Source: Dehalococcoidia bacterium UBA5620 (GTDB lineage: Bacteria > Chloroflexota > Dehalococcoidia > GIF9 > UBA5629). Taken from it: a stretch of DNA of 64,000 bases. The position numbers and the translations under genes are program-made. Below, in pieces: positions 1 through 64,000 of the stretch. The stretch is taken from the NCBI GenBank assembly GCA_002423605.1, contig DIKK01000028.1, positions 177,097 through 241,096 on the forward strand, in the 5' to 3' direction. Position 1 is the first letter of the stretch, and each line of letters opens with the position of its first letter. The notes beneath the pieces were generated by a model that searched no databases, was not told where the DNA came from, and worked only from the letters and a program-made list of their open reading frames with translations.

Positions 1-1505
<1,505 letters not shown>

Positions 1506-1541
1506 TTACTACAAATCTTAGTTACACTATTCCTGATACAT

Positions 1542-1835
1542 CTAGCCTTTCTTGGCCAGTATGTCGCTTTCCCTGAGGATGATCAGTTCATCACCATCTT
1601 CTTTGATCTCGGTGCCGCCATACTTGGCATAGATCACCACATCGCCTACCTTGACATCCATGGCTATGCGCTTACCATCTTCTGTCATCCTTCCAGGACC
1701 TACCGCAAGCACCTTGCCATCCTGTGGCTTTTCCTTGGCTGTGTCAGGTATAAATATGCCCCCTTTGGTGATCTCCTCCTTGGGCATCGGCTTCACCACT
1801 ACTCTGTCGCCCAAAGGCTGAAGTTTTATCGCCAT
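1542..1835 (-). CDS. groS: Co-chaperonin GroES
   Basis: [11 protein letters not shown]...[14 protein letters not shown]...[10 protein letters not shown] motifs; adjacent to groEL. Confidence 0.98.
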
Positions 1836-1858
1836 CTGTAACCTCCCTTAGTTTAATT

Positions 1859-1885
1859 TTAGCAGTCTTTACCTAAGACTGCTAA
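1859..1885. promoter_or_regulatory. CIRCE (HrcA operator) variant
   Basis: Perfect inverted repeat TTAGCAGTC-N9-GACTGCTAA between the promoter and groES; canonical CIRCE is TTAGCACTC-N9-GAGTGCTAA. Confidence 0.9.
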
Positions 1886-1887
1886 CT

Positions 1888-1916
1888 ATGATAGCACAAT
1901 AAAACTCCCATGTAAA
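1888..1916 (-). promoter_or_regulatory. Sigma70-type promoter of groESL
   Basis: Minus strand TTTACA-N17-TATCAT with an extended -10 TG, directly upstream of the CIRCE. Confidence 0.7.
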
Positions 1917-1947
1917 GTACAAATTGATTTTCTGGCCAGGAAAAAAT

Positions 1948-2256
1948 TTACATATTGTACCCCGCCTTTTTGTAATCCTCTCTGGCTCTCTCCTCCAAAC
2001 CAGTCTTATCGGCAAGCTCGGCAGCATGGCTCCACATCCCCTCATGTTCATAGCCACGCAGCTTCTCTTCCGTTTCCATTACCTCATCGGGCGTCTCGAT
2101 AATGCAAGCCCGGAATTTGGATGGTATCTTCTCCACCGGAGCTTTACATCGGGGACAGCCCCTAAGTGGTGGATCGGAAATCTTCTGTATGACCTCGAGG
2201 CGGTCACGACAGTATTCACAACCATTACCTGTCGACCTGTACTCATAGATAGGCAT
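1948..2256 (-). CDS. FmdB-family zinc-ribbon protein
   Basis: MPIYEY start with CEYC and CPRC pairs. Confidence 0.8.
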   Translation of the reverse strand: MPIYEYRSTGNGCEYCRDRLEVIQKISDPPLRGCPRCKAPVEKIPSKFRACIIETPDEVMETEEKLRGYEHEGMWSHAAELADKTGLEERAREDYKKAGYNM

Positions 2257-2320
2257 ATTAAATCATCTTTATAGAGAGTACCAACACTCTCTTCGGCCTC
2301 CTTTATCCCCAGTCTTGAGG

Positions 2321-2342
2321 AAAATTAGAAACATCTAATTTT
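2321..2342. repeat. Perfect 9-bp inverted repeat, possible operator
   Basis: AAAATTAGA-aaca-TCTAATTTT in the divergent intergenic region. Confidence 0.5.
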
Positions 2343-2406
2343 GCCACTACAGGAAACAGAATGTCTACTTTGACGTGTTTACGTTTTACCACATAAAATA
2401 AATACG

Positions 2407-2620
2407 GTGGCTAAGAAAAAAAGCGCGAATTGACTGGGACAAGCAACGGCGCTACGTCAGCATCTAGAATTGACACAAGCCGATCTCGGTGAGCAGTTAG
2501 TCGCCCGTCAGCAGACGATAAGCGAGCGGGAAACAGGTATGTACAAGCCACAGGGCTATCTGTAACCCTGCTCACTACTAGGATGGTTGATACCAAGAAA
2601 GCAAGGGTGCTCTAACAATG
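2407..2620 (+). pseudogene. Frameshifted XRE-family helix-turn-helix regulator
   Basis: Pieces in different frames: MAKKK / ARIDWDKQR / ALRQHLELTQADLGEQLVARQQTISERETGMYKPQG / SVTLLT, matching the HTH_3 pattern LTQxxLxxxLGxxQQTISxWExG. Confidence 0.75.
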
Positions 2621-2835
2621 GCGGTACTATAGAACGGGGTCAGGTTACAGTCACCACGCCAAATGTACAATCTTTCCAGCCCCTTAAACTAAAAAACACC
2701 ACGTCCTATTTGAAACCACCATTTTCCCGGCCGCGCCAAATTTCTTAATCAGGTGACAGAGGCATCCTTACGAAAATTGGTTTTGCTTATTGCGTGGCAA
2801 TCTGCTGCGATTGAAAGTTGTCAAGGTATACCTTA

Positions 2836-2885
2836 GTCAACCTGAATTGTGTCAACCTGGATCAGTCAACCTGACTCAGGTTGAC
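2836..2885. repeat. Array of GTCAACCTG x3 plus inverted CAGGTTGAC, putative operator
   Basis: Exact 9-mers at 2836, 2851 and 2865, and the reverse complement at 2877. Confidence 0.85.
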
Positions 2886-2910
2886 CCACAAAGGCATTTT
2901 CTGATAAACT
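2881..2910 (+). promoter_or_regulatory. Putative sigma70 promoter of the redox operon
   Basis: TTGACC-N18-TAAACT with TG upstream of the -10; the -35 overlaps the inverted repeat copy. Confidence 0.45.
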
Positions 2911-2949
2911 TTCCCTCTGGTTTTGCTAGCTTGTGTTCAGGAGTCTGTA

Positions 2950-3225
2950 GTGTCGAGTGCATTAGACGAGATGTTGGCTGAACATAAAGACGAAAAGGGT
3001 ACGTTAATTCCCATTCTGCAAAAAGTTCAGCAGGAATTTGGCTATCTGTCCCCCGAAGCGATATCCGAGGTATCCAGGTTCACAGGTTATTCCGAAAACG
3101 AGATATTCGGAGTTAGCTCCGAAAGCGTAACTAATATCCTGGCGAATACGGCACTAGACACTATAGCCAAAATACCGGAATCCAAGGTGTGCGCTGTAAG
3201 AATTGAGGGGGTTCATAAGAAATGA
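2950..3225 (+). pseudogene. Chimeric remnant: NuoE N-terminus fused to formate dehydrogenase alpha C-terminus
   Basis: GTLIPILQKVQQEFGYLSPEAISEVSRFTGYSENEIFGV is NuoE-like but has no 2Fe-2S cysteines. It joins ESVTNILANTALDTIAKIPESKVCAVRIE, resembling the FdhF C-terminal NxLTxxALDPxAKIPEyKVCAVRiE. RBS CAGGAG precedes GTG 2950. Confidence 0.75.
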
Positions 3226-5414
3226 AAGATCTCGGCTTGATCATCGACGGACACTCAATAACAGCCATGGAGGGGATGACAATATTCCAGGCTGCCAGCA
3301 AAGCAGGCATATACATCCCAAGCCTGTGTGCTCATCCCGACCTACCGCCTTCAGGAGAATGTGGATTATGTTTGGTACAAATTGATAATCAGCCTGAGTT
3401 TGCCATCTCCTGCACTACAAAGGTAGCTGATAACATGGTGGTTCACACAAACACGTCAGAGCTTAGAAAAAAGCAATGCGAAGTCATCGAGAAAATTTTG
3501 TCTGAGCATCCTAACTCTTGTCTCACCTGTTGGCGTAAGGAGCGTTGCAAACCATTCGATATATGTCTGAGAAACGTTGCTGTCACCGAACGATGTGTCA
3601 CCTGCCCTGAAAATGGACGCTGCGAACTGCAGAGAGTGGTCGATTTCCTCGATGTCAAGATGGAGACCATTCCCTATGAATACAGGGGATTGTCGGTGAA
3701 CAGACAGAATCCCTTCTTCGATCTAGATTATAACCTGTGCATCGCCTGTGGACGGTGTATCAGCGCATGTCGGGATTTGCGAGGAGTGAAAGCTCTTGAT
3801 TTTATTGAACTGAACGGCTATCGAGTAGCCGGACCACATCAAAACAACGATCATAAGGACTCGGGGTGCAAGTTTTGCTTTACCTGCGTTGAAGTATGTC
3901 CTACCGGAGCGCTGGTAGACAGACCAGCACGATATCAATCAATTGCAGATTGGGAAGCATATGTTGTTCCCTGTCGCAATGCCTGCCCGGCCCATATAGA
4001 TATACCCCGCTACGTGAAACTTGTGGCTGATGGGAAATACAGCGAAGCCCTAGCCGTAGTGCGTGAGAAAGTACCTTTCCCCGGCACCCTGGGACGTGTC
4101 TGCATCCATCCCTGCGAACAGGCCTGCCGGCGTGGTCAACTAAACGACCCGATTTGCATCAAGTTCCTTAAAAGATTCGCGTCTGACCACGATAATGCGC
4201 TATGGAAGCAGAATTCTAAGATAGCGCCGCCAACTGGTAAGAAAGTGGCTGTAGTTGGAGCTGGTCCAGCCGGTCTAACTACGGCTTTCTATCTGGCTAA
4301 GCTGGGACATTCAGTGACTGTTTTCGAGGCGTTACCAAAGCCGGGAGGCATGATGCGGGTAGGTATCCCCGCTTACCGTCTACCACGGGAAATACTGGAT
4401 GCGGAAATTAAAGAGATTGAAAATGTAGGCGTGGAAATAAAAACCAATGCCAGAATCGAATCGCTAGATGAGCTATTTCAGCAAGGATACGATGCCATAT
4501 TCATAGGCATAGGCGCTCACAAAGGACAAAAAGCAGGAGTCAAGGGAGAGGACCTCCCCGGGGTAATGGATGGTGTGGATTTCCTCCGCCGTGTGAGCCT
4601 GGGAGAGAAAATAGAAATCGGCAGCAGAATTGCCGTTATCGGCGGCGGCAATGCGGCAATAGACTGCGCTCGGACGTCACCGCGCATCGGAGCCAAAGAG
4701 GTAATTATAGTCTACCGGCGCACCCGCGCTGAAATGCCGGCAGCTCCAGAAGAAGTAGAAGAAGCAATTAAAGAAGGCGTTGAAATAATATTCCTGGCAG
4801 CACCCAACGAGATACGACGCAAAGACGATGGAAACCTCGAGTTAGAATGTACGCGTATGGAGCTGGGAGAGCCAGATGCCAGCGGCAGGCGCCGCCCGGT
4901 ACCGGTCCCGGGAAGTGAATTTGTCATAGAGTTCGACAACATCATCTCCAGCATCGGTCAGACTTCTGACATCCCCACTAAATACGAGGTTGAAATCGGC
5001 AGAGGCAACATCATAAAAGTGAGTAGCAAGACGTTGGAAACAAGCCGCAAGGGTGTGTTCGCCGGTGGCGACATCGTCAGCGGCCCTGCATCGGTCATCG
5101 GAGCCATCGCCCACGGTAGACAAGCAGCCCGCTACATAGATAAATACTTGGGCGGCAGCGGCAAGATAGACGAGGTTCTAGCACCCATCGAAGAGACAGA
5201 CACCTGGCTGGGTCCCGATTCCGACTTTGCCGACAGGCGTCAGCCGGCTATGTCCTGTATTGGGAACAAAGAACGTTTAACTGGATTTACCGAGGTTGAG
5301 CTCGGCTATCCAGAGATAATAGCTATCGAAGAAGCAAAACGCTGCTTGCGATGCGAGCTCAGACTTCGATTATCTTCTCCCATCTCGCCACCTGTCAAAG
5401 TCAAATCTGTTTAA
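3222..5414 (+). CDS. FeS-flavoprotein: NuoG/HydA-like 2Fe-2S and 4Fe-4S N-terminus fused to a GltD/NfnB-like FAD/NAD(P)H oxidoreductase
   Basis: C..PSGECGLC...C; HPNSCLTC; CIACGRCISAC; CKFCFTCVEVCP; PCRNACPAH; GAGPAG; GGGNAA; EAKRCLRC. Confidence 0.85.
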   Translation: MKDLGLIIDGHSITAMEGMTIFQAASKAGIYIPSLCAHPDLPPSGECGLCLVQIDNQPEFAISCTTKVADNMVVHTNTSELRKKQCEVIEKILSEHPNSCLTCWRKERCKPFDICLRNVAVTERCVTCPENGRCELQRVVDFLDVKMETIPYEYRGLSVNRQNPFFDLDYNLCIACGRCISACRDLRGVKALDFIELNGYRVAGPHQNNDHKDSGCKFCFTCVEVCPTGALVDRPARYQSIADWEAYVVPCRNACPAHIDIPRYVKLVADGKYSEALAVVREKVPFPGTLGRVCIHPCEQACRRGQLNDPICIKFLKRFASDHDNALWKQNSKIAPPTGKKVAVVGAGPAGLTTAFYLAKLGHSVTVFEALPKPGGMMRVGIPAYRLPREILDAEIKEIENVGVEIKTNARIESLDELFQQGYDAIFIGIGAHKGQKAGVKGEDLPGVMDGVDFLRRVSLGEKIEIGSRIAVIGGGNAAIDCARTSPRIGAKEVIIVYRRTRAEMPAAPEEVEEAIKEGVEIIFLAAPNEIRRKDDGNLELECTRMELGEPDASGRRRPVPVPGSEFVIEFDNIISSIGQTSDIPTKYEVEIGRGNIIKVSSKTLETSRKGVFAGGDIVSGPASVIGAIAHGRQAARYIDKYLGGSGKIDEVLAPIEETDTWLGPDSDFADRRQPAMSCIGNKERLTGFTEVELGYPEIIAIEEAKRCLRCELRLRLSSPISPPVKVKSV

Positions 5415-5426
5415 TCGGAGGTAAGT

Positions 5427-6266
5427 ATGTATAGGGTTGTGGCTAAAGAAAAGCTTTGCCCTGCTATCGACTTTATGAAAATTGAGGCACCTACAATAGC
5501 CAGAAAGGCTAAACCGGGCCAATTTGTGGTTATTCGCATTGATGAAGTCGGCGAACGTATTCCGCTTACACTAGCTGATTGGGATGAGAAAGAGGGAACC
5601 ATCAGTCTTGTAGCCATGCAAGTGGGAACCACTACATACAAACTAGCCTGTCTTAATGCCGGTGACCATATTTTAGACCTGGTAGGTCCCCTAGGTTTAC
5701 CATCCCATATAGAGAAATTTGGCACTGTAGTCTGTATCGGTGGTGGCGTCGGTGTAGCTCCTATATTTCCCATAGCCAGAGCATTAAGGCAAGCTGGGAA
5801 TAAGGTCATATCGATAATAGGCGCTAGAAGCAAAGACTTGCTTTTTTGGGAAGATCGTTTGCGAAGTGTCAGCGATGAGCTGATAGTTACCACTGATGAT
5901 GGTTCATACGCTCGTAAGGGAGTAGTGACCGAGCCCTTGAAAGAGGTGCTAACAAAAGGTGAACAAGTTAGCCGGGTTATCGCAATCGGCCCAGCCATAA
6001 TGATGAAGTTTTGCTCTTTGACTACCAAGCCTTTCGGGGTCACTACTATCGTCAGCCTTAATTCAATCATGGTCGATGGTACGGGGATGTGCGGCTGTTG
6101 CCGCGTTTCGGTGGGTGGTATGACTAAATTCGTCTGCGTTGATGGCCCAGAACTAGATGGCCATGAAGTCGACTGGGAACTTCTATTCAACCGACAACGG
6201 ATTTACTGTGACGAGGAAAAACAATCTATGGAACTGTGGAAATCATGCCACTGCCAAAGGTCGTGA
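5427..6266 (+). CDS. nfnA: NfnA/SudB-like FAD/NAD(H)-binding 2Fe-2S subunit
   Basis: PGQFV, ERIPLT, GPLG, GGGVG and DGTGMCGCCRV...VCVDGP motifs; directly upstream of an nfnB-like gene. Confidence 0.9.
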   Translation: MYRVVAKEKLCPAIDFMKIEAPTIARKAKPGQFVVIRIDEVGERIPLTLADWDEKEGTISLVAMQVGTTTYKLACLNAGDHILDLVGPLGLPSHIEKFGTVVCIGGGVGVAPIFPIARALRQAGNKVISIIGARSKDLLFWEDRLRSVSDELIVTTDDGSYARKGVVTEPLKEVLTKGEQVSRVIAIGPAIMMKFCSLTTKPFGVTTIVSLNSIMVDGTGMCGCCRVSVGGMTKFVCVDGPELDGHEVDWELLFNRQRIYCDEEKQSMELWKSCHCQRS

Positions 6267-6281
6267 ATTTGGAGGCTAAAC

Positions 6282-7691
6282 ATGGCAGAAAAACCAAAAA
6301 TCAATTTAAATAGAGTCTCTATGCCCCAGCAAGACCCGAATGTCAGAGCAAAAAATTACGATGAAGTTGCTTTGGGCTACAGTGAGGGAATGGCATTCGA
6401 GGAAGCGAATCGTTGCATTCAATGCCCCAAGCGTCCGTGTGTTGATGGCTGCCCAGTAAATGTGGATATCCCTGACTTCATTAATGCAATACGAGACAAC
6501 AATATGCCTGAGGCAGTAAGGCTACTCAAAAGCAAAAATAGCTTGCCGGGTATCTGCGGGAGAGTTTGCCCCCAAGAGACACAATGTGAAGAAGTTTGCT
6601 CGTTGGGTAAAAAGGGATCTCCTATAGCTATCGGACGTCTGGAACGTTATGTGGCAGATTGGGAACTAAACCATAGCACAAGCAAAAGTCCATCGCCCAC
6701 CACCATCTTACCATCATCAACAGGGAAAAAGGTGGCTGTGATTGGCTCAGGGCCAGCGGGGTTAACCTGTGCCGCTGACCTGGCCAAGATGGGGCACGAG
6801 GTGACCATTTTCGAGGCGCTCCACGTTGCCGGCGGTGTGTTGATGTACGGCATTCCTGAATTCAGACTACCTAAGAACATCGTCCAGGGTGAAGTTGATT
6901 ATGTCAGATCTTTAGGAGTAGACATCAGTCTCAACTCAGTAATGGGCAAATTAACTACTGTTGACGAGCTTTTGGAGAGTGGTTACGATGCTGTCTTTTT
7001 AGGCACTGGTGCCGGGCTACCCATGTTCCTTGATATTCCCGGTGAGAATCTCAACGGCATTTACTCAGCTAATGAATTCCTTACCAGGGTCAATTTAATG
7101 AAGGCTTATCTCTTCCCCCAATATGATACTCCGATAAAGATAGGGAAAAGAGTAGCGGTTATCGGTGGCGGCAATGTAGCTATGGACTCTGCCCGCTGTG
7201 CTCTGAGGCTTGGAGCAGATAAAGTTTATATCGTCTACCGACGTTCCCGAGTTGAGATGCCAGCACGGCATGAGGAGTTAGAAAACGCCGAGGAAGAGGG
7301 GATTATCTTCAAGCTCCTCACCAACCCAAAACGATTCATAGGCAATGACCAGGGGTGGGTAACAGCTATGGAATGTCATGAGATGGAACTTGGAGAGCCT
7401 GATGCCAGCGGCAGATGCCGTCCCATAGTCAAAGGAGGCAGCGAGTTTACTATAGATGTTGATGTGGCTATTGTGGCTCTGGGGACTACCCCCAATCCTC
7501 TGATTCCATCAACTACTAAGGGGCTGGAGACAACAAAACGAGGAACTGTGGTTGCTGATGAGCAAACTGGTAAGACAGTAAAGGATAAGGTCTGGTCAGG
7601 AGGCGACGCTGTCACCGGTGCAGCTACTGTTATCAGCGCTATGGGTGCTGGGAAGCGAGCTGCTGCTTCAATCGATGCTTCCTTGAAGTAA
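6282..7691 (+). CDS. nfnB: NfnB/SudA-like NADPH-dependent oxidoreductase (GltD family)
   Basis: EANRCIQCPKRPCVDGCP, GRVCPQETQCE, GSGPAG, YGIPEFRLP, GGGNVAMD, GDAVTGAATV. Confidence 0.9.
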   Translation: MAEKPKINLNRVSMPQQDPNVRAKNYDEVALGYSEGMAFEEANRCIQCPKRPCVDGCPVNVDIPDFINAIRDNNMPEAVRLLKSKNSLPGICGRVCPQETQCEEVCSLGKKGSPIAIGRLERYVADWELNHSTSKSPSPTTILPSSTGKKVAVIGSGPAGLTCAADLAKMGHEVTIFEALHVAGGVLMYGIPEFRLPKNIVQGEVDYVRSLGVDISLNSVMGKLTTVDELLESGYDAVFLGTGAGLPMFLDIPGENLNGIYSANEFLTRVNLMKAYLFPQYDTPIKIGKRVAVIGGGNVAMDSARCALRLGADKVYIVYRRSRVEMPARHEELENAEEEGIIFKLLTNPKRFIGNDQGWVTAMECHEMELGEPDASGRCRPIVKGGSEFTIDVDVAIVALGTTPNPLIPSTTKGLETTKRGTVVADEQTGKTVKDKVWSGGDAVTGAATVISAMGAGKRAAASIDASLK

Positions 7692-7767
7692 AACAGACAG
7701 GTCACTCCTCATCGAGTTTCCGTAGGCCAAATCGAAATCAGAATTCTGCTTACAGGCAACTCGGAAC

Positions 7768-7795
7768 TTGACAAGTACCCTAAAAGTGCTAAAAT
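7768..7795 (+). promoter_or_regulatory. Sigma70 promoter upstream of the T-box
   Basis: TTGACA-N16-TAAAAT with extended -10 TG. Confidence 0.7.
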
Positions 7796-7814
7796 GTAGT
7801 CCAACTAAATACTA

Positions 7815-8090
7815 AAAGGCTGAGAATAGGACTAGTAAGCCTTGAGCGGAGCCATAGAGAGTCAGGTTAGGTGGAAGCTGACGCTAGCGCGGAGGTTGAA
7901 TGGACCTAGGAGCCGCAAGCTGAAAGGTAGCTAATACGAGTAGGCTGTGACGCAGAGGGCAGCGTTATCAAAACCCAGGGTATCGTCCCGATAGAAACTG
8001 GAACCGTACCTGAAAAAGATAGTCGCTAAGACTAACAAGGGTGGCACCGCGAAGATTAAGCCTCTCGCCCCTTAGGCGAGAGGCTTTTTT
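7815..8090 (+). ncRNA. T-box riboswitch, Trp (UGG) specifier
   Basis: Stem I motifs AGTA and AGAGA...GGTGGAAGCTGA; specifier GAA-TGG at 7898-7903; T-box AACAAGGGTGGCACCGCG at 8034-8051; terminator follows; downstream gene is trpB2. Confidence 0.93.
8058..8090 (+). terminator. T-box intrinsic terminator
   Basis: AAGCCTCTCGCC-loop-GGCGAGAGGCTT followed by a T run. Confidence 0.92.
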
Positions 8091-8214
8091 ATTTAAGAAT
8101 TGCAAAAAAGGAGGTTACAAAATGGCAATGACATCACAAAGATGGCCAGGGAGAGCCACAAAACAGGTCAATTACACCAAGTAAAAATCGGACTAAAAAA
8201 ATAAGGAGATTAAT

Positions 8215-9582
8215 ATGAAACAAGTTAAATTTATGCTAAGCGAAAAGGAAATGCCTACATCTTGGTACAATATCCTGCCTGACCTGCCAAAGCCGTTGCC
8301 GCCACTGCTACACCCCGGCACCAAGGAGCCGACGATCCTGCCTCCGCCGCTGTTTCCCTCGGCAATGAGGGACCAAGAATTCAGCAAAGAACGCTACATT
8401 GAAATCCCTGAAGAGGTGCAGGATATCTACAAAATATGGCGTCCAACCCCGCTACACCGCGCTTACCGTCTGGAAAAGGCTCTGGACACCCCAGCCAAAA
8501 TCTTCTACAAGTACGAAGGAGTAAGTCCTGCTGGAAGTCATAAGCTTAACACCGCCATTGCTCAGGCTTACTATGCCAAGCAAGATGGCATCAAGCGCTT
8601 TGCCACAGAAACAGGCGCTGGCCAGTGGGGCAGCGCTCTATCATTAGGCACTGCTTTCTTTGGGCTCGAGTGCAAGGTTTATATGGTCAAGGTAAGCTAC
8701 CAACAGAAGCCTTACCGCCGTATCATGATGGAGACATGGGGTGCCAAGTGTGTTGCCAGCCCCAGCGAGGATACCGCAATCGGTCGTAAAATTTTGGCAG
8801 AGGATCCGCATTCACCTGGTAGCCTCGGCATTGCCATAAGTGAGGCAATTGAGGATGCCTTCGGTCGAGATGACACATACTATTCAATCGGCAGCGTCAT
8901 TAACTGTGTCTTACTTCACCAGACAGTTATTGGCCAGGAAGCCAAGAAACAGATGGAGATGGCAGGTTTCTATCCTGACATCATCGTCGGCTGCGTCGGC
9001 GGCGGCAGCAACTTCGCTGGCATGTTTTTACCCTTTGTCAAAGACAAATTGGAGGGTAAAAAACCCAAACTCCGCATCATAAACGTCGAACCTGAAGCAT
9101 GCCCTTCTTTGACTCAAGGGCCTTACGCCTGGGACTATGGAGATATAGCCGGTATGGCGCCAATAGCCAAGATGAATACTTTAGGTCACACATTCATTCC
9201 CGACAAGATACATGCTGGTGGATTGCGTTACCATGGTATGGCACCGATAATCTGCCACCTTCATCAATTGGGATTTGTCGAAGCCAAGGCCGTACCGCAG
9301 ACAACAACATTCGAAGCAGGTATACAATTCGCTAGAACTGAGGGCATTATCTCCGCTCCAGAGACAAGTCACGCTATTAGAGTAGCTATCGACGAGGCAT
9401 TAGCTTGCAAAAAATCAGGAGAAAGCAAGACTATCCTGCTAGCTCACAGCGGACATGGTCACTTCGACCTGGCAGCCTATGATGACTACCTCACTGGGAA
9501 GATAAAAGACCACAAGGTTTCCGCAGCAAAAATAAAAGAAGCCTTAGCTCAACTACCACAAGTAGAATACGCAGGAGCCTAA
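8215..9582 (+). CDS. trpB: TrpB2 (tryptophan synthase beta-like, stand-alone)
   Basis: 455 aa; GSHKLNTA (PLP lysine), [26 protein letters not shown]; no adjacent trpA. Confidence 0.95.
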
Positions 9583-9608
9583 AAACAAAGGCTAGTCTAA
9601 ACACAAGA

Positions 9609-9652
9609 TAGGCGGCAGGGATTCTGTCATCAGATAGAGCCCCTACCGCCTA
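9609..9652. terminator. Hairpin after trpB2
   Basis: TAGGCGGCAGGG...CCCTACCGCCTA, an 11/12 stem between convergent genes. Confidence 0.5.
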
Positions 9653-9669
9653 TTACATTAACTTTAAAC

Positions 9670-10390
9670 CTACAGAACAAACATGTCGTCATAGCCGACC
9701 TTAATATCAACCCCAATGCCCCTGCTAACGTATGCAAGCTCCTGCTCTATTCCCTCCCGCCACTGAGGCAGTATATAGACAACGATAACACGTGGCAGGT
9801 ACCCTTTCATTTTGCGGAATTGTGCACCAGCTCTTCTCCAAGAAGTTGCGGAGAAAGGTGCCCTACGCTCACAAAATGGTCTTTTATCGCATCAAGTCCC
9901 AGGACTTCAATTAAAAGTAATTGGAGTAAAATATTCTCCCAGCAATAGATGCTAGACCAGGTTCAGTATCACCAGTATAGAAGAAGTTGCCATCTCTGGA
10001 AGTGACCTGAAAATCAACAGCGGTCACGGACTGATTTACCGGTAAAGCCAGTATCTCATAGTCTTGGACTACCAACTTTCAAAAGGCCTGATAGCTTTTA
10101 GCTGTAGAAACAGATTTTATTTAGATGGCCACCATGAAAAATAGCATATATCTGCCATCAAGAAGGCAGTTGGTAATCACTTCGAGGGATTCTTGCAGAG
10201 AATATACTTAAACCGGGGCAGAGGATACGATACCATCCGCTCCGAAAGTAACCAGATACAGGGTAGGGTCGAAATGATGATGCGTGACTTTTATTTTTTG
10301 CTGCCCGACCATAGATAGACTCGATATGAAAGAACTGGCATCTAATACCAAAACAGCATCAACAAGCAAAAGCAGCGATATTTTACCTCA
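9670..10390 (-). pseudogene. Degraded metallo-beta-lactamase-fold hydrolase (class II cAMP phosphodiesterase-like)
   Basis: Fragments LVDAVLVLDASSFISSLS..QQKIKVTHHHFDP (decayed HxHxDH), FFYTGDT, GHLSPQLL, GYLPRVIVV, VGYDDMFVL*, across several frameshifts and stops. Confidence 0.75.
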
Positions 10391-10446
10391 ACAAAGACCC
10401 ATGTTAAAATTGAGGCATTATTGATGAAAATTAAGTGGGAAAATCG

Positions 10447-11589
10447 ATGATGAAAAAGATAATTATCATTCTGTTGTTATTAAGTATGACACTAAGCCTG
10501 ACTAGCTGCATAATGCCACTATTGCCAAAAATAACTTCACCAGCCCCAACGCCTCAGCAGCCAACCACTCCCCCAACCAATGCCACTCCCCCAAAACCGA
10601 TAGACCCAACATGGTCACTACCCTCTACGGCAAACACGATACCACAACTGCCAAGCATTGCCGACGTGGTGGAGAAACTATATCCATCAGTGGTGACCAT
10701 AGCGACTGAATCCGTTGCCTTAGATTTTTTCAATACACCCAGAACACAATCCGGTGCTGGCTCAGGATGGATAATAGACAAAAACGGCATCGTCGTAACC
10801 AACAACCATGTGGTCGAAGGAGCAAAAAAGATCACTGTAAAATTATCAGACGGGAGAACATTTCAAGTTGGCCCAGAAAATGTGTACCGCGACCCTTTTG
10901 CAGATCTGGCTGTAGTTAAAATAGATTCCTCAAACTTGCCTGCTGCCAGCGTTGATGACTCGGCAAAGTTGAGGGTCGGTGATTGGGTAGTAGCCATCGG
11001 CAACCCTTTGGGCCTGGGACTAAGAGCTAAAGAAGGCATCGTCAGCGGCCTAAAGGTATCTCTGCCTGTAGACCAGGGGCAAACTTTGGATGACCTTATT
11101 GAGACCTCTGCCGCTATCAACCCGGGCAACAGCGGCGGTCCTTTAGCAAACATGGCTGGGCAAGTCATTGGCATTACCAGTGCCAAAATTGCTGACGTTG
11201 GCATTGAAGGCCTAGGATATGCCATTAGCTCTCAAACAGCCATGCCTATAATCCAACAACTGATATCAAGGGGTTACGTGATACGCCCTGACCTTGGTGT
11301 ATCTCTGTACACCGTTGATCAATACGTCGCCATGATGAACCGCCTGTCAGTCGATAAGGGCGCAATCATTACGCGCTTTGCACCCAGCAGCCCTGCCCTA
11401 GCTGCAGGGCTACAACGGCTTGATATAATTGTTGGCTTCAATGACAAAGAGATCACTACCGCAGGGGAATTGATACAGGCCTATCATTCTTCACAAATTG
11501 GCGAGGAGGTCAAGATAACATTTATCAGGGGCCAGAATACTATGGTAACACACGTCCGCCTTGCAGCAAGCCAACCACCGACCATGTAA
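10447..11589 (+). CDS. HtrA/DegP-like serine protease with PDZ domain, lipoprotein
   Basis: Lipobox LTSC; TNNHV, DLAV and AINPGNSGGPL triad motifs; C-terminal PDZ. Confidence 0.95.
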   Translation: MMKKIIIILLLLSMTLSLTSCIMPLLPKITSPAPTPQQPTTPPTNATPPKPIDPTWSLPSTANTIPQLPSIADVVEKLYPSVVTIATESVALDFFNTPRTQSGAGSGWIIDKNGIVVTNNHVVEGAKKITVKLSDGRTFQVGPENVYRDPFADLAVVKIDSSNLPAASVDDSAKLRVGDWVVAIGNPLGLGLRAKEGIVSGLKVSLPVDQGQTLDDLIETSAAINPGNSGGPLANMAGQVIGITSAKIADVGIEGLGYAISSQTAMPIIQQLISRGYVIRPDLGVSLYTVDQYVAMMNRLSVDKGAIITRFAPSSPALAAGLQRLDIIVGFNDKEITTAGELIQAYHSSQIGEEVKITFIRGQNTMVTHVRLAASQPPTM

Positions 11590-11609
11590 TCCGGCTGCTA
11601 TGAGCAACC

Positions 11610-14600
11610 CTAACTGGCTTCTTTTTTGATACCGACGACGACTTCAGAACCAGAGAGACGGTACTTCTCAATATGACTGCCGGCAGGTGGTGGCTCCTTT
11701 ATTAACTGCCGGGACAAAGTCTCCTGCTTGATATAGTCTGCGAAATCGGACATCGCCTGATTTAACGAATCACCGCCCTGGTAATAGATAACAATATGAT
11801 CGGCTATCTCCAATCCGGCCGAGCGCCGCATAGTTTGTAGATGTCGCACTACCTCACGAGCTATCCCTTCAGCCACGAGATCCGGGGTCAATTCGGTAAC
11901 CACTGCCACCCAGGTGTCTCCCTCCTCAGCAATCGAATAACCCGGTATATCCCCATTCACCCTTTTATCAATCAATTCAATCTCTTTGACATTTAATTCA
12001 TCGACTATCTGGGAAGTCAAACACTGCAAGCCATCTTTTGCCGTATTCGACCTGGCATCCACCAATACCAATGCCTTAGCCAAAGGTTGACGCACCTTTA
12101 TACCTGCTTTAGCACGAGCAGCACGCCCCAGACTGCAAACTGTCATAGCCAAGCTAGTCGCTTCAACCAGCTTTTCATCCACCTGACCCAGATCAGCTAC
12201 CGGAAAATCAGCCAAGTGCACGCTTTCCACCGCTTCAGAATCAATAGAGCATACCAGGTTTTGATACATATCCTCAGCAACAAACGGAGCTAGAGGAGCC
12301 AGGAGTTTAGATAAAGTGACCAAACAGTTATAAAGTGTAGCATACGCCGCTACCTTATCTGAATCGCTCTGGCTCTTCCAAAAACGGCGACGGCTACGCC
12401 TCACATACCAGTTGGAAAGCTCCTCCACAAAGGCTTCAATCTTGCGCCCTGCCGTGGTGGGGTCATATCCCTCCAATGATTTATCCACATCTGCTATAAG
12501 CTCATTGAGCCGCGATAATACCCACCTATCTAATTCAGTTAGCGATGGTGCTGCTGGAGCTCTGGGGTCGAAATTATCGATATTAGCGTAAAGCACAAAA
12601 AAGCTATATGTATTCCACAGCGTAAGTAGGAAATTACGTTGCACCTCAGCCACCATATCGCTGGAGAAACGGCGTACGTTGCCAGCCGGTGAAGTCGTAA
12701 ACAGATACCAGCGCGTAGCATCAGCACCGTACTTATCCAATACTAACCAGGGGTCAACAACATTTCCCCTGGCCTTGCTCATTTTCTCGCCCTGTGCATC
12801 CAAAATATGCCCCAGGCAGATCACATTCCTGAAACAAGGCCGCCCCAGAAGCAAGGTAGATATAGCATGTAAGCTATAGAACCAACCTCGAGTTTGATCC
12901 ACAGCCTCACATATAAAATCAGCAGGGAAACTCTGCTTGAATTTGTCTTGGTTTTCAAAAGGATAGTGCCACTGAGCAAAGGGCATAGCTCCCGAGTCAA
13001 ACCAGCAATCTATGACCTCCGATTGCCGCCCCATCTTACCACCACATTTGGAACAGGCAAAGGTTATGCCGTCTACAAAAGGACGATGCAAGTCCAATGG
13101 TTCTACCAGGCCAGCCACGTCTGGCTTCGACTTCATCTCCTCTATACTTCCCACGCACTCATAATTGCCACATTTCAAGCAATTCCAGATATTAAGCGGC
13201 GTTCCCCAATAACGTTCCCGAGAAAAAGCCCAGTCGATGTTATTTTCCAGCCAATCACCAAAACGGCCATACTTGATATGTGCCGGATACCAATTAATCT
13301 CAGCATTACCGGCAATAAGTGCTTCTTTACTAAGGGATGTCCTTATATACCAGCTTCTCTTGGCATAGTAGACCAGCGGCGAATCACAACGCCAGCAGAA
13401 TGGATACGTATGAGTTATGCGCCCACTCCTATAAAGCAGCCCCCTCGATCTCAAATCATCCAGTACGAAGGGGTCAGCATCTTTAACAAACTTGCCTGCG
13501 AAGGAATAGGTACCAGCGACTTTCCCTTCCAAGTCCACAGGCTGGACAAAATCTAATCCCATGTTTTTGCCAGCTTCGAAATCAACTTCACCGAAAGCCG
13601 GGGCGATATGCACAATACCAGTCCCTTCCTCCATCGAAACAAAGTCAGCGGTAACCACCGGGTATGTCAGGTTAGCATCAGCCGGTCGCAGAGCCAACAT
13701 TTCATACGAGAAGCCTTCCTGTCCACTGCCAACGCAAAAGTTCTTCCGTTCCACGCCGAAAGCATGAGGATTAAACAGAGGCTCATACTTGAGCCCAGCT
13801 AGATCTTTGCCAAGAACAGAGATTTGGCGTTCATAACCTTCCAGCCTGACTTTATCCATCAGCGCTGAGGCAAGGATTATATACTCCTCACTCCCCTCCA
13901 TAACAGTATACTCTACCTCTGGAGCCACAGCTAAAGCCGTGTTCCCCGGCAACGTCCAGGGCGTCGTCGTCCAAGCTAACAAGAAAACGGGCTTATCTGT
14001 TCCAGATAGAGCAATACTAAGCTTAAAGTCATTCACGGAGCTATGAATAAGCTTGAACTTTATGTATGCTGATGGGTCTTCAGCATCATCTTTATATCCC
14101 AGAGCGACTTCATGTGAGCTCAGTGATGTACCGCATCTAGGGCAATGTGGAGTAACCTTATAACCAAGATAGACCAGTCCCTTATCCCATAGTTGCTTTA
14201 ATATCCACCAGCAAGATTCAATATAGCTATTTTCCAGGGTTATATAAGGATGCTCTAAATCCAGCCAAAAACCGATGCGCTCGGTCATCGCCACCCATTC
14301 TTTAAGATACTTGAACACACTTTCCCTGCAATGCGCATTGAATTGGGCAACCCCATATTTTTCAATTTGTGTTTTACTGGTGATGCCCAGCGTTTTTTCT
14401 ACCTCGAGCTCTACCGGTAATCCATGCGTATCCCACCCACCCTTACGTGGAACATAATAGCCTTTCATCGCTCTGTGGCGCGGGATGACGTCCTTAAACA
14501 CACGGGACAAAACATGGTGAACGCCGGGATTGCCGTTAGCAGTCGGCGGGCCTTCATAGAGCGTAAACTGGATGGCACCCTTTCTGGATTCCACACTCTT

Positions 14601-14687
14601 TTCAAAAATGCGGCGCTCTTTCCAGAATGCAAGAACTTGCTTTTCTAAATGTGGAAAATTGACCTTGCTGGTTATTGGACGGAACAT
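11610..14687 (-). CDS. ileS: Isoleucine--tRNA ligase (type 2)
   Basis: GPPTANG.PGVHH, GWDTHGLP, WTTTPWTLP, SRERYWGTP, KMSK. Confidence 0.97.
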   Translation of the reverse strand: MFRPITSKVNFPHLEKQVLAFWKERRIFEKSVESRKGAIQFTLYEGPPTANGNPGVHHVLSRVFKDVIPRHRAMKGYYVPRKGGWDTHGLPVELEVEKTLGITSKTQIEKYGVAQFNAHCRESVFKYLKEWVAMTERIGFWLDLEHPYITLENSYIESCWWILKQLWDKGLVYLGYKVTPHCPRCGTSLSSHEVALGYKDDAEDPSAYIKFKLIHSSVNDFKLSIALSGTDKPVFLLAWTTTPWTLPGNTALAVAPEVEYTVMEGSEEYIILASALMDKVRLEGYERQISVLGKDLAGLKYEPLFNPHAFGVERKNFCVGSGQEGFSYEMLALRPADANLTYPVVTADFVSMEEGTGIVHIAPAFGEVDFEAGKNMGLDFVQPVDLEGKVAGTYSFAGKFVKDADPFVLDDLRSRGLLYRSGRITHTYPFCWRCDSPLVYYAKRSWYIRTSLSKEALIAGNAEINWYPAHIKYGRFGDWLENNIDWAFSRERYWGTPLNIWNCLKCGNYECVGSIEEMKSKPDVAGLVEPLDLHRPFVDGITFACSKCGGKMGRQSEVIDCWFDSGAMPFAQWHYPFENQDKFKQSFPADFICEAVDQTRGWFYSLHAISTLLLGRPCFRNVICLGHILDAQGEKMSKARGNVVDPWLVLDKYGADATRWYLFTTSPAGNVRRFSSDMVAEVQRNFLLTLWNTYSFFVLYANIDNFDPRAPAAPSLTELDRWVLSRLNELIADVDKSLEGYDPTTAGRKIEAFVEELSNWYVRRSRRRFWKSQSDSDKVAAYATLYNCLVTLSKLLAPLAPFVAEDMYQNLVCSIDSEAVESVHLADFPVADLGQVDEKLVEATSLAMTVCSLGRAARAKAGIKVRQPLAKALVLVDARSNTAKDGLQCLTSQIVDELNVKEIELIDKRVNGDIPGYSIAEEGDTWVAVVTELTPDLVAEGIAREVVRHLQTMRRSAGLEIADHIVIYYQGGDSLNQAMSDFADYIKQETLSRQLIKEPPPAGSHIEKYRLSGSEVVVGIKKEAS

Positions 14688-14689
14688 AT

Positions 14690-15337
14690 CTAGCGCTTTT
14701 TTACCATGACAGCTACCTTCCGCATCTCGCCTTCACCCATGCTTTGAGTAGCCACATCGGGATGACTGGCCAGTGTTATATGAACAATACGACGCTCGTC
14801 GGCAGGCATAGGCTCAAGAGTCAACATGCGTTGACTTCGCTTTACCTGCTCCGCTACACGCAAAGCCAGATTACGCAAAGAATCATAACGACGCTTCTTG
14901 TAGCCGGCGACGTCGATGTTGAACGGTACCCACATCTTGGATTTCTCAGCAACTATAAGCCTGACAATATACTGTAGGGACGTTAATGTTTGCCCATGTC
15001 GACCGATTAAAATGCCTAAGTCGTCACCCTCAACATCTAAAGTCACAAGCAGCGAGTCAGTTTCACTCTTGCCCGTAGTAACTTTTGCCGATAATCCCAT
15101 AAACTCGATAATCTTATCAAGCACCTCTCTCGCCATTTTAACCACGTCACCATTCCCATTTTTCTCTGCCAAGAGCTTTACTTTTACCTTGGCATCCTCT
15201 GAGCCCATCCCCAACAGTCCAAGCCTGCCTTTATTCAAGACAACGACTTCCACCTGGTCATTTTCTACTCCCAGTTGCTCCAAAGCTGTCTGAATAGCCT
15301 CGTCAACTGTTTTAGCACTTATTTCTATTTCTTCCAT
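14690..15337 (-). CDS. jag: Jag/EloR RNA-binding protein (KH and R3H)
   Basis: AKTVDEAI, LIGRHGQTL, PMPADERRIVH, GEGEMRKV. Confidence 0.95.
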   Translation of the reverse strand: MEEIEISAKTVDEAIQTALEQLGVENDQVEVVVLNKGRLGLLGMGSEDAKVKVKLLAEKNGNGDVVKMAREVLDKIIEFMGLSAKVTTGKSETDSLLVTLDVEGDDLGILIGRHGQTLTSLQYIVRLIVAEKSKMWVPFNIDVAGYKKRRYDSLRNLALRVAEQVKRSQRMLTLEPMPADERRIVHITLASHPDVATQSMGEGEMRKVAVMVKKR

Positions 15338-16194
15338 TACCTGAAAAGACCCTTTTTCTCTCCGGATGCTTTTTTGATCGTCTGGGACTGCTCCTCCGCC
15401 TTCTTCGCTGTTTTGGTCTGCTCTTCTAATTGAGGCGGTTTCTGAGCTGGTACCGGTTTTGGAGTAAGCAAGTAACCCCAGCCACCACTCACAAAATACT
15501 GAATTATTATGCCGATGCTATTTGAAACCGCCCAATACAAAGCGAGTCCGCTCGGAAAGGATAGTGTAAGCATACCAAACATAAGCGGCATCATCATCGT
15601 AGTCATGCTGGTCATAGATTGTTGTCTGGGGTCAGTAGTCGGCGGCGTAACCATTTTTTGCTGCAGCCACATACTGCCACCTACTAGAATTGCCAAAATC
15701 AAATTGGGGTCTGGCCGCGATAATCGCAACCAGAGAAATTGCTCGTTAAGAGGAACAGCCTGGCTCACTGCCGGCCAGGCATAGAGATGTTGAGATAAAC
15801 CCAACAGGTTCTCAGGTGTAGTCGCCATCGCCTGCATAATGGACTGATAAAGCGCAATCCAGATAGGCAACTGGATGACCATAGGCCAAAGACAGCCCAA
15901 TGGATTCACCCCTGCCTCTTTGTACAACTTCACCATCTCTTGCTGCAGATGTTGCTGGTTGCGAGCATATTTCTTCTGGAGCTCTTGAATCTTAGGCTGC
16001 AGCGATTGCATTGCTTTGGTAGACCGGGTCTGTTTTACAGTGAGAGGAAACAGTATGAGACGCACAACAACAGTGAGGACGATGATTGCCCAGCCAAAAT
16101 TGTTACCTAGATAGGTAGACAAGGCAATCAAACTATTAAGGACGGGGTCGAAGATAACCGTATTCCAAATAATTGAAATATCCATTATAATCAA
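15337..16194 (-). CDS. yidC: Membrane protein insertase YidC (short form)
   Basis: GWAIIVLTVVVRLILFPL, LQPKIQELQKKY, NPLGCLWP, PSGLALYW. Confidence 0.95.
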   Translation of the reverse strand: MIIMDISIIWNTVIFDPVLNSLIALSTYLGNNFGWAIIVLTVVVRLILFPLTVKQTRSTKAMQSLQPKIQELQKKYARNQQHLQQEMVKLYKEAGVNPLGCLWPMVIQLPIWIALYQSIMQAMATTPENLLGLSQHLYAWPAVSQAVPLNEQFLWLRLSRPDPNLILAILVGGSMWLQQKMVTPPTTDPRQQSMTSMTTMMMPLMFGMLTLSFPSGLALYWAVSNSIGIIIQYFVSGGWGYLLTPKPVPAQKPPQLEEQTKTAKKAEEQSQTIKKASGEKKGLFR

Positions 16195-16197
16195 ACT

Positions 16198-17415
16198 CTA
16201 CTTATTAACTATCACTGACGAAAATTTCCAGGCTATTTGTCCATCCTGTAAGTCGATGCAATAGACATTCCTGTCCCGGGCATGGATATAAACATTGTTG
16301 CCATCAGCATAGATCGGAGCCATTACCTTAGAATCAATAGACACGGTTTTTACCATCGTCCCTTTGGCTGCATCCAGTATATACAGGCTGCCCGATTCAG
16401 AACATATCACCAGGGAATTCCCCACCAGCACTGGAGGCGCAACAAAAGAGCTGTCACCCTCGAATCTCCATAGCTCATTGCCTGTACTGGTCTCAATGGC
16501 ATAAACTCTGTGGTCCAGACAACCAACATAGGCAATATTATCCTTAACCACCGAATTTGCCCAAAACCAGCCATCTCCCTTAAACTTCCACCTTTCTTTA
16601 CCATCAGAGATACTAACACCATAAAGATAATTGTCAAAAGCGCCAAAAACGATATTGTCTCCTGATACTACGGGGGATGAAGCTATGGCTACAGGAAATT
16701 CGACTTGCCACAATAATTTACCAGTTTCACTGGAAATAGCACAAATCTTCTTGGCAAAATTACTGACATAGACAATCCCATCGCTCACGGACGGGGCTGT
16801 CCAAATTTTACCGCCGGTATCGAAGGCCCATCTTTCGTCCCCCTTAACCGCGTCTAATGCATAGAGCTTACCGTCAGAGCTGCCGACATAAAGAGTGTCT
16901 TTAACCACTATTGGGCTACCAACAACAGCCCCAATAAACTTTCCTTCTTTCCGTGGATAAAACCATTCTCCCTCAATCCATGACGGGATACCTTCTTCAT
17001 CATAACCAGGAGCCGACCTATTTATGGCCATCACCTTGCCATTATCCCCAGCATATGTAGCTACATAGACCAGGTCCTCTGCTATCACCGGAGTAGCATA
17101 TACAGCCGCTGGGTGCGCTGCCGGAGCGCAAGCCGGACCACATATCGAACCGCTAGGAGCAGTCTGAGAGCGGACAGTAACTACCCACTCACCTTCGCTG
17201 GGGAAAGGCAAGTTCATGCTTCGCGCAGAGACATTTAAGGCAATGACTTTCCCATCTATCGAAGTAAAATACAGCTTTCCCTCAGAGCCAGCAAACCCTG
17301 ACCATCCTTGAACAGCTGGCGCGGAACAGCCCAGTGCAGGCAAGAAAAGAATAGCTGCTAAACACAGCAAGACAATTAGGTCTGTTGATCTGTTTGAGAA
17401 GAATCTGAGTTTCAC
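16198..17415 (-). CDS. PQQ-like beta-propeller (BamB-like) lipoprotein
   Basis: Lipobox ALGC; repeated SP..DGxVYxG..DG.LYAxD..TG..xW blades. Confidence 0.88.
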   Translation of the reverse strand: MKLRFFSNRSTDLIVLLCLAAILFLPALGCSAPAVQGWSGFAGSEGKLYFTSIDGKVIALNVSARSMNLPFPSEGEWVVTVRSQTAPSGSICGPACAPAAHPAAVYATPVIAEDLVYVATYAGDNGKVMAINRSAPGYDEEGIPSWIEGEWFYPRKEGKFIGAVVGSPIVVKDTLYVGSSDGKLYALDAVKGDERWAFDTGGKIWTAPSVSDGIVYVSNFAKKICAISSETGKLLWQVEFPVAIASSPVVSGDNIVFGAFDNYLYGVSISDGKERWKFKGDGWFWANSVVKDNIAYVGCLDHRVYAIETSTGNELWRFEGDSSFVAPPVLVGNSLVICSESGSLYILDAAKGTMVKTVSIDSKVMAPIYADGNNVYIHARDRNVYCIDLQDGQIAWKFSSVIVNK

Positions 17416-17448
17416 TTTACGATACTTCCATTGTTTTGCTTACTAAAA

Positions 17449-17658
17449 CTATGGTACCGGGTCATAACCGCCGGCAGACCAGGGATGACATCGGCCTATA
17501 CGTTTGGTTGCCAACCAGCTACCCCTAACCAATCCATATTTCGCTATTGCCTCCACAGCATAATGAGAACAGGTGGGAGTAAACCGGCACGAAGGCGGAG
17601 TAACCTGCGATATTGTAAATTGATACAATTTAATCAACCCTATTGCCATTTTTTTCAT
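17449..17658 (-). CDS. yidD: Membrane protein insertion efficiency factor YidD
   Basis: [11 protein letters not shown]...[17 protein letters not shown]. Confidence 0.96.
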
Positions 17659-17992
17659 CTTTGTCTTGCAATAAACACACTCGGCCTAGCAATCTACTTA
17701 TTGACCCATCGAGCTGATGATAATCAGCGGTTGCTGCGCTGGGGCGAGATACAAAAACTATATCCCAGCCCGGTCTCAATGATTTCAAGCGTACTATCTC
17801 TCTCAATAAACGCCGCACCCGATTACGTACTACTGCTTTACCTACGCTCTTAGTTACCGAGAAGCCATACCTGCTTAATTTCAGGCCATTGGGCAATGCT
17901 TTCATCCATATAAGATCGCCTCCCCAAGACTTACCTGATTTGTAAACTGCCACATACTGAGTCCTGCTTGTCAAAGCCCATTCTCGCGACAT
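17630..17992 (-). CDS. rnpA: Ribonuclease P protein component
   Basis: [23 protein letters not shown]. Confidence 0.96.
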
Positions 17993-17996
17993 GGTA

Positions 17997-18137
17997 CTAG
18001 ACTGGCGTTAACCGCCATCGGCCTTTGAGCCGCCTTGATTTCAAAACTGCCTTGCCACCAGCGGTAGCCACTCTGGCTCGATATCCATGTGTACGCCTTC
18101 TCTTTATCTTTTTAGGCTGATATGTCCGTTTTGGCAT
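17997..18137 (-). CDS. rpmH: 50S ribosomal protein L34 (absent from the ORF track)
   Basis: Manual translation [46 protein letters not shown]; TAATG overlap with rpsR. Confidence 0.97.
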
Positions 18138-18451
18138 TACGACTCTTTCCTCAGCATCTGTGGCTCTCCACTAAAACTACCCAGCCGCTGAACATGGTCT
18201 GGTGTAGAAGGAAGTAAAGCTAAATATCGAGCCCGCTTAATAGCCAATGCCAAGCGCCTTTGATGCTTAGCGCAGACACCCGTCCGACGGCGCGGTTGAA
18301 TCTTACCTCGATCAGACACATAACGCCGCAATCGGGCAATATCCTTATAATCTATTTTAGCTTTCTCGGCACAAAAAGCACATACCTTAGGCTTAAAAGC
18401 AAATCGGCGCGGCCTGTCTCTTCCAGTTCTTGCCATTTCGCCTTGCGCCAT
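18137..18451 (-). CDS. rpsR: 30S ribosomal protein S18 (zinc-binding type)
   Basis: CAFC...IDYKD...[17 protein letters not shown]. Confidence 0.96.
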
Positions 18452-18489
18452 TGTTCCTCATTGCCTCCTTATCTTAATTCAATCAAATC

Positions 18490-18900
18490 CTAGAAGGGTA
18501 AATCTTCAGGCTCTACCTCATCTTCGATAGGTTCCACCGCAGGCTCCTCGCTGGGTGGAGCAGCCGCAGTTTGCCTGTCCAAGAATAATACTCTGTTAGC
18601 TATCACTTCAATATTAGTGCGCTTCTGCCCATCTCTCCCCTCCCAAGCACGCGTACGCAAGCTACCCTCAACATAAACTCGCTGTCCCTTGGTCAAAAAC
18701 TGGCTGCAACTCTCAGCTTGTTTTCTCCAGGCCACAACAGTGAACCATTCCGTCTCCTGTTTACGCTCGCCATCACCTGTGGTATACACACGGCTGGTGG
18801 CAACTCTAAAGGAAGTAACCGGGGTGCCACTTGGAGTATATCGCATCTCAGGGTCAGTGCCAACATTAGCTATCAGCATCACCCTATTCAGACTTGCCAT
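18490..18900 (-). CDS. ssb: Single-stranded DNA-binding protein
   Basis: LNRVMLIANVGTDPE...VYVEGSL; acidic DLPF tail. Confidence 0.97.
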   Translation of the reverse strand: MASLNRVMLIANVGTDPEMRYTPSGTPVTSFRVATSRVYTTGDGERKQETEWFTVVAWRKQAESCSQFLTKGQRVYVEGSLRTRAWEGRDGQKRTNIEVIANRVLFLDRQTAAAPPSEEPAVEPIEDEVEPEDLPF

Positions 18901-18915
18901 ATGACCCTCCCCAGC

Positions 18916-19224
18916 TTATTCTGCTGCTCGTACTAGCAGATGACGCAACACATCGCCAGACATGCGCAAACTGGAGTCTAATTCCTTAATAGAAGCCGGC
19001 TTTAATTCAACCTTCGCCAGCACATAGTTACCTTCGGTGAAGCGTTTTATAGGGTAAGTTAGCTTCTTTTTCCCCCACTGACTCACTTCCAGGACACTAC
19101 CACCCAACCGGCCGATCATCTCGCTCACCTTGTTTACACTATTAACTACTTCATCATCAGCCACCTCAGGACTAACAATGAACACCAACTCATAACTCGT
19201 CATTCTACCACCTTTAGGAACCAA
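18916..19224 (-). CDS. rpsF: 30S ribosomal protein S6
   Basis: YELVFIVSP, WGKKKLTYPI, VLRHLLVR. The start may be the second Met. Confidence 0.97.
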   Translation of the reverse strand: MVPKGGRMTSYELVFIVSPEVADDEVVNSVNKVSEMIGRLGGSVLEVSQWGKKKLTYPIKRFTEGNYVLAKVELKPASIKELDSSLRMSGDVLRHLLVRAAE

Positions 19225-19317
19225 AAGTGGGCTTATTATAACACATGATAGGAATCAGCAACAACCGCTATCTGTAACCATGCCTGATTTTGCATTAGCA
19301 CTAGCATAGAAGATATG

Positions 19318-19813
19318 CCCACCAGATCAATATACTAATATCAGCTTTCACAGCATAAATGCTGCAAACATGGATTTCACCAATGAGTTCGATGTGGTTT
19401 CCTCTAATGCCACACTCCATTGGATAAAAACTACCTACCCATCTTGCGGGGTATATATCGTGCTCTCAAACACTGTGGTGCTACTCCAAATGGGAGGCAA
19501 AGACAATGCTATGGGAATGATAAAGGCTGCATTGCAGGCTACAGACTATGGCTTAAGGAAGCCTGCTTGCGCCCCAATCGGCTGGAATTATTGCCAAAAG
19601 ATATGACACAACTAGGACAAGAGGGACTAGCATATGGATACGTACTACATGGTTGCCATTTACACTAGAGAGTGCCGGAAGATTTACGCTATGAGTTCAT
19701 AACACACGTAGTCGACTTGTTTGCTCAAGAACATCCCTTAGCCAACGATGGGGTTTTACATATAGCGATGGTAAGATCTAGAAGTAGAGGCAGAAAAACC
19801 AGACCTCGATTAG
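19318..19813 (+). pseudogene. Degraded class I SAM-dependent methyltransferase (Tam-like)
   Basis: Fragments PPDQYTNISFHSINAANMDFTNEFDVVSSNATLHWIK / LPILRGIYRALK / LLQMGGKDNA / WIRTTWLPFT / VPEDLRYEFI..., in shifting frames. Confidence 0.75.
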
Positions 19814-19825
19814 AGGAGTGAAGAT

Positions 19826-20830
19826 TTGGAGATTGGCATAATCCGCTTGCCCAAAAGCGGCAAGACAACGATTTCCAATACCTTGACCAGAGGCAAAGCT
19901 GAAACAGCCGCTTATGCCCCGGCTGCGTTAGTACCTAACATCGGAATCGCCAAGGTACAAGACCAAAGACTCCGTAAATTGGAGGAGATTTTACAACCTA
20001 GGAAAGTAACGCCTGCCGAAGTAAAATACGTTGACATCGCTGCTGCCACTAGGGGTTTTGACAAGAACGTTGAAATAAGTGAGCACCTTATTAACCACCT
20101 CAGCAACGCTAATGCACTCTTGTACGCTGCCAGGGCATTCGAGAGTGAGAATATCCCTCACATTGAAGCCAGCATCAACCCCAACGCGACATAGCCACCA
20201 TGGATATGGAGTTGGTTTTCTCCGACCTTGCCATAATTGGAAGGAGACTTAGCCGACTTGAGACTACGTTTAAGGGAGCCAAACCTGCAGAACGAGATCT
20301 GCTCCTGAAGGGGGTGGCCTCAAAGAGATTCAGGCAGGGCCGAAGAAAGATATACCCATCTGGAATCAAAGATTGAGTGTTCAAGAAATCAGAAGCCTCT
20401 CCAATTATCAGTTTCTCACCGCCAAACCTATACTGGTAATCATCAACATAGCGGAGAACCAAATAGCGCAGGCGGCAGCTTTAGATGCTGAAGCTGAAGA
20501 ATTTCACAGGGTGCTTGGCCTCAATGAACCTGCACTAGAGCATGTAATACAGCTGTCATATCATCTTCTGGGCTTGATTTCATTCTTTACTACTGTATCG
20601 CCGAACTAAAGGCATGGACAATATCCAGCGGCACTACAGCCTTACAAGCTGCCGGCAAGATCCATTCCGACATTGAAAAAGGCTTTATTCGAGCCGAAGT
20701 GGTAAGCTTTCATGACCTAGAAAAATGCGGCAGCCTGGCTCAAGCACGGAAACAAGGTCTGCTCAGATTAGAAGGCAAAAACTATATAGTGCAGGATGGA
20801 GATATAATCACATTCCTCTTCAATGTCTGA
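19826..20830 (+). pseudogene. ychF: YchF ATPase pseudogene
   Basis: IGII(R)[71 protein letters not shown]; at least three frame breaks. Confidence 0.92.
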
Positions 20831-20984
20831 ATCCGGTATACGATAAACAATCCTTCAAAACACTGGCAATTTCACCAGCAGAGTTCAGGAGTACTACTAC
20901 CGCCAAGCAGGTTCGCTTCAAGATATCCCAATCAAATGGTATAATATCCACGTACTTCGACATTCAAATTAACCAAGGAGATTT

Positions 20985-23252
20985 ATGAAACAAGGTACAA
21001 AAATTATCGCCTGGTTTAATGAAGTTACAAAGGAGGACATTGCTTTAGCAGGTGGTAAAGGCGCAAACTTGGGAGAAATGGTCCATGCAGGCATCAGCGT
21101 GCCCGAAGGTTTTATTGTTACTTCAGAAGCCTATTTTAGATTTATAGAAGCCGCAAAAATCGCCCACGAGATCCAGCATTATCTCAATAAGCTAGATGTA
21201 AACAACAGCCAAAACCTCCAAGAAACCTCCAACCTGATAAAGGGCAAAATCCTCAACTCTCCTATGCCAGCAGACATGGCAAGCCAGATACAGGCAGCCT
21301 ATCGTAAGCTGGGCGAGGGGCTCGTGGCGGTGCGCTCCTCAGCCACTGCTGAAGATCTGCCTGATGCATCCTTTGCGGGGCAGCAGCGCACCTTCCTCAA
21401 TGTTAAAGGCAAAGAAAATGTAGTTACAGCCGTACAGAGATGCTGGGCTTCGCTCTTTGAACCCAGAGCCATCTTTTACAGACATCAATACGGCTTCGAC
21501 CATTTGAAGGTAGGCATCGCAGTGCCAGTGCAAAAGATGGTGCAGTCAGAAGCTTCTGGAGTTATGTTCACGGTAGAACCTTTGAGTGGTGACAGGAGCA
21601 AAATATTCATTGAAGCGATTTACGGGCTGGGCGAACCTATGGTAGCCGGAGAGATTACGCCCGACCAGTACACATTAGAAAAGGATACCGTCAAAATTGT
21701 CGACAAGGTAATAAGTGCCCAGGAATGGCAATTAACCAGAGACTCAGCAGGGGCAACAGGAGAGCTAGAAGCAAACATTAAGTCTACCATTCCAGCATCA
21801 AAGCAATCTGCGCAGAAACTAACGGATGAAGACATCGTTGCCTTGGCGCAAATTGGCAAAACAATCGAGGAGTTTTACCAATCACCCCAGGATATTGAGT
21901 GGGCAAAGCAGAACAAAAAACTATTTGTCGTGCAATCACGGCCGGTGACGACTCTAAAAGAGAAGAAAATTAGCAACGACGCCCTCCCCACCATCACTGC
22001 TGATGCGATTTTGAGCGGTATAGCAGCCAGCCCCGGAATAGGCGTGGGCAACGTCAGAATTGTATCTGATGCCTCCCAAATCGATAAGGTAAAAGATGGC
22101 GATGTTCTAGTTGCAGAGATGACCACCCCGGACTGGGCACCAGCAATGAAGCGAGCAATAGCTATCGTTACAAACCGCGGTGGGCGAGCTGCTCACGCAG
22201 CCATTGTCAGCCGTGAACTGGGAATCCCCTGCGTCGTCGCCACGGAAATAGCCACCAAGACCTTGTACGATGGTCAGGAAATCACAGTAGATGGCTACAG
22301 AGGACACATCTATGCCGGTAGAGTAGCCAAGGAGACCAAAGCCGCGGCCACGGTCATGAGCGGAGAACACATCAAGACCAAGACCAAGCTATATGTCAAT
22401 TTAGCCAACCCTGACATGGCAACAGATGTGGCAGCACAAAATGTGGACGGTGTCGGTTTACTCAGGGCAGAATTCATGATTACAGAAACCATTAAAACTC
22501 ACCCCCGGTATATGTTGCATGAAGGAAAAGCCGAACAATTCGTTGCAGGGTTAACACGAGGCATCAATACCTTTGCCAAGGCATTTCACCCCCGACCTGT
22601 GGTTTATCGTACCACTGACTTTAAGACCAATGAATACAGGAACCTGCACGGTGGTGATAGATACGAGGAAACAGAAGACAACCCGATGCTAGGTTACCGT
22701 GGCTGCTCTAGATACACACGGGAAACCGAAGTACTGAGGCTGGAAGTAGAGGCCATCAAGAACGTGTGCCAGCATTACGACAACCTGTACGTCATGATTC
22801 CCTTTGTCCGTTTCGTGGACGAGATGGCTAAGATTAAGAGATTCCTGATGGCAGAAGGCTTATACCAATTCCCCAACTTCAAACTGTGGATGATGGTCGA
22901 GGTACCATCTAATGTCTTGCTCATCGACAAATTTATAGACAGCGGCATTGACGGTGTATCCATTGGCTCTAATGACCTGACACAGCTCATACTGGGTATC
23001 GACAGGGATAATCCCAAGCTAGCAGCACAATTCGATGAAAGAGACGAAGCAGTACTGCAGGCTATAGAGAAAGTAATCAAAGTCTCTAAAAGCAAGGGCA
23101 TTACCTGCTCAATCTGCGGACAAGCACCTTCAACATACCCAGAGTTTACCGAGCAACTGGTCAGATGGGGAATCACATCAGTCTCGGTGACACCTGATAT
23201 GATCGACCACACAAGGCGGATTATCGCTGCTGCTGAAGCAAAACTTGGCTAA
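20985..23252 (+). CDS. ppsA: Phosphoenolpyruvate synthase
   Basis: GGKGANLGE, VRSSATAED, SFAGQQ, GGRAAHAAIVSRELG, NPMLGYRG. Confidence 0.96.
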   Translation: MKQGTKIIAWFNEVTKEDIALAGGKGANLGEMVHAGISVPEGFIVTSEAYFRFIEAAKIAHEIQHYLNKLDVNNSQNLQETSNLIKGKILNSPMPADMASQIQAAYRKLGEGLVAVRSSATAEDLPDASFAGQQRTFLNVKGKENVVTAVQRCWASLFEPRAIFYRHQYGFDHLKVGIAVPVQKMVQSEASGVMFTVEPLSGDRSKIFIEAIYGLGEPMVAGEITPDQYTLEKDTVKIVDKVISAQEWQLTRDSAGATGELEANIKSTIPASKQSAQKLTDEDIVALAQIGKTIEEFYQSPQDIEWAKQNKKLFVVQSRPVTTLKEKKISNDALPTITADAILSGIAASPGIGVGNVRIVSDASQIDKVKDGDVLVAEMTTPDWAPAMKRAIAIVTNRGGRAAHAAIVSRELGIPCVVATEIATKTLYDGQEITVDGYRGHIYAGRVAKETKAAATVMSGEHIKTKTKLYVNLANPDMATDVAAQNVDGVGLLRAEFMITETIKTHPRYMLHEGKAEQFVAGLTRGINTFAKAFHPRPVVYRTTDFKTNEYRNLHGGDRYEETEDNPMLGYRGCSRYTRETEVLRLEVEAIKNVCQHYDNLYVMIPFVRFVDEMAKIKRFLMAEGLYQFPNFKLWMMVEVPSNVLLIDKFIDSGIDGVSIGSNDLTQLILGIDRDNPKLAAQFDERDEAVLQAIEKVIKVSKSKGITCSICGQAPSTYPEFTEQLVRWGITSVSVTPDMIDHTRRIIAAAEAKLG

Positions 23253-23300
23253 ACACGGGATTTGCGTTAGACTAGTAAGAACACAAGAGCTTAAATATAA

Positions 23301-24335
23301 ATGGTTTATCTTGGTGTTCGGCAACGGACAGAAGAGGCTGAAGGGCACCTCTCCTTTTACGCATCAAGAAGCAAGCTGAGCCGAGGCAGACTCAAATGGG
23401 AGGAGCTGTGCCCCATACGTACAGCCTTTCAACGTGATCGCGATCGTATAATTTACTCTAACGCCTTTCGCCGTCTAAAACATAAAACTCAGGTTTTTAT
23501 CGCACCGTTGGAAGATCACTATGTTACACGCCTTACACACACTCTGGAGGTTGCCCAAATCGCACGTACTATAGCCAGAGCGTTAAATCTGAATGAGGAC
23601 CTGGCTGAAGCTATTGCTGTGGGACATGACCTGGGGCATACTCCTTTTGGGCATGTCGGCGAAAAAGTTCTCAACGAACTATGTACGGGCGGATTCAGAC
23701 ACAATGAGCAGAGCTTAAGGGTAGTCGACTTGCTGGAAAAAGACGGGAAGGGATTAAACCTTACATGGGAAGTAAGGGACGGTATCTTGAACCACTCTAA
23801 AAGCGGGATAGATATACTCGGTGAAGGATGGACAACCGTGAGCAGCATCGAAGGCCAAGTGGTCAAAATATCTGACATCATTGCCTATGTTAATCATGAT
23901 ATCTCCGATGCCCTACGAGCCGGCATCATGACTGAAGATGATTTGCCACATTCAGCAGTGGGAGTTCTTGGTCACTCCTCTTCAGCCAGAATCAACACCC
24001 TAGTCTCTGACATCGTAGGTTACTCATCAATGGCTTTAAGTACCCCCAACCAAGAAAACCCTGAGATAGAGATGAGTCATCAGGTTCTGGAGGCAACTAA
24101 TACCCTCCGCGAGTTCCTCTTTGATAGAGTCTATGCTACGAGTCTTCTCACTAAGGAGACAGAAAACGCACAAAAGGCAATATGCCTGCTATATGCGTAC
24201 TTTTTGAAACATGAAGAAAGGTTACCCGGAGAATATGCCTCTCGCGAAGACAGCATAGAACGTAAGGTCACCGATTACGTTGCCGGCATGACAGACCAGT
24301 ACGCGTTGCACATGGTTAAGCAGATTTCATGCTGA
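23301..24335 (+). CDS. dgt: Deoxyguanosinetriphosphate triphosphohydrolase-like HD protein
   Basis: RTAFQRDRDRI, RLKHKTQVF, RLTHTLEV, HDLGHTPFGH. Confidence 0.95.
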   Translation: MVYLGVRQRTEEAEGHLSFYASRSKLSRGRLKWEELCPIRTAFQRDRDRIIYSNAFRRLKHKTQVFIAPLEDHYVTRLTHTLEVAQIARTIARALNLNEDLAEAIAVGHDLGHTPFGHVGEKVLNELCTGGFRHNEQSLRVVDLLEKDGKGLNLTWEVRDGILNHSKSGIDILGEGWTTVSSIEGQVVKISDIIAYVNHDISDALRAGIMTEDDLPHSAVGVLGHSSSARINTLVSDIVGYSSMALSTPNQENPEIEMSHQVLEATNTLREFLFDRVYATSLLTKETENAQKAICLLYAYFLKHEERLPGEYASREDSIERKVTDYVAGMTDQYALHMVKQISC

Positions 24336-24365
24336 AACATATCCTTTAAATTTGAGTGATTTTCT

Positions 24366-26231
24366 ATGAGCTCGATTGACGAAGTAAAACAAAGGCTGGA
24401 TATCGTTCAGGTAGTCTCTGAATATGTAAGCCTGCGCAAATCAGGGCGTAACTTTAAGGCATTGTGCCCATTCCACAATGAAAAAAGCCCGTCGTTCTTC
24501 ATATTCCCTGAACGGCAAAGCTGGCACTGCTTCGGAGCATGCGGAACAGGCGGAGACATCATCACGTTTGTAATGAAAAAGGAAGGACTCGATTTCGGGC
24601 AAGCGCTTCGTGTGTTAGCCGCCAAAGCTGGGGTCACGCTGGTCACCCAATCCATCTCCAATAAGAAAATAGACAATACCGCCAAGGAAAGATTATTCGC
24701 TATAAATGAAGCTGCTGCTGAGTATTACCATCACCTGCTGCTCAACGCGGCATCGGCCAAGCGCGCCAGGGACTACGCCACCCAACGAGGTCTATCGCCA
24801 CAGACAATCAAAGACTTCCAGCTAGGCTACAGCCCGGAAGGATGGGAAGCCTTGCGCCAATACTTGATGGAGAAAGGGTATGAAGAGGATGAACTGATAG
24901 CGGGCGGACTGCTGGTGAAGCGGGAAGACAAGGGCAGTTACGATAGGTTTCGCGACAGATTAATGTTTCCTATAAGGGATATACAAAGCCGCGTTATTGG
25001 ATTCGGAGCCAGAGCACTAGATGATTCACTACCCAAATACCTAAACTCCCCTCAGACATTAGTCTTCGATAAAAGCAGCACTCTCTATGGCATCGACCGA
25101 GCCAAGACAGCCATCCGCCAGAAAGACCAGGCAATTATAGTCGAAGGCTACGTGGACGTTATTATGGTTCACCAATACGGCTGGCAAAATGTAATCGCAT
25201 TCATGGGAACAGCTCTCACAGAAAAACAACTGTCCGCCGTACAAAAACTAACCAACAACGTTATTTTAGCACTTGATGCTGATGAAGCAGGCAAAGAAGC
25301 CATTTTCAGGAGTGGTGAAACAGTAGATAGGGTATTGCCCGTGTCAAAAAGCGAATCAAGCGAAAAATATGATGTTTCCAAAGCTGCTGAAGCTAAGATT
25401 CTCGTTCTGCCACAAGGCAAAGACCCTGATGAGGTAATCAAAGAGGATATATCGCAGTGGGCAACGTTGGTGAGAGATGCAAAACCTATGGTGGATTTCA
25501 TCTTTGAAAATGAAGTTGCCAAAGTTGATGCAGATAAAGTCGCAGACAAAGTATTAGTTTTAGAAAAGCTTCTGCCACTACTTTACCAAATTAAAGACCC
25601 AATACGACAATTACACTATATAGAGAAACTAGCCAGACTTTTACGCACTGACGAGCAATCAGTAGGATACGCGCTACGGAAATTCAAGCTTGCCCAGCAA
25701 AAGAGATGGCTGAGGCCTAACTTAAAGGGTCTTACCCCAGCAACCCTTGTAGCGCAAAAATCCAATCCAATCGAAGAATATTGTCTTGCCTTATTACTTC
25801 AATATCAGGATCTCAAACCAGATAGCGAGAAGTTGATGCCTGATTATTTTGAGGATTGCGGAAATCGAGAACTGTTTCTGAAATGGCAACACAATGATAC
25901 GCTCGATTTCCTTAAGGATCACCTCGATGTGACCCTTCACGAATATGTAGATACCTTACTGGCCAAGGATTTCCCACCACCCGTTAAGGATAGCGAAACT
26001 GCCAGACAAAAAACCCTTAACGATTGCATCCTGCGCTTGCAAGAAAAGTGGCTCAAGAACATGGAAGCTAAAAAGGAACAACTCTTGCTCACAGAAGCTG
26101 AGAGCGGCGGCACAGCAGCCCAATTGGCTAAATTAAAAGAACAAGGCATCGAAGAAAGCAAGCAACTTAAAGAAGTCTTTATCAAACAAAGGCATAAACA
26201 TAAGTCGTTAGCTGGTAGCAAGGAGGAATAA
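24366..26231 (+). CDS. dnaG: DNA primase
   Basis: CPFHNEKSPSF..CFGAC zinc finger, KYLNSPQT, EGYVDV, ALDADEAG. Confidence 0.97.
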   Translation: MSSIDEVKQRLDIVQVVSEYVSLRKSGRNFKALCPFHNEKSPSFFIFPERQSWHCFGACGTGGDIITFVMKKEGLDFGQALRVLAAKAGVTLVTQSISNKKIDNTAKERLFAINEAAAEYYHHLLLNAASAKRARDYATQRGLSPQTIKDFQLGYSPEGWEALRQYLMEKGYEEDELIAGGLLVKREDKGSYDRFRDRLMFPIRDIQSRVIGFGARALDDSLPKYLNSPQTLVFDKSSTLYGIDRAKTAIRQKDQAIIVEGYVDVIMVHQYGWQNVIAFMGTALTEKQLSAVQKLTNNVILALDADEAGKEAIFRSGETVDRVLPVSKSESSEKYDVSKAAEAKILVLPQGKDPDEVIKEDISQWATLVRDAKPMVDFIFENEVAKVDADKVADKVLVLEKLLPLLYQIKDPIRQLHYIEKLARLLRTDEQSVGYALRKFKLAQQKRWLRPNLKGLTPATLVAQKSNPIEEYCLALLLQYQDLKPDSEKLMPDYFEDCGNRELFLKWQHNDTLDFLKDHLDVTLHEYVDTLLAKDFPPPVKDSETARQKTLNDCILRLQEKWLKNMEAKKEQLLLTEAESGGTAAQLAKLKEQGIEESKQLKEVFIKQRHKHKSLAGSKEE

Positions 26232-26234
26232 TCA

Positions 26235-27806
26235 GTGAGTGTACTGCAAGACGGCGAGTTAACAGTGACGTCTATAGAAAAAGATAAGCATGAACCAGAA
26301 GTTGGGGAAATCCACGAAATCGAACCGGAACTCAAGTCGCTGGGCCTGCCTGATGCAGCATGGGGAAATTACGAGCGTGAAGAGGATACCGAAGAAGACA
26401 TGCCAAAAATCGCTTCTCCCTGGGACAATGAGGAGCCTATTGAACTCGGAGAAGAATGGCTGGACAAACCGGAGGCAAAGGCAGCGCTAGGAATCGATCT
26501 GGAGGCCGGTGAACATGAAGCCATAGATGACCCGGTACGGATGTATCTGCACGAGATCGGCAAGGTCTCCCTTCTCACTGCCCGTGACGAAAGGGCTCTA
26601 GCCCGAAGTATAGAAGAGGCCAAATACTTGGAGAAGATCGAGGATGAATATTTCCATCAGTATAATATTTATCCCTCGCCAGCACGAATATCTCTATATC
26701 TTCTTCGTCATATACTAGCGGCTAAGCCGATAATTGATGCCATCGCAGATAAGCTTGGGTTTACATCTACAAACAGCTTTGCCAACAGAATTCGTGACCC
26801 CAAGCTACGAGATGTTATCGACGGCGTCATGAACCAAGACTTGATCAATGCAGTATCTAAAGCTACAGGGAAAAGCATCCCAGAGGTAGAACAAGGCATC
26901 ATAGGCCTTTCTATCCGCAGTGGATTATTGCCGCCAGAGCTGCTTACGATACTGGGAGAGAAAAAAACGTGGCATCAGACAGAATCCCTGATAACCGAGC
27001 CTGTAAATACCGCCTTCCTTGACCAGCTTCAAGCCATAAGCCAGCAAATTAAATCGCACCTCAGTAAGATTAAAAGAGCAGCTAAAAAATCAGAAAAACA
27101 TCTTACCGAAGCAAACCTGCGTCTGGTGGTCAGCGTAGCCAAAAAATATGTGGGGCATGGTATGCCATTGCTCGACCTGATTCAAGAAGGCAACATCGGT
27201 CTGGTGCGAGCTGTGGAAAAATTTGAGTACAGGAAGGGGTTCAAGTTCAGCACCTATGCTACATGGTGGATCAGACAAGCTATCACCCGGGCAATTGCTG
27301 ATCAGGCTCGAACTATCCGTATCCCGGTGCACATGGTAGAAACTATCAACAGACTGCTCAAAGTCAACCGCCGCCTAGCACAGGAGTTTGGTCGTGAACC
27401 AAGCTATGAAGAAATCGGTAAAGGCATGGAAATCACATCGGAAAAGGTAAGAGAGATCATGAAGTTATCACAAATGCCGATATCACTGGAGATGCCCATC
27501 GGCGAAGAAGAGGATAGCCATCTTGGTGATTTCATAGAAGACCGTGCTACCCTGCCACCAGCTGATGCCGCTTCCAGAGAATTGCTCAAGGCCCAGCTAA
27601 ATAAGGTCCTCTCCGAATTAACAGATAGGGAGAGAAGGGTTATAATGTTGAGATTCGGCCTGGAGGATGGACGAGCCAGAACATTGGAAGAGGTAGGCAA
27701 GGAATTCAATGTAACCCGAGAGCGCATACGACAGATTGAAGCTAAAGCTTTGCGTAAGCTACGTCACCCCAGCCGGAGTAGAAAGCTCAAAGATTATTTA
27801 GAGTAA
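26235..27806 (+). CDS. rpoD: Primary sigma factor RpoD
   Basis: [49 protein letters not shown]. Confidence 0.97.
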
Positions 27807-27845
27807 ACCCATCCAGGATCGTAGCACAAGGAGAAAAGTATTCAA

Positions 27846-28454
27846 ATGAAATACATCAGAGGATTCGTCATGACAGTCGGTGTCATTGGGATTTTTGCCA
27901 TCGCAGCCTTATTTCTAGGTTATTTCCTCTATTCCCTCACACCACCGATTCAAGAGAAAATGACGCCTGTTGCTATAAGTGCTGATGCGGCAAAAAGCTT
28001 CGATAAAAAAGTTGACACCCTGCAAAAAGAGATCAAAGAGGCATCTGATTCCAGGCAAGAAAAAGAGGTGGCCATAACAATTACAGAAAGTGAAGTCAAC
28101 TCAAAGTTGACTGAACTATTGGCTGAAGCAGCATTGCCCATGGGCATTACCAAAATTTCCATCAACTTCCGCGAAAACCAATTCTTGCTTTTTGCTGTGG
28201 CAGATGTCCCTGGAATAGCGGCCAAAATAGGAGTAGCAGGCAATATCAAGGTCGCAAATAGCAATCCACAAGCGACCATTCAAGAGCTGAATATAGGTAA
28301 GTTGCCTCTGTCGCAATCAACATATAGAAGGGCCGAAGGTTTACTTGATTTGGCGCTCAGGGTTTATCTAACCGACCTACCGATAAAAATCAGCCGCATT
28401 GATTTCGGAAAGCGCGAAATAGTCGTCTCTGCCATCACTGTGCCGGCTAAATAA
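27846..28454 (+). CDS. Membrane-anchored hypothetical protein
   Basis: N-terminal TM helix, then a helix/beta-rich domain loosely resembling LmeA/DUF2993-type proteins. Confidence 0.7.
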   Translation: MKYIRGFVMTVGVIGIFAIAALFLGYFLYSLTPPIQEKMTPVAISADAAKSFDKKVDTLQKEIKEASDSRQEKEVAITITESEVNSKLTELLAEAALPMGITKISINFRENQFLLFAVADVPGIAAKIGVAGNIKVANSNPQATIQELNIGKLPLSQSTYRRAEGLLDLALRVYLTDLPIKISRIDFGKREIVVSAITVPAK

Positions 28455-28457
28455 TCT

Positions 28458-29789
28458 CTATTTTCTCCTAAACATACCCACCATGTTTTCGGGCAGACTG
28501 CTTTTTGCCGCCATTTTGGTCAGCTTCTGTACTTGGTGAAACTGGTTAAGCAACTGATTGACATCCATTGTGGTGGTTCCACTGCCCTGAGCGATACGCC
28601 GTCGCCGGCTGCCATTGATGACACCCGGATTGCTCCGCTCTTCCGGAGTCATGGACAAAATAATAGCCTCAATTTTTTTCATCCGGTCCTCACCACCGTC
28701 AGCAACGTTGGGAGCAAGTTTGGAAAAACCGGGCAACATCTCTACCAATTGCGCCAAGTTGCCCATTTTCTTGACCTGGCGCAATTGTCCCAGAAGTTCC
28801 TCAAGCCCAAATTGTGAGGCACGCAGCTTTTTCTCAAGCTGTTTTGCCTGCTCCATATCAAACATCTTCTCTGCCTTCTCAATTAGCGTCAGCATGTCAC
28901 CCATGCCTAAAATACGTGATGCCAACCGGTCGGGGTAAAATATCTCTAGCGCATTCGCTTTTTCGCCAGTGCCCACAAACTTCACAGGAACACCAGTGAC
29001 AAACCTGATAGAAAGGGCAGCCCCTCCACGGGCATCACCATCCATCTTGGTCAAAATGAGCCCTGTCAAATCAATACTTTTATCAAATTGTTCAGCTACG
29101 TTTACAGCGTCCTGACCGGTCATGGCATCCACTACTAGGATTACTTCCGATGGTTTAATCTCGCTCCTCAGTTGAGCTAGTTCTCCCATAAGTTCAGTAT
29201 CAACGTGCAACCGACCTTGAGTATCAACAATCACCCAAGTAGCGGCAATTTCGTCAGCTTTTTTCAGCGCATTTCTACAAATCGTTAGCGGCGATGCCTT
29301 ATCGCCCTCCTGATAAACGGGGATATCAAGCTGTTTGCCCAGAACAACTAGTTGATCAATAGCGGCCGGCCTCCTGATATCAGCAGCCACCAGCAAAGGA
29401 CGTTGTCCGGCATACTTTAGGTGCATAGCCAACTTAGCCGCAGTGGTGGTCTTTCCTGAACCTTGTAAGCCGACGAGCATGATAATCGAAGGCGGCCGGT
29501 TAGCTTCTTTTAGCTGACTGAGGGACCCACCCAAGATGGCTATAAGCTCTTCATTTACAATCTTTATCATCTGCTGGGCCGGAGCCAGGCTTTCTAAAAC
29601 TTTAGCAGTTATAGCCTTTTCCCTCACAGCAGCTAGAAACGACTTCACCACCTTGAAATTGACATCGGCTTCTAACAGAGCTAAACGTATCTGCCGCAGA
29701 ACTTCGTCGATATCTTTTTCACTTAGCCTGCCTTTATTTCCCAGACCATTGAATATCTTGCTTAATTTTCGAGTTAAACTTTCAAACAT
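28458..29789 (-). CDS. ffh: Signal recognition particle protein
   Basis: GLQGSGKTTT, DTQGR, TKMDGDARGG, Met-rich M domain. Confidence 0.97.
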   Translation of the reverse strand: MFESLTRKLSKIFNGLGNKGRLSEKDIDEVLRQIRLALLEADVNFKVVKSFLAAVREKAITAKVLESLAPAQQMIKIVNEELIAILGGSLSQLKEANRPPSIIMLVGLQGSGKTTTAAKLAMHLKYAGQRPLLVAADIRRPAAIDQLVVLGKQLDIPVYQEGDKASPLTICRNALKKADEIAATWVIVDTQGRLHVDTELMGELAQLRSEIKPSEVILVVDAMTGQDAVNVAEQFDKSIDLTGLILTKMDGDARGGAALSIRFVTGVPVKFVGTGEKANALEIFYPDRLASRILGMGDMLTLIEKAEKMFDMEQAKQLEKKLRASQFGLEELLGQLRQVKKMGNLAQLVEMLPGFSKLAPNVADGGEDRMKKIEAIILSMTPEERSNPGVINGSRRRRIAQGSGTTTMDVNQLLNQFHQVQKLTKMAAKSSLPENMVGMFRRK

Positions 29790-30241
29790 CGCTCACCCCA
29801 GAAATAGTATTCTACTCAGGACTACCGCTGCAGTCAATCATGATAGAATGAAGATAAGGCGAAATGGCACTTAAAGCAAACTATAATTTTGCAAATTTCT
29901 AACCATGTTTGAAACATCCCCATTAGGTGGCCCCCACAATTTAGACAGATTATTAAAAGAGGATCCTGCTTCTTGGATTTGCTATAGAGCCGGATGACAA
30001 GGGCTTAAGACTCGCCATCTACTCTCCATTTGATGTCTTGGGCTACAAACATCTATTGGATTTCATAAAGGTGAAAGTTGCCTTCGGCGTCCTGACAAAA
30101 CAAAAAGTCGGCTAGGATAAATTGGACAGGCTATGATCAACCTGACAAAACAGCTTATAGGTGAAACCGCCAAATAGCATCATCCCCTCAAAGCAGAGAT
30201 TTAGGCTTCACTACTTTTCCCATGTTACAATTATAGCAACC

Positions 30242-33103
30242 ATGTCATCTGATATCATCATAAGAGGTGCTCGAGAGCATAACCTCAAGAATATAGACGT
30301 TGTTGTCCCCAGAGACAAGCTGGTAGCCATCACAGGAGTATCCGGTTCCGGCAAAAGCTCCTTAGCTTTTGACACTATATATGCTGAAGGCCAACGCCGC
30401 TATGTCGAATCTCTCTCAGCCTACGCCCGCCAATTTCTAGGACGGATGGAAAAGCCAGACGTCGACTATATAGAAGGACTGAGCCCGGCTATATCCATTG
30501 ACCAAAAAGGTCCATCTCGTAACCCACGTTCCACAGTAGGCACTATAACCGAGATTTATGACTACCTACGCCTTCTCTTCGCCCGAGTGGGTCACCCCCA
30601 TTGTCCCAATTGTGGACGTGAGATTTCTTGTCAAACTGTACAGCAAATCACAGATTCAGTACAGGCCATAGCTGAGGGAAGCCGCATACTCATCATGGCA
30701 CCAATAGTAAAAGGACGAAAGGGAGAACATCTGACTATATTTGACGACCTGCGAAAGGCAGGGTTTGTACGTGCTCGAGTCGACGGCCGAATTCATGATT
30801 TATCTGAAGAACTCACACTGGATAAAAGCAAAAAACACTCTATTGAGGCAGTGGTTGATCGTCTGCAGACAGGAGCGGCAGATAATAGCCGAGTTGCTGA
30901 CTCTGTGGAAACCGCTTTAAAGCTCGGAGGAGGAGTTGTGCTCGTCTCAGTGATTTGTGGAGAAGAGCTGCTGTTCTCTGAGCATTTCGCTTGTGTCCAC
31001 TGTGGCATAAGCCTGGGTGAAATTGCACCCAGAACTTTTAGCTTTAATAGCCCATATGGAGCCTGCTCAGTATGCAACGGACTCGGTGTGAAACTAGAAA
31101 TAGACCCTGATTTGCTCATACCCAACAAGACTATCAGTCTGGCTGAAGGTGCCATCCGAGCCTGGGGCTGGAGTGCCTGGCATGCTAGCGAACTCCAGGA
31201 TTTAGCGCAACGCTACGGTTTTTCCCTTAGCACACCAGTGGAAAAACTCCTCAAAGAACATCTGGACATAGTCCTCTACGGCGAAGGAGGAGAACTTATA
31301 AAATATCAAAATCGTTACGGCCGAAGTAGAGAATATTTTTCAGGATATGAGGGAGTAGTCCCCTACCTAGAACGCCACTATCGAGAAACCGAATCCAGTA
31401 ATAGCAGGGCCGAGATCGAACGGTACATGATGTCCTCGCCCTGCCCAGCTTGTGATGGGAAACGGCTAAAACCCGAATCACTAGCAGTTAAAATCGATAA
31501 ACAGAACATCGTAGAGATAACCAAACATTCTGCGTCCGAAACACTGGACTGGACCCAATCACTCAATGGCAGCTACGGCAACAATCCGATCCTGACATCC
31601 TACGAGTTTAAAATTGCACATCAAATAATTAAGGAGATCAGTACACGCCTGACCTTCCTCAGCGACATCGGGTTAGGTTATCTAACGCTTGATAGACCGT
31701 CAGCAACTCTAAGCGGTGGAGAAGCCCAGAGGATTCGGCTGGCTACGCAAATAGGCAGCGGGCTTATGGGCGTACTCTATGTCTGTGATGAACCCACCAT
31801 CGGCTTGCATCCTGCCGATATTTCGCGCCTAATAAAAACGATTAAACAGCTACGCGACCTAGGTAATACGATTATCATCGTAGAACATGACGAGGTTATG
31901 ATGCGAGCTGCTGACTATATCATAGACATGGGACCAGGGGCAGGTGAACACGGTGGGCAGATAGTAGCTACCGGGACATTGTCAGAGATAGTATCTTGCC
32001 CTCAATCTATAACTGGTCGATACCTTAGCGGCAATACACAAATATCCCTGCCAACAAAACGTCGCTCCGGATCAGGCAGGCAGTTAGTCATAAAAGGTGC
32101 ACGTGAGAATAACCTTAAAAACATCGATGTGCCTATACCGCTAGGCAAGTTCGTCTGTATAACCGGCGTCTCTGGTAGCGGCAAGAGCACGTTAGTCAAT
32201 GATGTGCTCTATAAGAGATTGGCTCATCTTTTTTACCAGACTAAGGATAGGCCAGGAAAATGCGACGGCATCATAGGAACCGAGCATATTGATAAAGTTA
32301 TCAACATTGATCAATCACCTATCGGGCGTACCCCACGCAGCAATCCTGCCACATACACCGGTACCTTTACGCCCATCCGTGAACTATTCGCTACGGCTCC
32401 TGAATCCCGTGTTAGAGGCTACCAGCCCGGAAGATTTTCGTTTAACGTAAAAGGTGGACGCTGTGAAGCCTGCCAAGGTGAAGGTTACGTGCAGATAGAG
32501 ATGCAGTTCCTCCCCGATGTTACTGTACCCTGCGAGGTATGTAAAGGTAAACGCTACAACCGTGAGGCATTGGAAATACATTTCAAAGGCAAGAATATCG
32601 CGGATGTACTCGATATGACTGTGGAAAAAGCCTTAGATTTCTTTGAGCATTTCCCAAAGATTAGACATAAGCTGGAAACGCTACAAGACGTAGGACTGGG
32701 ATATATAAGGCTAGGGCAACCAGCACCGACACTTTCCGGTGGTGAAGCCCAGCGAGTAAAACTTGCTACTGAACTGTCACGCCGCTCTACAGGCAAGACT
32801 CTCTATATTCTAGACGAGCCCACCACGGGACTATCTTTTGCTGATATAGACTGCTTGCTTAAGGTGCTCCAACGGTTGGTAAATACTGGAAACACAGCAG
32901 TCATAATTGAGCACCATATGGATGTCATCAAGAACGCCGACCATATCATAGACCTGGGGCCGGGCGCCGGCGACGAGGGTGGCTACATCATAGCCACAGG
33001 CACACCAGAGGAAATAGCAAAAATGGATGATATATCTTCAACTGGCACATACCTCCATGCCATATTGCAAAAGCAACAGGAAGAATATCCCCTAGCAACA
33101 TAG
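30242..33103 (+). CDS. uvrA: Excinuclease ABC subunit A
   Basis: GAREHNLKN, two GVSGSGKS Walker A motifs, LSGGEAQR x2, zinc fingers; start set at ATG 30242. Confidence 0.97.
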
Positions 33104-33178
33104 CACGCTCCTGATAAATGAAGCTTCGCTGCAAATTCAGCAGACTCTACAGCGACTAACCAACATGCTTGATTATCA

Positions 33179-34276
33179 TTAATCCATAATCTGAGTAGCT
33201 TCCGCTGCTCCCGTGCTTGATCGGATGTATTTGTAAATTTCCACAACCAAAGCAGTCAATGGTGCTGCAAGCACCATTCCCCATATACCTCCCAAGCTAG
33301 CACCTACTACAAGTACAACCATAAGAATAGCAGGATTTATACGTAAGAACCCGCCCTGAATTCTAGGAACGAGAAAAAGATTTTCCAGCAAATTTGCCAA
33401 AATATAGACTAGAGCCACCCAAATAATCTTGCTTGGTGCTATAGCTAAAGTTACCAGCACGCCAAAAATGCCTGCTACCCAGGGACCTATAACAGGTATG
33501 ATCTCCATTATTCCAGCAAATATAGCCAGCGCCGGGGCAAGCTTTATACCTAAAATCGACAAACCTGTAAAAACAAAAATGGCTATCACCGAAGCGAGCA
33601 TTACCTGTGCGCGAATATATTTGCCCAAAACGTTATCCATTATCTTGAAGATGTTCCTGGCATGCGTAGCCAGAGAGACTGGTAAAAGAGAATAGAAACC
33701 TGTCCCTAGAGACTCCGAGTCCTTCAAAAGAAAGAACAGAAAGAATGGCAAGGATAGAAAACCAGCAATCATGCCGATAGTAGCAGGTACCAGAGCAATC
33801 CCCGAGGTGAAGACACCCTGTAATGCTCCACCCAGCTTGATGCTGATATTACCAAGAGCACTATCTATTTGCTGCTGATACTCTGGAGGCGCTATTTCAC
33901 GGAATGACTCAAGCCGTTGTTGGATTGTATCTAGACCATCCGAAATGTACTGAGGCGCTTGGCTCAAAATATTCGAAAATGAGTCTCGTACCCCTAGATA
34001 AACATAAATAGCAAACAGAACAAGCAGGATTATAGTCAAAATGAACACTAGAATTATGAGGAATACCCTTTTTGCCTCCATCCACTTATCTTTAGGAGGA
34101 AGCTTACACTCCGCCCACTTAACCATCGGCAGCAGAAGATAGGCGAGAACCAGACCTACCAAAAAGGGCAATACCACGCTTCTTAAAGCATAGGTCAGAC
34201 TAAATACTACGATAAGACCGATTAAAAATAGTATAAGCGTCTTGTACCACTTCCAGAAGCTGACTTCATCAGTCAA
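33179..34276 (-). CDS. AI-2E family transporter
   Basis: Multi-TM protein with PFLVGLVLAYLL, IPVIGPW and GGIWGMVLAAPL. Confidence 0.9.
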   Translation of the reverse strand: MTDEVSFWKWYKTLILFLIGLIVVFSLTYALRSVVLPFLVGLVLAYLLLPMVKWAECKLPPKDKWMEAKRVFLIILVFILTIILLVLFAIYVYLGVRDSFSNILSQAPQYISDGLDTIQQRLESFREIAPPEYQQQIDSALGNISIKLGGALQGVFTSGIALVPATIGMIAGFLSLPFFLFFLLKDSESLGTGFYSLLPVSLATHARNIFKIMDNVLGKYIRAQVMLASVIAIFVFTGLSILGIKLAPALAIFAGIMEIIPVIGPWVAGIFGVLVTLAIAPSKIIWVALVYILANLLENLFLVPRIQGGFLRINPAILMVVLVVGASLGGIWGMVLAAPLTALVVEIYKYIRSSTGAAEATQIMD

Positions 34277-34502
34277 AGCACACCTCCACTATATGGAGAA
34301 ACTTCACACGCGTAACTTAAAAAGAAACGCTATCTGCAACAATCAAACAAAGTATTAATGGAAATTATAGACAAGGCTATATGCCCAAGAGCAATATCCA
34401 CACTTGCGTTTAAGCTTCCATTAGCTTCTCTCTCACCCTTCTCCCAACATCACTGACAACATTTTTCACGCCTCCGGCAGTTTCGAACCCTTTTCCCTCT
34501 GC

Positions 34503-34715
34503 CTATTTTGCTTTCTCCCTAGCCTCAGCAGCAACATCCCTTACCCGCCCAACAAATTCAACTCCTTTGTCTCTCGCCTCCCCCACTTTCTCTCTCAATA
34601 GCTCCCTTGCTTCCTCACCAGACCTGGGAGCATAGAGAAGTCCGATAATTAAACCGGCAACTGCCCCCACCACAACGCCAATAGCAAATCCAGTCGTCCC
34701 ATTGCTATCACTCAT
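34503..34715 (-). CDS. YtxH-domain protein
   Basis: FAIGVVVGAVAGLIIGLLYAPRSGEEARE. Confidence 0.88.
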   Translation of the reverse strand: MSDSNGTTGFAIGVVVGAVAGLIIGLLYAPRSGEEARELLREKVGEARDKGVEFVGRVRDVAAEAREKAK

Positions 34716-35004
34716 ATCGCCCTCCTTCCTTTCCTTCATTTCTCCTAAATAACCTGCTTATAAAATCGACGCCTACACGTACACCTTGAATTATAGAGAC
34801 TACCTGAGCAATAGGTTTGACGATTTCATCTTCCACCGTACAGGAAATGCGCAAGATAGTTGACGATGCCATCTCTATTGAATTCAATACGACTTTTGCT
34901 TTACGATATAGCAAAAACACAAGGACAGCGATAAATATCAGCAGCAATGTCGCTACCGAGCCCCAGACACAGATAATCAGATCCCTAAACCATACAATGT
35001 CCAT
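34708..35004 (-). CDS. Small membrane protein (DUF948/YtxG-like position)
   Basis: N-terminal TM plus amphipathic helix; overlaps the ytxH start. Confidence 0.7.
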   Translation of the reverse strand: MDIVWFRDLIICVWGSVATLLLIFIAVLVFLLYRKAKVVLNSIEMASSTILRISCTVEDEIVKPIAQVVSIIQGVRVGVDFISRLFRRNEGKEGGRYE

Positions 35005-35161
35005 AAACAGCACCTCCCCTTCGGATGTTTGCACTATTGTACCACCTCTAGCAGCAAAATAAAGGGATCTGGCAACTAATTTAAAGGCTCATCCCTCAGA
35101 CACTACCAAACTAACGTGCCGCACAGTGGATGATTATGTCAACTGCGTCAGGTAGCCCTAC

Positions 35162-35935
35162 TTAATTACAAGCTACAGGTTTCTCCTTACGCTCACTGAG
35201 CCATAATGCTACACCTGTAACCAGAAATGCCCATGCAGCAACTATCATCTCCCCCACCTCCGGCTTAACTATCTTCTCGCTTATTAAATAACTGGTATAG
35301 TTCAACAAAACGAATAATAACGTGGCAAGAAGATAAAATTGCCATCCTTTACCCTTAGCCAATCCCCAACCAGCAAGTGCACAAGCAGCGACATTCCAAC
35401 CCACCACAAAAAATCTCTCCCAGAATCCAGCAAGTGCTACCAAGCCTTGTGTCTCCACAGCTGCCCAAGTCCAACCGCTGGCAAATATATAATCATGCGT
35501 CCACACGGCCTCAATTATGCCAAACCCGGCACCAGCTACTGCTCCGGCTGCTAGCCCTATCTTGGGATCGAGTTTCCTATCTTGATACCACCAATAAATA
35601 ATAACTGGTATCAACTTAAACCCAACTTGAATCAAACCCGCCACGGATAAGGGCACTAATCCTGCAAGCAAAATCCAATTGAAGAAAACCTCTCTGCCCA
35701 ATGGATTCACGTAAAACTGTATGATGCCCCTAGTGGCCGGGAAATTCCAGATAGCAAAGGCTATAGGAGCAAGAATAGCACTGCCCGCCATGACTGCCCA
35801 AAGCCATGGTTTTTTAAATAATGGCGGCCGATAGATAGCCAACCAAATAGCACCAAAACCCATAGCAAGTCCAATTCCAATGATACTCGGATGCGAAAAC
35901 ATACCCTGCCAGAAACTAAGCATCTGCTCTAACAT
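35162..35935 (-). CDS. PrsW-like polytopic membrane protein
   Basis: Multi-TM; GAVAGAGFGIIEA matches the PrsW GxGFxxxE motif. Confidence 0.6.
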   Translation of the reverse strand: MLEQMLSFWQGMFSHPSIIGIGLAMGFGAIWLAIYRPPLFKKPWLWAVMAGSAILAPIAFAIWNFPATRGIIQFYVNPLGREVFFNWILLAGLVPLSVAGLIQVGFKLIPVIIYWWYQDRKLDPKIGLAAGAVAGAGFGIIEAVWTHDYIFASGWTWAAVETQGLVALAGFWERFFVVGWNVAACALAGWGLAKGKGWQFYLLATLLFVLLNYTSYLISEKIVKPEVGEMIVAAWAFLVTGVALWLSERKEKPVACN

Positions 35936-35979
35936 GAAATCCTCCTAATAAGACTCTAAGAAATTATTATCATATTTTG

Positions 35980-36498
35980 TTAGGGATTGAGGAGGAGCGC
36001 AAGCTCTGATGCCTGAAAAGGTTGGATATTTGATTCATTACCAGAGGCTGAAGGAGGTGGAACAGTAGTCATTGGCCCCTGATTAAGAGTATCGATAACA
36101 AATATCGCTCCCCCTATCAATACCACAATAATTATTGCAATGAGGCAACCAGTCAACCAAGGATCCCTCTTCTTCTTATCTGTCTCCTGTTCAAATCCAC
36201 CTGACATCTGGCCTGGCATTTGGCCTGATAATGGGTCTTGCACCCGTCCCTGTGCCCGCTTTGGTGTCTTCTGGATAGCTTTTTGCCTAGGAAAAGCTTT
36301 TACCTTCTGCGGCATCGGCCAATTCAGCATGCCACGGCAATGTGAACAATTCACCAACGAAGGATCGACAAGGAACCCACAATAAGGACAGTTGTATTGG
36401 AATCTCTGCCTACAGGATTGACACGCTAATTGGCCCACAACATTTTGCGCGCCACATTTGGGGCACAAGAAAATATGCTGCATATTGTCATCAGACAT
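35980..36498 (-). CDS. Double zinc-ribbon protein with C-terminal TM helix
   Basis: CPKC, CQSC, CPYC and CSHC pairs; hydrophobic segment near the C-terminus. Confidence 0.75.
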   Translation of the reverse strand: MSDDNMQHIFLCPKCGAQNVVGQLACQSCRQRFQYNCPYCGFLVDPSLVNCSHCRGMLNWPMPQKVKAFPRQKAIQKTPKRAQGRVQDPLSGQMPGQMSGGFEQETDKKKRDPWLTGCLIAIIIVVLIGGAIFVIDTLNQGPMTTVPPPSASGNESNIQPFQASELALLLNP

Positions 36499-36759
36499 CG
36501 ACTATATCAAATAACTCCCGTATTTATATTAAACTATTTGGAGTAACTAAAGTAAACCAATTTTAACCTGTCAATGTCTATACTGCAAGCCATTTCTCAA
36601 AAAATGATATAATTAACCCTACTTACACGAAACGGGCATATATCCTGCATGACCTTTACGCGAAGGGATACCATATGGCAGCCAAGATTATTTGTAAAGG
36701 GAAAACATAATAAACTTGGATAACAATGACATCTAACTTAATTTAAAGTCGCCAGGTGT

Positions 36760-37281
36760 TTGATGACAGCTGTTCTTGCTCGAGAAAACATATTAGACTT
36801 ATTGGAAGCAACTCCACCACTCATCGATGGATTGAGAGACTCAAAAAAGCAAGTTCAACCTAATGGTGTAGATATAACCATAAGAGACATAGCCCTGCTC
36901 TCTTCCTCTGGTAAGCTAGGAACACAGAATGAGACTCGTATACTATCAACCGCTACGCCATTAGTTTTTGATACCACAAACAGCATAGACCTGCTACCCG
37001 GTTGCTATCAAATCACCTACAATGAAATCGTCAATCTTCCTAAAGATATTATGGCACTCGCATTCCCCCGCTCCAGCCTGCTTCGCTGCGGTGTTAGTAT
37101 CCATACTGCCGTTTGGGACGCCGGCTATTCAGGAAGGTCACAATCACTGCTGGTGGTCTATAACCCGCTCGGCTTTCGGTTGTCTAAAGATGCCGCAGTT
37201 ATTCAACTTATCTTCTTTCGTCTCAATCAAGCGGTATCTGAAGGCTACAACGGCATGTTCCAGTATGAAAACATGCAATAA
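36760..37281 (+). CDS. dUTPase / dCTP deaminase family protein (archaeal-like)
   Basis: QPNGVDIT, PRSSLLRCG, AVWDAGYSGRS. Confidence 0.88.
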   Translation: MMTAVLARENILDLLEATPPLIDGLRDSKKQVQPNGVDITIRDIALLSSSGKLGTQNETRILSTATPLVFDTTNSIDLLPGCYQITYNEIVNLPKDIMALAFPRSSLLRCGVSIHTAVWDAGYSGRSQSLLVVYNPLGFRLSKDAAVIQLIFFRLNQAVSEGYNGMFQYENMQ

Positions 37282-37679
37282 TTAAGATTATCGTAAGCAA
37301 AGGCAGCTATTATCCAGAGCTTCCCGACTAATGATAAGCTTATGAATCTCATCTGTATCTATATAAAGAACCATCCCCATAGCATACTTTAGATATCGTT
37401 CCGCATTTTATTATCATTGAGCACCCGCTCAATTCCGCTGGCGGTGGCAGTCTCCTTAATGCTGGCTGAGTCGTTCCCAACCTTTAGCTCAGTTAATCCA
37501 AAACAACCTATCAGCTCCCTTTTGGTAATTCAGAGGAGATTTCTCCCTTTCATTTCTTCTATCAAGCAAGGGTCTCTTCCAATACACTGATCTTGGAAAG
37601 AGCTTGATTTATAGCAACAGGATTAGACTGGACAGAAATGGGAAATACTCAATTGCTAAAAAACGCAAAGGCCGCGATT

Positions 37680-37756
37680 TGGCGACCCCGATGGGATTCG
37701 AACCCACGATCTCCACCGTGACAGGGTGGCATGTTAGACCGCTACACCACGGGGCC
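37680..37756 (-). tRNA. tRNA-Asp(GTC)
   Basis: GGCCCCGTGGTGTAGCGGTCTAACATGCCACCCTGTCACGGTGGAGATCGTGGGTTCGAATCCCATCGGGGTCGCCA; cloverleaf with encoded CCA. Confidence 0.97.
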
Positions 37757-37906
37757 ACATATGCAGGTTGCCAGAATTCTGGCAACTCCAGAAGTCTAGC
37801 AATACAATGGCTACTATGTCAAGGCAAATGTTTGATTTTTCTTGCCAAGTGATATAAGCTACACATCCTGCGCTGCGACATTCTATTTTAGAACAAAGGA
37901 CTTAGT

Positions 37907-39574
37907 ATGAAATCACCCCAGTCCAGAGACAACACGAATACTAAATTGACATCCAGAACAGTTTTATACATGGCGACAAGTTTAATCCTAGTTCTCACTC
38001 AACTACTGCCCCTAATATCACCGACCCCTGTGCATGCTGCCAGCATCACCGCAAATCCTATCTCGGCTACTGTAGGCTCGTCCGTAACAATCAACGGGGC
38101 CGGCTTCACAGGTCATACAGCTACAATCCATTGGGAGAAATTACCCATAGTACAGAGCGTGCCTATAACCGACGGCACCTTTACCGCCAGCTTTACTGTC
38201 CCCAATGCCAGTAGAGGTAATCATATTATCCAAGTGTCAGATGACAGCAATTGGTCAGGGAGCACAGGTTCATTCAACTTCACTGTGCTCCCCAAAATAA
38301 CGATTTTCCCAGAAATCAGCCATCTAAGTCCGCAATTCGTAGTTCTCGGTAGCGGCTTTGCATCGGGAGAAAAGGATATTAAGGTAATGTGGGATGGCAC
38401 AACTTTAACCAGCACCCTTACCACTGCCGATGTATCTGGAAAATGGAGTGCGAGTGTCAGCATGCCACAAGCGATTATAGGCGAACATTATATAAGTGCT
38501 TTTGGCAATATTACCAGCGACACGGAAATCGGCAAAGTTAAATACATCTTAGGCCCATATGTAACGGCTAAACCGGTATCCGGACCAGTTGGAACAATGG
38601 TTACCTTCGACGGAATGGGGTTCCGCACCAGCGAAGATGGTATCACCATCACATATGACAGCTTAATAAACACGACCAATATAGTGGCCATAGGCGATGG
38701 AAGTTGGCAAGATACCATCACCATACCACCCAGTACCCAGGGACGCCATATTATGGGGATTTATGGCAGCGACTTCACCCCTATAGGCATTGTGCCAGAC
38801 ATAGACTTTCAGGTAGTTCCAAATATTGAGTTGGAGATAGCCACGATAGCTGATGATATCCGCGTAACAATCCTAGGAACTGGCTTTGCCGATGGTGAAA
38901 CAGTAAGCATTAACTTCGATAATGCAAAGCAGAACGTATCACCTGTTGCTGATAGCACGGGTAGTTTCACCACCAAACTCATACTTTTACAATATAAAGG
39001 TAAAAACCACACTATAACAGCCACCGGCAATAAAGGGAATTCGGCCAAAGCGGACTTTGTCACCAACAAAAACCCGCCCACGACACCCAAGTTGCTACTC
39101 CCCAGACCAGACGCTCAGCTAACAATATTTAACTCAGTGGGCGATGTATTTTGGGGCACAAATAAATACCTTCTTGGAATTATTGGCATTGCGAGCGACC
39201 CGCAACGAGGTATTCTGAGCGCTTCGGGCATCAAATTAGATTGGTCAGAGCCAGCAGACCCCAAAGGCACGAGTTATGACCTTCAGATAGCCACAAATAC
39301 CAACTTCTCACCGCTGGTCGTCAACAAAAAAAGTGTGACTAGCTCAGAATATACTCTAACCTTACAAGATGGCTTAGCCGTAGGCAAATACTTGTGGCGG
39401 GTAAGAGCTACAGACAACGTGGGCAATGAAAGCCCCTGGACAGATGCTCGGCCATTAGAAGTCATCCCTATGTCGACCACAGTGCTCATAGCATCAATAG
39501 TGATTCTAGCAACTCTGCTAACATTATTAGGGATAGTCATCGCCCATTGGTGGTCAAGAAGATCTAGTTGGTAA
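37907..39574 (+). CDS. Secreted, C-terminally anchored protein with tandem Ig-like (IPT/TIG) repeats and an FN3-like domain
   Basis: Signal peptide (..VHA/A), repeated 'V...GxGF' units, YLWRVRATDNVGNESPW, C-terminal TM. Confidence 0.8.
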   Translation: MKSPQSRDNTNTKLTSRTVLYMATSLILVLTQLLPLISPTPVHAASITANPISATVGSSVTINGAGFTGHTATIHWEKLPIVQSVPITDGTFTASFTVPNASRGNHIIQVSDDSNWSGSTGSFNFTVLPKITIFPEISHLSPQFVVLGSGFASGEKDIKVMWDGTTLTSTLTTADVSGKWSASVSMPQAIIGEHYISAFGNITSDTEIGKVKYILGPYVTAKPVSGPVGTMVTFDGMGFRTSEDGITITYDSLINTTNIVAIGDGSWQDTITIPPSTQGRHIMGIYGSDFTPIGIVPDIDFQVVPNIELEIATIADDIRVTILGTGFADGETVSINFDNAKQNVSPVADSTGSFTTKLILLQYKGKNHTITATGNKGNSAKADFVTNKNPPTTPKLLLPRPDAQLTIFNSVGDVFWGTNKYLLGIIGIASDPQRGILSASGIKLDWSEPADPKGTSYDLQIATNTNFSPLVVNKKSVTSSEYTLTLQDGLAVGKYLWRVRATDNVGNESPWTDARPLEVIPMSTTVLIASIVILATLLTLLGIVIAHWWSRRSSW

Positions 39575-39677
39575 CTAGGCAAACGTTATCATCTCATCAG
39601 GCATCTGTATTGTTCCTGCATACGATTATATGTTATAGTATAAGACTCTGATATCTAAATAAAGGTTATAGAATAGC

Positions 39678-39773
39678 GCGCTGGGGGTGCTCAGAATAAA
39701 GCGACGAAGCTGAGACTCCGCTAAAGCGGAGAACCCTTGAAACCTGACCTTGATAATGCAAGCGTAGGGAAGC
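39678..39773 (+). ncRNA. TPP riboswitch
   Basis: GGGGTGC...CTGAGA...ACCCTTGAAACCTGA...ATAATGC.AGCGTAGGGAAGC upstream of thiC. Confidence 0.93.
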
Positions 39774-39840
39774 GACATTAAACCAAGGGTTCTAGTGCGT
39801 TCGCTATTAGAGCACTTGGTTTTTAATTTTGGGGAGAAGA

Positions 39841-41136
39841 ATGACCCAGATAGAGATGGCAAAACAGGGCACCCTGTCAACTCAAATGAAACAGGTTGCC
39901 CAACAGGAAAATATAGATGCAGAAATCCTTCAGCAATATATTGCTGAAGGTAAAATAGTCATCCCCGCCAACGTTAATCATGCTAACCTGATTGCCTGTG
40001 GCATAGGTAAAAATCTGCGCGTAAAAATCAATGCAAATATCGGCACATCTTCAGATTTTGGGGACATAAACAGCGAGCTAGATAAATTGTGCATAGCCAT
40101 CAAATTTGGTGCTGATGCAGTTATGGACTTGAGCACCGGAGGCGATATACAAACCATCCGCCATGCCATCATCTCCGCAAGCAATGTTCCCATAGGCACT
40201 GTGCCCATATACCAAGCTGGAATTGAAGCCATCAAACGGCATGGGGCAATAATAAACATGACCGCGGATGGAATTTTCTCCGTAATTGAGCAACAAGCCA
40301 AAGAAGGCGTCGACTTTATGACCTTGCACTGTGGTGTCACTCAAACCACTATCGCTAGATTGAAACAACAACATCGGGTGACCGATATAGTATCTCGAGG
40401 CGGTGCTTTTATCGTTGGCTGGATGCTCTACAACAACAAGGAAAATCCCCTCTATGAACAATATGATAGACTACTGGATATAGCCCACACCTTTGATGTT
40501 ACCTTGAGTCTGGGAGATGGTATGCGTCCCGGTAGCCTGGCTGACGCCACTGACCGTACTCAAATAGAAGAACTAATAATCCTCGGTGAACTAGTAGACC
40601 GGGCGAGAGATGCTGGCGTTCAAGTCATGGTAGAGGGACCAGGGCATGTCCCCATCGACCGGATTATTACCAATATTCAACTAGAGAAAAGTCTCTGCCA
40701 TGAAGCACCATTCTATGTGCTCGGTCCACTGGTCACTGACATTGCTGCAGGTTATGACCATATCACTGCTGCCATCGGTGGCGCCATAGCTGCAACTTCT
40801 GGAGCTGATTTTCTCTGTTACGTCACCCCAGCGGAGCACCTATCGCTCCCCGACGCTGAAGATGTAAAAGTTGGAGTTATAGCTTCACGTATTGCTGCCC
40901 ATGCTGCCGACGTAGCGAGAAGTACGGGCAATGCCAGCGAGTGGGACAGGAAAATGTCAGTAGCCAGGAGCAATCTCGATTGGGAAACTCAAGCTAAGCT
41001 ATCCCTCGACCCAGAGAGAGCCCAACAAGTCCACAATAAATATAGCAGCGCCGGACCTGCATGCAGCATGTGTGGTAACTACTGCGCCATGGCGCTGGTG
41101 AAAAAATATCTTGGAATTTCAGCAGTCAAATGCTGA
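39841..41136 (+). CDS. thiC: Phosphomethylpyrimidine synthase
   Basis: [41 protein letters not shown]; TPP riboswitch upstream. Confidence 0.95.
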
Positions 41137-41156
41137 AATGATAATCATGACACAGG

Positions 41157-42380
41157 ATGAATGTAGAGATAATTTCCATAGGCACTGAGCTACTCCTCGG
41201 AGAGATAGTTGATACTAACTCCGCTTATCTTGCCGCTCAATTCCCCCTGCTCGGGCTTGACCTTCATTTCATATCCACCGTAGGTGATAACAAGCAAAGA
41301 ATAGTTGACACCCTTCAACGCGCATTGCAGCGATCAGATATCATTATTACCACCGGTGGTTTAGGTCCTACCCAAGACGATGTCACCCGCGATGCCATTG
41401 CCGAATTTCTGCATGAGGAAATCACTATCGACCAAAACATGGTCAATACGTTCAAAGAGCTATTCAACTATCATAAAATGGAGATGCCGCCAAGCAATAT
41501 CAGGCAGGCTTCTATTATCCCATCAGCCCAGGTTATTCCCAATCCCCTAGGCACCGCCCCCGGTTGGTGGATAGAAAAGGATAATCGGATCATTATAACT
41601 ATGCCCGGCCCGCCACGCGAGATGGAACTGATGTGGACAAAAGAAACACTGCCAAAGCTCCAAAAACTCACGGCGGGTACGGTAATCGTTTCCAAAACAC
41701 TAAAGATCTTTGGGCCTAGTGAGGCTAAGGTAGATGAAATGGTAAATGCGCTTCTTTCATCTACAAATCCAACAATAGGTACATATGCCAAAATCGATGG
41801 GGTTCACCTGCGTATTACTGCCAAATCCAACACCACAGACAAAGCACAAAAGCTGATCTCACAAAGAGAATCTGAAATCAGGGCAATACTGGGTGATTAC
41901 ATATGGGGTATAGATACTGATAGCCTGGAGAAAATAGTCGGTGACTTGCTGATAGAAAAACGCTTGACCATAGCTACGATGGAATCCTGCACCGGAGGTC
42001 TTCTGGCTAATGTAATCACCAACATCCCTAGAAGTTACAGCTATTTTAAAGGTGGCTTGGTCGGTTATGCAGGCAAAACTAAAACAGCCTTCGGACTTGA
42101 TGAAAAGTTTTTATCTCAATTCAACGCTATTAGTTCTGAAGTCGCCAAAGCTATGGCAACCACAATCCGAAACAAGCTTGGGGCATCCATTGGTATAGGC
42201 ATTACCGGCGTCACCGGCCCCAAGGAAATAGGTAGCATGCCCGTAGGAACTATATTTATAGGCATCGATGATGGGCAACAACAATATAGCTCCACTAAAA
42301 ATTACCCGGGTAATCGGTTGCAGATAAAGCAGCGGGCGGTTACCTCAACCTTGTTTGAACTGAGGAAAATATTACTCTAG
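41157..42380 (+). CDS. cinA: CinA (MoCF-like domain plus NMN deamidase PncC)
   Basis: IGTELLLGEIVDTN, TGGLGPTQDD, ESCTGG. Confidence 0.93.
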   Translation: MNVEIISIGTELLLGEIVDTNSAYLAAQFPLLGLDLHFISTVGDNKQRIVDTLQRALQRSDIIITTGGLGPTQDDVTRDAIAEFLHEEITIDQNMVNTFKELFNYHKMEMPPSNIRQASIIPSAQVIPNPLGTAPGWWIEKDNRIIITMPGPPREMELMWTKETLPKLQKLTAGTVIVSKTLKIFGPSEAKVDEMVNALLSSTNPTIGTYAKIDGVHLRITAKSNTTDKAQKLISQRESEIRAILGDYIWGIDTDSLEKIVGDLLIEKRLTIATMESCTGGLLANVITNIPRSYSYFKGGLVGYAGKTKTAFGLDEKFLSQFNAISSEVAKAMATTIRNKLGASIGIGITGVTGPKEIGSMPVGTIFIGIDDGQQQYSSTKNYPGNRLQIKQRAVTSTLFELRKILL

Positions 42381-42388
42381 GAGGAAAT

Positions 42389-42781
42389 ATGCACCTGACC
42401 ATTGATGGATACGGCAACAAACAAATAATGCAGGATGAGCAATTTATATATCAACTGCTGGACTCGTATCCCGCCAAAATTGGGATGACAAAAATCCAGG
42501 GGCCGATTGTATTTAGATACGTTACTTGTAAACTAGAAGATTGGGGAATTTCCGGCCTTGTTTTTATTGCCGAGAGCCATATCAGCCTCCACACTTTCGT
42601 GGAACGGCATTACATGAATATCGACGTCTTCTCTTGTAGAGATTTCGACGCAGAGCAAGTTATCCAAGATTTTGTAGGCCAGTTCCAACTAACAAGATTC
42701 ACCAGCCGCTTGATCAATAGAGAATGGAACATAAAAGACCTTCCTCAAGGCATCGAAATACCACAACTTTACTCAGTATAA
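42389..42781 (+). CDS. speD: Pyruvoyl-dependent AdoMetDC/SpeD-family decarboxylase proenzyme
   Basis: MHLTIDG, GISG..IAE/SHISLHTF cleavage motif, DVFSC. Confidence 0.88.
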   Translation: MHLTIDGYGNKQIMQDEQFIYQLLDSYPAKIGMTKIQGPIVFRYVTCKLEDWGISGLVFIAESHISLHTFVERHYMNIDVFSCRDFDAEQVIQDFVGQFQLTRFTSRLINREWNIKDLPQGIEIPQLYSV

Positions 42782-43665
42782 TGATGGATAATCTAGAGAA
42801 TGTCTTTCTACCACCATCAAACTTCGCAGGTTTACCATCTCCGTATACTGATTTTGCTACAGCCAAAGTAGTCATTCTGCCTGTGCCCTATGACAGCACC
42901 ACGGAATGGCATAGCGGCGCCCGCGATGGGCCGCAGGCTATCATCGCTGCTTCTCAATATTTAGAGATGTATGACATCGAGCTCGATAAGGAAATATTCA
43001 GAGCAGGGATTCATACTCTACCCGCAATCGAGCCCGTATTAAGCAGTCCGCAAAAGATGATACAACGAGTCTACCGCATAACCAAGGGAATAAGCCAAAA
43101 AGACAAATTTCTGGTTATGCTGGGCGGAGAGCATTCTGTGAGTCTAGGTGTAATCCACGCGCTCACTGAGAAATATACTAATCTTTGCGTATTGCAATTA
43201 GATGCCCATGCTGACCTGCGTGATAAATATATGGGAACTAAGTACAACCACGCTTGTATAATGCGCCGTGTGTTTGAACATTGTCCCATTACCCAGGTAG
43301 GAATTAGAAGTATCAGTTGGGAAGAGCAGCAATTTCTAAACCAGCATAATATGCGCCCGTTCTATTTACCTCAGACATCCACCAGCTTAGCATATCAACA
43401 ACAAATAATTAATGCACTCGGGGATATTGTTTACATATCTATTGATTTAGATGTATTTGACCCGTCGATCATGTCTGCAGTAGCCACCCCAGAACCCGGA
43501 GGCATGCAATGGCACGATGTTCTTAGTTTGCTAAAATTAGTTTCAGAACATAAGCATATAATTGGCTTCGACATTGTGGAACTATGCCCTGGACAAGGAC
43601 CTGCAGCCTGTGCCTTCACTGCTGCCAAACTGGCTTATAAGCTAATAGGCTATGCAGTACCCTAA
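42781..43665 (+). CDS. speB: Agmatinase
   Basis: GGEHS, DAHADL, DLDVFDP, TPEPGG. Confidence 0.93.
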   Translation: MMDNLENVFLPPSNFAGLPSPYTDFATAKVVILPVPYDSTTEWHSGARDGPQAIIAASQYLEMYDIELDKEIFRAGIHTLPAIEPVLSSPQKMIQRVYRITKGISQKDKFLVMLGGEHSVSLGVIHALTEKYTNLCVLQLDAHADLRDKYMGTKYNHACIMRRVFEHCPITQVGIRSISWEEQQFLNQHNMRPFYLPQTSTSLAYQQQIINALGDIVYISIDLDVFDPSIMSAVATPEPGGMQWHDVLSLLKLVSEHKHIIGFDIVELCPGQGPAACAFTAAKLAYKLIGYAVP

Positions 43666-43690
43666 AAGCCACCATAAATAGCACTGCGGT

Positions 43691-43720
43691 TTGACATCAA
43701 ACGCCCCTATGGTTTATCAT
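43691..43720 (+). promoter_or_regulatory. Sigma70 promoter of greA
   Basis: TTGACA-N18-TATCAT. Confidence 0.6.
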
Positions 43721-43733
43721 TAGCCCGTTTAAA

Positions 43734-44561
43734 ATGACTCTGCATGGTAACAATGACGCTGTACCTCCTAATCTCACTCTAGGACAAGCTGCCGCCCAAT
43801 TCCTCCTCGAGTTGCCACCAGCAGACAGACACAAAGCTCAACAGGAGATATACAAGTTCGTTCGTTGGTACGGAGAAAAACGTCGACTGAGTGAACTGAC
43901 CATTCCAGAAGTAGCAAATTACGCCGAGCAAATAACATCATCTACAACTGAAGTGGCTGAAAAGCTGGCAGTTGTAAAGAATTTTATTACTTATTGTTAT
44001 AAGAAAAAACTTATTAAGAACAACCTAGCTGTTCATCTCAAGTCTAAGAAGGCACCACCTAAATCATTCCATCATTCCAGACGACATCACCGCAGGACAG
44101 TTTCCCTTACAGACCAGGGCTATGCTAACCTACAAGCTGAACTCGCTGCTCTCATAGATGAGCGACCGCACATAGCCGAAGAACTAAAAAAGGCAGCGGC
44201 AGACAAGGACTTTCGTGAAAATGCTCCGCTAGAAGCAGCCCGAGAGCATCAGGCTCACGTAGAAGGACGTATCCGAGAACTAGAGGCAACCCTGAAAGCG
44301 GCTACAATTATGGATGACAAGCAAACCACCAGCCACGAAATCACCATTGGCGATACTGTTGTGCTCCTAGAAACAATCTCCCGTGAAGAGGTAACCTATA
44401 CACTGGTTGATATAAGAGAGGCCGACCCAGACGCAGGTAAAATCTCCGTTGTTTCGCCCGTAGGTCAAGCAGTACTGGGCCTGCGCAAAGGTAACAAGGT
44501 TGTAGTGAAAGCACCAGCCTGTATCATAAATTACGAAATCAAAGACATCAAACATCATTAA
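43734..44561 (+). CDS. greA: GreA-family transcription elongation factor with a ~120-aa N-terminal extra domain
   Basis: LTDQGY..LQAEL, DKDFRENAPLEAARE, IGDTV, ISVVSPVGQAVLG. Confidence 0.9.
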   Translation: MTLHGNNDAVPPNLTLGQAAAQFLLELPPADRHKAQQEIYKFVRWYGEKRRLSELTIPEVANYAEQITSSTTEVAEKLAVVKNFITYCYKKKLIKNNLAVHLKSKKAPPKSFHHSRRHHRRTVSLTDQGYANLQAELAALIDERPHIAEELKKAAADKDFRENAPLEAAREHQAHVEGRIRELEATLKAATIMDDKQTTSHEITIGDTVVLLETISREEVTYTLVDIREADPDAGKISVVSPVGQAVLGLRKGNKVVVKAPACIINYEIKDIKHH

Positions 44562-44755
44562 TTTTCGCGGCTACCACAAGGAATCAGGTAAAAGCTCTTT
44601 TCTCAATAGCTAAAATCCCTCTACATAGCTTGGGGGTAAGCATATAAACTTAGGCTTAAAAGGTCGAAAGTTTGAAGCTAAGAAGAGTCCCCTAAAAATT
44701 AAACAGCCTCGTGGCAGTAAGGGAGGCGCTCCCCTCAAAACCATCGCCGATGATA

Positions 44756-45078
44756 AACATTTAGGTGTGCCCGTAGGTTCCTTCCAGGCTGTGCAATACC
44801 ACTACGCTAATACATGATATCGATACATCCAAATACCATCTGCCAGGCAGCCTAGAAGACCAGTGAATACCCCTATGCCAAAGATGCGGCTATAGCCAAA
44901 GGCTAGGTGAGCGATGCCTACAAAAGGGATACCAAGCTGGAGCACAAGTATATCGACGGTGTCAGTCTCATCGAAGACCACATATACTACTTTACTCCAA
45001 CGAAGCAAGGCCACCTAGCTTAACCTCAGCGATGCCGATTACCACCGTAAAGCGCTGGCCCAAGCACTGAAACTGTAG
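44756..45078 (+). pseudogene. C-terminal relic of an acyl-CoA dehydrogenase
   Basis: GVPVGSFQAVQYHYAN* / DIDTSKY / AIAKG*VSDAYKR / SDADYHRKALAQALKL*, matching the QFGxPIGSFQAxQHxxANM...AKAWVSDAY..GDADFHR pattern. Confidence 0.75.
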
Positions 45079-45201
45079 CCTCGTTAGCTAGTATCGCCAC
45101 TGAGACAACACGATAATTGCCTCGCCGGTTACCTTATGCTATACTGATGCACGAATCTGCTCATGAGGTTAAGTACTGTCTAAAACTGGGAGGTTTATAC
45201 T

Positions 45202-45987
45202 TTGTCAGAGCCCATTTCAGTCAAACAGTTGTTAGAGGCTGGAGCGCATTTCGGCCACCTAACCGGTCACTGGCACCCAAAGATGAAGAACTACATCTTC
45301 ACCCAGCGGAACGGCATACATATCCTTGATCTTGAACAAACTGTAGCCTTGTTAGATAAGGCATGTGCATTTATCAAAGACCTAGTCGGCAAAGGTGGAA
45401 CCATTCTCTTAGTCGGTACCAAGAAGCAAGCCCAAGAAGTTATAGGAGAGGAAGCTAAACGATGTGGTATGTTTTATGTCAACCAAAGATGGCTCGGGGG
45501 TATGCTCACCAACTTCGCCACGATACAGTCAAGAATAGATTATCTAGTGCGCCTTGAGGACAAGAGATCACATGGTGAGTTAGACTATCTTCCCAAGAAA
45601 GAGAGGCAAAAGGTTGAAAAGGAAGTCCTGCGCCTCAACAGGTTACTTGGTGGTTTCAAGGAGATGACCTCACTCCCAGGAGCTCTATTCATTGTAGACC
45701 CAACTAAAGAGAAAATTGCTCTGGCAGAAGCCAAAAAGATGGGGATACCTGTAGTAGCAGTAGTTGACACAAATTGCAGCCCTGAATGTATTGATTACAT
45801 AATTCCAGCAAATGATGATGCAATAAAGGCAATCAAACTTATGTGCAGCAAGATCGCTGATGCTGTGCTGGAAGCAAAGCTGATGAGGGAATCCAGCGAA
45901 GCTGGAGCTGCTCAACCAACACCAGTAGCCAAGGAATCTTCTGAATTGCTGGAATCCCATACCTTCATGCCTGACGTAGATGCATAA
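45202..45987 (+). CDS. rpsB: 30S ribosomal protein S2
   Basis: [28 protein letters not shown]; TTG start after GGAGG. Confidence 0.98.
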
Positions 45988-46030
45988 GTGAGGCAATCAA
46001 AGCCTCCCCTATAAAGAAGGAGGTACAATA

Positions 46031-46534
46031 TTGGAGATATCAACCGAAAAAGTCAAAGAGCTTAGAGAAAAAACAGGCGCGGGCGTAATAGATTGCAAGA
46101 AAGCTCTTATTGAAGCAAGCGGAGATTCTACCAGGGCAGCTGATGTCCTCAGTAAACGGGGACTTGTCATAGCCCGCAAGAAAGCTGATCGGGTAGCAAA
46201 CCAAGGAATAATTGAAAGTTACGTCCATCAGGGAGGACGCATCGGGGTATTAGTAGAGGTCAACTGTGAAACTGACTTTGTCGCCCGGACACCAGAGTTC
46301 AGGGAACTGGCCCATGACATCGCTTTACAAATAGCAGCCATGTCGCCACAATTCATATCGTCGGAAGAAGTATCTTCAGAGATAGAAGCAGACCCAAAAG
46401 ACGCCTGCCTGTTACTACAGCTTTTTGTTAAAGACCCAGGTAAAACCATCCAGGACATAATCACCGAAACGATAGCCAAAGTCGGTGAGAATATCAAGAT
46501 ACGTAGATTTTGCAGATTTGAGCTAGGTTGCTAG
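46031..46534 (+). CDS. tsf: Elongation factor Ts (short form)
   Basis: [30 protein letters not shown]. Confidence 0.97.
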
Positions 46535-47274
46535 AGGTGGAAACGGGCAAATCCAAGTACAAGCGCGTGCTGCTCAAGCTGAGTGGGGAAGCGCTCATGG
46601 GGGAAAAAGATTTTGGTATCGATCCTTCGGTTTTAAAACGTGTAGCTCAACAAATAAAACATGTGATGTCATCTGGCGTAGAGGTGGCCGTAGTGGTTGG
46701 AGGCGGGAATTTCTGGCGAGGTACGATCAGTGAAGCTATGGGGATGGATAGGGCTACAGCAGACTACGCCGGAATGCTAGCTACCATAATCAACGCCCTA
46801 GCTCTTCAAGACTCCCTAGAAAACACAGGCATTGTCACCAGAACCCAATCATCTATTACAATACAAGCTATTGCTGAACCATACATTCGCCGCCGGGCTA
46901 TACGCCATCTGGAGAAAAAGCGAGCGGTTATCTTCGCCGGAGGCACAGGAAACCCCTACATGACCACCGACACAGCTGCAGCCCTACGAGCTATAGAGGT
47001 AAACGCTGAAGTCCTATTGGTAGCCAAGAATAAAGTAGATGGCGCCTATGATTCTGATCCTCTCAAGAACCCGAAGGCAAAAAAATTCGAGAGCCTGACC
47101 CACCAAGATGCGCTCAATATGCGCCTTCAGGTGATGGATGCTATGGCTTTCTCACTCTGCCGGGAAAACAAACTACCCATCATTATCTTCGACCTCCAAG
47201 GGCAACAGAGCATTGAACGTGTCATCTCCGGAGAACATGTAGGTACCATTGTTGTCAACGAAGGAGAGAAATGA
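46528..47274 (+). CDS. pyrH: UMP kinase
   Basis: [26 protein letters not shown]. Confidence 0.97.
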
Positions 47275-47828
47275 TTGAACAAACACTGAGCGAAACTGAT
47301 AGCAAAATGAAGAAGGCTGTTGAAGCCCTAACACGAGACCTGGCAGGAATACGCACAGGGCGTGCCTCGCCTGCTCTAGTCGACCACATCAAAGTTGATT
47401 ATCACGGAGTTCCGACCCCTCTTAATCAGCTTGCCTCGATCGCTGTACCTGAGGCCAAAATGATAGTTATCCAGCCCTGGGACCGCACATCAATCCGCAG
47501 TATTGAAAAGGCGATCCTTAAGTCTGATCTCGGTCTTAATCCCATGAGCGACAGCAATGTAATACGCATAACCATACCACCACTCACCGAAGAACGGCGC
47601 AAAGAACTAATCAAAGTAGTACATAAGAGGCTAGAAGATGCCAGGATTACCATACGCAATGTAAGACGTGACTCCATTGAAAAGTTGAAACAGTCAGAGA
47701 AAAACAAGGAGGTATCTCAGGACCAGAATACACGCGCCGCAGAACAGCTTCAAAAATTAACTGACAGTTTCATCGAAAAAGTCAACAGCACCGGGCAAGA
47801 CAAGGAAAAGGAGATTATGGAAGTCTGA
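47271..47828 (+). CDS. frr: Ribosome recycling factor
   Basis: [25 protein letters not shown]. Confidence 0.98.
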
Positions 47829-47961
47829 TAATCCTGAGAATTCCATCCTCCGTCTTACAGTGCAGTCAGAGAACAAGAGTCAAAATATAAATGTGCCCGC
47901 AACGTCAATTGTAAATATATCACTGGTACTGCTATGCACAATTAGAGCCTGAAAGATAATT

Positions 47962-48786
47962 ATGCTAAAGCAGAGAGTCATAACTGCACTTATCGCATTA
48001 CCGATCCTCATAGCTGCAATCTGGTTTGGCACACCATGGTTTACCATCCTGATGGCCGCTATCACTTTAGTTGGTATTATAGAATTCTACCGAATGGCAA
48101 CAAGCGCCAACATACAGCCACTCACCTACTTCGGCATTGCATGCGCAGTGCTGCTTGCATCTATCCCTCATTGCCAGTACATCGGGGCTGCTCCCTTTTT
48201 GCTCACTCTAGCCATAATCATATCATTGATCTGGAGTCTATCCCAGTTGCCTAGAGAAAGAGCCTTCCACAACTGGACGTGGACGATGGCCGGCATACTC
48301 TATATCGGCTGGATGTTAAGTTATTGGGTCTGTCTCAGACTGCTAGAAAATGGGCTGGAGTGGGTATTTTTCGCGGCACTTACCACAGTAGCAAGTGACA
48401 CCTCTGCATTCTTTATAGGCAGGGCCTGGGGCAAGCGCCGCATAGCTCCTACCATAAGTCCCAATAAAACATGGGAGGGAGCCTTAGCTGGATTCTTAGG
48501 TGCCATAGCAGCAGCACTGATTTTGAAAGCGATCTTTTCCCTCCCCCCCTTCTTTTTACCGATTAACTATTGGCAGGCAACCTTGTTAGGCGCTGGAGTC
48601 AGCATATTCGCACAGCTAGGTGATTTGGTAGAATCATTGCTTAAACGCAATACAGGAAACAAAGATTCAGGAAATCTTCTACCAGGACATGGTGGCATAC
48701 TAGACCGGGTTGATGGCTTCTTATTCTCCGGAGTCATGGTATACTACTTCGTAATACTCACTGACATCATAATTAAAATACCATGA
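47962..48786 (+). CDS. cdsA: Phosphatidate cytidylyltransferase
   Basis: SPNKTWEG, GDLVESLLKR..KDSGNLLPGHGGILDRVD. Confidence 0.97.
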   Translation: MLKQRVITALIALPILIAAIWFGTPWFTILMAAITLVGIIEFYRMATSANIQPLTYFGIACAVLLASIPHCQYIGAAPFLLTLAIIISLIWSLSQLPRERAFHNWTWTMAGILYIGWMLSYWVCLRLLENGLEWVFFAALTTVASDTSAFFIGRAWGKRRIAPTISPNKTWEGALAGFLGAIAAALILKAIFSLPPFFLPINYWQATLLGAGVSIFAQLGDLVESLLKRNTGNKDSGNLLPGHGGILDRVDGFLFSGVMVYYFVILTDIIIKIP

Positions 48787-49919
48787 TAAGACTTGCCATT
48801 CTAGGCTCCACAGGTTCCATAGGCCAACAAACACTCGACATAGTCAGTAGCTTCCACACCGAACTCAGGGTTTTAGGGCTTGCTGGTGGTAAAAACGCTG
48901 CCTCACTAACCGCACAAATCGATAAGTTTAAACCGAAACTGGTTTATTCAACAACAAAGGTAGATTTACCACGAAATACAGGCTTCACCTCAATGGAGGA
49001 AATAGCCAGTCACCCCGAGGTCGACCTTGTTGTCATTGCAACCACGGGAAAGGCAGGATTGGCTCCAGCCTTAGCAGCCATAAAAGCCGGCAAGAAGATA
49101 GCCCTGGCTAACAAAGAGATACTGGCTATGGCCGGTGAAATCATTACTACAGAAGCCAGGGGACATAAAGCGAAAATACTACCTATCGATAGCGAGCACA
49201 GCGCCATATGGCAATGCCTCAGAGGAGAAAGAGCAGGCGTAGCTCGCCTCATTCTTACGGCGTCAGGCGGACCATTCTATCATCACTCTGAATCGGATTT
49301 AGCCGAAGTTACTGTAGAGGAATCTCTGACGCATCCAACGTGGAAAATGGGCAAAAAAGTTACTATAGATTCGGCTACACTTATGAACAAAGGACTAGAA
49401 GCCATTGAAGCCCATTGGCTATTCTCCCTACCTTTCTCAAAAATCGATATGGTAATTCACCCTCAGAGCATCATTCATTCACTTGTAGAATTTATAGATG
49501 GCTCCATAAAAGCACAACTTAGCTTCCCCGATATGCGTCTACCCATTCAATACGCCCTATTCTATCCCAAGCGCCTATCAAACCCAAAGCTGCCCCACCT
49601 TGACTTAGAACATACCAATCCGTTAACCTTTGAACCGGTGAACTACGACAATTTTCCTTGTCTACAACTAGCGCTGGAAGCCGGTAAAAAAGGCGGAACG
49701 TATCCCGCCGTACTCTGCGCCGCCGACGAAATAGCTACTGAGTTTTTCCTCAACAAACGTATCAGCTTCACAAATATCGCCGAGGTAATAGCTAAGACCA
49801 TCACCCTACATCAATGCACCATGAATCCTAAACTTGATGATATTATGGATGCTGATGCTTGGGCAAGAGAAACAGCCACAAAAGTCGCTACTAAGGAAGG
49901 TCTATGTTACAAACAATAG
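48783..49919 (+). CDS. dxr: 1-deoxy-D-xylulose-5-phosphate reductoisomerase
   Basis: ILGSTGSIG, LANKE, PIDSEHSA, DSATLMNKGLE. Confidence 0.97.
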   Translation: MIRLAILGSTGSIGQQTLDIVSSFHTELRVLGLAGGKNAASLTAQIDKFKPKLVYSTTKVDLPRNTGFTSMEEIASHPEVDLVVIATTGKAGLAPALAAIKAGKKIALANKEILAMAGEIITTEARGHKAKILPIDSEHSAIWQCLRGERAGVARLILTASGGPFYHHSESDLAEVTVEESLTHPTWKMGKKVTIDSATLMNKGLEAIEAHWLFSLPFSKIDMVIHPQSIIHSLVEFIDGSIKAQLSFPDMRLPIQYALFYPKRLSNPKLPHLDLEHTNPLTFEPVNYDNFPCLQLALEAGKKGGTYPAVLCAADEIATEFFLNKRISFTNIAEVIAKTITLHQCTMNPKLDDIMDADAWARETATKVATKEGLCYKQ

Positions 49920-50974
49920 CAATAACAGCCATCAGTTTTATCGGGGTACTATTGACCCTTATCTTCATTCATGAGCTTGGCCATTTCATCACCGCCAAGC
50001 TTTCTGGAGTAAAAGTAGAGGAATTTGGATTAGGTTTTCCACCCAGGATTATAAGTTTTAAGCGCGACGAGACAGTATATTCGCTCAACGCCATACCACT
50101 CGGTGGATTCACCAAGCTACTTGGGGAAGAAGACCCCACCATGCCCGAGAGCTTAGCCAGCAAAAGCATCCCTACTAGAGCTTTGGTCCTGAGTGCCGGC
50201 TCACTGATGAACATCCTGCTGCCGATATTCTTATTCGCATTCAGCTTTATGATTCCTCACGATAAACTCATAGAGACGGTCCAGATAAAAGAGATAGCCG
50301 TAGGCTCGCCCGCTCAAAACGCTGGAATTGAAGTTGGAGATGTTATTCTAAAGATAGATGACCGCCAAGTTAGTAACAGGGGTGACATCGCCTATCTCAT
50401 TCAGCAAGACCTGGGCTCTGATGTACACATGTTACTTCAGAAAGCCGACAATAGCCAGCAAGAAGTCACCGTGAAGCCGAGGTGGAATCCTCCGCCAGAA
50501 CAAGGTGCTATTGGGATTATCATTGAGGGGGTAGACAGCACAGTAGTCCGCGAATCATATCCCATTTGGAAAGCATTCCACGAGAGTGTACGCCATTGCT
50601 GGGAAATCCTTGTCCTATTTAAAAATGAATTAGTAGGTTGGTTTATTAGAGGCATTGCACCACAACTAACAGGCCCCTTCGGCATTGCCCAGATTACAGG
50701 AGAGGTGGCCAAAGCTGGCATTAGCCCCTTACTGGAGTTCGCTGCGCTGATTAGTATAAACCTTGCCATAATCAACCTGCTGCCATTTCCAGGTCTGGAT
50801 GGAGGTAGACTGGGCTTCTTAGTCTTGGAATGGATCCGGGGCGGCAAAAGGATATCAGCCAAAAAAGAAGGCCAGATACATTTTATCGGCTTGATGATAT
50901 TGATCTTGCTGATCATAGTAATAAGCTACTATGACATAGGACATATAATCCAAGGTGAGAACGTCCTGCCTTGA
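49904..50974 (+). CDS. rseP: RIP metalloprotease RseP
   Basis: HELGH, PDZ domain, NLLPFPGLDGG. Confidence 0.95.
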   Translation: MLQTIAITAISFIGVLLTLIFIHELGHFITAKLSGVKVEEFGLGFPPRIISFKRDETVYSLNAIPLGGFTKLLGEEDPTMPESLASKSIPTRALVLSAGSLMNILLPIFLFAFSFMIPHDKLIETVQIKEIAVGSPAQNAGIEVGDVILKIDDRQVSNRGDIAYLIQQDLGSDVHMLLQKADNSQQEVTVKPRWNPPPEQGAIGIIIEGVDSTVVRESYPIWKAFHESVRHCWEILVLFKNELVGWFIRGIAPQLTGPFGIAQITGEVAKAGISPLLEFAALISINLAIINLLPFPGLDGGRLGFLVLEWIRGGKRISAKKEGQIHFIGLMILILLIIVISYYDIGHIIQGENVLP

Positions 50975-52017
50975 TGAGCCGAAGACAATCTAACCCCATC
51001 CAGGTGGGGTCAGTTACCATAGGGGGTGACGCCCCCATCGTGGTTCAGTCCATGACCAAGACTGACACCAGAAATATTCCTGCAACAATAGCCCAGATTA
51101 AGGAGCTTGCTGATTACGGCTGTGAAATAGTCAGAGTGGCTGTCCCTGATAAAGAAGCAGCAAAATCCTTAAAGGTAATCAAGGAGAATGCATCTATCCC
51201 AATAATTGCTGATATCCACTTTGATTACCGATTAGCCTTTGCAGCATTAAAAGCAGGTGTTGACGGACTTCGTCTGAATCCCGGTAATATCCGCGACCCC
51301 GAACAAATCGCCAAAGTTGTTAAAGCCGCCAAGCAAAGGCAGGTGCCAATCCGCATCGGCATCAACGCCGGGAGTCTGCCATTAGCCCCTGAGAAATACC
51401 CATCTATTGCTGAACATATGGTAGATGCAGCAATGAAACAGATTAAACTGCTGGAAACCCTGGATTTCGACTTAATAAAGATTTCTCTTAAAGCCTTCGA
51501 CGCCCCCACTACGATCGAAGCATATAGAATGATAGCGCCTCTGACAACCTATCCGCTGCATCTGGGCATCACGGAAGCGGGGCTTCCCGCCACAGGAGCC
51601 ATCCGCAGCGCAGTAGGTATTGGGATACTTCTCTATGAAGGCATCGGAGACACCATACGTGTTTCTCTTACGGCGCAACCTTGCGAGGAGATAAATGCTG
51701 CATACGAGATACTGAAGAGCCTGAATCTGCGCCAGCACGGCCCCACATTGGTAAGCTGCCCTGGCTGTGGCCGCACCGAAACAGACATTGTAGCTCTAGC
51801 CAAATCTGTGGATAAGAAACTAAAGAAAATAAGAAAACCAATAAAAGTTGCTGTGATGGGCTGCGTAGTCAATGGTCCTGGCGAGGCAAAAGATGCTGAT
51901 GTCGGTATAGCATGCGGTAAAGGCAAGGGAGCCATATTCAGAAAAGGTAGGGTAGTTAACACAGTTGCCGAGGCAGATTACCTTAGTGTCCTCATGGCTG
52001 AAATCAAACTCCTTTAA
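50974..52017 (+). CDS. ispG: HMBPP synthase IspG
   Basis: QSMT, ADIHF, RLNPGN, SCPGCGR, VMGCVVNGPGE. Confidence 0.97.
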   Translation: MSRRQSNPIQVGSVTIGGDAPIVVQSMTKTDTRNIPATIAQIKELADYGCEIVRVAVPDKEAAKSLKVIKENASIPIIADIHFDYRLAFAALKAGVDGLRLNPGNIRDPEQIAKVVKAAKQRQVPIRIGINAGSLPLAPEKYPSIAEHMVDAAMKQIKLLETLDFDLIKISLKAFDAPTTIEAYRMIAPLTTYPLHLGITEAGLPATGAIRSAVGIGILLYEGIGDTIRVSLTAQPCEEINAAYEILKSLNLRQHGPTLVSCPGCGRTETDIVALAKSVDKKLKKIRKPIKVAVMGCVVNGPGEAKDADVGIACGKGKGAIFRKGRVVNTVAEADYLSVLMAEIKLL

Positions 52018-52067
52018 GCAGTATAATATCTAGCTTAGAATCCTGAACAAAATAAGGAATAGTGAAT

Positions 52068-53780
52068 ATGCGTGTTTCTAATCTATTCGGCAAGACGCTA
52101 AAAGAAATACCGGCAGAGGCCGATAGCATCAGCCACCAGCTATTGGTTAGAGCAGGAATGATCCAGCAGATCGCCGCCGGTATATATTCGTATTTCCCCC
52201 TAGGTTGGCTGGTGCTCAAGAAAATCGAACAAATCATAAGGGAAGAGATGGATACCGCCGGCGGACAGGAGCTGATGCTTCCCGCCATTCAGCCATTCGA
52301 ACTGTGGGAAAAATCAGGTAGATATCCATCATTCGGCAAAGCACTGTTCACTACTATAGACCGCAAGGAGCACAAGTTAGTATTTGGCCCTACGCACGAA
52401 GAGGTCATAACCGACGTGGTAAGACGCCATGTTCAAAGCTACCGCGACCTGCCGCTACTGCTCTATCAGATACAGGATAAATTCCGCGACGAACCCCGCC
52501 CACGGGGCGGTCTGTTGCGTGTCCGCGAGTTCATCATGAAAGACCTGTACAGTTTCCATGCTAACGCAGAAAGTTTGGACAAGACCTACCAGAAAATGAT
52601 ACAGGCCTACAAGAATGTCTTTGCACGCTGTGGTCTGCCCTCTGTTATGGTAGAAGCCGATAGCGGCGCCATAGGTGGCAAAGAATCACATGAATTTATG
52701 CTCATCGCCGAAACTGGGGAAGACGAAGTCATCTATTGCTCCACCTGTGATTATGCCGCCAATGTAGAAAAAGCTTGCATCGCCAAAACTAAGATAGAAA
52801 TAAAGCCCCAGCTGCCTATCGAAGAAATATCGACTCCGAATATCAAAACTATAAGTGATGTGGCAGGTTTTGTTAGCGTATCTACCAGCCAGACTCTGAA
52901 GGCAGTATTTTACTCTGCTGATGGTGAGCTTGTCTTCGCAGTTATCAGAGGAGACCTGAACATCAACGAAGTAAAACTCAAGAACCTGCTCAAAGCCACC
53001 GAGCTGCGTTTAGCCACAGAAACTGAGGTAAAAGCAGCAGGCTTGGTGGCTGGCTCAGCATCACCTGTAGGACTACAGGGCATGAAGATTGTAGCCGATA
53101 ACTCCATCACCATTGGCTCCAACTTCGTTGTCGGAGCCAATAAGCCAGATATGCACCTCAAGAATGTGAACTACCCTCGCGATTTCAATGTTGACATAAT
53201 TGCTGACATAGCGACAGCGCGCCCTGGCGACATATGCACCAAATGCAATGGCGAGCTTCTTGCTCAGCAGGGCATCGAGGTAGGACATATCTTCAAACTC
53301 GGCATTTTCCTCAGCGAGAGGTTAGGTGCATCGTTTCTGGATCAAGACGGCATCTCACGGCCAATCATCATGGGTTGCTATGGCATCGGTGTGGGCAGAC
53401 TGCTCGCCGCCGCAGTAGAGCAAAATCATGACGAAAAAGGGATTATATGGCCATTAGCAATTGCACCATACCAAATTTACCTCTGTGCATTAAACATGGA
53501 TAATCCTGACGTCGCCGAAGCCGCTGAAAGACTATACCATGATTTAGGCAACGCGAATCTGGAGGTGCTCTTTGATGACCGAGAAGAATCCGCGGGCGTA
53601 AAATTTAATGATGCTGATCTGGTAGGAATACCACTTCGTTTAACAATCAGCCCACGCACTTTAAAAAATCAAAGCGTAGAGATAAAATGGCGCAGAGAGA
53701 AACAATCAGAGCTTTTACCATTACAACAAGAGCTCACAGACAAAATCAAAGAGCTGGTATCGAAGCATCGAAAAGGCTAA
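52068..53780 (+). CDS. proS: Proline--tRNA ligase
   Basis: PTHEE, FRDEPRPRGGLLR.REF.MKD, GIEVGHIF, MGCYGIG. Confidence 0.97.
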   Translation: MRVSNLFGKTLKEIPAEADSISHQLLVRAGMIQQIAAGIYSYFPLGWLVLKKIEQIIREEMDTAGGQELMLPAIQPFELWEKSGRYPSFGKALFTTIDRKEHKLVFGPTHEEVITDVVRRHVQSYRDLPLLLYQIQDKFRDEPRPRGGLLRVREFIMKDLYSFHANAESLDKTYQKMIQAYKNVFARCGLPSVMVEADSGAIGGKESHEFMLIAETGEDEVIYCSTCDYAANVEKACIAKTKIEIKPQLPIEEISTPNIKTISDVAGFVSVSTSQTLKAVFYSADGELVFAVIRGDLNINEVKLKNLLKATELRLATETEVKAAGLVAGSASPVGLQGMKIVADNSITIGSNFVVGANKPDMHLKNVNYPRDFNVDIIADIATARPGDICTKCNGELLAQQGIEVGHIFKLGIFLSERLGASFLDQDGISRPIIMGCYGIGVGRLLAAAVEQNHDEKGIIWPLAIAPYQIYLCALNMDNPDVAEAAERLYHDLGNANLEVLFDDREESAGVKFNDADLVGIPLRLTISPRTLKNQSVEIKWRREKQSELLPLQQELTDKIKELVSKHRKG

Positions 53781-53811
53781 CACTACATCTCAATTCAGTC
53801 ATGGTATATGT

Positions 53812-56214
53812 CTAGGCTCTTAGCGCTGCACCAACTTTCCCCGCCAGTTTGCCCAAGATTTGCTGCTGGACTTTATCCACTTCCTCATCGGTCAAAGTCC
53901 GTGTGGGCAATTGATAAACGATACGAAAAGCAAATGACTTCTTGCCTTTTGCCACTTGTTCTCCGCTGTAAAGGTCAAAAAGGGTTACCTGACTCACCAG
54001 GGGAGAATGCTTGATGATGTCATAAACCTGCTTATAAGTAACCTGTTCATCAACCAACAACGCAAGGTCCCTGGTTGTGCTCGGGTATCGTGCCATCGGT
54101 TGGTATTTCTTTATAATATCGGCCAGCAGCAATATCCGATCCATATCGAGTTCAATGAGATATGCTGTACCACATAGATCGAAAGCTTTGGCAATTTTAG
54201 GATGTAGCTCACCGACAACACCTACCTTATTTCCATCAATGGTTATAGCGGCATTTCTGCCAGGATATAAGTCTTCATCATCGTCTGGTTCAAATTCCGC
54301 TCTCAAGCCCAACCGCTCTAATAAAGTCTCCACCACACCTTTGGCAACAAAGAAATCAACGGGGTCGGGCTTGCCTTTCCAAAATAAGCCTGCTGGCGCA
54401 TCATTCAATACCGCACAAAACATCTCTCTCTCTTCAGGCAAATCCTTAGGCCCGGGCAAAAATGCCTTCCCAATCTCAAAAATCCTGATGCTGTCCTCTT
54501 GATGCCGTTCATTACGGCCCAGAGTTGCTAGTATACCCGCCCGCAAATTGAGCCGGAGATATTCATACTCTCGGCTCATAGGATTAGCTATCTGTATCGG
54601 CTTTGGGCATGCCTGATGGAGATCGGGTGAAAGCCTGCTCATCATCTCCAAGCTAGTCAAGGAATAATTAAGCACTTCCTGAAAACCACAACTGACTAGG
54701 ACATCTCTAATCTCTCGCCTGAAATTTATCGCCGACACTGGTTCGTATTCAGACAAAGCTGCGCTAAGCATAGTGGTCGGGATGTCATCATAACCGATAA
54801 TGCGAGCTACTTCTTCCACCAGGTCTGCCTGACAGCTAATATCGGTTCGCCACCAGGGAACGCTTACTCTAATCTGCGAAGCTCCCATAGTCTGCTTGCA
54901 AACAAACCCTAAAAGTTCCAGCGTCTTCACTATCTCGGTAACCTTTAATTCCATGCCCAAAAGCCGTTTAACCTCAGCGGCCGAAAGTAAGATGGTCTCC
55001 CGTTGCTGCTTCCCTGGGTAAACGTCGATAATTCCTCTCGCCACCTTGCCCCCAGCCAGTTGCTGCATCAGTTGGATAGCCCGTTTCAAAGCCACCAGAG
55101 ATAACGTTCTGCTAAGCCCTTTCTCAAAACGTAACGACGCTTCACTGCTCAGCTTAAGCTTGATGCTACCCCGATGAATAGCGGCCCGACTAAAATTCGC
55201 CGATTCAATGAGAACAGTAGTGGTACTATCTGTAACCTCACTATGCAAGCCACCCATAATGCCGGCAACAGCTACAGGGCGTTCCTTATCCGCAATAACT
55301 AACAGGTCTTCACTGAGAGTCCGCTCAATCCCATCTAGAGTAGTCATAACCTCGCCCTGTTTTGCCCTGCGCACGATGATTGTATTACCGCGGATATTAG
55401 CAAAATCAAATGCGTGAAGCGGCTGCCCGAACTCCAGCATCACATAGTTAGTGACATCAACAACGTTATTGATCGGCCTCATACCGCTAGATATCAAACG
55501 CTGTTGCAGCCACTGTGGCGATGGGCCTATCTCAATTCCAGTGATCAAGCTAGCACAGTACCTAGGACACAGTTCCGGCGCAAGTACCTCCACAGATGCA
55601 GAAGCATCAATAGCATCACCAGTTTCATCGTAACAAACGTCAGGGATATCTAGCTTGCTCCCTACAAGCGCCACCACTTCTCTGGCAATTCCAATCACCG
55701 ACAAGCAATCGGGGCGATTGGGCGTTACATCGATATCAAGAACAATATCACCAAGATAATCCTTTAGAAGAACGCCAACCGGCGCATCCGCTGGCAGCAC
55801 CATGATACCCTCATGTCTATCGGAGAGTCCCAACTCCCTTTCAGAACACACCATCCCCTCTGAAAGAATGCCTCGAATTTTGGCTGGCTTTAACTGGACG
55901 AGCTTGCCATTATCATCCACCAGTTGAGCTCCCGTACAGGCAAAGGCAATTTTGTCACCGATAATGAGATTGGGCGCACCGCAAACAACAGTAGGTTGTT
56001 TCTTGCCCAAATCAACGGTTACCAACCTCAAACGGTCAGCATTTGGATGCGGCTCGACTCTGACTATCATGCCAACTACAACGTCATACCATTCGCCACC
56101 GATGGTTTGCATCCCGCCAACTTCCAACCCAGCCATAGTCAGCCTTTCAGCCATCTTCTCCAACGGCGGAGAGAAATCAACATATTCCCTAAGCCACTTA
56201 ATAGAAATCTTCAT
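53812..56214 (-). CDS. pheT: Phenylalanine--tRNA ligase beta subunit
   Basis: HPNADRL, TPNRPDCLS, RFEKG, DLVEEVARI.GYD. Confidence 0.97.
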   Translation of the reverse strand: MKISIKWLREYVDFSPPLEKMAERLTMAGLEVGGMQTIGGEWYDVVVGMIVRVEPHPNADRLRLVTVDLGKKQPTVVCGAPNLIIGDKIAFACTGAQLVDDNGKLVQLKPAKIRGILSEGMVCSERELGLSDRHEGIMVLPADAPVGVLLKDYLGDIVLDIDVTPNRPDCLSVIGIAREVVALVGSKLDIPDVCYDETGDAIDASASVEVLAPELCPRYCASLITGIEIGPSPQWLQQRLISSGMRPINNVVDVTNYVMLEFGQPLHAFDFANIRGNTIIVRRAKQGEVMTTLDGIERTLSEDLLVIADKERPVAVAGIMGGLHSEVTDSTTTVLIESANFSRAAIHRGSIKLKLSSEASLRFEKGLSRTLSLVALKRAIQLMQQLAGGKVARGIIDVYPGKQQRETILLSAAEVKRLLGMELKVTEIVKTLELLGFVCKQTMGASQIRVSVPWWRTDISCQADLVEEVARIIGYDDIPTTMLSAALSEYEPVSAINFRREIRDVLVSCGFQEVLNYSLTSLEMMSRLSPDLHQACPKPIQIANPMSREYEYLRLNLRAGILATLGRNERHQEDSIRIFEIGKAFLPGPKDLPEEREMFCAVLNDAPAGLFWKGKPDPVDFFVAKGVVETLLERLGLRAEFEPDDDEDLYPGRNAAITIDGNKVGVVGELHPKIAKAFDLCGTAYLIELDMDRILLLADIIKKYQPMARYPSTTRDLALLVDEQVTYKQVYDIIKHSPLVSQVTLFDLYSGEQVAKGKKSFAFRIVYQLPTRTLTDEEVDKVQQQILGKLAGKVGAALRA

Positions 56215-56240
56215 CTATCCCCTGAAAGCACTATATAAGA

Positions 56241-57281
56241 TCAAAATTGCCCTAGAAACCTTATGTCATTGCTATAAAATAATCGAATGTCTTCTATACC
56301 GTAGCGAAGCATCGGTATTCTTTCCACACCCATACCGAAAGCAAAACCAGAATAGACATCCGGGTCTATGCCAACGCCACGGAGCACATCGGGATGCACC
56401 ATGCCAGCACCCAGAATTTCGATCCAGCCACTATTGCTACAAAGCCGACATCCACTCCCCCCACATGCTAGACAATCAATAGCCACCTCAACACCAGGCT
56501 CAACGAAGGGGAAGTAATCGCACCGGAAACGGCATTTTCTATCCACTCCAAAAAGACGGCGGGCGAACTCAAACAAAGTACCCTTCAGGTCAGCTAAGGT
56601 AATATTCTTATCCACCGCCAGCCCCTCAACCTGATGAAACATCCACTCATGCGTGGCATCAGTAGCTTCATACCGATAGACCCGTCCGGGTGCTATTATT
56701 CTTATAGGCGGACTCGTCCTCTCCATGACCCTAACCTGCACAGGAGAAGTATGTGTACGCAACAGCATAGGCTTTTCACCAGTCTCAGTCTGATAGTCTA
56801 CCCATAGAGTAGCGAACATGTCCCGAGCCGGGTGGTCCTCTGGCATGTTAAGAGCTTCAAAATTGTAATGTTCCCTCTCAACCTCCGGCCCCTCAACTAT
56901 CTGGAAACCCATGCCCACAAAGATGTTACAAATCTCATTAATCGTTTGAGTCGTGAGATGAAGACGTCCTAGAGGAATCTTGCCACCGGGTAAGGTAACA
57001 TCCAGGCTGCCATGTCGCAGGGACGAAGACAAGCCTCGCTCCAGTTCTTTCTGCTTTTCTTCTAAACTGGCTTCAAGAGCTTTCTTAATCTCGTTGGCCC
57101 GGGCGCCAGCAGAGCGCCGCTCTTCCAGAGGCAGATCAGCCAGAGCACGCAGAGCCTGTATTAAGCTGCTTTTCCTGCCCAAGTAACGAACCCGCCAATC
57201 TTCAAGTTCCTTGAGATTAGTGAGTTTGGCCAGCTCATCGCAAGCTCCGGAAAAGAGCTCTTCAAGTTGATTTAGTAACAT
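56241..57281 (-). CDS. pheS: Phenylalanine--tRNA ligase alpha subunit
   Basis: [31 protein letters not shown]. Confidence 0.97.
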
Positions 57282-57300
57282 TATAGCAGTGCGCGAGGGG

Positions 57301-57660
57301 TTAGCTCTTGAGTTTGTCTGAGGCCAATGTCAACAGTTTAGAGAAACTGCTTGGATCGCTTACCGCCATATCTGCCAATGTCTTACGATTGATAATTACA
57401 TCAGCCTTTCTTAATCCATTGATGAACTGATTATAGGAGAGTCCACCAACTCTAGCCGCAGCATTTATACGGACAATCCATAGCCGTCTCATGTCACCCT
57501 TGCGCTCGCGGCGATGACAATAAGCATAATCCAAGGCATGGAGCATGGATTCATGCGCACGCCTATATAAGGTATGATTGGTAGCCTTGTGCCCCTTAGT
57601 CAACTTTAGTACTTTATTATGGCGCCTACGTGTAACTACTCCACCTTTAGCTCGTGGCAA
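57301..57660 (-). CDS. rplT: 50S ribosomal protein L20
   Basis: MPRAKGGV..RRRH; [11 protein letters not shown]. Confidence 0.98.
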
Positions 57661-57679
57661 TCAAGTCCTCCTGATTACT

Positions 57680-57877
57680 TCACCCATAGGGTAATAGCTT
57701 CTTTATTCTAGCCTTGTCTGCTGATTCCAAAGGAATCGTCTCATCATAAAGGCGTCTGGTCCTAGCCGGCTTATTACGCCTGAAATGGCTCTTGCCCACT
57801 TTGACACGCATAATCCTTCCGCTCCCTGTTATATGAAAGCGGCTTTTAGCACCTTTATGAGTCTTAAGCTTTGGCAT
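57680..57877 (-). CDS. rpmI: 50S ribosomal protein L35
   Basis: MPKLKTHKGAKSRF. Confidence 0.97.
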   Translation of the reverse strand: MPKLKTHKGAKSRFHITGSGRIMRVKVGKSHFRRNKPARTRRLYDETIPLESADKARIKKLLPYG

Positions 57878-58435
57878 CTAAACTTTTTCCTTAACTTTTG
57901 CTTCTTTTGCTTCTTTAATTCTAGTGGCAAGAGGCGTAAAGACCAAACCCATAATACGCCCTGTTTCTGTAGATGATGAACTATCTAAAGTTGCAATATC
58001 TTTCAAATCATCGGTTACCTTCTGCAATAACTTTACGCCTAGCTCTGGATGAGTAGCCTCACGACCTCGGAAAACTACAAATACCTTTACCTTATCCCCC
58101 TCCTCCAATAGCTTTCTGGCTACTTTGATCTTGGTCTCCAAGTCATGCTCCTTCACTCTAGGCCGAACACGTATCTCCTTGAGCAAACTCCCTCGCTGGC
58201 CTTTCCGAGATTTACGTTCCTTCTTGGTCTGCTCATACCTAAATTTGCCATAATCAAGAAGGCGACATACAGGTGGAACCGAGGTAGACGCCACTTCTAC
58301 TAAATCAAGATTACGATCTCGAGCTAATTGTAACGCCTTTTCTGTAGCCAACACACCCAATTGCTCACCTGCCTCACCAATGACCCGAACCTCCTTAGAC
58401 CGAATCTCCCGATTAATACGTAGTTCCTTAGTTAT
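57878..58435 (-). CDS. infC: Translation initiation factor IF-3 (ATA start)
   Basis: The frame extends upstream of the listed ORF to ATA-ACT-AAG (TKELRINREIRSKEVRVI) behind a GGGGAGAGG SD. Confidence 0.93.
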   Translation of the reverse strand: MTKELRINREIRSKEVRVIGEAGEQLGVLATEKALQLARDRNLDLVEVASTSVPPVCRLLDYGKFRYEQTKKERKSRKGQRGSLLKEIRVRPRVKEHDLETKIKVARKLLEEGDKVKVFVVFRGREATHPELGVKLLQKVTDDLKDIATLDSSSSTETGRIMGLVFTPLATRIKEAKEAKVKEKV

Positions 58436-58501
58436 GTGTTTCCTCTCCCCCTAAATATAAAGAAATCAATAGGCAGAATATATCATATTTAAGGTAAGAA
58501 A

Positions 58502-60244
58502 TCAAAGCTCATCTGGCGACTTAGCATTAATAATAGATATCATCCTATTTATAAACTCAGCAATTGCCATTGAGCCTGCATCCTCACCGGTCCTCATACG
58601 AAGAGAAACATGTGAAGAAGCCATTTCCTTATCACCAATCACCAGCATATAAGGCACCTTATCCATCTGTGCCTCTCGTATCTTCAAGTTCATCCTCTCC
58701 GAACGGTCGTCCACCTGAACGCGTATGCCGTGTTCTCTAAGCTCATCCTCTATTTTATGGGCATAATCCAGATGGCGATCAGCGATAGGAATTATCGCAG
58801 CTTGCACCGGAGATAGCCACACGGGGAAAGCTCCGCCATAATGCTCAATCAAACATGCCATAAATCTTTCCATGCTCCCCAGCACTGTGCGATGGACCAT
58901 CGCCACCTGATGTTCTAAGCCATCCTCACCGATATAATTAACATCAAATCGCTGCGGCAAATTAAAATCAACCTGGATAGTAGGACCCTGCCACAGCCGC
59001 CCCAGGGCATCCCTCAGCTTAATATCGATTTTCGGCCCATAGAATACCCCTTCGCCGGGGTCTACCTCGTATTTAAGCTTCAGGTTCTCCAACACCTTTC
59101 TCAAAGCTCCTGTGGCCTCTTCCCATATCTGCATGGTGCCGGCATATTTAGCAGGCTGGGTAGACAAAAGCAGCTCATAATCATGGAACCCGAATGTCTC
59201 CATCATGAACAGTGCTAGGTTTACCACCTCTGTCACCTCGGCCTCAATTTGGTCAGGTCTGCAGAAGATATGAGCATCGTCTTGAGTGAAGCCGCGTACC
59301 CGTGCCAGACCATGCAATACGCCAGAACGTTCATAACGATACACCGTGCCCAGTTCCGCGTAGCGTAGCGGCAGATTACGATAACTGCGCAACTGAGTTT
59401 TATACATCAGGATATGCCCCAGACAGTTCATCGGTTTAACGATATAATCTTGGCCGTCTATATCCATCGGCGAATACATGTTCTCCCTATAAAAATCCCA
59501 ATGCCCGCTGGTCTTCCACAAATCAACCTTGGCAATATGCGGAGTATAGACGATATCATAGCCCTTCTTTCTGTGCTCTACCTTCCAGAAGTCTTCAATA
59601 ATATGACGTATCAGAGCACCCTTGGGATGCCAGTGTACCAATCCTGCGCCGGCCTCATCATGCAGACTAAAAAGGTCGAGCTCTTTCCCCAACTTCCTGT
59701 GGTCGCGCTTAGCCGCTTCCTCAAGCCTAGCCAAATAGTTATCGAGTTCAACTTTAGTGTTAAAGGCAACGCCATATATCCTCTGCAACATGGGACATTT
59801 CTCATCTCCCTTCCAGTAAGCCCCGGCAACACGTGTCAATTTCACAGCTTTGATATCACCTGCCGATTCCACGTGTGGGCCGCGACACAAATCCACAAAG
59901 GAGCCTTGCTTATAAACGGTCACCGTAGAGCCAGGAAGCTCCTCGATAAGTTCTAGCTTATAAGGCTGACTGATAAAGAGTTGACAAGCCTTTGCTTTAT
60001 CCACTTCTTCTCTGATGAAAGAAGACTTAGAAGCGATTATCTCCTTCATCTTGGCTTCGATTGTCGGCAAGTCATCCGGCACCAGCGGTCTGGGAAGTTC
60101 AAAATCATAATAAAAACCGTCCTCAATAGCCGGCCCGATACCGAACTTGGCCCCAGGAAAAATAGCTTGAACTGCTTCAGCCATCACATGAGAAGCTGAA
60201 TGCCTCATCGTCTCTAACATCACATCTTTCTTCTCGTCAGCCAT
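58502..60244 (-). CDS. thrS: Threonine--tRNA ligase
   Basis: RHSASH, DLCRGPH, KPMNCLGH, RYERSG.LHGL.RVRGF. Confidence 0.97.
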   Translation of the reverse strand: MADEKKDVMLETMRHSASHVMAEAVQAIFPGAKFGIGPAIEDGFYYDFELPRPLVPDDLPTIEAKMKEIIASKSSFIREEVDKAKACQLFISQPYKLELIEELPGSTVTVYKQGSFVDLCRGPHVESAGDIKAVKLTRVAGAYWKGDEKCPMLQRIYGVAFNTKVELDNYLARLEEAAKRDHRKLGKELDLFSLHDEAGAGLVHWHPKGALIRHIIEDFWKVEHRKKGYDIVYTPHIAKVDLWKTSGHWDFYRENMYSPMDIDGQDYIVKPMNCLGHILMYKTQLRSYRNLPLRYAELGTVYRYERSGVLHGLARVRGFTQDDAHIFCRPDQIEAEVTEVVNLALFMMETFGFHDYELLLSTQPAKYAGTMQIWEEATGALRKVLENLKLKYEVDPGEGVFYGPKIDIKLRDALGRLWQGPTIQVDFNLPQRFDVNYIGEDGLEHQVAMVHRTVLGSMERFMACLIEHYGGAFPVWLSPVQAAIIPIADRHLDYAHKIEDELREHGIRVQVDDRSERMNLKIREAQMDKVPYMLVIGDKEMASSHVSLRMRTGEDAGSMAIAEFINRMISIINAKSPDEL

Positions 60245-60359
60245 TTAGCAATCCTTCATTTAAACTAAACAAAAAAACACGTCCACCAGCTAGGGGTCAA
60301 AACATACTGACTCCATACGAAGCCAATAGAACTAATCAAACTAACCCACTCAATTAGGA

Positions 60360-60435
60360 TGGTGGGCAGTACTGGACTTGAACCAGTGACCTCTGCGATG
60401 TCAACGCAGCGCTCTAACCACTGAGCTAACCGCCC
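60360..60435 (-). tRNA. tRNA-Val(GAC)
   Basis: GGGCGGTTAGCTCAGTGGTTAGAGCGCTGCGTTGACATCGCAGAGGTCACTGGTTCAAGTCCAGTACTGCCCACCA. Confidence 0.97.
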
Positions 60436-60606
60436 ACACAGCCGAATTTTATCAATGCATCTATATGATAGTCAAGAATCGCTTCTGGACGATGTCTACT
60501 AACACTACAACAGCAAGGAGGAGAAATCAGATTGGGTTACAAAGGTCAAGAGATTGACTAAACTGAGGGAACAATGAAACTAATCGAGATTAAATATTTA
60601 AGATGC

Positions 60607-60825
60607 CTACCTTTCCTTGTTGCTATTGTCTCTGATGCCGCCCGCCCTGACACTACTTGTCAGCATAATTTGTATAGGATTGTCACACTTAGGACATACA
60701 AGCTCAATAGTAACAGGCTGCCTCATAATCCGCTCCACCAAACTAGTGACCATGGAATCGATGTTATCCAACCGCTGGTCTAACATCTCGAGGCGTTTCT
60801 CCACTTGTTCCTGTTTCATATCCAT
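60607..60825 (-). CDS. Small hypothetical protein (coiled coil plus CxxC)
   Basis: Heptad-like N-terminus, CPKC; co-oriented with neighbours. Confidence 0.65.
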   Translation of the reverse strand: MDMKQEQVEKRLEMLDQRLDNIDSMVTSLVERIMRQPVTIELVCPKCDNPIQIMLTSSVRAGGIRDNSNKER

Positions 60826-60912
60826 AAGTCCTCGCTATCAAATGTCCTAATCTAACACCAGGTCGAGAGACAAAACTATATAGGAGAGTTCAAATATCTG
60901 GCACCTTACAGC

Positions 60913-61236
60913 CTACAAACTTTTCTCAGCCACCCCCAGAGCACTCAGCTCATCTTTATCAGATTTCATCAAGCTGTCTAGGTTATTGCTGACCATGCCC
61001 TCAAGATATTTTCTGAAAGCCTCCTTGGCTGCCGGAGAAGACCTGACCGCCTCCTTAGCCCGTTTCCACTCCTCTCCGATCAACTTGTTGACTATCTCCG
61101 GGCTAAGAGGAAACTCTTCCCACATCACCTCTTCTGCCCTATCCAGAACCCTGTTGGTCACTGCCCTCTTAAGGCGGTCAAAAGAAAGCAATTCCTCAAA
61201 CGAATAAGGCTGTGAAGTCCATTTGTCTACTTCCAT
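60913..61236 (-). CDS. Hypothetical alpha-helical protein
   Basis: 107-aa ORF with a GGAGG SD and natural protein composition. Confidence 0.75.
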   Translation of the reverse strand: MEVDKWTSQPYSFEELLSFDRLKRAVTNRVLDRAEEVMWEEFPLSPEIVNKLIGEEWKRAKEAVRSSPAAKEAFRKYLEGMVSNNLDSLMKSDKDELSALGVAEKSL

Positions 61237-61649
61237 CTCGCGACCTCCAACTCGCTAGTGTATTTTATTATTAGCTATGATATGCCGCATTAATTACTAT
61301 GTCAAGCTACGGTAGTGGGTCTATACTTTTAAGCGTGACAGATTTTAGGAGGTGCTAAGAAAGGTAAGATGAAACATAGTGCGCCTCCAGGTTAAAATGG
61401 AGCCAAGAACTTCAATGAGGGCACACGTATTACATCGGAGTGGACTACCACAATAAATATTCTTACCTAGTGGTGAAATACAGGGGGACAAAGTGAACAA
61501 CACGAGGAGGATACTTATTACAAAGAACGAAACAGTAGCCAGCACTAAGGCTTCAGGAGCTTTTCACGCTTATTGACAGAGAGCCAATGTATTGATTTCT
61601 TGAATCCAGAGACATATACTAAATAAAAGGGGGAAGGAGGTACATTAAG

Positions 61650-61901
61650 ATGCCAGAAATCGAGATCGGAAAGGTGGATGATTTCTTTGCTAGACCTGTA
61701 GTTGCTGGTATAACACTGACCAGCATATTAAACCTAGGCGATAAAATTCACATCAAGGGGCATACTACAGACCTTGAGCTTACCGTCACTTCGATGCAAG
61801 TCGACAATACCAACGTCAACACGGCTAAAGCTGGAGATGCCATCGGCATCAAATTAACCGACCGTGTAAGACCAGGAGACAAAGTCTACAAAGTCACCTA
61901 A
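61650..61901 (+). CDS. Small EF-Tu domain II-like beta-barrel protein
   Basis: [15 protein letters not shown]...[12 protein letters not shown]...SMQ...[10 protein letters not shown]...VRPGDKVY; strong SD. Confidence 0.85.
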
Positions 61902-62379
61902 TTTTTTCTTGGCTCACCACAGATTTCATCAAATTAGACATTTCGATGGCACTTGATGCTGCTGTAAAGCCACGGTTCCCTTCCTTTGCACCCGCTCTTT
62001 CAATAGCCTGCTCTAAATTATCGGCGGTGATGATGCCCTGGATAACCGGTAATCCTTCGTCCAGGCTCACTCGAGAAATACCCTTGTTGACTTCAGCAGC
62101 AACATATTCAAAATGGGGCGTGCCCCCACGTATCACAGCACCCAGACAAATAATAGCATTGTATTTTCCCAGCTGTGCCAGCTTTTTGGCCACCAAAGGT
62201 ATCTCCATACAACCCGGAGTCCAGGCCACATCAATATCCTGTTCGCTAACGCCATGTCGCATCAGGCCATCCTTCGCACCATCGAGCAACCTCAAAGTTA
62301 TCACCTCATTGAAACGAGCAATAACCACGCCGAACTTCAGCCCCTTCCCCAGCAACATGCCTTCATATTGTTTCGCCAT
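61894..62379 (-). CDS. ribH: 6,7-dimethyl-8-ribityllumazine synthase
   Basis: [23 protein letters not shown]. Confidence 0.97.
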
Positions 62380-62406
62380 ATGACGCCTCCTCTGCACTCA
62401 GAAAAT

Positions 62407-63624
62407 TTAACCTGTGATACACTCATCAAGGCCTAACAAGTGTCCCATTTTATCCTGTTTCGTCTTAAGATATTCAAGATTATAGGGTGTGGGTTCCGTC
62501 CGCAAAGATATAGTCTCCACAATGGTGATGCCGTAGCTCTCTAGACCGATAACCTTCTTGGGATTATTGGTCAGCAGCTTAATCTTATGTAAACCAAGGT
62601 CGGCCAGGATTTGCGCTCCAATGCCATAGTCCCTCAAATCAGGTTCAAAGCCCAGAGCAATGTTGGCTTCCACAGTATCTAATCCCTGATCCTGAAGAGC
62701 ATAAGCCCGCACTTTATTATGAAGTCCAATTCCCCTACCCTCCTGCCTCATGTACACAAACACACCACGCCCTTCAGCATTGATTCTCTGCATCGCCAGC
62801 CCTATCTGCTCACCACAGTCACAACGCAAGCTGCCAAAGACATCACCAGTAAGACATTCGCTGTGAACTCGTGCCAGCACTGGCTCATCGCCGGAAATAT
62901 CACCCCGGACCAGAGCCACATGCTCATCAGTATCAACCTTGCTCCAATAGGCAATGACAGTAAAATCTCCATATCTGGAAGGCAACCGGGCCTCGGCTAC
63001 CCTCTCCACAAGATGCTCATTCCTGTAACGATAAGCAATAAGATCAGCTATACTGACGATTTTGATGCCAAATTTATAGGATATCGCTTCTAGTTGAGGC
63101 AAGCGGGCCATACTGCCATCATCATCCATAATTTCACAGATAACGCCAGCGGGATAAAGCCCAGCCATCTTGGCCAAATCCACTATTGCCTCGGTATGTC
63201 CAGCTCGCACCAGCACACCACCATCCTTGGCACGAAGCGGGAACATATGCCCGGGATACACGATGTCCTCCGTCTTGGTATTAGGGTCAAGGACAGCCTT
63301 AACCGTTTCCGCACGGTCGTATGCAGAAATGCCACTAGATGTCCTGTGCTTGGCCTCAATAGAGGCAGTAAAGGCTGTGGAGAATTTGGAGGTATTATCC
63401 TTCACCATGGGTGGAATCCTCAATTCATCCAAACGCCCGCCGATGATAGGCAAACAGATAAGCCCTCGCGCATATTTGCTCATAAAATTGATTGCGTCAG
63501 GAGTAACTTTCTCCGCAGCAATCCCTATATCGCCTTCGTTCTCACGGTTCTCATCATCAACGATAATGACAAATTTGCCCGCCTTCATATCCTCAAGCAC
63601 TTCAGGAATAGTAGCAAATGACAT
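62407..63624 (-). CDS. ribBA: Bifunctional DHBP synthase / GTP cyclohydrolase II
   Basis: DDENRENEGD, RAGHTEA, RVHSECLTGDVFGSLRCDCG, QEGRGIGL. Confidence 0.97.
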   Translation of the reverse strand: MSFATIPEVLEDMKAGKFVIIVDDENRENEGDIGIAAEKVTPDAINFMSKYARGLICLPIIGGRLDELRIPPMVKDNTSKFSTAFTASIEAKHRTSSGISAYDRAETVKAVLDPNTKTEDIVYPGHMFPLRAKDGGVLVRAGHTEAIVDLAKMAGLYPAGVICEIMDDDGSMARLPQLEAISYKFGIKIVSIADLIAYRYRNEHLVERVAEARLPSRYGDFTVIAYWSKVDTDEHVALVRGDISGDEPVLARVHSECLTGDVFGSLRCDCGEQIGLAMQRINAEGRGVFVYMRQEGRGIGLHNKVRAYALQDQGLDTVEANIALGFEPDLRDYGIGAQILADLGLHKIKLLTNNPKKVIGLESYGITIVETISLRTEPTPYNLEYLKTKQDKMGHLLGLDECITG

Positions 63625-63630
63625 CAGAGT

Positions 63631-64000
63631 TCACCTCGCTTTTAAAAAGCCATGTTCCTCAAGAAAATCAGTAGTAACACCAGACTCATCTCTGTTGTGG
63701 AGCTTCTCGACATATTTAGCAATAATGTCCACCTCTAGGTTTACCACGTCACCGGGTTTCATAATCCCAAGAATAGTATGTTCCTTGGTATAAGACACCA
63801 GGGAAACTGAAAAGGAACCATCGTCATAATCCATTACAGTAAGGCTAACACCATCCACGGCAATGAAGCCTTTGCTCACGATATAAGGCATCAGCCCAGA
63901 CGGTGCCGAAATCCTGGCAATGATGGCTCCTCCCTCATGCAATAAAGATACCACCTTGCCAATGCCATCCACATGTCCTTGAACAAAATGCCCGCCAAAG
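63631..64000 (-). CDS. ribE: Riboflavin synthase alpha chain (5' part outside the window)
   Basis: GGHFVQGHVDG, IAVDGVSLT, VNLEVDIIAKY. Confidence 0.96.
   Translation of the reverse strand, partial: FGGHFVQGHVDGIGKVVSLLHEGGAIIARISAPSGLMPYIVSKGFIAVDGVSLTVMDYDDGSFSVSLVSYTKEHTILGIMKPGDVVNLEVDIIAKYVEKLHNRDESGVTTDFLEEHGFLKAR

Follow-up and report, generated by a model that had tools for sequence, protein, structure and literature searches.

A lipid-anchored PQQ-like beta-propeller encoded beside a core-only YidC in Dehalococcoidia and Anaerolineae: a candidate outer-face partner of the insertase

Introduction

Bacterial insertases of the YidC/Oxa1 family are usually described as single-chain machines. 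In Gram-negative YidC the periplasmic P1 domain is a beta-supersandwich within the chain, and short YidC proteins are normal in monoderms. BamB (YfgL), a lipoprotein folded as an eight-bladed PQQ-like propeller with no cofactor site, is a scaffold beside another membrane-protein insertion machine, the BAM complex.

Trans-side propellers have also been described next to insertases of the Oxa1/YidC superfamily. In the eukaryotic ER membrane protein complex (EMC), the insertase subunit EMC3 is accompanied by EMC1, which carries trans-side PQQ-like propeller repeats (PMC7188443). Ycf48, a seven-bladed assembly factor on the trans (lumenal) side, co-purifies with the cyanobacterial YidC and interacts with chains that have just been inserted (PMC11449106). 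Chloroflexota have been reported to be devoid of bamA (PMC5826079, PMC8871954).

The locus analyzed here lies in a 64,000-nt stretch of DNA from Dehalococcoidia bacterium UBA5620 (the window). An earlier note on this DNA proposed that a propeller lipoprotein encoded in the yidC operon may form an EMC-like insertase pair with YidC. No paper describing a propeller–YidC pairing was found in full-text literature searches.

Results

Gene layout

The ORFs and Pfam matches on the minus strand of the window gave the order rpmH, rnpA, yidD, propeller, yidC, jag. ORF coordinates and Pfam agreed with the earlier reading that the conserved rpmH-rnpA-yidD-yidC-jag block holds a 405-aa PQQ_2 lipoprotein. 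The features, in window coordinates, are as follows.

17997..18137, minus strand: rpmH (ribosomal protein L34), first gene of the block; Pfam Ribosomal_L34 1e-20
17630..17992, minus strand: rnpA (RNase P protein), overlapping yidD by 29 nt; Pfam Ribonuclease_P 8.5e-25
17449..17658, minus strand: yidD (membrane protein insertion efficiency factor), 69 aa; Pfam YidD 2.3e-32, TIGR00278 92 bits vs cut-off 40
16198..17415, minus strand: PQQ_2/BamB-like eight-bladed beta-propeller lipoprotein, 405 aa, GTG start; Pfam PQQ_2 4e-51
17326..17415, minus strand: propeller signal peptide and lipobox, residues 1-30 (...LPALGC), Cys30 being the predicted lipid-anchor site
17128..17142, minus strand: CGPAC (CxxxC) loop, propeller residues 92-96, a low-confidence inter-blade insertion (pLDDT 58-68)
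16561..16569, minus strand: W283-F284-W285 motif, propeller loop into the first strand of a blade; conservation (58 sequences) and AlphaFold2 model
16195..16200, minus strand: junction, propeller stop TAG and one codon (AGT), in the frame common to both genes; sequence read
15337..16194, minus strand: yidC, 285 aa, core-only insertase without N-terminal anchor; Pfam 60KD_IMP 1e-55, TIGR03592 196 bits
15736..15828, minus strand: YidC outer-face loop, residues 123-153; alignment with E. coli YidC
15340..15477, minus strand: YidC Lys-rich C-terminal tail, residues 240-285; sequence, with low pLDDT in the read-through model
14690..15337, minus strand: jag/khpB (Jag_N, KH, R3H), its start overlapping the yidC stop by 1 nt; NF041568 Jag_EloR 199 bits vs cut-off 145

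The junction reads '...AAT AAG TAG AGT TTG ATT ATA ATG...' and confirmed the claimed distance of 3 nt between the propeller stop and the start of the yidC ORF (TTG); the next ATG follows after 12 nt, and the frame is the same. The propeller and yidC would be transcribed together as part of rpmH-rnpA-yidD-propeller-yidC-jag, probably with translational coupling between them. A promoter and terminator scan gave counts not above those of shuffled sequence, and an intergenic terminator was absent. The sequencing runs containing the stretch were DNA runs only, with no RNA runs among them. Neither a second propeller nor a second yidC was found in the 64,000-nt window, and the window ORFs gave no redox partner gene in the operon.

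The propeller protein

The AlphaFold2 model of the propeller (pLDDT 90.9, pTM 0.86) consists of eight four-stranded blades. Pfam PQQ_2 scored 174 bits against a cut-off of 27.6, so the family cut-off was passed. The best natural matches among the 50 fold matches listed by Foldseek were BamB proteins, with E about 1e-22 and identity of 17-21%. BamB and EMC1 had been named beforehand as the structures for comparison; BamB was indeed the nearest fold, but EMC1 was absent among the 50 matches listed. By sequence, the nearest solved natural proteins to the family profile were the archaeal PQQ-like protein 3HXJ (248 bits) and YxaL of Bacillus (172 bits). Both are likewise small propellers of the PQQ-like type for which no bound cofactor is known; as far as known, however, neither is encoded beside yidC. 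YxaL is secreted, and we know of no reported link between it and YidC.

The protein is predicted from its signal peptide, lipobox and invariant Cys to be a bacterial lipoprotein. Cys30 and G40 were invariant among 58 aligned family members, G37 and W38 were conserved in at least 90%, and a conserved GW(S)G motif comes after Cys30. A lipobox-like Cys was present in all full-length orthologues with a readable start. The chain ends in VIVNK and has no membrane helix at its C-terminus. The 58-sequence alignment is invariant at blade positions with structural Trp, Gly or Pro. Both Trp of the W283-F284-W285 motif are invariant too, F284 is conserved in at least 90% of the sequences, and the motif is a candidate cluster of binding-face residues.

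The CGPAC loop pointed out earlier is present at residues 92-96, but its conservation across the family did not hold: it is invariant only in close relatives (alignment A4), and remoter orthologues have one Cys or none. A functional redox motif was rejected as a family feature on these grounds.

The YidC of the window

The YidC passed both family cut-offs (60KD_IMP 188.6 bits vs 35, TIGR03592 196.5 vs 84.3). It aligned to residues 331-533 of E. coli YidC, residue 9 matching E. coli residue 331. An N-terminal transmembrane helix, a lipobox and an outer domain are all lacking, in agreement with the earlier description of a short YidC (285 aa) with no large extracytoplasmic domain. The Arg of the hydrophilic groove is conserved as Arg44 in the first core helix (VVVRLILFPL), aligned with the Arg of E. 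coli FIVRGIMYPL. Actinobacterial YidCs are equally anchorless, yet have no propeller.

The outer-face loop (residues 123-153) is about 22 aa longer than that of E. coli and has a pLDDT of 76-85 in the read-through model. It was considered as a docking site for the propeller, but the proposal found no support: the loop is not specific to the propeller–YidC pairing, because a similar motif, 'PE..L..HL', recurs in the propeller-free actinobacterial YidC.

Adjacency of the propeller and yidC among relatives

The propeller gene lay between yidD and yidC in all 58 intact loci chosen by their YidC in Dehalococcoidia and Anaerolineae (58/59 overall, the lone exception being cut off 195 nt before yidC). 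The propellers of these loci share as little as 23-30% identity. In the reverse direction, metagenome loci were chosen by the propeller, with the closer-relative alignment A4 as the query. Where enough sequence was present, yidC was directly downstream in 68/68 and yidD directly upstream in 70/70 of them. Two more Anaerolineae-type loci and the locus L062 had the identical gene order. The gap from the propeller stop to the first yidC start had a median of 8-11 nt and was at most 25 nt in 122/127 loci. This adjacency is far beyond chance. The concern that it might be sporadic was not borne out in the approximately 130 loci tested, in both directions and in two classes, Dehalococcoidia and Anaerolineae.

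Mirror-tree comparisons showed that the propeller distances correlate with the distances of all proteins encoded in the operon (r 0.63-0.80). Judged by these distances, the propeller has been vertically co-inherited with the operon. No signal specific to the propeller and YidC was detected in the mirror-tree analysis, the partial correlation being 0.40 vs 0.39 for the propeller and L34.

A natural propeller–YidC fusion

An exhaustive phmmer search, with the read-through of the propeller plus YidC as the query, retrieved a 701-aa protein (P0416) composed of a lipobox, a PQQ_2 propeller, a 17-aa linker and 60KD_IMP. It aligned in a single stretch to residues 28-645 of the window read-through. 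A word-indexed fusion search with the YidC region (candidates of 380-1211 aa) gave no fusion among the best 120. The P0416 cluster comprises ten full-length members of 701-702 aa with 98.0-99.3% identity, derived from ENA, Logan and NCBI assemblies, and the fusion ORF is uninterrupted in the DNA of three loci (L149, L150, L152). The fusion gene occupies the usual position of yidC, ahead of jag-pfkB-parA-parB, and branches inside the split-gene clade in the tree.

The split pair is thus reproducibly fused in another lineage, the observation on which the Rosetta-stone argument relies. The fusion is known from a single species-level lineage, and neighbouring genes can fuse without interacting.

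By its domain order, the fusion places the propeller at the position of the P1 domain of Gram-negative YidC. It shares with E. coli YidC (P1, PDB 3WVF) the sequence of an N-terminal membrane anchor, a large outer-face beta-rich domain and the five-helix core. The difference is that P1 is inside the YidC chain, whereas the domain found here is an eight-bladed, lipid-anchored propeller and a separate polypeptide in nearly all lineages.

Sister lineages without the propeller

Different architectures were found in Chloroflexota loci devoid of the propeller. In five of them (L060, L061, L063-L065), YidC has its own signal-anchor and a DUF11/DUF7927 domain, and two other propeller-free YidCs (P0284, P0265) have their own N-terminal lipobox. 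In the tree the propeller-free YidCs form a sister clade to the propeller-linked ones. The propeller and an N-terminal module of YidC's own show a complementary pattern, with n effectively 1 because it goes back to one single split in the tree.

Structure prediction for the read-through chain

AlphaFold2 was applied to the 692-aa in-frame read-through chain of the window and gave a mean pLDDT of 86.6; the linker (residues 404-411) was disordered, with pLDDT below 50. This chain served to look for the interface that the pairing implies. Its pTM of 0.81 compares with about 0.58-0.61 for two domains not fixed to each other (our own estimate from the definition of pTM). This favours a predicted interface, though the confidence could be inflated by the shortness of the covalent link and by a few residues out of place in the alignment.

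Discussion

The propeller is very likely an outer-face module of YidC, because adjacency was found in every relative sampled and the two proteins are fused in one lineage. Its more specific role is probably that of a lipid-anchored, non-catalytic partner dedicated to the core-only YidC and docked at the P1 position. The idea that it supplies an outer-face module in trans to a short YidC, as first suggested from the window itself, is now a prediction supported by the adjacency, the fusion, the complementary architectures and the read-through model.

The 405-aa propeller would sit, lipid-anchored, on the outer face of the cytoplasmic membrane and dock on the outer face of YidC, at the place of P1 in Gram-negative YidC. 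Most likely it would act as a non-catalytic scaffold or holdase, and it could hold translocated substrate loops or recruit other outer-face factors. We infer physical binding of the two proteins in this organism, as well as their stoichiometry and the action of the propeller on substrates.

A wider proposal is more tentative and has, in our judgment, slightly less than an even chance of being correct. Dehalococcoidia and Anaerolineae would have a three-part holo-insertase made of the cytoplasmic YidD, the membrane YidC core and a stoichiometric, lipid-anchored propeller on the outer face, which would receive and hold client segments or recruit outer-face partners. Such an assembly would be a bacterial, independently evolved counterpart of EMC1–EMC3 and Ycf48–YidC.

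The resemblance to the EMC needs to be worded with care. What stands of the proposed EMC-like insertase pair is the likeness of the propeller–YidC pair to EMC1–EMC3, as an analogy only; specific homology to EMC1 does not, either by Pfam or among the fold matches listed. EMC1_C (PF07774) gave no match at E<=10 with the window protein and two close homologues, and EMC1 homology found no support. EMC1 itself belongs to a complex of eight to ten subunits and has a C-terminal helix as its anchor, whereas the anchor of the window propeller is an N-terminal lipobox. Ycf48/HCF136 of cyanobacteria and chloroplasts is likewise a trans-side beta-propeller associated with YidC. However, it has seven blades instead of eight, belongs to another family (no match to the window propeller in the Pfam scan at E<=10), works specifically for photosystem II and has its gene outside the yidC operon.

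The strongest competing explanation is that the propeller is a passenger of the operon: a general envelope scaffold, serving, for example, S-layer, wall or exo-protein handling, kept in a highly expressed housekeeping operon only for co-expression and not binding YidC. PQQ_2 propellers are common and versatile on surfaces. As many as 84,475 library proteins matched the read-through query at E<=0.001, and the best 150 of them did so mostly in the propeller part, giant multi-propeller proteins included. The secreted Bacillus relative YxaL, with no known YidC link, and the mirror-tree, with no special propeller–YidC signal, also fit this explanation. It accounts poorly, however, for an adjacency kept in all of the approximately 130 loci, in both directions and in two classes, usually with a gap of 8-11 nt, for a maintained in-frame fusion to the N-terminus of YidC, or for the complementary N-terminal modules in the sister clades and the high read-through pTM. 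Altogether we regard it as rather unlikely.

A genuine BamB, acting as a BAM-complex subunit in a cryptic outer membrane, was suggested by the best natural fold matches and by the many sources that label homologues 'BamB'; moreover, there is continuing debate about the envelope of some Chloroflexota (PMC8871954). The window propeller does share with BamB its lipoprotein nature, the eight-bladed PQQ-like fold and the lack of a cofactor site, but it is predicted on the cytoplasmic membrane and is paired genetically with YidC instead of BamA. The scores stayed below the BamB equivalog cut-offs (TIGR03300 131.3 bits vs cut-off 285.2, PRK11138 97.2 vs 423), identity was only 17-21% and the sequence is nearer to the archaeal PQQ-like protein and YxaL. 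Chloroflexi genomes are reported to have neither bamA nor LPS genes (PMC5826079, PMC8871954), and the fusion links the propeller to an inner-membrane insertase. This identity is highly improbable, and the public name 'BamB' misleads in a lineage for which BamA has been reported missing. Even less probable is a quinoprotein enzyme, whether a PQQ-dependent dehydrogenase or a propeller with some other catalytic activity, for instance one resembling tetrathionate hydrolase. A Pfam PQQ score of 68 bits, weak matches to alcohol-dehydrogenase families and the presence of tetrathionate hydrolase among the fold matches listed speak for it. Against this, TIGR03075 scored 69 bits vs 480, in line with the earlier expectation that the propeller is not a PQQ dehydrogenase, and TIGR03074 scored 45 vs 833, so that no full-length enzyme domain was recognized. 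The mature protein of about 375 aa is too short in comparison with the 560-690 aa of solved PQQ dehydrogenases, its invariant residues are structural and the operon has no redox partner. A quinoprotein is close to refuted.

If the propeller is the dedicated outer-face partner of YidC, the outer domain of YidC would be an exchangeable module, which can be the P1 supersandwich, DUF11, a propeller (in cis or in trans) or just a lipid anchor. Two large, environmentally abundant classes would then share an accessory component that is new for this universal machine, and the pair could offer a tractable bacterial model for the service of a trans-side propeller to an Oxa1-family insertase. The propeller–YidC group takes in the organohalide-respiring Dehalococcoides.

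On the cytoplasmic side, the tails of Oxa1 and of the Gram-positive YidC2 bind ribosomes. By analogy, the Lys-rich tail of the window YidC may have a ribosome-binding role.

Organization and conservation of the yidC operon

The ORF list and the family scans reproduced the gene order described in the earlier note, with the propeller gene placed between yidD and yidC. The window contains one propeller and one yidC only.

Genes of the operon according to the ORF list and family scans
upstream of rpmH, minus strand: rpsF, ssb, rpsR
18137-17997, minus strand: rpmH
17992-17630, minus strand: rnpA
17658-17449, minus strand: yidD
17415-16198, minus strand: propeller, 405-aa PQQ_2 protein (PQQ_2, 4e-51)
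16194-15337, minus strand: yidC, 285 aa (60KD_IMP, 1e-55)
15337-14690, minus strand: jag
downstream of jag, minus strand: ileS

The propeller/yidC junction reads AAG TAG AGT TTG, which confirms the noted distance of 3 nt between the propeller stop and the TTG start of yidC; both genes are in the same frame. No intergenic terminator was found between the operon genes in a scan of the window that did not rise above chance. Further marks of tight coupling were the overlaps of the yidC stop with the jag start (1 nt, 15335-15339) and of rnpA with yidD (29 nt, 17630-17658), and the single nucleotide that the rpsR stop and the rpmH start have in common (18137). Of the sequencing runs that contain the propeller stretch (16198-17415), a 2013 run from a hydrocarbon metagenome covers nearly all of it and landfill and groundwater metagenomes cover part; none was an RNA run.

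Among 59 loci chosen by YidC (one genome per species, mostly Dehalococcoidia with several Anaerolineae), tblastn placed the propeller after yidD and before yidC in 58; the sole exception was a locus that ends 195 nt upstream of yidC. In the reverse test, 80 metagenome loci were chosen by the propeller (38-62% identity); yidC directly followed it in all 68 loci with room, and yidD directly preceded it in 70 of 70. The adjacency is hence not sporadic. The same order was present at two more Anaerolineae-type propellers and at the split-gene locus L062. The distance from the propeller stop to the first yidC start codon had a median of 8-11 nt and did not exceed 25 nt in 122 of 127 loci. At L062:4031-4846, one 271-aa gene call carries both Ribonuclease_P and YidD domains, representing either an rnpA-yidD fusion or a merged call; this lineage is the closest to the propeller–YidC fusion described below.

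A natural propeller–YidC fusion

Since the two genes of the window are in frame, they were translated across the TAG as one 692-aa read-through chain, which was searched by exhaustive phmmer against 1.84 billion cluster representatives. The search found P0416, a protein of 701 aa to which the chain aligned in one stretch (query 28-645 to P0416 residues 26-612). P0416 has a lipobox (IATGC) followed by QGW, a PQQ_2 propeller, the linker SSTVPPSGGSSAFPIGR and a complete 60KD_IMP core (residues 407-608), the propeller thus standing at the site of the P1 domain in Gram-negative YidC. To its 90% cluster, ENA, Logan and NCBI assemblies contribute ten full-length variants (98.0-99.3% identity), one of which bears the annotation 'MAG: membrane protein insertase YidC [Chloroflexi bacterium]'. 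At three loci the DNA sequence shows the ORF without interruption, and the fusion gene precedes jag-pfkB-parA-parB, the normal position of yidC. The YidC core of the fusion nests within the propeller-linked clade, adjoining the split-gene lineage L062, and the fusion is therefore derived.

The read-through chain was modelled with AlphaFold2 from an alignment of 12 naturally in-frame paired rows and unpaired rows, in the latter of which a few residues were misplaced by MAFFT. The mean pLDDT was 86.6 and the pTM 0.81; in the linker (404-411), pLDDT was under 50. By our estimate from the definition of pTM, a value of ~0.58-0.61 would be expected if only the propeller were internally consistent, whereas 0.8 requires inter-domain errors of ~4-5 Å. 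The predicted fold thus points to a fixed arrangement of propeller and YidC, as supporting rather than decisive evidence.

Complementary YidC architectures

Alignment to E. coli YidC confirmed that the YidC of the window is short and devoid of a large extracytoplasmic domain: it is core-only, its residue 9 aligning with E. coli residue 331, and it lacks an N-terminal helix, a lipobox and an outer domain. Compared with E. coli, the outer loop that follows the second core helix has ~22 additional residues. The Lys-rich C-terminal tail (15340-15477, ~45 aa, predicted disordered) is similar to the tails with which Oxa1 and Gram-positive YidC2 bind ribosomes. Shortness alone does not set this YidC apart, since the actinobacterial YidCs found here start at the same point without a propeller.

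A search for YidC relatives of 380-1211 aa revealed a clade of Chloroflexota YidCs (448-494 aa, P0244-P0262) with a signal-anchor and a DUF11/DUF7927 Ig-like domain before the core, an architecture that seems undescribed.

Loci of DUF11/DUF7927-type YidCs
L060:6001-7386
L063:5001-6485
L064:4295-5656
L065:4429-5850

At L060, L061, L063, L064 and L065 the order is rpmH-rnpA-yidD-YidC-jag-pfkB-parA-parB, with no space for a propeller, and tblastn found none anywhere in the 7-13 kb of these loci. Their closest relatives, P0284 (on a Litorilinea-labelled contig) and P0265, are YidCs with their own lipobox (VLSGC and LLAGC, respectively), as in Firmicutes; at the P0284 locus (L066:5001-6179) the propeller gene is absent between yidD and yidC. 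Another protein from this search, P0259 (448 aa), has a partial 60KD_IMP followed by a Jag_N domain and represents either a fusion of YidC with Jag or the overlapping yidC and jag genes merged in gene calling.

A maximum-likelihood tree built from YidC cores grouped the propeller-linked YidCs in one clade (support 98/94), with the self-anchored YidCs as its sister clade (98/97). As the propeller-less loci encode self-anchored YidCs, the outer or anchoring module in Chloroflexota would be carried either on YidC itself or by the upstream lipoprotein; with only one split in the tree, this pattern is suggestive rather than statistical.

The propeller as a probable outer-face module of YidC

The two-way adjacency, tight coupling, complementary architectures, reproducible fusion and confident read-through fold together support the proposal that the propeller supplies the missing extracytoplasmic domain of YidC in trans. 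The propeller could instead be simply a co-expressed envelope protein. Its pairwise distances follow those of all the remaining operon proteins (r 0.63-0.80), which fits old, vertical inheritance; for YidC, the partial correlation (0.40) does not stand out. The fusion shows that the C-terminal end of the propeller shares a membrane side with the N-terminal end of YidC and that a covalent link of ~17 residues is tolerated. We consider a physical partnership of propeller and YidC probable and mere co-expression rather unlikely. As a partner of YidC, the propeller would best be pictured as a scaffold or holdase without catalytic activity, sitting on the outer face, where it may act on substrates.

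No paper connecting YidC with a propeller lipoprotein in Chloroflexota came up in full-text literature searches. The nearest precedents, both analogies and not homologues, are Ycf48, a propeller of seven blades in the lumen that is co-purified with YidC of cyanobacteria (PMC11449106), and EMC1, a protein with PQQ-like repeats whose working partner is the Oxa1-family subunit EMC3 (PMC7188443). In Chloroflexi genomes, bamA and LPS genes were reported absent, the outer-membrane gene pattern being that of monoderm Terrabacteria (PMC5826079, PMC8871954).

Relation to other propeller proteins

The propeller has an N-terminal signal peptide that ends in LPALGC. Cys30 did not vary across 58 aligned family members, and neither did W205, W236, W283, W285 and P328; a conserved GW(S)G motif comes after Cys30. 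AlphaFold2 confidently predicted eight blades (pLDDT 90.9, pTM 0.86). In Foldseek, E. coli BamB was the top natural protein (E ~1e-22, 17-21% identity); tetrathionate hydrolase and YxaL came next. Among natural proteins of solved structure, the sequence profile scored highest with the archaeal PQQ-like protein 3HXJ (248 bits) and then with YxaL (172 bits); BamB reached ~130 bits. Orthology to BamB was rejected, the score lying well under the curated cut-off (131 vs 285), as was a quinoprotein enzyme (69 vs 480 for PQQ dehydrogenase). Homology to EMC1 was also rejected, with no EMC1_C match even at E<=10 and no EMC1 among the 50 Foldseek matches listed; the likeness to EMC1–EMC3 suggested earlier is an analogy.

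The CGPAC loop of the earlier note is present (residues 92-96) and invariant among close relatives, but distant orthologues have one Cys or none there; it was modelled at low confidence. The loop is a lineage detail and not a family feature.

The strongest library matches to the propeller part were giant proteins of 1,700-5,000 aa (P0361-P0368 and others) in which up to 19 PQQ-like stretches were matched. P0498 (737 aa) belongs to the same type of propeller lipoprotein as the one in the window, with a lipobox followed by GWSG and many additional blades inserted.

Follow-up and report, generated by a model that had tools for sequence, protein, structure and literature searches.

The question raised by this locus is what a GreA-type transcript cleavage factor does with some 120 additional N-terminal residues, and where those residues came from. 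The usual view of Gre factors is of small two-domain proteins that stand alone and reach RNA polymerase by diffusion. The window analysed here, a stretch of 64,000 nucleotides from a 1.66-Mb Dehalococcoidia genome that is 92% complete, holds an open reading frame (43734..44561, + strand, as are all features below; ATG to TAA) that codes for 275 amino acids arranged as a core-binding-like domain, a basic linker and a Gre factor, which we call long GreA. The frame is present exactly as a first-pass annotation of the window had claimed, and the strings singled out there (TLGQAAAQFL, EIYKFVRWYG, LSELTIPEVANYAEQI, KLAVVKNFITYCYKKKLIKNNLA, KSKK..HHSRRHHRR and DFRE) are all found in its translation. 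The class includes bioremediation organisms related to Dehalococcoides, and these bacteria are slow-growing and have small genomes.

The Gre part accounts for residues 123-275, which form a complete GreA. Its N-terminal coiled coil (residues 125-192, 44106..44309) was recognised by PF03449 (E 7.7e-19, 68.1 bits against a cut-off of 24.5), by the helices of the structural model and by the Foldseek match to 1GRJ, and its C-terminal globular, RNA polymerase-binding domain (residues 200-273, 44331..44552), beta-rich in the model, by PF01272 (E 1.5e-20, 73.4 bits against a cut-off of 26.9). NCBIfam GreA models cover residues 121-274 with scores slightly under their equivalog cut-offs, the best being a near miss for NF001263 (141.7 bits against 145), with TIGR01462 at 128.4 against a cut-off of 139. 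In the full-length AlphaFold2 model, which was built with 90 diverse sequences and has a mean pLDDT of 89.7, this part adopts the textbook Gre fold, with helices at 127-156 and 164-189.

The surroundings of the gene were also inspected. A near-consensus sigma-70-like promoter and no obvious Shine-Dalgarno sequence were observed in the start region (window 43691-43733); the putative promoter (TTGACA-18 nt-TATCAT, 43691..43720) has 11 of 12 matches in a consensus scan and lies 13 nt upstream of the ATG. The long greA mRNA may be leaderless or nearly so. Neither an Rfam RNA element nor a terminator-like site was found around the gene, and searches for sequencing runs with the locus returned DNA metagenome runs only and no RNA-seq run. 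Across ten diverse genomes no conserved operon partner was found, with one upstream gene common to two of them. In the window, a SpeD-like pyruvoyl decarboxylase frame (42389-42781) overlaps the start of an agmatinase-like frame (42724-43665) directly upstream of the gene, and a 640-nt gap (44562-45201) with small ORFs only separates long greA from rpsB. Comparison with Rfam at E <= 0.1 gave no match in this gap, which could represent either a long leader of rpsB or an RNA of a kind not yet recognised.

Pfam searches with the close family returned only noise (e.g. TerB, SAM_GIDA_C). Residues 1-120 of long GreA gave no domain over threshold in Pfam or NCBIfam, as might be expected if the extension were an artefact or an inert remnant, arising from a wrong start, an assembly chimera or a decayed integrase fragment. 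We consider this explanation very improbable, and it is refuted by conservation. A word-seeded search with residues 1-120 returned 251 proteins, and Gre domains were present in all 119 homologs among the matches listed, where all but two are 273-288 aa long and the remaining two, of 175 and 255 aa, have the look of truncated proteins. The named homologs are called 'transcription elongation factor GreA' and come from Dehalococcoidia/Chloroflexi metagenome-assembled genomes. Over the 119 homologs, the first 120 residues match the Gre part in conservation, with a mean identity to the query of 62% versus 63%. An exhaustive profile search with the N-domain only extended the family to 359 clusters at 50% identity, of which 202 have E <= 1e-10, and in these the domain occupies residues ~1-115 of ~260-290-aa proteins; the exceptions that were inspected proved to be metagenome calls with a truncation, a frameshift or a chimeric join, and these too continue into Gre sequence. 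Therefore, the N-domain is found almost exclusively ahead of a Gre factor. Both parts lie in one open frame, with no stop codons, in 57 of 61 relatives of the same order, where the N-domain is single-copy. Moreover, long greA has no in-frame ATG, GTG or TTG near the start of the Gre domain, and therefore its Gre part would be made only as a fusion. The N-domain is also modelled with high confidence (pLDDT 90-97). The N-terminal part is a real, conserved domain and no chance extension of the reading frame.

The first-pass annotation had read into these residues the helix pattern of a XerC/D or phage-integrase SAM-like domain, and this proposal was borne out by structural comparison, profile-profile alignment, matches of single family members to recombinase models and genome scans. 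The domain (residues ~14-102, 43773..44039) is predicted to consist of four helices. When it was modelled alone with 23 sequences, AlphaFold2 placed helices at 16-26, 29-46, 57-70 and 74-90 and a short one at 98-101 (pLDDT 77), and 18 of the 19 best PDB matches of that predicted structure in Foldseek were integrase or integrase-like N-terminal or core-binding domains. The best was the integrase N-domain 3NRW (TM 0.75, rmsd 2.5 A, 103 columns, E 1e-2). With the full-length model 3NRW came first after the Gre-family structures (E 1.9e-3, TM 0.78), ahead of lambda Int, Tn1549 Int and others, and its rmsd ranged from 2.3 to 2.5 A over the two comparisons. Among predicted viral structures (BFVD), the top ~40 matches were phage integrases.

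Sequence comparison led to the same families. Residues 37-108 of long GreA weakly match the N-terminal end of the NCBIfam models for XerC (E 5e-4) and XerD (E 1.8e-3). Across 61 diverse N-domains the XerD model was matched by 34 (best E 2.6e-5), XerC by 30 and the generic tyrosine recombinase model by 22, and any other NCBIfam family by at most two. In Pfam, 13 of the 61 matched Phage_int_SAM_4, 10 Phage_int_SAM_1 and three Phage_int_SAM_5, and other families in either database were matched by at most three. All of these Pfam matches are under the cut-offs (best E 0.0026 for SAM_4 and 0.0052 for SAM_1); long GreA itself had no Phage_int_SAM match above the gathering score, and a six-frame PF02899 scan of its own genome did not recover the gene. 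The choice of profile had a similar effect on searches of PDB sequences: the close-family profile (23 sequences) found nothing relevant, and the best match of a more diverse one was 3NRW_A over the whole domain length (E 0.018).

A further link to recombinases came from six-frame scans of 301 Chloroflexota genomes with the family profile, which gave two tiers of matches. The strong tier (E < 1e-17) consists of ~265-300-aa frames that are Gre fusions, and the weak tier (E 1e-7 to 1e-3) of 300-430-aa frames. All eight weak-tier matches that were inspected fall in the N-terminal domain of an integrase-like frame, and all five such frames run through Pfam carry both PF02899 and PF00589. An hhalign comparison with integrases selected by the family's own profile reached 99% (E 4.3e-18); the unbiased test is the comparison with Pfam-selected Xer N-domains of relatives, which gave 95.0% (E 3.6e-8) over 98 columns, spanning the entire domain and running on into a basic '..PK....P' linker. 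Taken with the predicted fold, these alignments indicate that the N-domain is a divergent, remote homolog of the tyrosine-recombinase core-binding domain that falls below Pfam thresholds. The catalytic domain of recombinases (PF00589, R-H-R-Y active site) is absent from long GreA, with the Gre factor in that place, and by its domain content long GreA is not a recombinase.

Recombinase-type sequences were seen in two other places. In the same genome a 142-aa open frame has a Phage_int_SAM_1 match (G000:C14:40389-40595, E 8.4e-5) and may represent either a core-binding-like domain that stands alone or an integrase that has been cut short. In another genome of the order (G039), long greA lies between two Xer-type recombinase genes within ~5 kb (contig C10, 69270-69521, 72078-72848 and 77410-77646); this arrangement is absent from the window and from ten other genomes and is therefore probably a coincidence.

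The segment that joins the two parts seems to have come along with the domain. This flexible, disordered linker of low complexity (residues ~103-122, KSKKAPPKSFHHSRRHHRRT, 44040..44099) is modelled with low confidence (pLDDT 53-75 over residues ~101-120). In 90 diverse members the corresponding segment (query residues ~101-122) is 19-33 aa long, poorly conserved in sequence and rich in K, R, S, A, T and P, and it is net positive in every one of them (+1 to +10, mean +5.5), which upholds the basic linker described in the first-pass annotation and shows that this property is conserved. Here the net charge is +8, with five His. Its first positions are the most constrained in charge, with Lys or Arg in 96% of members at K103 and K106 and in 80% at K105. 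In hhalign the linker aligns with the '..PK/R....P' segment behind the core-binding domain of Xer recombinases, and on this alignment the fusion point retains the recombinase interdomain linker.

How the protein is used depends in part on whether it can still cleave RNA. The coiled-coil tip D159-F-R-E162 (44208..44219), located by alignment to 1GRJ, aligns together with the following Asn with D41-L-K-E44-N of E. coli GreA. The two acidic tip residues coordinate Mg2+ and were found by mutagenesis to be needed for cleavage, and N45 and Y48 of E. coli GreA have been linked to contact with the backtracked RNA (PMC3132773). D157, D159, E162 and N163 are invariant in the 90 diverse members, and the acidic DxxE tip is thus intact, as the first reading of the sequence had it. 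The equivalent of Y48 is L166 (A164-P165-L166 of the motif ENAPL, window 44226-44234); this position is Leu in 88% of the 90 members and Tyr in ~10%, the latter including Dehalococcoides-like complete genomes. Therefore, the activity of the long form may differ from that of canonical GreA.

A survey of the taxonomic range of the fusion, which the first-pass annotation had suggested as a check, was carried out within Chloroflexota. By six-frame scans, 33 of the 35 class genomes sampled carry the fusion, as do 40 of the 266 genomes from other Chloroflexota classes. A search for related loci with the close-family alignment returned only close Dehalococcoidia genomes, all of them metagenome-assembled. 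Most of 61 class genomes have one short and one long Gre form; two have the short form only, and 11 have no Gre homolog besides the long form, among them complete genomes of 1.4-1.5 Mb in a single contig. In a tree of the Gre parts with one outgroup, the long forms and the short ones are reciprocally monophyletic (support 0.79 and 0.985), and since the Gre parts of long forms make up one clade, a single ancient fusion is indicated. The fusion has been passed down throughout the class Dehalococcoidia and in part of the other Chloroflexota.

The short form differs from the long one at the tip. In the genome studied here it is a 160-aa protein that adjoins lysS on another contig (G000:C9:144111-144590; locus L001 1240..1722), and in its tip, GGTENNAEY, the equivalents of D41 and E44 are Gly and Asn, with N45 and Y48 kept. 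The same holds for most short paralogs found beside a long form, which mostly read GGT(E/A/D/V)NNAEY, with Gly or Ser and Asn at the two acidic positions and N45 and Y48 mostly kept. In the five sampled class genomes without the long form, a short copy has D..D instead (e.g. GDITDSAQY, ADTVDNAEY). Since DxxEN is invariant in the long form, the long form is the sole Gre homolog in 11 of 61 genomes and the short form mostly lacks the acidic pair, the long form is most likely the main Gre factor of the class and the one competent for cleavage. The short form has the look of a paralog that enters the secondary channel and does not cleave. A complementary loss, in which the Tyr-to-Leu change of the long form would be matched by the short paralog, was considered and rejected, as genomes with the long form only (7 Leu, 3 Tyr) and those with both forms (14 Leu, 3 Tyr) show the same preference.

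These counts also bear on the role of the N-domain. The first-pass annotation had suggested locus-specific control of transcript cleavage as one outcome of tethering. A domain that is near-universal in the class, on a protein that is the only Gre factor of 11 of 61 genomes, points to a general housekeeping role, and locus-specific control therefore looks unlikely. A related idea is that the N-domain has kept a preference for certain DNA structures or sequences (bent or branched DNA, junctions, R-loop or collision sites) and delivers the only cleavage-competent Gre factor to polymerases stalled there, with the short non-cleaving paralog as competitor for the secondary channel. We judge this to be quite improbable; if true, recombinase-type DNA recognition would be physically and directly coupled to the rescue of backtracked transcription.

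We tentatively favour, at somewhat less than an even chance, a general housekeeping tether, in which the N-domain and the basic strap behind it hold nucleic acid, most likely duplex DNA, near the polymerase. It is established Gre biology that the C-terminal globule sits on the rim of RNA polymerase's secondary channel and that the coiled coil reaches to the active site, and in Gre-polymerase structures the N-terminus of the bound factor is outside, at the mouth of the channel. In long GreA the globule would dock on that rim as in E. coli, and the coiled coil would reach the active site, where D159 and E162 would help to hold the Mg2+ that cleaves backtracked RNA. A linker of 20-30 residues could then let the N-domain reach nucleic acid outside the channel, where the core-binding-like domain and the lysine/arginine-rich strap (K103, K105, K106) could grip it. 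Such a tether would keep a low-affinity cleavage factor at or near elongation complexes and raise its local concentration.

This tether reading is drawn from ancestry, charge pattern and geometry. It is favoured by a linker of low pLDDT that is always basic, by conserved basic positions in helix 2, in helix 4 and in the strap, and by the interdomain linker of recombinases that is retained at the fusion point. In the 90 diverse members these positions are R32, K/R41 and R44 in helix 2, R50 just after it, and K/R77, K/R82 and K90 on helix 4, with K/R82 conserved in 100% and R32, K/R41, R44, R50 and K/R77 in 79-89%. Counted against the tether, the folded N-domain is less basic than expected for a DNA clamp, and ~6 residues are missing before helix 2 in comparison with Xer N-domains. 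The Leu in place of Y48, the scores slightly under the GreA equivalog cut-offs and a gene neighbourhood that offers no clue to function also weigh against the reading of long GreA as a tethered cleavage factor.

Those same properties would be less of a difficulty if the N-domain had been re-used as a protein-protein module that docks on another factor or on a lineage-specific surface of RNA polymerase, for which the beta' jaw or rim region is an example. Docking would raise the affinity of the Gre factor or give it an advantage in competition for the secondary channel, and the N-domain would then resemble the N-terminal helical-bundle domain I of eukaryotic TFIIS, which is used for protein interaction. 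With a mean net charge of +1.3 (range -4 to +9), the folded domain is near neutral, unlike what is seen in Xer N-domains, and conserves acidic positions (E18, E30, E38, D49, E59, E65, D73) as well as basic ones, and protein docking therefore stays among the candidate roles. It also has an invariant tryptophan (W45) within a family-specific FVRW.G motif that has no counterpart in the Xer consensus, while the S.NT motif conserved in Xer sits in the very loop that is deleted in long GreA. In addition, the second Gre-like protein of most genomes would compete for the same channel. On the other hand, no partner is encoded nearby, contact with nucleic acid is the more typical use of a linker and strap that are strictly basic, and every inspected relative of the N-domain sits in a DNA recombinase. 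On balance, protein docking appears rather unlikely, with a probability that is still appreciable.

A third role was considered in view of the Gre part itself. The N-domain and basic linker might bind RNA, with the nascent transcript at its exit from the polymerase and the backtracked 3' segment that is pushed out through the secondary channel as the two candidates, and this would offset the missing Tyr and a weak basic patch on the coiled coil. The Leu that most members have in place of Y48 is in keeping with such a role, as are an acidic coiled-coil part (net -7 here, family mean -2.9) next to a strongly basic linker and the position of the bound N-terminus at the channel mouth. However, we found no RNA-binding precedent for core-binding domains, and members in which the Tyr is restored keep the same N-domain. 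RNA binding seems improbable.

The fusion is an undescribed variant of a core transcription factor that is conserved across a bacterial class. In full-text literature searches, no account was found of a Gre factor that is fused to the core-binding domain of a recombinase; the protein goes by 'GreA' or 'hypothetical protein' in public annotation, and neither Pfam nor NCBIfam annotates the N-domain. Acetylation of a GreA (cbdbA743, at K17) has been reported in D. mccartyi CBDB1 (PMC7918482). A link between that modification and long GreA was tried and rejected, as a Dehalococcoides-like genome (G081) has no Lys at position 17 counted from the likely start.

A whole bacterial class uses a Gre factor permanently joined to a domain of site-specific recombinases, a case that shows the core-binding domain working outside recombination. 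If the N-domain binds DNA, long GreA would be the first Gre factor to have a nucleic-acid anchor of its own, and it would illustrate a way to retain a low-affinity secondary-channel factor on the template. Should the N-domain bind polymerase instead, it would point to a docking site of a new kind. In both cases, the pairing with a short paralog that lacks the catalytic acids suggests that two factors together make up a regulatory system at the secondary channel.

Comparison with known systems helps to place the protein. The N-domain of long GreA is predicted to have the same four-helix fold as the N-domains of tyrosine recombinases (XerC/XerD, lambda Int; 3NRW, 3LYS, 1Z1B), shares detectable sequence homology with them and is likewise followed by a basic linker, although in recombinases the catalytic Phage_integrase domain comes next. 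The Gre part shares both Gre domains, the D..E..N tip and the fold with E. coli GreA (1GRJ; TM 0.90, rmsd 1.8 A, 33% identity), whereas canonical GreA has no counterpart of the N-terminal domain and linker, has Y48 where long GreA has Leu, and is the type that the NCBIfam equivalog models describe, for which long GreA falls slightly short. Gfh1 of Thermus (2F23, 3AOH) is a non-cleaving Gre homolog whose fold is common to the short 160-aa paralog. This paralog may act as a non-cleaving, Gfh1-like competitor; it lacks the D41/E44 pair, while Gfh1 keeps its acidic tip residues.

Long Gre fusions are known from Chlamydia (NF004969, 'transcript cleavage factor/unknown domain fusion protein', 718 positions) and from spirochaetes (NF011309, 906 positions), and both have the Gre factor at the C-terminus as in long GreA. 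Positions 563-705 of the first model and 748-901 of the second match long GreA in its Gre part only; their N-terminal regions are several times longer and have no match to the N-domain described here, and no link of either fusion to recombinases was found in the NCBIfam comparison. An analogy in layout exists with eukaryotic TFIIS, in which a cleavage module that enters the polymerase pore is joined through a flexible linker to an N-terminal helical-bundle domain for recruitment. The similarity with long GreA is one of arrangement, since the folds and ancestry are unrelated and domain I of TFIIS binds proteins, whereas the N-domain of long GreA would, in the reading that we favour, hold DNA.
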